Of a stretch of 6,250 bases of DNA, positions 1 through 6,250 are shown in pieces (positions within the stretch are counted from its first letter, which is position 1; each line of letters opens with the position of its first letter). This stretch comes from a virus. The position numbers and the translations under genes were made by a program. The stretch lies in the IMG/VR virus record IMGVR_UViG_3300045988_001136, positions 1 to 6,250 of that record. One strand, given 5' to 3'. Below the pieces are notes generated by a model, which worked only from the letters and a program-made list of their open reading frames with translations, ran no database searches and was not told where the DNA came from.

Positions 1-77
1 ACGTCTCCTGTTCCTTTCTTTGCTACAGATGTTTCTTCATCTAATACACTACCTGTTGGTTCTACTCTCCGTGTTGA
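1..77. repeat. Terminal redundancy copy 1 (identical to 6174..6250); marks circular genome closure
   Basis: Base-by-base comparison shows 77/77 identity with the window end. Confidence 0.97.
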
Positions 78-897
78 TTTGACGTCTTTACAATCTAAAT
101 TTACAGTTCTTGCCCTTCGTCAAGCTGAAGCCCTTCAGCGTTGGAAAGAAATCAGTCAGTCTGGTGATAGTGACTACCGCGAACAGATTCGTAAACATTT
201 TGGTGTGAATTTGCCTCAATCTCTTTCCAATATGTGTACTTATATTGGTGGTATTTCCCGTAACCTTGATATCAGTGAGGTTGTAAATAATAACCTTGCT
301 ACTGAAGATACTACTGCTGTTATTGCTGGTAAAGGTGTCGGTGCCGGTAATGGTTCTTTCACTTATACTACCAATGAGCACTGTGTTGTTATGTGTATTT
401 ATCATGCTGTTCCTCTGCTTGATTATACAATTACCGGTCAGGATGGTCAGCTTTTGGTAACTGATGCTGAGTCTCTCCCGATTCCTGAGTTTGATAATAT
501 CGGTATGGAAGTTCTTCCTATGACGCAAATTTTCAATTCTCCTAAAGCCTCTATTGTCAATTTGTTTAATGCAGGTTATAATCCCCGTTATTTTAATTGG
601 AAAACGAAGCTCGATGTTGTTAACGGAGCTTTTACTACTACTCTTAAGTCTTGGGTTTCTCCGGTTACCGCATCTCTTCTTTCCGGATGGTTCGGCTTTG
701 GTTATAATGAAGGCGATGTTAATAAGAATAATAAGGTTGTTTTGAATTATAAGTTCTTTAAGGTTAATCCTTCTGTACTTGACCCTATTTTTGGAGTTAG
801 TGCGGATTCTACTTGGGATACTGACCAGCTTTTGGTTAATTCCTATATCGGTTGCTATGTTGCTCGTAATTTATCTCGTGATGGTGTACCTTACTAA
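1..897 (+). CDS. VP1: Major capsid protein (VP1 / F-like), C-terminal 298 codons. The 5' end is cut by the window start and is continuous with 5226..6173 across the circular junction.
   Basis: Frame 1 is open from base 1 with no stop before TAA at 895..897. The TTG start at 79 in the ORF track is only the first start-like codon. Position 1 equals 6174, which is in frame with the ATG at 5226 (948 nt, 316 codons, upstream). T-ending codon bias is strong. The sequence (..LALRQAEALQRWKEISQSG.., ..YNPRYFNWK..) looks like the large capsid proteins of Bacteroidota-associated microviruses as I remember them. Confidence 0.93.
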   Translation, partial: TSPVPFFATDVSSSNTLPVGSTLRVDLTSLQSKFTVLALRQAEALQRWKEISQSGDSDYREQIRKHFGVNLPQSLSNMCTYIGGISRNLDISEVVNNNLATEDTTAVIAGKGVGAGNGSFTYTTNEHCVVMCIYHAVPLLDYTITGQDGQLLVTDAESLPIPEFDNIGMEVLPMTQIFNSPKASIVNLFNAGYNPRYFNWKTKLDVVNGAFTTTLKSWVSPVTASLLSGWFGFGYNEGDVNKNNKVVLNYKFFKVNPSVLDPIFGVSADSTWDTDQLLVNSYIGCYVARNLSRDGVPY

Positions 898-911
898 TTT
901 TGTTTTTGATT

Positions 912-1394
912 ATGATAGGAAAGTTTAATTCTTTGGACTGTCTGGAACAGGGTTCTGGACTTACCCCTAATGTTGAGCCTGATGCTTTTGCTGTTGCTCC
1001 TCAATTTGATTCTACGGAGGAACTTCGTGTAGAGATTGATGATACTGACGAAACTCGTCCGGTTCGTTATACCTCTGACGTTCGTTTAATTCTTCATAAT
1101 AAGGATTTAGCCTCTCGTGCTGGGCTTTCTGTTGCTTCCAAATTTGGTCAAAGTAAACAGACTGTATCTCAGATTCAACAGCTTATGGATTTAATGTCTG
1201 ATTCTGACCTTTTGGCAACGGTTCGTTCTCGATATGTTCAGTCTCCTTCTGAAATTATTGCCTGGTCAAAAGAACTTATTGCTCGTGCTGAAGCTCTTAA
1301 TCATGAGGCTCAGATTTTGGTTGATGCTGAAACTGCTAAACAAGAGGCAGAACAAGCGGCTGCTGCTCCCGCTGATGCTGCTTCCTCTGAATAA
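912..1394 (+). CDS. Small acidic protein (160 aa) between the capsid and pilot genes; putative internal scaffolding protein (VP3-like). The function is inferred from position only.
   Basis: ATG at 912 lies in frame with the TTG at 900 listed in the track. T3 codon bias matches the other genes. The TAA stop (1392..1394) overlaps the VP2 ATG by 1 nt (TAATG), which suggests translational coupling. The protein is acidic with an Ala/Gln/Glu-rich C-terminal tail. I recognise no diagnostic motif, so coding confidence is high but functional confidence is about 0.4. Confidence 0.75.
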   Translation: MIGKFNSLDCLEQGSGLTPNVEPDAFAVAPQFDSTEELRVEIDDTDETRPVRYTSDVRLILHNKDLASRAGLSVASKFGQSKQTVSQIQQLMDLMSDSDLLATVRSRYVQSPSEIIAWSKELIARAEALNHEAQILVDAETAKQEAEQAAAAPADAASSE

Positions 1395-2461
1395 TGGGTC
1401 TTCTTGGTTCAATCGCTGGTGGTCTCCTTGGTATTGGTTCTTCTGCTATTCAGAATTCACAGAATAGACAGAATGTCCGGGAGACCAACCAGATGAACTA
1501 TAGGATAAATCAGATGAACAATCAGTTTAATGAGCGTATGGCTATGCAGCAGCGCGATTTCCAGGAAAATATGTGGAATAAGGAGAATGAGTATAATACT
1601 GCCTCCGCGCAACGTCAACGCCTTGAAGAAGCTGGTTTAAATCCTTATCTGATGATGAACGGTGGTTCTGCTGGTACTGCTCAGTCTGTTGGTGCTGGTG
1701 CTTCTGCCTCTTCTGCCGGTTCTGCTGTTATGCAGCCTTTTCAGGCTGATTATTCAGGCATTAGTTCTTCTATTGGTAATATCTTTCAGTATGAGCTTAT
1801 GCAATCTCAAAAGTCTCAATTGCAAGGTGCTACGCAACTTGCTGATGCCAAGGCTATGGAGACTCTTTCTAATATTGATTGGGGTAAGCTTACCGATGAA
1901 ACTCGTGATTATTTGAAGTCCACCGGATTGGCTCGTGCTCGGCTTGGTTATGCCAAGGAACAGCAGGAAGTTAGCAACATGGCTATGACAGGTCTTGTTC
2001 TGCGCGCCCAGCATTCTGGTATGCTTCTTGATAATGAAGCTAAAACTGTTATGAATAAGTATCTTGACCAGCAACAGCAGCTTGACTTGAATGTCAAGGC
2101 TGCGGATTATTACCAGCGTATGGCTTCTGGTCATCTTTCTTATGCTGAAGCTAAAAAGGCTATAGCTGAGGAAGCTTTGGCTGCTGCTCGTGCGCGTGGT
2201 CAGAATATTGCTAATAAGGTTGCGGATCGTATTGCCGAGTCTCAAATTGCTGCCAATATTGCAGCTAATGAGTCTACTGCTGCTTTTCATAAAGAGGAAC
2301 TCAGATTAGGTCTTCCTCAAGATAATGCGCGTAGTAAAAATATTGAGGAATGGTACCGTTCTCGTAATGAAGGTAAGAGATATAAGTATTATGATACTGA
2401 TAAGGCAGTTCATTATGGTACTGCTATTGGTAATACTGTAGGAAACTTTATGCCCTGGTAG
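1394..2461 (+). CDS. VP2: Minor capsid / DNA pilot protein (VP2, H-like), 355 aa
   Basis: The N-terminus is Gly-rich and hydrophobic (MGLLGSIAGGLLGIGSS). The block AQRQRLEEAGLNPYLMM is characteristic of microvirus VP2 proteins. A Gly/Ala/Ser low-complexity linker follows, then a long Ala/Gln/Glu-rich helical region compatible with a coiled-coil pilot tube. The gene ends at TAG 2459..2461. Confidence 0.9.
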   Translation: MGLLGSIAGGLLGIGSSAIQNSQNRQNVRETNQMNYRINQMNNQFNERMAMQQRDFQENMWNKENEYNTASAQRQRLEEAGLNPYLMMNGGSAGTAQSVGAGASASSAGSAVMQPFQADYSGISSSIGNIFQYELMQSQKSQLQGATQLADAKAMETLSNIDWGKLTDETRDYLKSTGLARARLGYAKEQQEVSNMAMTGLVLRAQHSGMLLDNEAKTVMNKYLDQQQQLDLNVKAADYYQRMASGHLSYAEAKKAIAEEALAAARARGQNIANKVADRIAESQIAANIAANESTAAFHKEELRLGLPQDNARSKNIEEWYRSRNEGKRYKYYDTDKAVHYGTAIGNTVGNFMPW

Positions 2462-2486
2462 TATTTTTTTTGTTTATTGTGTGTTT

Positions 2487-2520
2487 ACCCGGCTCGTAGT
2501 GATACGCGTCGGGTTTTGTT
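2487..2520 (+). terminator. Rho-independent-terminator-like hairpin downstream of VP2
   Basis: ACCCGGCTCGT (2487..2497) pairs with ACGCGTCGGGT (2504..2514): an 11-bp stem with one G-T wobble and one mismatch, and a 6-nt loop AGTGAT. It is followed directly by TTTGTTG, and T2514 extends this into a TTTT run. It sits 26 nt after the last stop codon of the gene string. Confidence 0.6.
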
Positions 2521-2539
2521 GCTTGTAGTAACTTTTGGC

Positions 2540-2558
2540 AACCGCGCGAAGCGTGGTT
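2540..2558 (+). other. Hairpin with an exact d(GCGAAGC) mini-hairpin core
   Basis: In AACCGCGC-GAA-GCGTGGTT, 2540..2547 pairs with 2551..2558 (8 bp including one G-T), with a GAA triloop at 2548..2550. The core GCGAAGC is 2546..2552. Confidence 0.7.
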
Positions 2559-2741
2559 ATACACCCCCTGAATTCCGGGAGACTCTGTCGACTGAAATCA
2601 GAGCCGTTAGGCTATAGTACTGCCTTCCTTGAAGCTTGATGCTTGCAACGCGTAAGCAATTTCCCGGAGAGCTTCTCTCTGCCGTCGCTGCTATACCTCT
2701 AAAATATTATTTGACGAAGTCTACATGAGTTTGCCCGAAGG

Positions 2742-2766
2742 GAAAGCTATTTACCTCATAGCTTTC
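2742..2766 (+). other. Perfect 9-bp stem / 7-nt loop hairpin (GAAAGCTAT-TTACCTC-ATAGCTTTC)
   Basis: 2742..2750 is the exact reverse complement of 2758..2766, and the loop TTACCTC is 2751..2757. It lies in non-coding DNA. Confidence 0.75.
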
Positions 2767-2847
2767 AGTCTCCCCCTTGTCTTATATACGCAAACTCACA
2801 GACCAGCCCGTCACCCATATAGCTTATTGTTTATTTATGTTAATAAT

Positions 2848-2859
2848 ATATGCGCATAT
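2848..2859. repeat. 12-bp perfect palindrome ATATGCGCATAT abutting or overlapping the -33 promoter element
   Basis: The sequence ATATGCGCATAT equals its own reverse complement. Its last base is the first T of the TTTG -33 box (2859..2862). Confidence 0.8.
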
Positions 2860-2891
2860 TTGTCTTTTTCAAATTTTCATTTATATCTTTG
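2859..2891 (+). promoter_or_regulatory. Bacteroidota-type (sigma-ABfr-like) promoter: -33 TTTG and -7 TAnnTTTG
   Basis: TTTG at 2859..2862 is separated by a 21-nt spacer from TATCTTTG at 2884..2891, which matches the published Bacteroides consensus TTTG / TAnnTTTG. It lies about 43 nt upstream of the first ATG (2934) of a seven-gene, same-strand string that runs round the circle to the terminator at 2487. Confidence 0.55.
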
Positions 2892-2933
2892 CATTGTTTT
2901 TAAAATCAATGTATAATTAAAATTTCAAGTGTT

Positions 2934-3107
2934 ATGGAAAAGTATTATTTGTGTTCTGTTCAATCAAAGGTTAATCCTAATCAGAATGAAACCATTCTTG
3001 TTCCGGTTGATGAAGTCTCTGAATTTGTTTCTACTAATCTTCGTCCGGACTGCGTGCTTATTATTTCTCATTGTTCAACTTTTAAAGCTATCCCTAATGA
3101 AAAGTGA
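2934..3107 (+). CDS. Hypothetical protein, 57 aa (MEKYYLCSVQSKVNPNQNETILVPVDEVSEFVSTNLRPDCVLIISHCSTFKAIPNEK); first gene after the promoter
   Basis: ATG at 2934, TGA at 3105..3107. It is absent from the ORF track, probably because it falls below the length cut-off. Its third codon positions are overwhelmingly T, like the confirmed genes, whereas the overlapping track ORF 2929..3186 is read in the +1 frame across this stretch. I recognise no motif. Confidence 0.6.
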   Translation: MEKYYLCSVQSKVNPNQNETILVPVDEVSEFVSTNLRPDCVLIISHCSTFKAIPNEK

Positions 3108-3186
3108 AACTAAATCTAAAATCTGGTCTGCTATTATTGCAGCTGCTGTCAGTCTTCTTACGTCTATTGCCCAAATTTTTTCGTAA
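3097..3186 (+). CDS. 29-aa single-pass membrane peptide (MKSETKSKIWSAIIAAAVSLLTSIAQIFS); candidate holin-like or lysis-accessory peptide
   Basis: ATG at 3097 overlaps the upstream ORF by 11 nt, and TAA is at 3184..3186, 3 nt before the peptidase ATG. The N-terminus is charged (KSETKSK), followed by an uninterrupted stretch of about 20 hydrophobic residues. T3 codon bias is retained. This is the only part of track ORF 2929..3186 that looks genuinely coding. Confidence 0.55.
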   Translation: MKSETKSKIWSAIIAAAVSLLTSIAQIFS

Positions 3187-3189
3187 ATC

Positions 3190-3498
3190 ATGAACCCTGA
3201 ATTAATGAAATTTGTTGAGTGGCTTCTCTGCCGGAATATTCATTTTACTGTCACTTCAGCTCTTCGTACCAAGAAGCAGAATGAGGCATGTAATGGTTCT
3301 GATGATTCTCAACATTTGTCTGGAGATGCTATTGATTTAAAACCTTTGGAACTTTCAGTTGACTCTTTAGTCTCTGTAATTAAAGGTTCTCCTTTCAAGT
3401 TTGACCAACTTATAAAGTATCGGACTTTTGTTCATGTTTCCTTTGCTCGTGTTCGCAAGCCTCGTCAAATGGAACTTAATTTTACTGATAGAAAATGA
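3190..3498 (+). CDS. Peptidase M15-family (VanY / D-Ala-D-Ala carboxypeptidase-like) zinc peptidoglycan hydrolase, 102 aa; putative endolysin
   Basis: The motif string TSALRTKKQN..SQHLSGDAID..FVHVS fits the M15 signature (S-x-x-R, then S-x-H-x-x-G-x-A-x-D, i.e. H-x6-D, then a distal His). The predicted Zn ligands are H42 (3313..3315), D49 (3334..3336) and H82 (3433..3435). There is no obvious signal peptide. The TGA stop overlaps the VP4 ATG (ATGA at 3495..3498). Confidence 0.85.
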   Translation: MNPELMKFVEWLLCRNIHFTVTSALRTKKQNEACNGSDDSQHLSGDAIDLKPLELSVDSLVSVIKGSPFKFDQLIKYRTFVHVSFARVRKPRQMELNFTDRK

Positions 3499-5198
3499 TT
3501 ACCAAGGAATTGCAGAATAAATTAGTGACTCGTTGTCAGCATCCTCGTACGGTTGTTAACAAGTATACGCATGAGTCTGTTCTTGTGTCTTGTGGTTCTT
3601 GTCCTTCTTGTCTTCTTCGTCGTTCCGGAATTCAGACAAATTTGCTTACTACTTATTCTGCTCAATTCCGTTATGTTTATTTTGTTACTCTTACTTATGC
3701 TCCTCGTTTCCTTCCTACTTTGGAGGTTTCGATTATTGAAACTTGCACGGACGATATTGCGGACGTGCCCTGTGTTCCCGATATTAATGACTTGGACGCT
3801 GGTGACCCTAATACTTATTTGTTTGGTTTTCGTAGCGTTCCTCGTTCCGCTTCTGTTAAGTTGAAAAATTCTACCGTCGAACGCACTTTTAAGGACCCTG
3901 AAGTTCGGTTTACTTATGCTATGAAACCCAAGGAGCTTATTTCTATTTTTGGAAAGATTAAGCATAATGTTCCCAATAGGATTCCTTATATTTGTAATCG
4001 TGATCTTGATTTGTTTTTGAAACGTTTAAGAAGTTATTACCCAGATGAAAAATTACGTTACTACGCTGTATCAGAATTCTGCCCTACCAGTTTCCGCCCG
4101 CATTGGCATTTGTTATTGTTTTCCAATTCCGAGCGATTCTCGCAAACTGTTTGTGAAAATGTATCTAAAGCTTGGTCTTACGGACGTTATGATGCGTCAT
4201 TGTCGAGAGGATTCGCAGCTCCGTATGTTGCGTCGTATGTTAATAGTTTTGTCGCTTTACCCGACTTTTATACTCAAATGCCAAAAGTGGTGCGACCTAA
4301 ATCCTTCCATTCCATTGGATTTACAGAATCAAATCTCTTTCCTCGAAAGGTACGAATTGCCGAAATTGATGAAGTTGCCGATAAGTGCCTTAATGGAGTC
4401 CGCGTTGAGCGCAATGGATATTTTCATACAATTAAACCTACTTGGCCGTATCTCCTTCGATTATTCCCCCGATTTTCGGACCCTATTCGTAAACTTCCAT
4501 CGAGTATTTACCAATTATTATATTCTGCGTTCACTGCGCCCCAACGAGTCGTTCACAGCGGATGTGCAGATTTAACTTGTGACCCTTTTAACGAGAATAC
4601 TCCATTTAAACAAAGTATTTTGTCTTTTTGTAAACAGTATTTAAATTATGTAGATAATTATGGAAAAAGAAATGACGAGCAAAATATTCTTGCACCTCAA
4701 GAACGTTTACCGCATAGTGATATTCTCATTCTTTCTGAATGTCGTTTGTACGATGGTGTTGATTTGGAAGTTACTCATCGTCTCTCCCGCGTATACCGCT
4801 TTTTCCTCGGAATTGCGAAATTTATTCGAACATATTCAACAGACGGATGTTCAGAATTTTTCTGGTCCAGCGGCACTTCTGGAGGAGAGCTCTTTGGACG
4901 AGAAAGGTTCCTGCGCATTATCTCCGAGAAAATAGTTAATTTTTGGAATCGTTATGATTACAACCGTCTTGTAGATTTCTATCAAACTTTGGAAGATTCC
5001 AATGATAAGGATTTGGTAGACTTTGAGCTTCGTAATTATACCTTCCGTTATAATAGATCTGTTTGCGATAAGGTAAAACCTTACCATGAATTACCTCTTG
5101 TTCGTCGTTTGGCTGCCGCTTCATTGATGAAATGTCGGGATAAGGTCAAACACAAGAAGGTTAATGATTCGTTTGGTATTTTCTCTTATCATGACTGA
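3495..5198 (+). CDS. VP4: Rolling-circle replication initiation protein (VP4 / A-like HUH endonuclease), 567 aa
   Basis: There is an N-terminal Cys cluster (C14, then CGSCPSC at aa 32..38). RCR motif I is FVTLTY (3681..3698). Motif II (HUH) is RPHWHLLLF, with HWH at 4101..4109. Motif III is YVASYVNS (4224..4247), with two Tyr spaced Y-x-x-x-Y, very close to the phiX174 A protein YVAKYVNK as I recall it. Confidence 0.93.
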   Translation: MITKELQNKLVTRCQHPRTVVNKYTHESVLVSCGSCPSCLLRRSGIQTNLLTTYSAQFRYVYFVTLTYAPRFLPTLEVSIIETCTDDIADVPCVPDINDLDAGDPNTYLFGFRSVPRSASVKLKNSTVERTFKDPEVRFTYAMKPKELISIFGKIKHNVPNRIPYICNRDLDLFLKRLRSYYPDEKLRYYAVSEFCPTSFRPHWHLLLFSNSERFSQTVCENVSKAWSYGRYDASLSRGFAAPYVASYVNSFVALPDFYTQMPKVVRPKSFHSIGFTESNLFPRKVRIAEIDEVADKCLNGVRVERNGYFHTIKPTWPYLLRLFPRFSDPIRKLPSSIYQLLYSAFTAPQRVVHSGCADLTCDPFNENTPFKQSILSFCKQYLNYVDNYGKRNDEQNILAPQERLPHSDILILSECRLYDGVDLEVTHRLSRVYRFFLGIAKFIRTYSTDGCSEFFWSSGTSGGELFGRERFLRIISEKIVNFWNRYDYNRLVDFYQTLEDSNDKDLVDFELRNYTFRYNRSVCDKVKPYHELPLVRRLAAASLMKCRDKVKHKKVNDSFGIFSYHD

Positions 5199-5225
5199 TA
5201 ATGTTTAATTTTAAAATGTTTTTTT

Positions 5226-6250
5226 ATGGCTTCTTACACTGGAATGTCCAATCTTCAAAATCATCCTCACCGTTCTGGATTTGATATTGGACGTAAAAAT
5301 GCGTTTACTGCGAAAGTTGGTGAGCTTCTCCCGGTTTATTGGGATATTTCTATGCCTGGTGATAAGTATAAGCTCAACGTTGAGTATTTCACCCGTACTC
5401 AGCCCGTTGAAACTTCTGCTTATACCCGTTTACGTGAATACTTTGATTTCTATGCTGTTCCGTTACGTCTTCTTTGGAAGTCTGCACCTTCCGTATTGAC
5501 CCAAATGCAGGATATCAATCAGATTCAAGCGTTGTCTTTTACTCAAAACTTGTCTCTTGGTTCTTATCTACCTTCTATTACTTTGAGTCGGTTGTCCACT
5601 TCTTTGTTTTATTTGAACTCTAAAGCCGACCCTGGTTCTTCTGCTGCTCAGACAAACATGTTTGGCTTTTACCGTGCTGATATGGCTTTTAAGCTTCTTA
5701 GTTATCTTGGTTATGGAAACTTTATTAAAGCTGCTCCTTCTTCCGATAATCGTTGGTGGTCTACAACTGTAAAGTCTTCTGCCTCGTCTTCATATACTCA
5801 GCTGTATATTCAGAATAATTATGTAAACATTTTCCCTATTCTTGCTTATCAGAAAATTTACCAGGATTTTTTCCGTTGGTCTCAATGGGAAAGAGCTAAT
5901 CCTTCTTCTTATAATGTTGATTATTATACAGGAACCTCTCCCGATATAGTGGCCTCTTTCCCTTCTTCTACTTCTGATTATTGGAAATCTGATACAATGT
6001 TTGACCTCAAATATTGTAATTGGAACAAAGATATGTTAATGGGTGTTCTCCCGAATTCTCAATTTGGTGATGTTGCTGTTATTGATATTGATAATTCCGG
6101 TAAGCCTGATGTTTTTTTGGGACTTGGTAATTCCAATAGCAAGGTAGGTGTAGCTTCTGCTGTTACTTCTAAAACGTCTCCTGTTCCTTTCTTTGCTACA
6201 GATGTTTCTTCATCTAATACACTACCTGTTGGTTCTACTCTCCGTGTTGA
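5226..6250 (+). CDS. VP1: Major capsid protein (VP1 / F-like), N-terminal part. It is open at the window end and continues at position 1 through the circular junction.
   Basis: From the ATG at 5226 I read the frame by hand with no stop through 6250: MASYTGMSNLQNHPHRSGFDIGRKNAFTAKVGELLPVYWDISMPGDKYKLNVEYFTRTQPVETSAYTRLREYFDFYAVPLRLLWK... This is the canonical microvirus capsid N-terminus. It is missing from the ORF track because no stop lies inside the window. Confidence 0.93.
   Translation, partial: MASYTGMSNLQNHPHRSGFDIGRKNAFTAKVGELLPVYWDISMPGDKYKLNVEYFTRTQPVETSAYTRLREYFDFYAVPLRLLWKSAPSVLTQMQDINQIQALSFTQNLSLGSYLPSITLSRLSTSLFYLNSKADPGSSAAQTNMFGFYRADMAFKLLSYLGYGNFIKAAPSSDNRWWSTTVKSSASSSYTQLYIQNNYVNIFPILAYQKIYQDFFRWSQWERANPSSYNVDYYTGTSPDIVASFPSSTSDYWKSDTMFDLKYCNWNKDMLMGVLPNSQFGDVAVIDIDNSGKPDVFLGLGNSNSKVGVASAVTSKTSPVPFFATDVSSSNTLPVGSTLRV
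6174..6250. repeat. Terminal redundancy copy 2 (identical to 1..77); unit genome length 6,173 nt
   Basis: Base-by-base comparison shows 77/77 identity with the window start. The repeat is internal to the VP1 reading frame and in phase. Confidence 0.97.

Follow-up and report, generated by a model that had tools for sequence, protein, structure and literature searches.

An exchangeable structured cassette in the intergenic gap of microviruses is a candidate complementary-strand origin

Introduction

Priming on the incoming single strand is known for only a few coliphages, namely phiX174, G4 and their relatives. In G4, the annotated origin spans 136 intergenic nt with three clustered hairpins, including GCGAAAGC. 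Single-strand origins (sso) of rolling-circle plasmids are folded signals of ~150–250 nt that work on single strands in an orientation-dependent manner and are read by host enzymes. They are non-essential but strongly advantageous, and are swapped as cassettes between replicons with unrelated Rep proteins.

The complementary-strand origins of G4, St-1 and alpha3, like ssiA of RSF1010, are characterised by GCGNAGC/GCGNNAGC mini-hairpins, whose RNA counterparts are far less stable (PMC13037366). Intergenic hairpins of uncultured microviruses have so far been tied to priming tentatively (PMC9865509). Dif-like attachment sites have been described for Bacteroidetes microviruses (Alpavirinae; Krupovic and Forterre 2011, PMC3091885), and extra dif-like sites near the ends of their prophages were compared with CTX-phi in the same study.

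The window analysed here (6,250 nt, IMG/VR virus record IMGVR_UViG_3300045988_001136) holds one circular microvirus genome of 6173 nt, with positions 1–77 repeated at 6174–6250. Its large intergenic gap carries two structured elements, E1 and E2, for which our literature search returned no earlier description. All features below are given on the + strand of the window.

Results

Layout of the intergenic gap

The pilot-protein ORF stops at 2461 and the next ORF begins at 2934, which confirms the predicted gap of 472 nt (2462–2933; 7.6%). G+C content reaches 51.7% at 2521–2700, in agreement with an earlier hand count of ~52%, compared to 39.4% in the rest of the genome. The reported loss of the T-rich bias holds in part: T makes up 27.8% here instead of 35.9%, which remains more than A (20.6%). 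Folded both as DNA and as RNA, as had been proposed, the whole gap is more stable than its shuffles (z = −4.4 and −2.6, respectively). Two ORFs that run across E1 and E2 (2477–2617 and 2725–2916) were rejected as coding sequences, since relatives show frame-breaking indels of 1, 4 and 7 nt as well as paired substitutions; ‘hypothetical protein’ calls within the gap in GenBank are probably spurious. The gap is real, non-coding and composite, consisting of a terminator, E1, E2, an attachment region and a promoter. The ~340 nt previously taken as a single module between terminator and promoter resolve into separable parts (E1, E2 and the attachment site). The attachment site had not been foreseen.

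A terminator-like hairpin at 2487–2520 (ACCCGGC..GTCGGGT with an inner CGTA-GTGA-TACG, followed by TTTTGTT) appears in the minimum-energy and centroid folds of both RNA and DNA, as originally claimed. It combines a G+C-rich hairpin, a T-run and a position downstream of a gene, and is thus predicted to act as an intrinsic terminator; a simple terminator scanner overlooked it because of its internal loop. Genomes of the T-rich lineage keep this hairpin in front of E1, with compensatory changes (G.T to G-C in L112 and G.T to A-T in L119), and it would end the capsid/scaffold/pilot transcription unit. E1 directly follows the terminator in the lineage of the window, where the E1 strand is also the mRNA strand, and an RNA copy could exist by read-through.

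At the other end of the gap, TTTG (2859–2862) and TATCTTTG (2884–2891) are separated by 21 nt. The Bacteroidota sigma-AB consensus reportedly consists of TTTG at −33 and TAnnTTTG at −7, ~19–21 nt apart (Bayley et al. 2000). Read from the sequence, the segment 2859–2891 fits this pattern, as previously noted, and the pattern recurs at the same place in relatives. Downstream of it come a 57-aa ORF, the peptidase gene and the gene of the 567-aa Rep, and it is a predicted promoter for early/replication genes. A sigma-70 scan returned only AT-rich sites at 2843–2917.

Between E2 and the promoter, we place a probable attP region (TTATTTATGTTAATAATATATGCGCATA, 2826–2858) by its position; the window’s own site differs in sequence. 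In three prophages (L100, L119 and L074), phage sequence passes into the same bacterial flank 60–110 nt past E2. This flank codes for cellular proteins, and the stretch just before the junction is also found in the free genomes L005–L007. The region 2826–2858 is thus probably a dif-like attachment region. As for the dif-like sites described earlier (PMC3091885), three related prophages reside in a bacterial chromosome, here with the junction just after E2. That account describes att sites but neither E1 nor E2, and 2826–2858, located by position, resembles dif only partially. An unsystematic look at the phage part of the three prophages revealed no integrase gene.

E1 is a conserved fold of short hairpins

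Based on conservation and structure statistics, E1 (AGTAAC ... GCTATACCTCTAAAATAT) extends from about 2527 to 2706. It was found in 15 GenBank phage records, 45 IMG/VR contigs and ~70 metagenome contigs, and a covariance model recovered it in a further 19 of 23 close relatives. Over 100 microvirus genomes retain E1 and E2, with base changes that compensate one another, and the covariation check suggested in the original prediction was positive for helices of both elements.

The constant part of all E1 types is P1 (2540–2558), an 8-bp hairpin AACCGCGC-GAA-GCGTGGTT with 100% of cells paired. It includes a canonical DNA mini-hairpin and an invariant G.T pair. The predicted pairing of its two arms is borne out by covariation (C-G to T-A in 6/42 sequences), with further double changes in L134. 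Its loop varies at the central position (GTA in 52, GAA in 23 and GCA in 3 cases; GGA in mar40 and L078). Directly 3′ of P1 lies the box TATACACC (2558–2565), of which a second copy, TATACCTC, occurs at 2692–2699 (TAWACMCC in relatives). The two boxes flank the variable E1 core and are both retained in E1 types A–D.

Within the core, P2 (2568–2601) is a bulged hairpin, CTGA(A)TTCCGG ... CTGAAATCAG, with tandem G.A/A.G pairs. Its apex reads GAC-TCT-GTC in the window, while many relatives have C(GTTA)G or C(GTA)G there. Changes on both sides were observed at 7 of 11 pairs, and even with the shifted register of type B, pairing holds in 92.8% of cells. P3 (2602–2613), a covarying mini-hairpin AGCC-GTTA-GGCT with GNA or GNNA loops, is represented by AACC..GGTT in L007, AGCT..AGCT in L042 and ATTCAC-GAA-GTGAAT in marmot viruses. 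It is followed by a conserved, mostly unpaired tract (ATAGTACTGCC ... AGCTTGATG ... GCAACGCGTAAGC; 2614–2660) of invariant or near-invariant columns with no supported pairing, which we speculatively regard as a candidate recognition or priming site. A CTG at 2620–2622 sits 6 nt 3′ of P3, as a CTG likewise does 3′ of hairpin I in G4, although in E1 it is not invariant. The optional hairpin P5 (GAGAG-CTT-CTCTC; 2667–2679) is present in the window and many relatives, while others have an unpaired pyrimidine tract, CCCTCTAATCTC, in its place.

RNAalifold closes the E1 core with a helix P0 between TGGC (2536–2539) and GCTG (2687–2690). Its changes are one-sided pyrimidine exchanges opposite G (30 C-G and 19 T.G; 14 G-C and 35 G.T), so that P0 would be compatible with the data but is not proven. 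Such Y/Y-neutral, G.U-tolerant substitution is also seen in RNA structures.

Three of the five internal pairings proposed for the gap lack covariation support. CTCTG/CAGAG (2583–2587 with 2599–2603) is displaced by the covariation-supported helix 2568–2578/2592–2601, and changes in GCTTGC/GTAAGC (2641–2657) are uncompensated. The 7-bp long-range pair (2574–2580 with 2662–2668) does exist in the window sequence, but its 5′ arm sits within the supported P2 and its 3′ arm is gone in many relatives (CCCTCTAAT variants).

P1 and P2 together have 95.9% of cells paired and 8 pairs with double changes; none of 500 shuffles reached the observed values, and slid controls were paired at 30–42%. On the + strand, the E1 fold comprises 163 G.T cells compared to 4 A.C cells and includes two invariant G.T pairs. 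The G.T/A.C imbalance assigns the fold to the + strand of the window. All four + strand C(GNA/GNNA)G hairpins of the window genome fall within 2545–2742: GCGAAGC (2546–2552), CCGTTAGG (2604–2611), GACGAAGTC (2713–2721) and CCCGAAGGG (2734–2742). Across 78 genomes, the density of C(GNA)G/C(GNNA)G hairpins was 13.5 per kb in the module and 0.15 per kb outside (~90-fold), with G and A of the loops fixed and N free. The signal was clear only for C-G-closed hairpins; counting generic GNA and TNC hairpins over whole genomes gave too much noise to be useful.

Comparison with known complementary-strand origins

E1 shares several traits with the primase-dependent origins of G4, St-1, alpha3 and phiK (Microviridae, Bullavirinae). 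They stem from the same virus family, occupy a non-coding gap that follows the structural genes on the viral strand (the packaged strand is presumed for E1), form a stable hairpin cluster with GCGNNAGC/GCGNAGC-type mini-hairpins (PMC13037366), and rely on the host rather than the phage Rep (putatively so for E1). Unlike these origins, E1 comes in at least four interchangeable types, is longer at ~170 nt and contains a closing helix and long stretches of invariant, unpaired sequence, and its host is Bacteroidota-like. A blastn-short search against the G4 genome gave only 10-nt chance matches, and no sequence similarity was found to the non-coding regions of G4, Chp2, SpV4 or phiMH2K. Without sequence homology to G4, E1 is an analogue at best and not a member of this class. 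Being larger and more sequence-constrained than the G4 origin, it could have another protein partner.

Like ssoA, ssoT, ssoU, ssoW and the minus origin of filamentous phages, E1 is orientation-dependent, Rep-independent, exchangeable and of similar size. The CS-6 consensus of ssoA (TAGCGT) occurs in P1 only when the loop is GTA. Unlike in ssoA, this motif is not conserved, and GAA, GCA and GGA loop variants are common. We recognised no RSB-like element in E1 and no plasmid homologues of E1.

E1 is exchanged between unrelated microviruses

E1 is 76–94% identical between two lineages whose Rep proteins can hardly be aligned (23% identity over 86 residues), which indicates that it moves as a cassette. 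Marmot viruses of the two lineages carry each other’s closest E1, and a different GC-rich mini-hairpin element takes the place of E1 in related genomes. A clean deletion has removed E1 from L135, and the element is missing in 15 of 18 A-rich relatives. The element is therefore dispensable or replaceable; E1-less contigs may be defective. Scans for the P1 motif of E1 and for the E2 motif yielded no match in 185,579 bacterial and archaeal species genomes (one genome per species), as did a search of 72,556 plasmids. All real E1 matches are microviruses.

E1 follows the T-rich strand

In ~110 genomes with a T-rich coding strand, E1 lies on the gene strand. It is antisense to all genes in nine of nine carriers with an A-rich coding strand (mar45, mar40, L035, L078, L084, L104, L127, L134 and L136). 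In these genomes, the T-rich strand bears both E1 and an invariant TACTTGATA...TGCGTA, which matches the phiX174 viral-strand origin caacttg/atattaat and the ACTTGAT in the Chp2 hairpin loop. E1 is thus inverted relative to the genes on the A-rich strand, yet remains with the nick motif, which argues for a DNA signal. On this sequence evidence, E1 would fit a signal in single-strand DNA, carried by the strand that is displaced or packaged, and an RNA gene would fit poorly.

The orientation argument comprises ~3 independent transfers only and also relies on the ACTTGATA motif as the presumed nick site. Several apparent exceptions to the orientation rule were rejected: L099 and L110 are fold-back chimeras, the hits in L105, L107 and L124 are chance 23-mer matches within a cellular gene, and in L066 E1 is joined inside P2 to a truncated RND-transporter gene, probably as an assembly chimera. 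The phage collection contained no cultured relative of the A-rich lineage. The cultured phiMH2K, which has an A/C-rich coding strand, shows no clear ori motif.

Strand and loop type also bear on the idea that E1 is a structured phage non-coding RNA (a regulatory, anti-defence or 3′ stability element) with incidental DNA features. A covarying, G.U-tolerant fold, long invariant unpaired tracts as typical of functional RNAs, the better-than-shuffled RNA fold of the gap and, in the lineage of the window, a location on the transcribed strand behind a terminator that may leak are all in keeping with such an RNA. We nonetheless consider it unlikely. E1 of the A-rich lineage runs antisense to all genes while its G.T pairs are kept on the T-rich strand, and its orientation follows the strand with the phiX-like nick motif in all nine genomes. 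C-G-closed GNA triloops and GNNA tetraloops with a free N are a DNA mini-hairpin signature and weak in RNA. No TTTG/TAnnTTTG promoter pair upstream of E1 is conserved in either lineage. An Rfam cmscan of the whole window (E ≤ 10) gave no match inside 2472–2933, the sub-threshold atoC match at 2364–2471 just touching the gap edge, and ARAGORN found no tRNA or tmRNA in the gap. With no Rfam, tRNA, bacterial-genome or plasmid match, E1 was rejected as a known RNA or a host-derived sequence.

A strand-specific fold on the presumed packaged strand would also suit a single-strand DNA signal that does not prime, be it a folded or accessory attachment site of the Xer type, as in CTX-phi, or a packaging/capsid-binding signal, perhaps together with E2. 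The distance of E1–E2 from the prophage junction in the lineage of the window (60–110 nt) and the extra dif-like sites near prophage ends that were compared with CTX-phi (PMC3091885) point in the same direction. The longest inverted repeats of the gap, at 9 nt and part of E2, form no long forked hairpin of inverted dif-like sites, and the A-rich lineage has E1 but neither E2 nor a mapped attachment site. A phage-specific packaging signal is at odds with cassette exchange across unrelated capsid and Rep proteins. To our knowledge, no sequence-specific packaging signal has been reported in Microviridae. A non-priming role of this kind therefore strikes us as improbable.

E2 and the viral-strand origin

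E1 is followed by the mini-hairpin H0 (GAC-GAA-GTC; 2713–2721), located between E1 and E2, which covaries (GGC/GCC, GAC/GTC, GGT/ACC and GAT/ATC) with double changes at two of three pairs. E2 (about 2708–2806; core 2726–2798) is a three-way junction with an outer stem TGAGTTTG/CAAACTCA, the covarying hairpins H1 (CCC-GAA-GGG; 2734–2742) and H2 (2743–2765), and an invariant CTTGTCT (2776–2782) in a single-stranded tract. We found 96 distinct versions of E2. In the E2 fold, 98.4% of cells are paired and 6 pairs show double changes, values reached by none of 500 shuffles; the outer stem shows no compensated variation. The perfect hairpin noticed at 2742–2766 covaries (G-C to T-A in 16/41). E2 is lineage-specific and remains constant across E1 types A–C.

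The layout of E2, a hairpin, a ~10-nt spacer and CTTG with an AT-rich run in an unpaired tract (2776–2789), is similar to that of the ACTTGATA regions in Chp2, in Dulem 262 and in A-rich genomes. These carry the exact ACTTGATA, which is absent from the window. Set beside the intergenic hairpin of Chp2 and the phiX174 origin (CAACTTG/ATATTAATAAC), genomes of the A-rich lineage show an exact ACTTGATAT; the E2 motif is only CTTGTCTTATATAC, and a nick there is a guess. The phiX174 origin furthermore lies inside gene A and E2 in the gap. Judged from its sequence, E2 would nevertheless be a better candidate than E1 for the Rep nick site, i.e. the viral-strand origin.

If E1 itself were this origin, the TAWACMCC boxes would serve as binding sites for Rep, which would nick within the unpaired RCTTGAYG at 2634–2641. 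The invariant CTTG in this unpaired tract recalls CAACTTG/ATA of phiX174, and E1 shares its strand with the ori-like motif. We find this very doubtful, given the high identity of E1 between lineages with dissimilar Reps, the separate invariant TACTTGATA region elsewhere in A-rich E1 carriers, and the fact that E1 can be deleted or replaced while E2 is constant in the lineage of the window. Least credible of all is a selfish, non-autonomous single-stranded DNA mobile element (IS200/IS605-type PATE), which would explain strand bias and horizontal spread of a cassette that occurs in unrelated genomes, always on the presumed single-stranded strand, with a subterminal hairpin (P1) and repeated boxes near both ends, but which conflicts with the restriction of real matches to microviruses and their absence from the bacterial, archaeal and plasmid sequences searched, with a single copy per genome at the same intergenic place within a lineage, with a 3′ end that has no P1-like hairpin, and with a deletion in L135 that is not at the repeated boxes.

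Discussion

We read the gap as a cis-acting DNA control region in which E1 may well be the minus-strand (complementary-strand) origin, an interpretation to which we give about even credence. It is preferred because the fold is strand-specific, the mini-hairpins are of the GNA/GNNA type, the orientation tracks the T-rich, ori-bearing strand, the cassette is swapped between lineages with unrelated Reps, and no upstream promoter is conserved. The original prediction had likewise put a DNA-level signal, and a complementary-strand origin in particular, first, and of the functions considered this is the one that the comparative data favour. The outcomes it had named as refuting were checked, and none came up: relatives give no sign of coding, the helices covary and Rfam has no match.

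As a complementary-strand origin, E1 would form a compact array of short hairpins when single-stranded, be it on the packaged or on the displaced strand. Their GNA/GNNA caps should be very stable, and SSB is expected not to melt them. The fold would then be recognised by the host priming machinery, which may be primase (the G4 case), RNA polymerase (M13 and ssoA) or a primosome (phiX174), and a primer made at E1 would allow the incoming single strand to become the double-stranded replicative form. Read by host factors, E1 would be interchangeable among unrelated microviruses that share hosts. Beside it, E2 would provide the Rep nick site, followed by the dif-like attachment site and the promoter of the early/replication genes.

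Somewhat more tentatively, and just short of even confidence, we propose that E1 marks the single-stranded strand, that the lineage of mar45, mar40, L078 and L134–L151 packages the antisense strand, and that minus origins are mobile, host-matched cassettes. Antisense packaging is suggested because E1, the phiX174-like nick motif TACTTGATA and the T-skew are all inverted in this lineage, the coding strands of which are 41–45% A. Our literature search returned no earlier account of strand polarity differences in Microviridae.

E1 provides a concrete, widely conserved and testable candidate for a priming signal, with defined helices and loops. Its travel between unrelated microviruses could mark shared hosts. 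As an internal marker of the packaged strand, it predicts one large lineage with antisense packaging. If true, a whole uncultured gut lineage would constitute ‘negative-sense’ Microviridae, and minus-strand origins would be traded between distant microviruses in the way sso elements are among plasmids.

Anatomy of the non-coding gap

The window represents a single circular microvirus genome of 6173 nt, its two ends overlapping by 77 nt. Every gene lies on the + strand, namely those for the major capsid protein (5227 across the junction to 897), scaffold (900-1394), pilot protein (1394-2461), a 57-aa ORF (2934-3107), an M15-type peptidase (3190-3498) and the 567-aa replication initiator Rep (3495-5198). 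The annotation of the nearest GenBank record, Dulem virus 236, agrees with this layout, and its non-coding gaps are 88.7% identical (blastn). A small hydrophobic ORF (...SAIIAAAVSLLTSIAQIFS) may lie between the 57-aa ORF and the peptidase gene (3107-3186; also 2929-3186), overlapping an 85-aa GTG ORF in a different frame.

The 472-nt gap (2462-2933) highlighted in the original prediction is real and functional-looking. As proposed, its G+C content is raised (51.7% at 2521-2700 vs 39.4% elsewhere) and it folds more strongly than shuffled sequences (DNA z = -4.4), while the supposed loss of T bias proved to be a weakening, with T down to 27.8% but still above A. The gap comprises five parts: a terminator-like hairpin, element E1, hairpin H0 with element E2, an attachment region and a promoter. 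The hairpin with its T-run (2487-2520) and the Bacteroidota-type promoter pair TTTG/TATCTTTG (2859-2891) were both found on the + strand where anticipated.

E1 (~2527-2700, +) is closed by the 4-bp helix P0 (2536-2539 with 2687-2690). It contains the hairpin P1 (2540-2558), directly followed by a TATACACC box (2558-2565), the bulged hairpin P2 (2568-2601), the mini-hairpin P3 (2602-2613), a conserved unpaired tract (2614-2660) and an optional hairpin (2667-2679); a second box, TATACCTC (2692-2699), lies directly 3' of P0. The mini-hairpin H0 (2713-2721, +) precedes E2 (2726-2798, +), a three-way junction of mini-hairpin H1, hairpin H2 and an unpaired tract in which CTTGTCT is invariant.

In an alignment of relatives, P1 and P2 were 95.9% paired with eight pairs changed on both sides, a pairing reached by no shuffle (slid controls 30-42%), and the E2 hairpins were 98.4% paired with six doubly changed pairs. 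Among five pairings proposed earlier, those at 2540-2558 and 2742-2766 thus show covariation; the remaining three are unsupported. Coding in E1 and E2 is excluded because indels in relatives break the frame. A GenBank ‘hypothetical protein’ of Dulem virus 257 (3197-3400) spans the 3' part of E1 and E2, with a counterpart ORF in the window (2725-2916); its status as a gene is contradicted by the indel and covariation pattern.

Distribution and replaceability of E1

The gap matched 15 phage records (blastn). A 26-nt first-hairpin motif occurred in 45 IMG/VR contigs, all microvirus-sized, and a 23-nt version in 77 metagenome contigs, including three chance matches in a cellular gene and three chimeras. 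A covariance model recovered an E1-type element in 19 of 23 additional close relatives (Rep identity at least 74%). Two E1 copies per contig in L059, L080, L087, L089 and L112 were rejected as duplications, since these contigs exceed one genome (7-27 kb) and are concatemers or mixtures of related microviruses. In contig L066 (~3600-3700), microvirus sequence breaks within P2 and is fused to an internal part of an RND efflux transporter gene adjoining a TolC-like gene, probably an assembly chimera and possibly illegitimate recombination.

At least four E1 types (A-D) exist, all of which retain P1, the two boxes and a P2-like hairpin, while the intervening sequence varies. The boxes form a direct repeat (consensus TAWACMCC) that brackets the swapped part in every type. 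Contig L135, otherwise close to L134 and L136, has a clean E1 deletion (minus strand of 1-659; AGTAACTTTC|CGTCGCCGCTATACCC) and is either a viable virus without E1 or a defective genome. In four further genomes, another GC-rich element takes E1's position on the T-rich strand (minus strand of L144 5598-5967, L141 1891-2387, L150 409-977 and L142 1075-1645). Its mini-hairpins include CGGCGAAGCCG, CGTCCGTTAGGACG, CGACCGTAGGTCG and GAGGCGCCGAGCCTC, and this conserved element may be an alternative origin cassette. Rolling-circle plasmids carry alternative types of single-strand origin (sso), which this exchange resembles. The replacement also shows that strict essentiality does not apply to E1.

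E1 as a candidate minus-strand origin

Over the E1 helices, 163 G.T cells compare with 4 A.C cells, which assigns the fold to the window's + strand. The main clue to DNA versus RNA is loop type. The P1 loop is GCG-N-AGC, with every N seen, and C(GNA)G or C(GNNA)G loops cap P3, H0, H1 and, in many relatives, P2. All four such + strand hairpins of the window fall at 2545-2742; across 78 genomes, their density is 13.5 per kb in the module vs 0.15 per kb outside. GCGNAGC and GCGNNAGC mini-hairpins are extraordinarily stable as DNA and far weaker as RNA, and these motifs are found in RSF1010 ssiA and at the origins for complementary-strand synthesis of G4, St-1 and alpha3 (2026 review by the motif's discoverers, PMC13037366).

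The complementary-strand origin favored originally remains the best-supported reading, although the region is composite and we infer its function: that E1 is a minus-strand origin cassette has about an even chance of being right. G4-type and sso-type origins are closest in working; the G4 origin, as annotated, spans 136 intergenic nt and clusters three hairpins, GCGAAAGC included. Sequence comparisons revealed no homology to either type, so E1 is an analogue rather than a member. Intergenic hairpins of other uncultured microviruses also show compensatory changes and have been tied only tentatively to negative-strand synthesis (PMC9865509). The literature searched yielded no account of E1, its cassette behavior or the polarity differences described below.

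E2 and the attachment region

E2 is unchanged across E1 types within the window's lineage and missing from a second lineage with an A-rich coding strand, which ties it to the 567-aa Rep. In layout (a hairpin and a short spacer, then CTTG with an AT-rich run in an unpaired tract) it resembles ACTTGATA regions, making it a viral-strand origin candidate at moderate-to-low confidence. In phiX174, a CCCC-GAA-GGGG mini-hairpin, of the loop type of E1 and E2, directly follows the viral-strand origin (L152 427-437; record about 4326-4336).

Three metagenome contigs (L100 5866-9334, L119 1-1757, L074 3626-4377) hold different microviruses integrated at one shared bacterial locus, adjoining a 376-aa Usp-like gene and BatC/TPR-like gene(s). 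Phage sequence stops 60-110 nt past E2, so the probable attachment site lies immediately downstream of E2, in agreement with the dif-like sites of Bacteroidetes microviruses (PMC3091885). The stretch before the junction recurs in free genomes L005-L007; the shared junction sequence TTGTTAATTACAACCGTAAAG...GATATTGGATA occurs in free Dulem 257 (L005) as well as in bajarodmic 1134 and 410. The window's putative site has its own differing sequence and is placed by position only.

Inverted E1 and strand polarity

E1 is antisense to every gene in nine genomes (mar45, mar40, L035, L078, L084, L104, L127, L134, L136). These are exactly the genomes whose coding strand is rich in A (A 0.41-0.45, T 0.18-0.19); in all window-like genomes it is T-rich (T about 0.36). 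Third codon positions of mar45 contain 47-52% A, and its E1 strand has 46% T in the non-coding region, so the skew extends along the whole strand. E1 is 76-94% identical across lineages whose Reps align over 86 residues at 23% identity, so there were at least three transfers of it (types A and B and the marmot type), all ending on the T-rich strand. Near-identical cassettes suggest common hosts, in which case host codon usage would poorly explain the opposite codon-position skews.

Every genome with an A-rich coding strand has a further non-coding region, whose T-rich strand carries an invariant TACTTGATA...TGCGTA (for example at L135 3966-4105, minus strand, and at L078 about 540-600). The annotated phiX174 viral-strand origin reads caacttg/atattaataac (viral strand). 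ACTTGAT occurs in Chp2, on the coding strand, within the loop of a 14-bp intergenic hairpin, and in Dulem 262 about 90 nt upstream of the E1 present there. If the TACTTGATA motif is a nick site, Rep would nick, displace and package the T-rich strand in the A-rich lineage, and E1 would lie on the displaced strand in both lineages.

Such placement is predicted by a single-strand DNA signal and not by an RNA gene. Action of E1 as RNA, for which the covarying helices could also speak, is thus unlikely; neither Rfam nor tRNA matches were found. A single-strand signal with another function would share the predicted placement and is similarly improbable. A Rep origin within E1, set beside cassettes shared between lineages with dissimilar Reps, appears quite improbable. 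Least credible is a mobile element, despite the repeated transfers: the element had no plasmid match, and the first-hairpin motif none in bacterial or archaeal genomes.

The coding strand of the uncultured A-rich lineage (L134-L151, L002 (mar45), L008 (mar40), L035, L078, L084, L104) is 41-45% A, and the phiX174-like origin motif, invariant on the T-rich strand and antisense to all genes, suggests that these phages package the non-coding strand. We tentatively propose, at somewhat less than even odds, an antisense-packaged microvirus lineage together with mobile minus origins.

Follow-up and report, generated by a model that had tools for sequence, protein, structure and literature searches.

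A conserved 29-residue membrane peptide beside a short M15 peptidase gene: a candidate lysis module in a microvirus

Few phages are as common in the mammalian gut as microviruses, and to our knowledge their mode of host lysis has not been established outside the phiX174 group. The stretch of DNA analyzed here (6,250 nucleotides, hereafter the window) comprises the whole of a circular, 6173-nt microvirus genome, probably of the Alpavirinae type that infects Bacteroides. Within it, a gene for a predicted cell wall peptidase is preceded by an open reading frame (ORF) of only 29 codons. Is this short frame a gene at all, and do the two together lyse the host, as the original prediction of a two-component holin-endolysin cassette would have it? 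The features of the block are the following.

Positions 2859 to 2891, plus strand: possible Bacteroides-type promoter (TTTG ... TAnnTTTG), 43 nt 5' of ORF57
Positions 2934 to 3107, plus strand: ORF57, a conserved, soluble, acidic protein of 57 aa, shared by all 36 clade-A relatives
Positions 3097 to 3186, plus strand: 29-aa single-pass membrane peptide, MKSETKSKIWSAIIAAAVSLLTSIAQIFS, recognized by purifying selection and hydropathy
Positions 3190 to 3498, plus strand: 102-aa Peptidase_M15_3, a predicted LAS-fold zinc peptidoglycan peptidase in a short form (Pfam, PHROG 894)
Positions 3495 to 5198, plus strand: Rep (VP4) gene, context only (Pfam REP_ORF2-G2P, PHROG 942)

The genes are tightly packed. 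The last 11 nt of ORF57 overlap the start of the peptide gene, which runs from an ATG at 3097 to a TAA at 3184-3186. The peptidase gene opens 3 nt after this stop with an ATG at 3190 and closes with a TGA at 3496-3498, on which the Rep start codon at 3495 is superimposed in an ATGA overlap. The coordinates, the 3-nt gap and the ATGA coupling to Rep had all been given correctly in the original prediction; the conserved 57-aa gene at 2934-3107, which belongs to the same block, had been overlooked. The promoter-like element is the sole match in the genome to TTTG-N17-23-TAnnTTTG, which we take to be the consensus for Bacteroides promoters. The pattern is insignificant alone, being matched at least once in 64 of 200 shuffles, and it is its position ahead of the ORF57-peptide-peptidase-Rep block that makes it suggestive. 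The remaining ORFs of the genome correspond to capsid, scaffold, pilot or Rep proteins, and the window gave no matches to Rfam families or in a tRNA scan.

Profile searches identified the 102-aa protein as an M15 peptidase with an intact active-site signature and predicted activity, in agreement with the original call. It matched Pfam PF08291, Peptidase_M15_3 (E=4.5e-11, 43.3 bits against a cut-off of 23.2), over profile positions 43-108 of 108 only, and PHROG 894 'endolysin' (E=1.4e-14). Typical members of the family have 130-150 aa, with about 45 N-terminal residues more than this short form. The motif S40-x-H42-x-x-G45-x-A47-x-D49 was invariant in an alignment of 19 sequences reaching down to 28% identity, so that the zinc ligands H42 and D49 are retained throughout; the third ligand, H82, was at least 90% conserved, and R26 was likewise conserved. 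Loss of the metal ligands in relatives, which had been named as grounds for abandoning the call, was thus not seen for H42 and D49. A single-sequence search of the PDB with the peptidase gave nothing, whereas the family profile matched the Zn DD-peptidase 1lbu (E=1.1e-7) across the H-x6-D motif, which aligns with SRHMYGHAAD in 1lbu and SKHITGDAID in the T5-type peptidase. In the AlphaFold2 model (pLDDT 86), the top Foldseek matches were 1lbu (probability 1.00, E=3e-3), LdcB, LysB4, ChiX and Ply500, with TM-scores of only about 0.5 and with hedgehog N-domains also among the matches. Both the LAS fold and the zinc ligands expected of MEROPS family M15, clan MD, are accordingly recognizable in the predicted protein.

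The peptidase carries no segment that would take it to the wall. Averaged over 19 residues, its Kyte-Doolittle hydropathy peaks at 0.88; residues 3-14 belong to the globular fold as a helix modeled with confidence, and neither hydropathy nor the model indicated a transmembrane or signal-anchor-release (SAR) segment; its description as lacking a signal peptide was therefore sound. Database searches returned 1482 homologues, the best 120 of which have 97-102 aa and lie mostly on contigs of about 6 kb or shorter fragments, while a search of the genome contigs collection gave no matches. The free-standing enzyme is no novelty. M15_3 peptidase genes, which match the present one in both enzyme family and type of phage, were reported in human-gut Alpavirinae and Gokushovirinae with a proposed endolysin role, 5 of 11 of them adjoining an unknown ORF (Roux et al. 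2012, PMC3394797), and M15 peptidases of gut microviruses appear again in Kirchberger et al. 2022 (PMC9239249). The passages of these two papers that treat the peptidases make no mention of a 27-31-aa membrane peptide, of how well it is conserved, or of its being kept where the enzyme is absent.

The peptide has a charged N-terminus, MKSETKSK, followed by a transmembrane helix at residues 9-28 that ends ...AQIFS. Its hydropathy maximum (Kyte-Doolittle 1.88 over residues 9-28) bears out the single hydrophobic segment first proposed, and the helix carries a stripe of small residues, S11-A15-S19-S23. In principle, a T-rich genome could contain a 29-codon ORF by chance, or the conservation could be that of a DNA or RNA element: T-rich microvirus strands give many hydrophobic off-frame ORFs, and in clade A the pS of the peptide (0.24) is lower than that of the peptidase (0.49). 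Against this stand the substitution patterns. In clade A, pN/pS was 0.10 in the peptide's own frame versus 1.4-1.9 in the other two, and over two clades it was 0.10-0.12 in this frame only, versus 1.3 to 24 in other frames; furthermore, synonymous diversity in clade B is normal (pS 0.42). Relatives also retain the start and stop codons of the ORF. Extension of the frame upstream, which would give an 85-aa ORF from a GTG at 2929, runs into in-frame stop codons in several of them, and a second 29-aa ORF, out of frame with the first (GTG, 3104-3193), showed pN/pS above 1.3; both candidates were rejected. The selection check proposed for the short ORF thus came out in its favor, the chance or nucleic-acid-element reading is effectively refuted, with only a vanishing probability left to it, and the 29-aa ORF is confirmed as a genuine gene, far beyond chance.

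The selection acting on this membrane helix is very strong. Across 36 relatives the peptide averages 96.5% identity, more than any other product of the genome; the other proteins reach 79-84%. The ORF was unbroken in 100 of the 101 genomes retrieved via the peptidase; the exception, L011, is an otherwise intact genome whose peptide gene has a stop at codon 4 and an 8-nt duplication. Disruption of the frame in relatives, which the original prediction had counted as damaging to itself, is hence confined to this one case among the 101. A diverged homologue of 27-31 aa occupies the same location in clades B and C, where the Rep proteins are only about 27-30% identical to that of the window. In public collections the peptide appears only as 'hypothetical protein [Microviridae sp.]', and in the two GenBank relatives inspected it was left unannotated.

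We then compared the occurrence of the two genes in both directions. Starting from the peptidase, the peptide site adjoins it in 36 of 36 clade-A genomes, with the ORF intact in 35 (L011 being disrupted), and starting from the peptide, the peptidase is the next gene in all 63 clade-A copies found in IMG/VR. In clades B and C, too, the homologous peptide is encoded ahead of the enzyme. The tight adjacency is therefore conserved. However, the word 'dedicated', as applied to the peptide in the original prediction, has to be given up, since at least nine clade-B genomes keep the peptide, the ORF57 homologue ORF64 and Rep but gave no peptidase match by tblastn (scoring by motif raises the number to at most 12 among 80 Rep relatives). 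In these peptidase-less genomes the pN/pS of the peptide is unchanged at 0.12, which indicates that it is independent of the phage enzyme. A stop-codon read-through product (TAA ATC ATG, same frame in the window), which would have yielded a signal-anchored enzyme of 133 aa, was also considered and rejected: among relatives there are spacers of 13, 16, 32 and 56 nt, tandem in-frame stops, or a frame-shifted ATGA overlap.

Persistence without the enzyme raises the possibility that the peptide suffices for lysis as a single gene product comparable to phiX174 E, its helix binding and shutting down a conserved membrane-bound step in making or exporting murein precursors (MraY, MurJ or lipid-carrier recycling, for example), with the peptidase as an add-on that would speed lysis or free it from growth. 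Single-gene lysis is classic in microviruses, and conservation of the whole helix well above that of capsid and Rep would be more readily explained by contact with a particular protein partner than by nonspecific hole formation. E itself has 91 aa, is overprinted in gene D, requires P21 and a C-terminal domain, and lyses alone, without a muralytic enzyme. The last feature is shared by the peptidase-less relatives. In contrast, the peptide gene of the window is free-standing, with an 11-nt overlap rather than an embedded position, its product is proline-free and has no C-terminal domain, and a peptidase is present, as it is beside every clade-A copy. The 20-residue helix with its Ser/Ala/Thr/Gln stripe also resembles a self-assembling channel. 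On balance we regard an E-like mode of action as unlikely.

The comparison with holins gave a divided answer. As expected for a holin, the peptide is a small transmembrane protein encoded 3 nt from an endolysin-like gene, and these parts of the predicted pairing (adjacency, helix and enzyme) stand. The hydrophilic, highly charged C-terminal domain of holins is missing, the only charged stretch being N-terminal, and dependence on a partner endolysin is contradicted by the peptidase-less clade-B genomes. Searches of Pfam and PHROGs with the peptide variants gave no significant similarity to holin families; the best matches, all sub-threshold, were phrog_443 (E=0.011-0.13), phrog_785 (E=0.13) and Pfam Phage_holin_3_3 (E=0.033, 14.8 bits versus a cut-off of 28.4). 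The peptide is thus not simply a dedicated holin. Nor does the block resemble a pinholin/SAR-endolysin pair, as the peptidase has no SAR segment. Spanins are likewise missing, as originally stated: a regular-expression scan of both strands for ORFs in which a hydrophobic N-terminus leads into a lipobox found none. At 29 aa, the peptide is smaller than every characterized holin we know of, and literature searches turned up no relevant report of a microvirus holin or of a 'smallest holin'.

Several known systems share parts of this arrangement. Tailed-phage homologues of the peptidase, 36-42% identical, are annotated as endolysins and lie beside holins and spanins. In Burkholderia phage KS9 (gp22-gp23-Rz/Rz1) and Stenotrophomonas phage Siara, the homologous endolysin domain (36-39% over residues 21-96) is likewise directly adjoined, on the same strand, by a gene for a small membrane protein. 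Their holins, however, have 104-124 aa rather than 29, their endolysins have about 146-149 aa with an N-terminal segment that the microviral peptidase lacks, they possess spanins while the microvirus has none, and the microviral peptide, unlike their cassettes, also occurs without the enzyme. The S11-A15-S19-S23 stripe recalls the pore-lining helix of pinholin S21-68 of phage 21, which bears a glycine-zipper-like stripe of small residues; S21-68 differs in having 68 aa, two transmembrane helices and a self-exporting SAR endolysin. The type I toxins TisB (29 aa) and Hok, which are chromosomal or plasmid-borne, controlled by antisense RNA and depolarize the inner membrane, are of the same size class and combine a short charged end with one amphipathic transmembrane helix, but protein release is not among their known effects, and homology to the peptide was not detected. 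Finally, phiX174 E and K are also small one-helix microvirus membrane proteins, with no sequence similarity to the peptide.

The third gene of the block, ORF57, is present in all clade-A relatives examined with a mean identity of 79%, and it has positional and sequence homologues in clade B (ORF64) and in L369/L370 (ORF62). It contains no hydrophobic segment (maximum Kyte-Doolittle 0.75). Its AlphaFold2 model (pLDDT 84) has a beta-beta-alpha-beta fold with no match in the PDB at E below 1, and searches of Pfam and PHROGs gave no matches. All 450 database homologues are labeled hypothetical, as are the copies in GenBank relatives, and every homologue row inspected lies on a microvirus-sized contig or shorter fragment. 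Database entries of 80-89 aa that looked like ORF57-peptide fusions proved instead to be longer at the N-terminus because they begin at start codons farther upstream.

ORF57/64 and the peptide form a conserved unit that also occurs without the peptidase, directly upstream of Rep, and this opens the way to a role of the peptide outside lysis: a burst-size modulator like the small non-essential membrane protein K of phiX174, a factor in superinfection exclusion, or a replication or assembly anchor acting with ORF57. The peptidase would then get to the wall otherwise or act from the virion at entry. The existence of L011 despite its broken peptide gene is in line with such a role. Conversely, no other lysis candidate is visible in the 6.2-kb genome, and tight coupling to a signal-less wall hydrolase resembles lysis cassettes. 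The question of entry can be approached through microvirus Ebor, whose peptidoglycan hydrolase Gp7 is active and was detected in virions, albeit only as a trace (PMC11980548). Ebor belongs to another subfamily, has an alphaproteobacterial host and a 146-aa enzyme, and is likened here by description rather than by M15 kinship; its Gp1 is a predicted membrane protein of 45 aa for which no link to lysis was made (PMC11980548). While detection in virions lends something to an entry role, the small amount weighs against it, and by analogy favors an end-of-infection endolysin over an entry enzyme here. Altogether, a non-lysis role of the peptide appears improbable to us.

The reading that we prefer, with a probability of about 0.5, is that ORF57, the peptide and the peptidase, likely co-transcribed with Rep, constitute a lysis module made of a hole-forming peptide and an accessory endolysin. 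The peptide would enter the inner membrane with its N-terminus inside, self-associate through its small-residue stripe and, at a critical concentration, permeabilize or depolarize the membrane. The lesion would give the cytoplasmic, signal-less zinc peptidase of 11.8 kDa access to the murein, where cleavage of the peptide cross-links would burst the cell. The peptide would be the ancestral core; the peptidase, its gene inserted between that of the peptide and Rep, would be an accessory that most genomes of the lineage carry but that can be lost. Membrane insertion, oligomerization, hole formation, enzyme release, their timing and the part played by ORF57 are steps that we infer.

This lysis-module reading draws on the reality of the peptide gene and the selection on it, on the two-way adjacency in clade A, and on the homologous peptide ahead of the peptidase in the distant clades B and C. 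It is further supported by the lack of a transmembrane or SAR segment in the enzyme, by the endolysin annotation of tailed-phage homologues beside holins and spanins, and by holin families being the best, if sub-threshold, matches of the peptide. Small one-helix ORFs are also found beside longer M15 genes elsewhere: in MG945328, MG945336 and Dulem virus 264, ORFs of 26-30 aa adjoin the enzyme gene (the MG945328-type peptidase was sought in IMG/VR and not found there). Weighing against the module are the peptidase-less genomes with their unchanged selection, a conservation well above that usual for holins, the missing C-terminal domain and holin homology, the broken gene of L011 and the lack of a spanin for the outer membrane. 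In addition, several microviruses with longer M15 peptidases have no small membrane ORF alongside.

A bolder proposal is that Bacteroides-infecting microviruses use the 27-31-aa peptide alone as their lysis effector, which would make it the smallest known lysis protein of any phage; we consider this possible, though on the doubtful side. The peptide might act as a minimal holin that lets a 12-kDa enzyme pass, with host autolysins taking over where the phage enzyme is absent, or as a transmembrane inhibitor of a conserved step of cell wall synthesis. The former would set a lower size limit for holins, and the latter would point to an antibiotic-like target in Bacteroides; were the peptide indeed the sole effector, it would be the long-missing lysis gene of very abundant gut phages. 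As the peptidase was already known, what is new is a concrete, testable candidate for the membrane component, which is the most conserved product of its genome, is hypothetical or unannotated in public records, and outlasts loss of the enzyme. Since relatives of the phage are integrated as prophages into chromosomes of Bacteroides, it may be feasible to set up an experimental system.

The first 77 bases of the window recur exactly at its end (1-77 = 6174-6250), indicating a complete circular genome of 6173 nt. All of its genes lie on the + strand.

Features of the circular genome
5226, through the junction, to 897, + strand: VP1, major capsid protein, 614 aa
900-1394, + strand: 164-aa ORF, in the position of the 'internal scaffolding protein' of GenBank relatives
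1394-2461, + strand: DNA pilot protein, 355 aa
Between the pilot gene and ORF57: 470-nt non-coding stretch
2934-3107, + strand: ORF57 (57-aa conserved protein), first of four tightly packed genes
3097-3186, + strand: 29-aa one-helix membrane peptide, second of the four
3190-3498, + strand: 102-aa peptidase, third of the four
3495-5198, + strand: Rep (VP4), last of the four

The 164-aa ORF had no significant match in Pfam or PHROG. By nucleotide identity (~82-85%), the closest GenBank records come from faecal microviruses, namely Dulem virus 236 and 257 and bajarodmic viruses. The two of these records that we inspected label the peptidase 'peptidase' and ORF57 'hypothetical protein' and leave the peptide ORF unannotated.

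The original prediction described the 102-aa ORF as an M15 peptidase without a signal peptide, and both points held. Its Pfam and PHROG matches were significant, and in an alignment of short (~100 aa) and normal-length relatives (130-150 aa), with identities as low as 28%, residues S23, R26, N31, G36, S40, H42, G45, A47 and D49 were invariant and Q73, H82 and R92 nearly so. The profile from this alignment matched the zinc D-Ala-D-Ala peptidase 1lbu (E=1e-7) and, more weakly, L-alanyl-D-glutamate peptidases of the T5/RB49 type, both profile alignments covering the H-x6-D motif. The top structural neighbours of the confidently predicted AlphaFold2 model (pLDDT 86) were LAS-fold enzymes and endolysins, and the protein contains no hydrophobic segment. 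It is a short form, matching the Pfam model in the C-terminal two thirds only and lacking ~45 N-terminal residues of typical M15_3 members. The family comprises 1482 clusters at E<=1e-3; the best 120 of these have 97-102 aa, and most come from contigs of ~6 kb or from shorter pieces. In tailed phages infecting Burkholderia, Stenotrophomonas and Xanthomonas, the homologues carry an endolysin annotation, and those of phages KS9 and Siara adjoin holin and spanin genes.

To follow the peptide among close relatives of the window (clade A), we used 36 IMG/VR genomes retrieved via the peptidase at 72-86% identity. The peptide was intact and almost invariant in 35 of them, the DNA changes in its gene falling at synonymous sites. 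Its pN/pS was 0.10, whereas the same stretch read in the two remaining frames gave 1.9 and 1.4, and the peptidase of these genomes gave 0.24; these values reveal purifying selection on the peptide ORF. Since selection is confined to the peptide frame, a chance frame or a nucleic-acid element is ruled out. No other product of the genome is as well conserved as the peptide, whose mean identity is 96.5%; the values for ORF57, peptidase, Rep, scaffold, pilot and capsid lie between 79% and 84%. After a charged N-terminus (MKSETKSK) comes a helix of 20 residues, one face of which is polar or small and consists of S11, A15, S19 and S23 at i+4 spacing together with T22 and Q26; the helix ends where the peptide does. 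A degenerate DNA pattern of the peptide core retrieved 63 IMG/VR contigs, all microvirus-sized, and a 101-105-aa peptidase gene lay directly 3' of the peptide in every one, mostly after a gap of 3 nt. In L001, L002, L005, L010 and L024, the spacer is enlarged by short CGTAA-like repeats (e.g. tcgtaattgtaatcgtaatcgtaagct), which give several in-frame stop codons.

Homologous peptides were also found in diverged microvirus lineages, which makes the arrangement older than clade A. In the large clade B, where the peptidase is ~45-55% and Rep only 27-30% identical to those of the window, the peptide has 27 aa (MKSNNIWKIVIGAVSAALGYILNAIGL) and its gene shares an ATGA overlap with the peptidase start. 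A third, small group carries the peptide MSTENNKKTNWITAVISAIVAALTSLLSNLA, and all three can be aligned, with a common IW..(I/V)I(A/G)A....L..I. The clade-B pN/pS was 0.12 for the peptide, at normal synonymous diversity (pS 0.42), and 0.51 for the peptidase. ORF64 of clade B is the positional and sequence homologue of ORF57, and it too overlaps the peptide start by 11 nt. Between clade-A and clade-B genomes (e.g. the window and L056), Rep is only 27-30% and the peptidase ~50% identical, and the peptide and ORF57/64 are still alignable; either this block of small genes evolves more slowly than Rep or it has been swapped between lineages. Among 101 genomes retrieved via the peptidase, the peptide ORF was intact in 100, two seeming exceptions being contig-end artefacts. 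The peptide gene is broken only in L011 (3040-3336), where codon 4 has changed from GAA to TAA, one other change is missense and 8 nt are duplicated (TCTTCTTA). The capsid, scaffold, pilot, peptidase and Rep of L011 all look intact; this genome could be a knockout that arose naturally, a copy in decay, or one that co-infecting relatives complement.

The proposed pairing of peptide and peptidase as holin and endolysin is supported by their adjacency in 63 of 63 clade-A contigs, but not by at least nine clade-B genomes that keep the peptide without a peptidase. A pattern search for the clade-B peptide yielded 100 genomes, ten of them without a downstream peptidase motif; one of these has a variant motif, and in the other nine Rep directly follows the peptide, ORF64 is present and tblastn found no peptidase anywhere. 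Among 80 Rep relatives of one peptidase-less genome, 68 had the peptidase motif and 77 the peptide pattern, and inspection added the peptide in L347 (longer N-terminus) and L041 (no ATG start). The only degenerate copy was in L351, which also lacks the peptidase and may have lost both genes; its peptide region, ~100 nt ahead of the Rep gene at 3198, lacks an ATG start, stops early and carries two Gly to Asp substitutions in the helix. When Rep proteins were placed in a simple neighbour-joining tree, the genomes without a peptidase fell into a single clade within the peptidase-bearing ones, apart from one that stood separately, indicating at least two gain or loss events. The peptide of the peptidase-less genomes is under the same selection as elsewhere (pN/pS 0.12, pS 0.42). 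The core unit is therefore the peptide with ORF57/64, and the peptidase is an accessory gene inserted between this unit and Rep, in agreement with passages in two earlier studies describing horizontal acquisition of microviral peptidases and their movement between lineages (PMC3394797, PMC9239249).

We consider a lysis module, at a probability of about one half, the most economical reading of the two genes: the peptide would act at the inner membrane and the signal-less peptidase, where present, would digest the murein. Insertion of the peptide into the membrane, its oligomerisation, the hole size and the timing are inferred, as are translational coupling and the putative promoter at 2859-2891. 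Two further explanations stay alive because the peptide persists where the enzyme is absent, is extremely conserved and has no tail of the holin type: it may be an E-like inhibitor of wall synthesis, which seems unlikely to us, or serve a membrane function unrelated to lysis, which we regard as similarly improbable. The gene arrangement first noticed here was confirmed, and its interpretation as a lysis cassette is supported in part.

Small one-helix ORFs also accompany some longer peptidases. In the pig-faeces microviruses MG945328 (5404-5493) and MG945336 (5727-5819), the gene for a 131-aa M15 peptidase is overlapped at its 3' end by a one-helix ORF of 29-30 aa (MTKEQLNKISNALCALISAVCAALSYFFS), which matches the window's peptide in length and ending (…FFS / …IFS). 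The text of Kirchberger et al. (PMC9239249) reports exchange of this region among distant microviruses. A 26-aa one-helix ORF lies between peptidase and Rep in Dulem virus 264, and no such ORF was found in several other microviruses with long peptidases. In a more distant lineage (L369 3235-3633 and L370 3789-4187; Rep 33% identical), a 62-aa ORF57 homologue follows a one-helix protein of 65 aa, whose tail is rich in Ser/Thr and whose helix has a Cys right behind it (…ALYIQSCTAS…); this 65-aa protein could be a lipoprotein or holin-like protein; no peptidase was seen in the inspected region upstream of Rep.

M15 peptidases in metagenomic microviruses, mentioned in the original prediction, had indeed been reported: passages of Roux et al. 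2012 describe M15_3 peptidases from 11 Alpavirinae and Gokushovirinae associated with humans, propose an endolysin role and point out unknown ORFs adjoining the peptidase genes (PMC3394797). A section of Kirchberger et al. 2022 places peptidases among lysis-associated accessory genes (PMC9239249). The wall hydrolase of the microvirus Ebor is active and present only in trace in virions, and a 45-aa membrane protein is listed there with no function assigned (PMC11980548). We found no paper on the small peptide or its link to lysis, and its exact sequence occurs in public protein collections only as 'hypothetical protein [Microviridae sp.]'. The peptidase is already known; to the extent of our searches, the conserved mini-peptide, its strict pairing with the peptidase in clade A and its independence of it in the sister clade are undescribed.

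A close prophage relative (L104 9331-20309, L105 and L106), with a peptidase 79% identical, is integrated, partly in tandem, in a chromosome adjoining gyrA, downstream of gyrA and a TPR gene. The GyrA of this chromosome is 94-98% identical to that of Bacteroides genomes, so the host group is Gram-negative Bacteroides, as expected for Alpavirinae-type microviruses (PMC3091885). The integration junctions have a 23-bp core in common (ATATTAAACATTCTGATGATATT). The window contains no good match to this core (best 16/23) and is ~230 nt shorter in the corresponding region, and it may therefore not use this site for integration.

The relatively G+C-rich non-coding region at 2462-2830, between the pilot gene and ORF57, is ~86% identical to the matching region of a prophage relative and gave no match in Rfam and tRNA searches. 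As single-stranded DNA, it folds far more stably than shuffled sequences (z = -3.5; 0/100 shuffles did as well), with several stable hairpins, and it may be a complementary-strand synthesis origin or packaging signal.
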